A program made the translations under genes and the position numbers. A stretch of 55,711 bases of DNA, counting the filler, from Platydemus manokwari (Eukaryota): NCBI GenBank assembly GCA_037951405.1. It is 5 parts of 5 records of this genome, joined end to end, with 100 filler letters (N's around TTAATTAATTAA, not from the genome) between each part and the next. Parts side by side here need not be neighbours in the genome. Positions count along the whole stretch, not along the records: positions 31,489 to 46,456 come from JBBMOY011366982.1; 4 more parts are not named here. One strand, given 5' to 3'. The notes beneath the pieces are model-generated. The model ran no database searches. It had not been told where the DNA came from and saw only the letters and a list, made by a program, of their open reading frames with translations. Position 1 is the first letter of the stretch; every line of letters starts with the position of its first letter. Below, one piece after another: positions 1 through 55,711 of the stretch.

Positions 1-27948: not shown

Positions 27949-28559
27949 TTGAAAGAACATTTTCGATAAAGCTTATCTGTAACAAATTGAACCTTTTTAA
28001 GAAATATATTAAAATATATTTTTGATTTTAATATTTAATGTTGATTTATAATGAATATTTGTGAGATATTTTCCTTGTAATCAATTGGATTACATTTCAC
28101 CCGATCGTTGTTTCATGATTTAATACCCGATTAGAGAAGAAAAATACCCCATTTATTTCAGTACTTATTTAGAAAATCGTTAAAATATCGATGCTGTCCA
28201 AATCTTTAAGTATTTTTAAACTTTTATTAGAATATGTTTTTATATCACTTTGTTATATAATAATTATCACAGAAGTTGTGATAACTATATTTTGATATAT
28301 TTATTTAGAATTGACTTAAAATCTTCATTGAATTAAATTATGCCAAGTTAAATAATTACTTGGATTGAAAATATAAAAGAAATAGTTAATTTGATCAATA
28401 AAAATATTAAATATGTGAAAAGATCATCCAATAGTCATTTATTTATATTTTGTTATATTAGGGTTACATTGGCAAGAACTCTATTTGTTTTAATATACGA
28501 TTAAGAAATTTTTCACTTTTTTAAAATATTTATTAAATGTTTATTGTTTTGTGAAGTCC

Positions 28560-30602
28560 ATGTCTTTTAATATAAAATTAGAAAAAGTTTTGAATGAAGA
28601 TATAGATGATAATCAATGCGTATCAGATTATATTAATATTGATGAATATAATAATTTGAAGTATAGCCATTTCAATTTCATAGTTTTTTATAATAATATA
28701 ATTCAGTTCCCAAAATGAAAATTTAAAACTATTACTGTCGTTTAATAAATCACGATGCGAAGAGCAAAATACTTTAATAAACGAATTGACAACCATGTCA
28801 AATGAGAAATCCATAACGATTAAACATCTCGAAGGGAAAATAATTCAATTACAGTAAATATTTTTTGCAACGGTAAGATTATTTTTCAATTTATAGAAAA
28901 GATTTAGAAGCCAAATCTAATGAAGTTTCTGAAAAAAATAAATATTTAAATATTCTTTATAATACAATTAGCAATATAGAATTTGATAAGAAGGAAAACA
29001 TATCAGGTAAATTTCTACAATTACATAAAAATTAAGTGATTTTTGATCATTTATAACGTTTTGTTGTAAATAAACCATTATGAAAATTATGTTTTAAAAT
29101 TATCGGTAAATAAGTTTCTTAATGATAATCTAAATATTAATGTCAGTAAAGTCGATTGATTTTTTGCAATTGGGTTGGTATTGAATTCCCAAGTGTCTAT
29201 CTATAGATTACTGATTTATAAATGGATGGTTTTCATTGTTAAATTTTATGTTAATTTTATAGTATTAACAGTATATTATCTGATTATCACAGCATGATCT
29301 CTCAACTTTAGCTTCAATATTCAGTCAGTATTGCTTATTATTGTTGAAATAGAAGGTTCAGTTAGTATGTATATCATCTTTACTTGATGATATATATATA
29401 TATATAATTGATTGCTTATTTGAGCTGATATCATTTTCTTTTGACTTTATTTTGTCTGTCACCCGCTGTCATAGGAAGTCGTAGTAATTCACCTGATCTA
29501 TAAACAGTGTTTTACAACATCCCTTTGCAATTCTTTAGAATAACTTATTGGTTGCCTTGATCGTTGTCTTTTCCTCTCTTCAGTGCCAAAATGCCACTTA
29601 AATCCCAAAGTAGCATTTATTATTCAACGATTACACTAATGATGACATCATCATTTCGTTCTATAACCAGATATATAAATCTGTGACCAATTTTCGGCGT
29701 CTATTCATTGTGATTTGGTCATTCGGCATCTTATGGCTATGAAAAAGAACACTGTTTGTTTCATCGATTTTTTTTTCCATTTCTATCAAAATTTATGAAA
29801 AGACCAATGAAACAATTGTTCAGTCACAGATCCGAAATCAGCCACGATGAAATTAAATCGCCTACGGCATAAAACCGAAGACTTGCGTACCAAAGTTACG
29901 GATAACAAAATTCTCATCATGACAATGTGCAAAATTCTCGACTGTAATGACGGTCGAATCGTTCAATCGATGAAGGATATCATTAATGAGAACGAATCTA
30001 ATAAACGGAAATATAAATCTTATGAACAGTTCTATTTGAAATCGATAGCATTGACTAACAGTATGTCTTTGGAACTCCATCGGTCTGGTTATGAACCGGC
30101 ACCCGCTACATCTAATAGCAATTTTTGTCAGATCCATTCGGAAAGTTTTGAAAATTGGAATAAAAAAATCACCAGTTACGCTTCAAAGAAAAATGAACCC
30201 AACCGAATTTCCACTATTAACCATGTGAAACCCTATCAAAAAAATTACCCAACACATACACTTACCTCGAATTACAATCCTATATCACCACCATCATTAT
30301 TCTGTCCACAAAATCCAGAACCATCACCATCACTTGGTATTGTACCCCAGAGGATGCGTAATCCCAACGTCTTTACACGAACAACGTGGAAAAATTATCC
30401 CAGGTTAAAAGGTCCCCAAAGCTTTCCCAATTCCAAACCTAACAGCAATTTTCTTTTTAATTCACCAAGTGTCAGACCACCAAATTCTCAAGATTTGTCA
30501 ATCACAAAATGGAGGATGGATTGTGTCGATATCGTTAAGCAAGATCTAAAGAGCCTTCAATTTGAACCGAGTAAAAATTTTGAACTTTATTTCGATACAT
30601 AG
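28560..30602 (+). CDS. Four-exon ~376-aa protein with N-terminal coiled coil and Pro/Asn/Ser-rich C-terminus, no recognised family
   Basis: Exons 28560-28660, 28707-28853, 28897-29006, 29830-30602 join in frame with GT-AG introns (46, 43, 823 bp). Confidence 0.7.
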
Positions 30603-31388
30603 ATATATAATAGAGAAAATATTCTGACACTTAATTGGGATGGTCAATTTCATATTCAATCCATATATATTCCAAATCATAATTTTGAGAAAAGAACAAT
30701 TTTATTTCACCAATAATTTTCTATTTAAAATAATTTTTAATCAATCAAACGTTACGATTTGGATCTAATATATCTCAGTGATTTTTTAAAAATTTCTCGC
30801 ATGACAATTCGTTAGCAATTTTTCAAATTCCTCGCAGACCCTGCACCTAGGTTACTGTTACCAAGACAATTATTTGATTCTTATTGGAGGATATGCAAAT
30901 ATCTCGGTTAAAATTCTTCGTGAAATTTTATTGAAATCAAACCAACTTGTTTGGAGGTTTTTTATGTGGCTTTTTATAAGTTCCCAAATATAAACTAGAT
31001 TAATTAGCCCTATTGATTAAGATAAAAGCATAAAATTTCAACAATGATTTAAGACCCATTGACTTATTGGAGACTTGGTTTGCAAACACTGCTTTAAAAA
31101 TGTATACAATAATCGATTGATCTTGTGTTAAATTTTTGGTTCGAGTAAAACAAATAATTAAAAGAGCGATTTAAATGGGAACCATTTTAATGTGTTGTGG
31201 GGGAACAATAATTCGATTTGTCATTAAGATTACTAATTCAAAATGATCGATAACAACTATTATGTTTATAGGGAAGTCGGAATCTTTGACCTCTGATAAT
31301 AGGGTTGGTAATCAAATTATCGATTAGTAAAATATTTTTTATATTTTTTTATTCAGCCTCCAACTCGACTTTCATGGTCCCGTAACGG

Positions 31389-31488
31389 NNNNNNNNNNNN
31401 NNNNNNNNNNNNNNNNNNNNNNNNNNNNNNNNTTAATTAATTAANNNNNNNNNNNNNNNNNNNNNNNNNNNNNNNNNNNNNNNNNNNN
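31389..31488. other. Artificial contig spacer
   Basis: N44-TTAATTAATTAA-N44. Confidence 0.97.
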
Positions 31489-33255
31489 TTGCATATTCAT
31501 ATCGCACATCTCATTATAATTCTGATTCAATTCCCTTTCCTCTCCTTGCAGAGACGCAATATTATGCCATTTACGCTTTAGTTCGTCCTTTCTGTTATCG
31601 AACTCTTTCATCTTCTTCTCCACGGCTCTGACCTTCTGTTTTATTTCGTCCATCTCGGCCTTTGCGTGGTTTTCCAACTCTGACTCTTCTTCTTCCTTCT
31701 CCATGGCTACCTCGTATTCGCATCTCCATCTCAACAGTTCCTCTAGGTCTTCTTCTTCGTTCCAGCTCTCGATATCAACGTCCAGCTCCAGATCCTCGCT
31801 GATATTTATCCCAAGATTCATATCTTTTGTTTGCTCACTAACAGTTGTTCTGTTCCGCTGGCACGTAGGCCTACTTCTTCTTCTGTTCGCTGTTTCTTTC
31901 TGGGACATTTTTCCACCGGGAAATGTTCTTCCCCAGGTGTTGTCGTATCATATGTTCGTACGACCTTTTCGCCACCATTGATTCCTTATCCTTAACCTCT
32001 TTGTCCAATGGAATCAATCTCCACGTTCGTTGTGGAGGTTCTCGTTCCTTTATTATCAATTTTGGTACTATGGGTGTTGGGTCTACTTATTCTAGCACCT
32101 CTTTTACCTTGGCTCTTTCTTCTCTTTCGTATTCCTTTACCTTTTCTTTCCAGCGCTTGTCTTAGCTGTCCTCCTCGTGGTCTTTCCACTCCCTTTTGAC
32201 AGCTTTGTGGATATCTTGGACCCATGCTAACGTATCCTGTAACTCTCTTTGTCTCATCCTTCTACCTATGATTCGATAGTATATATCCTGCAGCCTATAC
32301 GTGGTTGCGATTCTCTTCCTTCTTCTTATCTGATCCTCCTCCACTACTTTTTGATATATTACCGGTGCTCCATCTAAATCTCGGATGCCTAGCACCTCAT
32401 CCATTCTTATATCTAATGCCATCAACTTCTCCTTCAGTCGATGGCCGACCAGAATTTTCCCCTGCCAGATCTCCCTGAGTCTCACTTTGGCTCATTCTTA
32501 AATTCACCTGGTCTCTCACTTCATATTCCTCTAATCATCCCTTGTCTACATTATACTTCTTAATTTCTGCTAGTGGGCAGATCTTTTCTTTGAATAGAGT
32601 CCTTCCCTTGTAGTCCTCTATTCCCACTCATGTAGGGTGAAACTCCCGCAGGAAGTCTTCTGCTGTTTTTACATCAATAAAGACAATGGCTTCTCGTTTC
32701 TCTCTTATTGTCATTGCTTTTCTTAGAAAACTCAGGCTTCTGCCCAACGTCTGGAAAGGTAATTTTCTTTCGGTTAATATGGAGCTTATAAGTATCTCAT
32801 TTATCCACTTCTGTCCTTCAACCATTCTTTGTTCGATTACAAAAATGGCCGGGAGATCAGATACGCTGATTATAGCGCTTCTATTACTCCATAATGCAAA
32901 AATTCCTCTTCTTCGCTCGTGCCGCATTATCAATCTTATTTTTAGGGAAAATAGGGCTTCCACTTTGTGGTTGTCAGTCCCTATCTTAATTGTTATTCTT
33001 GAGATGTCTGCATGCACTTTTAATCGGTGGATTTCCATGGGGTTATGTTGTAATAGTTCCTCCAGCTGGAACCGTGTTTAAATTACTGAGTGTATTATGG
33101 TGAATACTCGGTTGCTTTTTGTTGAGGCATTAATTTTGTTTGGTACCCTTTCATATCTCCAAATGCCTATGTTATGGGTAGTTCCCTTGATTATAGTATA
33201 TCTCTGCAGAAGCGATTGGAATAGCTTGCTTGATGGGTTTGCTTTACGTTTATAG
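31489..33255 (-). pseudogene. Decayed long ORF with a REX4/ISG20-like DEDDh exonuclease-fold domain followed by charged coiled coil; probably element-derived
   Basis: Reading through stops and frameshifts: IVFIDVK..VGIEDYKGRTLFKEKICP..IKKYN..G..LREIWQGKILVGHRLKEKLMAL..IRDL..YRLQDIYYRIIG..QDTL, then an E/K-rich coil running into the gap. Visibly more GC-rich than the flanks. Confidence 0.6.
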
Positions 33256-33760
33256 CTAAAATATAATACATTAATTTTTATTGAAATATTAATTATGGGT
33301 GAAAGACAGTGATTGATGACAACGCTTACTCTGTTATTGTGATTGTTGATTCCCAGGAGAGATTCCTCCTTTATGGTGGTTGATTTTTATATTTTGATGA
33401 TTATACTTCGTTTTAGGCGCAGATTTGATGAGAGATGAAGGAAAAATTCAAGACTATGAGGTTAGTTTTAAAAATTAAATTTTATTGATTGTCTTTGTTG
33501 CAGCTTCGGAAACAATTTAAATTTTAGATCGAGTTTCTTTTCAACCAGAAAATGAAGATTCAAAACAATTACTGTTTTTAACAGGAATAACATTATTGAA
33601 TTTTCCCTTATTGTTTTTTGAATGCATAATAAGTTTTATTAACGACAAAAATTGCTTTTTTATCAACAAGAAATAATCAATAAAAATCAGTTTTGAAATT
33701 TTATTATTTATGCTGTGTTTCGATAAAAGTCAATCGCTTGCATCATCACTCGAGTAGATT

Positions 33761-35398
33761 TCATTTTTTATCTTTGGCAGAGCTGAAAAATTTAATAAAT
33801 ATTTGATTGTGTCTGCTTAGCTCTTTATTGGCGGATATTTCTGCAATTGTGATATAGAGAAAACCCAAATAAAATGGCTCGTTTTCATCACTTGTTGGCT
33901 TCTTTAATGCGCCATCTTTGGGCCATTGGGAACATTTTCTCGTCATTGTTTTGAAAGCGCGCCCAGTTTCCTGATTTATCAAGGCCAGCTCAACATCTCG
34001 ATCGAAAGGCCAAACGAGAATGTCGTCAAATGCGCCTCGCAAAATGCAGAAGTCGAAAAACAGAAAATCACCTGATTGAGAAATCCACAAACGAAGACGA
34101 ATTTTGTAACCTCTTGGGTGCGACAAAAATGCATCACTGCAAACAAAGAATCTTTCTGCGATTTTTTGTGTCCGGCTTACTTTATCAGCCCAATTATTGA
34201 GTTTCCAGACAAACTCACCCACTTTCAAACCGCTTTCTTGCAAATCGATAATTTTTTCTGATAACTGAGCTGTAATTATTTGATCATTTCCTATCGATCG
34301 AATCGTATTGATTGATTCAGTTTTTAGATCAGTACTGGCCTGTGATATCTCATCGATTTGTACCTGATAAACAGTAAGGACAATCAATCATGTTTTCTAC
34401 CAATCAAATTCACCTCGGTCTTTTCCAATCGAGCAGAAATTTTATCTCTTCTTGTTTCTGCCAACTGACATCGCTGTTTGAGTTCATTGATTTCTTTCTG
34501 CTGCTCTTTGATTTGAGATTTCAATTCATCCATTTCTCGAGTCTGATCATCGATTTTTGTATTGACAATGTGATTCTGAATACAAAAAACATCAACAGAT
34601 AAATCAATATTTAATGATTCATCTCACTTGCTGTGACTGTTCATCTTTTAGAGTCTGCATTTCAATCTTTATTGATCTATTTTCGATTTTAAGAGCGCAC
34701 ATTTCTTCATTTAATAATTCAATTTCTTTCCAATCTCGCTTTTCTTTATTCTGCAAATCTTGAATGTTTCTCTAAAATAATTTTCAATTAAAAATATAAT
34801 TTTACAAATATTGATTTTTTACTTCAGTTTCATCTTTATCGATTATAATTTGCTGTTTCAGATGATTATTTTCTATCTTCAGCGATTCGATTTCGTTTTC
34901 AACATTATTTATCCAATTAATCAATAATTTACTATGACACGAAATCTCTTGTAAAAGATGTTCATCCACTTTATTATTGGATAATTTATTTTCACAACAC
35001 CCCACTTTCAAATATGGGCAACTCTGTGGTTTGTTTTCGCAATTCATCAAATGATTTTCTAACATTTTCAACTCCATTTGAGAGTGACAATCAATATTTG
35101 GACATTTGGTTATTAATTTTGATATGCGAATATTGATTGCTCGATTTGGGATGATGTCTGTATTAATATCGATTAGTAATTCGTTACACAATTTAGATTT
35201 GCCTGGACATTTACTGTTGCCTCTCTCAGATTCCTTGAAACATTCACTGCAGAATCTACACCCACATGGTGCGATACATGCGTTAATCAAAATCTTATTG
35301 CAAATTCCACATTTTAAATCATTACTTATTTCTTCAACGAAATCTAACTCATATTCTCTCATAATGTTCCACATGTTGATAAATCTTTGTTGATCCAT
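33761..35398 (-). CDS. TRAF-family E3 ligase/adaptor (RING, TRAF zinc finger, coiled coil, MATH), ~494 aa, 4 exons
   Basis: Exons 35398-34823, 34771-34628, 34575-34414, 34363-33761 with phase-0 GT-AG introns of 51, 52 and 50 bp. RING CGIC..PCGCRFCSEC..CP; MATH GEFVWKL..GYKIRL..GAFDDILVWPF..LINQ. Confidence 0.92.
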
Positions 35399-36947
35399 TT
35401 TATCGACTTAATTATCTAAAATTGATCACAGAAATCATTTTCATATCAAAAAAATTCAAAAATAATTATCAAAATATATCACATAAAAATAACCACAAAA
35501 TATAAACAGATATTTTTCATATAATAATATTACTATTAAAATATAAATTATAAAAATAAAAAACAATTACATTTCTTTAAAGATTTGAAATACAAAATTT
35601 AAAATTGACAAGTAATAGCTCAGCTAAACAATTACAAATATCGATTGCGCTAATAATTTTTTTTAATTTAAGAATTCAGTAAATATAAACTAATTTGTTT
35701 GCTGTATGATTACAAAATCTGACCAAATATTTATCGAATTTTTTTATATTTATTGATTATTGTATAAATTAGATGTTTTACACCTTTAGAAAAAAAATGC
35801 AGATTTTTATTTAAAAGAAATTAACACTCGTTTTCTACGGCAGCAATTCAGATGCTTTGAATAATTATTATTATTGAAAAGAAAAAGATAATTTGTTAGA
35901 AATTTTGCAGCTGAAAAATAAATTAAGAATTTCACTGAAATTATGAATTCAGACAAAAATAATTCGATAAATAATTTTTTTGATTCCTCAATCATGTCTG
36001 AGGTTTTCTTTCCACGATTTCGCGGTTGTGAATTTTCATTATTTTGGTTATTTTTCGAATTTTGTCGATGACTGAATGAAGAGAATTTTTATTCACCTCG
36101 ATAGTTTTTCTATGGGTTTTCATTGATTAATTCGAATAATTAATTGGTTTTCTGTATCAAAATATGACAAATTATGAAAGACTGAAATTCTGAGTTAATT
36201 ATTGATTAGTTAATAATAAAAAAATTAATTTAATAAAATATTTTTATTTAAACTCATTTATTTACAAAAATAATTAAATTTCAAAACATAAATAATTTAA
36301 TTTACAAAAGATTTTTCAATAAACTTGATAAGAAATACAAGAAACCTTAGAAATCTTCATGACAACTCGCATGCTATCCTGGAAATATGTGTGATATATT
36401 GGAAAAGTAAAATAATTGTATCAGTAATTAGAAACAGTCAATTAAGCACCAATAGAAAACAAGAAAAAATGTATGAGTGATGTCATCTCACAAATCATAA
36501 AAGTATTCACCATTTGAAGTTCTTTTCAGGAAGAAATCACAGCTATTTATTAAAGAGGGAAAGCCATGTAAAAGGAAAATTATGGAAAGTTTCTTTAATT
36601 TTGATATGGAAAATTTTGAAGACCTTTATATATGCTGGATCGATAACCAAAAGCATTACAAAATTTACCACTTGAGGTCAATTTACCACTTTGAACAAAA
36701 TTCGCACTACCCTTAAATGATAATAACCCTCTATAAGAACACCAAATCAATTTATTCTTGTTGTCAGATGAAGACATCACCAATAACCAAATACCGCGGT
36801 GTCAAACAAGAATGCCCTCTTTCAGTAATAAAATAGATTGAAAACTAAAAATCATAAAATGGTAATCATTTTCATTAAAATAAAACTACGCATTTAAAAT
36901 TATTTATTATCGTATAACATATGTCCATGTCACGCATATAACGAAGA

Positions 36948-37142
36948 AAAATAATCGAAGGCAGAAGTATGATTGTAACAATTAATGAGGCCAATTTTAA
37001 AGTGACCAACCACAATAGCAGTGACCGAAGGTCTATTATTTGGGTTGTTTGAGAGCTGGAAATATATGATCAGTAGAATTGCTTTTTATATCCAGTTTGC
37101 AACAGAGGCGCGGGAAACCTAGAAGCAATAATAAAAAAGTAA
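36948..37142 (+). mobile_element. Merlin (IS1016/IS1595-like) DDE transposase remnant
   Basis: KIIEGRSMIVTINEANFK..IWVV*ELE..NCFLYPVCNRGAGNLEAIIKK parallels the family pattern GG.G.IVEIDES.F..WVFG..E..CFLVPV.DR.A.TL..II. Confidence 0.6.
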
Positions 37143-37169
37143 ACAGAGAGATAACATTTCGAATGTTAC

Positions 37170-37638
37170 TTATTCTTTAATTGAAGATTGTTTCATCTGG
37201 GTCGATCATATATACAATTTATTACATATCATGTATCCCAATTCACTGTTTCGACAATTTAGTTAACATTGAACTATTCTAAGTTCTGAACCATTCTAAA
37301 TATTGATTCGACATAAAATTGTAATGGTTGTCTTTCTGATGAAATTTAGCTGTTTTTGTACTTTTAATTCAAAATAGAATTTCCAGTCCAAATTTGATAA
37401 ATTTTTCATTAAAATTATATTTTGAAATTAAATAATGCAAGGAAAAAGCTTGTCTCCTTTCACAAAAACCTTTATACATTAATTACAGAATTGGCACTCA
37501 TATGGTAAGTCACACGCATTAATCCAGATTTTCTTAAAAATTCCACATTTATAATCAATCATCATTGAATTCATCAAAGATTTCTAAATCATTTTCTCTC
37601 ATAATGTTTCACATGTTGATATGTATTTTTTGAACCAT
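37170..37638 (-). pseudogene. Truncated TRAF pseudogene (RING exon), with duplicated upstream region
   Basis: MVQKIHINM*NIMRENDLE..KCGIFKKIWINACDLPYECQFCN*C parallels the TRAF start at 35398. DNA similarity extends through 37639-37880 versus 35399-35660. Confidence 0.85.
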
Positions 37639-38759
37639 TTTATTGTCTTAATTATCTAAAATCGATCACAGAAATTACTTTCATGTCAAAACAAATCAGC
37701 AATAATTATCAAAATATGTCACATAATAACCACAAAATATATAATTTAAGATAATGATATTATCATTATAATAGAAAAACAATAAACAATTACATTACCG
37801 GAATTATTCGAAATTCCAATTTCATAATTGGTCAATTGATCCGCCTAACAATTATATAAATATCGATCGATATAATAATTTATTGTCTGTTTCACAATTT
37901 TATGATTCGATATTTCAATCAATATTTTTTTCTGATTTCATCAAAAAAACGTTTGATATTATTAAATCGTTTTATATTTTGTTATCATTGCACGAATTGG
38001 TCGATTTCGTTTTAAAAGAAAACTTTCACATTTTATTATTCTTCCAAATTTGTCAACATCTATATGCCTATATCCGGATCGTTCTAATCAACTTTTTTAT
38101 ATTTATTTGATTTTTCATCAATATGAGTTTCAATTCGTCTGCGAAACCATCTTGTGAATTTCATTTGTTTGTGCCAAATAAGGATGCCTTGACTGTTGTT
38201 AATCAAATTGTTTTCTTAGAGTTCAATTTATGTTCAGTCTTTACATTGACTATTAATTTTAGATCATATAAAAATGATAATTTGGTTTTGTTCACCAACA
38301 ATGTTGTCAGAGTTATAGTCAATCAATTATTATTCAACTTAAATTGATAGAGATTAGACCTTTAGACGTTCAGTATTCTTATTGTGCAGTTCTCATACTC
38401 ACTATCGAAGTCCTTTAAGAACCAAAATAAAATACGATTATAAAAAATTTAATAATTTTATTATTTTGTCATCCAATATTAATTCCAATATTTTTTCACA
38501 TTTTTATTCTCGATTTCTATTGTATCGTATAATATTTACCTCAATAAAGCAAAAGTACTTCAATATTAATTATCAACCAATTATTCACAAAGCAATACTT
38601 TTAGATCTCAAAGCTATTTGCAATATCACATCATATAACCAAGTTATTTATTATAGTGGTAAAAACATAAGTCGTTTCTATCAATATTTTATTTTATTTT
38701 CAAAATCAGACGCGTTTTTAAATATTAAAACAAATCTCATTTTTTATCTAACTTTCCTC

Positions 38760-39770
38760 TACCGTTGAATTTGAAATTCTTTTTAGTCACTCAATTCTTC
38801 GAAATTTTAGCTGCCCCTGGAAATCAAGAAGCACTTGATGTGGACTTAAAAATTTCAAAATTCTGTAAAGACCTTCATATCGTTGTTACCACCATGTCTC
38901 AGACCGTCCTAATCATCCTGTCGGCTAAACTCTTGTTTTGGAGAACCATACCGGTAGATCCATTTATCAATTATGGATTTAAAAATACTTGTTTTGTCTT
39001 GTCGAATAAGTGGCACCAGCTTACTAACTTACTAAACCTATTTACTATAACCAACAAATATCTGGTTTTAGTCATAAATAAGCCAAAATGTGCAACATCA
39101 ACAACGATCTGTACCAGAGGCCAAAATCCTTCCTTTTAGCACAAATATCACAATTGTGTACTTCATGTTCGATGCTTCGTGATATTTACTAAGTTTCTGC
39201 GAATAAACCTCTGGTACAATGATTCGTTTCTTTCCATTCTCATTATACACCACCATATCTTGAAATAATTCATATTTCTCTAAGCTGTTAAAATATCTTC
39301 TTTTCTTGACCATTAAATTGACTTCTGGTTCTGTTTTCCCTAACTATTTTCGAATGGAACCAACTACAGTATCTTCTTGTTGAATCTTTCTTAGTTAGTC
39401 ATTATTTGCAATTGAATGCTCGAGAAGACCAATAAACCGACATTTTGGTTTACCTTTTTTAGCATCTTGTTGCTGAGTTAAGCATTGTGGGCAAAATGCT
39501 TCGAATATCCTTGAGAATCCATCCGCATTTCCATGATCTGATCCTTTCCGATATTGAAGTTCAAAATTGAATCCAGAGGGCTAATCGGTTTGTTAGTTTT
39601 TTTCATGCATGTCAAGGCTTTGTGATCGGTGCGGGTCACAAATTTCTTTCTTATCAGATAATGCTTAAAATCCATAGTAAAATCTTGGATTGTCAAAATC
39701 TCTTTCCTCGTGACGCAATAAATTTCGGCGTGGTCGCCAGTAAAAAGATAACTCGTTTGCATCAATATTT
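38760..39770 (-). mobile_element. Gypsy pol remnant (RNase H and integrase)
   Basis: YCVTRKEIL..FKHYL..KFVTRTDHKAL, FQYRKGSDHGNADGFSR and degenerate integrase (LVIVNRFSK); many stops. Confidence 0.75.
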
Positions 39771-41579
39771 TATTCTAATTCAAAATTACACCGTTTGTTT
39801 ATTAATATTAAAACAAATCTTATTTTTTTATCTAACTGGAAGAAACTCTGAATTGCAGGAACTAAAATCGGTTTGAGAATATTTTAAAATATATATATTT
39901 TTAAAGTCCTTATTTATAAGGTTGAATCGTTAAATTCGTGTTGATCAATCCAGTCCATAAATTAAATGAGTTAACGTAAATTTATTTGAGAAAATTAAAT
40001 CAATTTGTTGGTCCGTTTATTAATGAAATAAATTAAATTAATAATGACTTCTTTTGTTGAAACATCAATCCCAAACGAAGCAGCTGCTACTAACATATAT
40101 CAATACGCAATAATTGTTTGATCATTATCAGCTGGCTGTTTATAATGTTTCGTTTTGTATTAAATTGTCTTTATATCCCAACATTTGAACTATCAACTAG
40201 CGAATATAATTTATGATTATTTGTAAACATGAGGTTCACTACTGCAGCCACTGTCCTGAAAACTGCGAAAGATCTATAATTCTCTAAGCCGAGATACTGA
40301 TTAGGCCAAGGGCAAGGGAAATAGTACCAATTTTAAGCTAAGTTTGTTCATTTATTTTTGATATTCTGAGTGCTTAACACAATATTAACGATTTTAATTT
40401 CTACACCACTTACATTTTCGTTTTAAAATAAACTTCATTAGCCTGGACATTCACATAATTGATTTCGTACTGTCGTATAAGCAATAATAGTTGCAATAAA
40501 ATCATCAAAATTTCATTTTGATTTAGATACAATAATAACAAGAATGTTTAGTTTAACTTTTATACATACCCTTAAATACATTCAGTTTACCGATAGTTTC
40601 GTCATCACATCTGTACCGATGCCCTCAATAATAACGAAATCCGAATAATGTAAGATATATTTAATAATAATATATACTCATTATGTATAATTTAAAGGTA
40701 TTGTGTCACATGTTTATTTCTAATTTCATCAAAAGATGTCCCAAACATATGAACGGAAAAAGTTGTCGAAATTCAAATTCTGAGTTACGAATTAGACATC
40801 CTATAGTTTGTAAATGATCAGAAGAAAACAGATTTAAATAATTTCCTGTAAGTCTTATAAATCACGTACTGGAAAGTGATATCACCTCAAATATCAGCAA
40901 ATAAAATTGAAAGATACAAAACGGTCCTGAAAAAATATTCTGATCAAAAATCTTTATGGCACTAAAGGAATGTGGGAACTTGTGATATAGAGTGGCTACA
41001 GATAAAGAATTCCCACAAAAATTGAGAGAGAAATTCGGAGTAAGCCATCAGAGGTTACTGTATAGTATAAAGTTTTCCATGTCGCATTTACACAACTGAA
41101 ATTTTCATAAAATCAAACTATAGCAGCTATTAATATTTCAATCTGTGTTGGAGAATGAGACAAAAATCTAAAGACCACCTCACTCGGCATTGTTTAATTG
41201 ATGAAGCATTGATGGTCAGAAGAATTTGCAAGAAAATTACTTCCTTAGAAGTAGGATAGTAGTGTGTCACAAAGATCCCGAGGAATTGAAAACATAAAGA
41301 TCTTCCAGAGGAAATGTGTGTTGTTCCCGGAATTACCGAATGCTCTTTTATACCTAAAAGAACATATGATGAGAAACGATAGCAGATACGCTCCTCAGGA
41401 CTTACCCAAATTATCACCGAAGATTTATAAAATATGCGAAAACAGAGCACGTTGAAACTATCGATATAATCTAACTTGTCGGAGTTATCAGGAGAAAAAT
41501 TCAGAAACAATATATAAATATTAAATTGAAAAAAGGAACAAGAAATTCCAAGGGTAACACATCAGAATAAATCAATAAA

Positions 41580-54725: not shown

Positions 54726-55711
54726 AACAGAAATAACTATCTTATTTTTTCTAACTTTTGATGTTAATATTATTAGTTTTAATGTCTTTTGTATTATGTA
54801 ATTTATCTTTTAACAGAGTTTATGATAATAATTCATTCTATATATGAGTTTGACATTCTTTGACATTGAACAATATCTTTCGTGTACATTTTTATAAAAA
54901 TAAATGAAATTTAATAACTTTTAAGTTATGTTTATAAATTTGGTATTCTTATTGTTCTGGCGTAATACTGCGATAATTTTAATCGTCAAATATTGTTGGA
55001 TCTTGATCCCGAATAGCCAAACAATTGCTGATTCGAAAATCGAAGATTGTAAGATCTGTTTCTATCTCTCGTACTAATCAATGCGATTCACAAAATATCA
55101 CATAATTACGACTAAAACTTGACTTTCAACTACACTCATAAATTTAATAAAATATCTTAACAAAAGTAAATAAAAAATTGACTTTCAATTAGAAGTTGGC
55201 CATCTTTACATCAGTATTTATACTTGAGATCTGTGTGTAATTTTTGTGCCACATTTTCATTTGATCTTTACTGTTCAATATTTCTATTTGAATTATTAGT
55301 TTTTCTAAATGTGAGATTGTTCAATCCATACGTGCGTTTTGTGTGACTTTGCCTTTTTTCCAATTATTGTTTTCCATCTAACTCAGGTGTGATTGGTTAA
55401 TTTCCATACCTATATGGTTTTGTGGCCATGCAAATCCGCTTTTCTTTTGCAAAATTTCGTCTCACTAAGCAACATTACAATTCTGAAGATACATCAATAT
55501 GACTTATGCTAGGAAAGGGTAACAAAGTACACCATATTACAGATCTATCAAACAGTCTCAAATTGAAAATAAGTAATAGTGATTTGCAGTTATCACATGC
55601 AAGAAGGCATACTAGTATTGTCGAACTAGTTTTAATTTAAAGCTTTACTCATAAGTCGGGACACCAATTTGCCTCTTGATTATTTTAAATATTAGAGATT
55701 TATTTTCAAAA

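Follow-up and report, generated by a model that had tools for sequence, protein, structure and literature searches.

An ISG20/REXO4-type DEDDh protein, probably catalytically dead, encoded by the second gene of Burro-like retrotransposons in Platydemus manokwari

RESULTS

A decayed ORF2 copy in the window

The window (the whole stretch of Platydemus manokwari DNA that was analysed, 55 711 nt with filler) joins five parts of a fragmented assembly, 911 Mb in 1.99 million contigs. The opening of the fourth part, contig C1366982, carries a copy of a gene, ORF2, on the minus strand (31489–33253). Several minus-strand pieces join here, through homology to other copies, into a single reading of ∼590 codons; a sequence-only reading of the same DNA had estimated ∼580. 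Host DNA is AT-rich (28–31% GC), and the non-host composition claimed earlier is borne out by a GC content of 41.5% in this ORF2 copy versus 29.0% in the remainder of the stretch.

The copy is heavily damaged. It has five in-frame stops (at 33080, 32630, 32537, 32164 and 32089), four frameshifts (near 33200–33250, 32495–32500, 31930 and 31830–31845) and no start codon, and it is cut by the contig end; the start-equivalent codon at 33253 is ATA, while ATG is present in 18 of 22 copies. The element limits drawn in the sequence-only reading needed correction on both sides, although the joined reading stood. Position 31489 is the start of the contig, so the copy lacks ∼110 C-terminal codons as well as the LTR; homology to other copies extends to 33384 and ends there, hence the copy is cut at its 5′ side too. 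What lies in the window is a dead, 5′-truncated ORF2 copy, a fossil with no function of its own.

Read in the direction of the gene (all features on the minus strand), the copy begins with the 3′ part of an AT-rich spacer between ORF1 and ORF2 (33276–33384; blastn matches to other copies of 72–84%, reaching 33384). A splice-acceptor-like signal at 33256–33275 comprises a branch-like TTAAT, a T-rich tract and a YAG located 2 bases 5′ of the ORF2 start. The N-terminal domain (32816–33253; one frameshift, one stop and the lost start) is modelled, on copy L012, as a double-stranded beta-helix of cupin/AlkB-like type. It is followed by an ISG20/REXO4-type DEDDh pseudo-exonuclease domain, identified by profile and fold (32170–32702, with two stops and one frameshift), which had been placed at ∼32180–32690. 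A charged helix with a linker (31843–32169; two stops and two frameshifts) shares 73% identity with the open frames in L018 and L040, and an acidic tail with a predicted coiled coil (31489–31842), cut by the contig start, is 44–46% identical to the tails of L023 and L040. The GxILVGH and IRD motifs named in the earlier reading are present, as are its two unusual active-site positions: ExoI reads D-V-K (Asp at 32675, Lys at 32669) and the Asp position of ExoII is Lys (32428).

Just upstream of the copy, on the same strand, lies a TRAF-like gene (33764–35407, minus strand; RING, zf-TRAF, coil and MATH by Pfam). Copy L029 is likewise situated behind a TRAF-like gene (28–53% identical) in the same orientation. 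TRAF-like genes are numerous in the host; these neighbours are either due to chance in a TRAF-rich genome or tied to the MATH cargo of Burro elements. Further along the contig (45300–46100, plus strand) we found an LTR-like unit that belongs to this group of elements, begins TGTTGGGATAGCAC at the junction with host DNA and is 68% like the unit behind ORF2 in L029. Being on the strand opposite to the window ORF2, it is probably a separate insertion.

Copies of ORF2 and the carrier element

ORF2 is multi-copy. The copy-number check proposed in the sequence-only reading, a DNA search of the source assembly, gave 48 matches with 67–89% identity on 39 of the 40 contigs scored, out of 73 candidates; both numbers are lower bounds and the family occupies at least 39 contigs. 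Summed read depth from one run was 410–1320 over ORF2 versus 12–33 at mid-flank, which fits many copies and yields no copy number. The full ORF2, from start to stop, has 695–705 codons (four copies); the longest open stretches reach 450–465 residues, and none of the copies examined is open throughout. The longest element fragments in the assembly are ∼10–14 kb, with no whole element on a single contig for this ORF2 family. The idea that a 2.3-kb unit could be a solo LTR or a small stand-alone element was ruled out, as copies continue into integrase. Several short contigs (L082, L084, L090, L091 and L099) have bacterial-looking DnaQ/oligoribonuclease genes, some with 54–64% GC; they probably stem from a symbiont or a contaminant.

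The layout of the carrier was derived from other copies: a fusion-glycoprotein env, protease (PR), reverse transcriptase (RT), RNase H (RH), integrase (IN), a membrane extension, ORF2 and an LTR-like unit. Pfam matches upstream of ORF2 come in the order Monjiviricetes_fusion, protease, RT, RNase H and integrase. L027, L030, L061, L062 and L064 each have integrase upstream of ORF2, on one contig and strand, and the fusion family PF24664 precedes the protease on L062 and L063, both of which carry window-type ORF2. The PR-RT-RH-IN order of Ty3/gypsy pol was observed by Pfam on frames of L061, L062 and L065/L070, and it is complete in the metagenome contigs L146 and L149, where env and pol share a single frame; the window-family copies are broken. 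The earlier proposal of an accessory gene of an unusual large retroelement or endogenous virus thus gains direct backing from the integrase linkage and from env on ORF2-carrying contigs. Its suggestion that the flanks be extended in search of gag-pol and LTRs was productive as well: pol, env, one CCHC knuckle and the LTR-like unit were located. The knuckle was read by eye in L081 and has no Pfam match, and the 5′ halves of elements lie mostly beyond contig ends.

At the end of ORF1, integrase runs in frame into several hundred further residues (L064:771-3077, L031:237-1214, L146 and L149) that comprise hydrophobic segments, a predicted ectodomain and, at the C terminus, an anchor. This extension matched no Pfam family; judged by these features, it is possibly a second surface protein, in addition to the fusion protein. 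In L146 and L149, ORF1 has two or three protease-like repeats before RT, and in L149 a membrane-protein block is situated between the repeats.

This layout has been described before. Burro elements of planarians have a mononegavirus-like fusion env before the protease within a long ORF1 (PMC6431247, section 7), an internal region of up to 25 kb, a Gag with CCHC knuckles, a BCL2-like motif before env and cargo of MATH, BIR, ankyrin and SUMO-like type. The sequence-only reading saw here its best candidate for an undescribed system; for the carrier this was an overstatement, since the layout matches the Burro retrotransposons in PMC6431247. In a sister family of our elements, a Bcl-2 match precedes env at E 0.0011 in L136 (below the cut-off) and at 0.022 in L135; none was found in L062, L146 or L149. 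MATH, BIR and ankyrin cargo was not found in the element fragments scanned. It is almost certain that ORF2 is the second gene of a Burro-like, env-bearing Ty3/gypsy LTR retrotransposon; membership in Burro proper is likely.

The heptamer TGTTGGG directly follows the ORF2 stop codon in 11 distinct copies. In five further loci (L161, L164, L168, L172 and the L174/L175 type), the unit that opens with it begins at unrelated host flanks, and in L029 it is present on both sides. The unit is at least 940 bases long. Its 3′ end, a target-site duplication and a PBS were not found, and no polypurine tract was seen before it at the ORF2 stop of L002, L023, L062 and L131. The ORF2 stop abuts TG directly in two families whose proteins are ∼30% identical. 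From this arrangement we read the unit as an LTR. In L022 the ORF2 and the LTR-like unit are followed, on the same strand, by Gag-like and ubiquitin-like frames, an order that indicates either tandem elements with a common LTR or a nested insertion. The unit also has a short match to the DNA before gag in L081, which was dropped as low-complexity and in the wrong orientation.

The ORF2 protein

No Pfam domain was detected in the window pieces or in single copies. ISG20L2 was matched at E 1.2e-4 from one natural copy and at 6.8e-7 from 15 copies, and the homology of ORF2 to ISG20L2/ISG20 is beyond chance. A profile whose alignment contains cellular members reached E 4e-57.

The fold was modelled for the natural copy L012 with an alignment of 82 relatives including 13 cellular REXO4/ISG20 sequences (pLDDT 89, pTM 0.86); a model from only 15 close copies had pLDDT 30. 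ORF2 residues 202–374 superpose on ISG20 (1wlj) with Z 16.7 and rmsd 2.4 over 156 aligned residues, followed in the ranking by PAN2 (Z 13.4) and SDN1 (Z 12.8), though this match may be partly built in by the 13 cellular sequences in the alignment. A Foldseek search with the nuclease domain gave E 3.2e-8 to 7yw5, and an Atlas search gave RNase_T clusters at 0.94. The profile and structure check against DEDDh enzymes that had been called for produced an ISG20/REXO4-type match in both sequence and fold.

Residues 8–160 form a double-stranded beta-helix in the L012 model. It matches ALKBH6 at Z 9.5 (rmsd 3.1, 133 aligned), prolyl hydroxylases at Z 8.7–8.8 and small cupins at Z 8.3–8.4; the barrel was modelled as part of the larger ORF2, and these Z values are near the level reached by common arrangements. 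As modelled, the N-terminal domain is a cupin/AlkB-like barrel, of either family. The sequence-only reading had called this region unknown, missing the domain. Dioxygenases of the AlkB/2OG-Fe(II) type have an HxD..H iron triad and a 2OG-binding Arg; the triad is absent from the barrel in the 55 aligned rows of the sequence alignment, where only one His is conserved (48/55). For the barrel, no AlkB or cupin sequence match was found in Pfam (82 members), and hhalign against two host AlkB-like pieces gave a probability <1%; an Atlas search with the domain yielded no usable match.

The charged coil of the earlier reading corresponds in the window copy to an acidic tail with a predicted coiled coil, having 36 D/E and 17 K/R in 118 residues. 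The ORF2 tail gave only weak coil-type Pfam matches and is probably coiled.

Loss of the active site and purifying selection

ISG20L2 requires the residues D, E, D, H and D, and any single change of the five abolishes its activity (PMC10899777). In the window family, the ExoI Asp is kept in 11/11 copies and the Glu is replaced by Lys or Arg in the same 11; the ExoII Asp is Lys in all 10 copies covered, with Asn instead in L010, a copy beyond the 11 scored. In 8/8 copies the catalytic His is absent and Thr or Ile occupies the position of the last Asp. An Asp stands one residue before that position in 8/8 copies, which leaves the ExoIII alignment uncertain; the family retains one, at most two, of the five catalytic residues. 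Inspection of other copies, as the sequence-only reading had advised, gave the family state D, K/R, K, none, T/I. Since the changes are found across the family, the loss of catalytic residues is a family trait and not decay of the window copy.

We estimated dN/dS for the 36 pairs of nine copies. Values were 0.05–0.18 across the dead nuclease domain in 31 pairs (five pairs were saturated) and 0.08–0.30 across the barrel in 36 of 36; the pairs are non-independent and dS is near saturation, and the signal is uniform. Because of the low ratio across the dead domain, the dead enzyme very probably had a function. We conclude that the ORF2 nuclease is very probably catalytically dead yet functional, as judged from substitution patterns. 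The pseudo-nuclease of REXO4/ISG20 type that had been proposed as one option accords with the ISG20 fold match (Z 16.7) and the family-wide loss of the catalytic set.

A signal before the ORF2 start

A YAG is located within 3 nt of the ORF2 start in 21 of 22 copies, and a branch-like motif is present in 20 of 22; the 22 copies are kin and do not make 21 independent cases. As a control, 446 other ATGs in the stretch were scored, and 33 of them have a YAG nearby. Among 10 distant ORF2s, YAG precedes the start in five, two of which belong to the same family; of the five without it, three have starts that are uncertain. We infer from this pattern that ORF2 may be expressed from a spliced or trans-spliced subgenomic RNA.

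Relatives with live and dead active sites

A sister family in the same genome (L085–L093) has the intact set D-E-E-H-D, with Glu at ExoII, and is situated downstream of integrase or RT (L108, L110, L123, L124, L144 and L145). Three further families of this genome are dead, with other residue changes. The D-K-K state is common to a second genome family (L127, L131 and L134), which has the identical junction of stop codon and LTR-like unit, and to the outside proteins P0001, P0002 and P0008. The metagenome contigs L146 and L149 represent elements with env in the polyprotein, an open ORF1 and, behind it, an ORF2 with an intact site.

A HMMER scan of 1.84 billion representatives gave 100 matches. 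We aligned 71 of them (the remainder being short pieces or further cellular-type matches): 13 are cellular-type, with intact sites in 13/13, and 58 are ORF2-like. Among the latter, 35 are intact, 16 are altered at fully covered sites and seven are partly covered, of which three are intact and four altered where seen; many show the DEDD-to-DEED change. None of the 19 non-fish representatives looked up had an informative name. A word-index protein search gave no relatives, and only two with the alignment; the viral contigs scanned had no ORF2 relative.

A nuclease-domain tree was computed from 82 rows and 186 columns. In it, the cellular REXO4/ISG20 sequences form one clade (support 100/98) that joins the element rows beside intact D-E-D-H-D groups (99/97). 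The D-K-K proteins form one clade (96/95). A second dead group of 19 rows, in which nearly all five residues were lost in varied ways, has weak support and long branches. On the simplest reading of these sequences, the nuclease would have been captured a single time, and its active site lost afterwards at least once, perhaps twice.

The host has a REXO4-like gene of its own (L185), with an intron, an intact site and 41–43% identity to cellular REXO4/ISG20L2; compared with the ORF2 family protein, it gave no aligned nuclease match. Two outcomes had been set against the sequence-only reading in advance, the lack of any DEDDh match and a single-copy retrocopy or contaminant. What we found is a multi-copy sequence, a matched fold and a separate host gene.

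DISCUSSION

Possible roles of ORF2

We lean towards the view that the Burro-like ORF2, with its barrel, dead ISG20/REXO4 fold and acidic tail, is an RNA-binding protector of element RNA. Selection without catalysis points to binding. An ancestral element would have acquired an REXO4/ISG20-type RNase in a single capture and joined it to a cupin-like domain; ORF2 would be made from a spliced subgenomic RNA, as is retroviral env, and its intact versions would trim RNA 3′ ends. In the D-K-K lineage two metal-binding acids turned into Lys or Arg, and the pocket may grip an RNA end with no metal present and leave it uncut; this grip is suggested because the basic residues at the two metal-acid positions persist over saturated synonymous distance. 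Dead ORF2 could then protect the RNA of the element against small-RNA silencing or the 3′ exonucleases of the host, or compete with those enzymes. By analogy, RNA shielding or counter-defence as the role of ORF2 has a little under an even chance. The full scheme, in which a live and a dead barrel-RNase protein are made from env-style spliced RNA and the dead form caps RNA 3′ ends against exonucleases or piRNA trimming, is more speculative and, taken as a whole, rather unlikely.

Exuperantia and Egalitarian are inactive DEDD proteins that bind RNA. They resemble ORF2 in a fold kept without catalysis, and their structures (5l80 and 9rvy) match it at Z 9.2 and 8.7; inactive binders of this kind are host proteins of other DEDD branches, whereas ORF2 is element-borne and of REXO4 stock. 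Maelstrom and EXD1 are likewise inactive DEDD proteins that bind RNA (cited in PMC5408684).

Two other functions deserve consideration, each improbable and the second slightly more so. ORF2 could be a helper of reverse transcription, its intact forms removing RNA from RNA:DNA hybrids alongside RNase H and its dead forms clamping the plus-strand primer or RNA end in the particle: human REXO4 was reported to degrade R-loop RNA with RNase H1 (PMC12915616), and D-K-K ORF2s end flush with the LTR-like unit, where a polypurine tract was not seen. ORF2, however, lies outside the Gag-Pol polyprotein and has its own acceptor-like site, and the RT and RNase H domains of the element are complete. Alternatively, both folds could be scaffolds for protein contacts, such as a decoy for REXO4 partners or a means of host manipulation, and hold no RNA. 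The barrel is also without a metal site, the 19-row group lost its five residues variously, and the BIR, BCL2 and MATH cargo of Burro acts on host proteins (PMC6431247, section 7), all of which would suit scaffolds; the retention of Asp, Lys/Arg and Lys across saturated dS and in outside proteins fits a kept ligand site better.

Retained nuclease activity of the family, with Lys/Arg replacing a metal ion and with a shifted Asp, is very unlikely. The constancy of the ExoI Asp (11/11) and of the Asp one place before the ExoIII position (8/8) speaks for it, but of the five essential residues three or four have been replaced, the general-base His among them, and each single change kills ISG20L2 (PMC10899777). 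We give almost no credence to the view that ORF2 belongs to the host, as a gene or as a REXO4 retrocopy, or that it is a contaminant. The sequence has no introns, is separated by 370 bases from a TRAF-like gene and comes from an assembly with some bacterial-looking nuclease contigs; against this, dozens of copies are linked to gypsy pol, cellular proteins have their own clade (100/98) and host L185 contains an intron and keeps its active site intact. The integrase linkage on five contigs refutes it.

Planarian genomes contain Burro elements in very large numbers, and PIWI represses them (PMC8532177); for one Burro element, a contribution to the survival of stem cells was reported (cited in PMC13465017). 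An ISG20-like protein coded by an element, live and dead in one genome, is a candidate counter-silencer for persistence in PIWI-rich stem cells. If RNA protection by ORF2 is true, it would be a counter-defence of retroelements that mirrors the antiviral role of ISG20. The ORF2 families also present a natural series from enzyme to pseudoenzyme under selection.

Comparison with known systems

The Burro layout and the presence of DEDD nuclease ORFs in LTR retrotransposons are known; the DEDDh ORF2 with a barrel is probably new. We found no account of a DEDDh ORF in Burro in the literature covered, and primary Burro descriptions beyond it may annotate one. The elements resemble Burro/GYPSM1 of dugesiid planarians in the fusion env before the protease in ORF1, the PR-RT-RH-IN order and the decayed fragments with stops and frameshifts; a sister family has a weak BCL2 match before env. 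They differ in the exonuclease, the cupin-like domain and the post-integrase membrane extension, which are absent from the list in section 7 of PMC6431247.

ISG20, ISG20L2 and REXO4 are the top sequence and fold matches and share with ORF2 the GH and RD motifs and, in the sister families, the five-residue site. Unlike them, ORF2 is mobile and intronless, has an extra N-terminal barrel and an acidic tail, and keeps one or two catalytic residues.

A parallel in architecture is provided by the LTR retrotransposons Juno and Vesta and the Terminons of bdelloid rotifers, whose ORF3 encodes a DEDDy exonuclease (PMC5408684). In both cases a 3′–5′ nuclease of the DEDD class is a separate ORF behind pol, and the DEDD-to-DEED change occurs. 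As described there, rotifer ORF3 is RNase D-like and of DEDDy type; its residues are intact, a coil is lacking and its evolution does not clearly depart from neutrality. The Platydemus ORF2, in contrast, is of the DEDDh REXO4/ISG20 type, is fused to a predicted barrel, belongs to an env-bearing element and has dead lineages under strong purifying selection.
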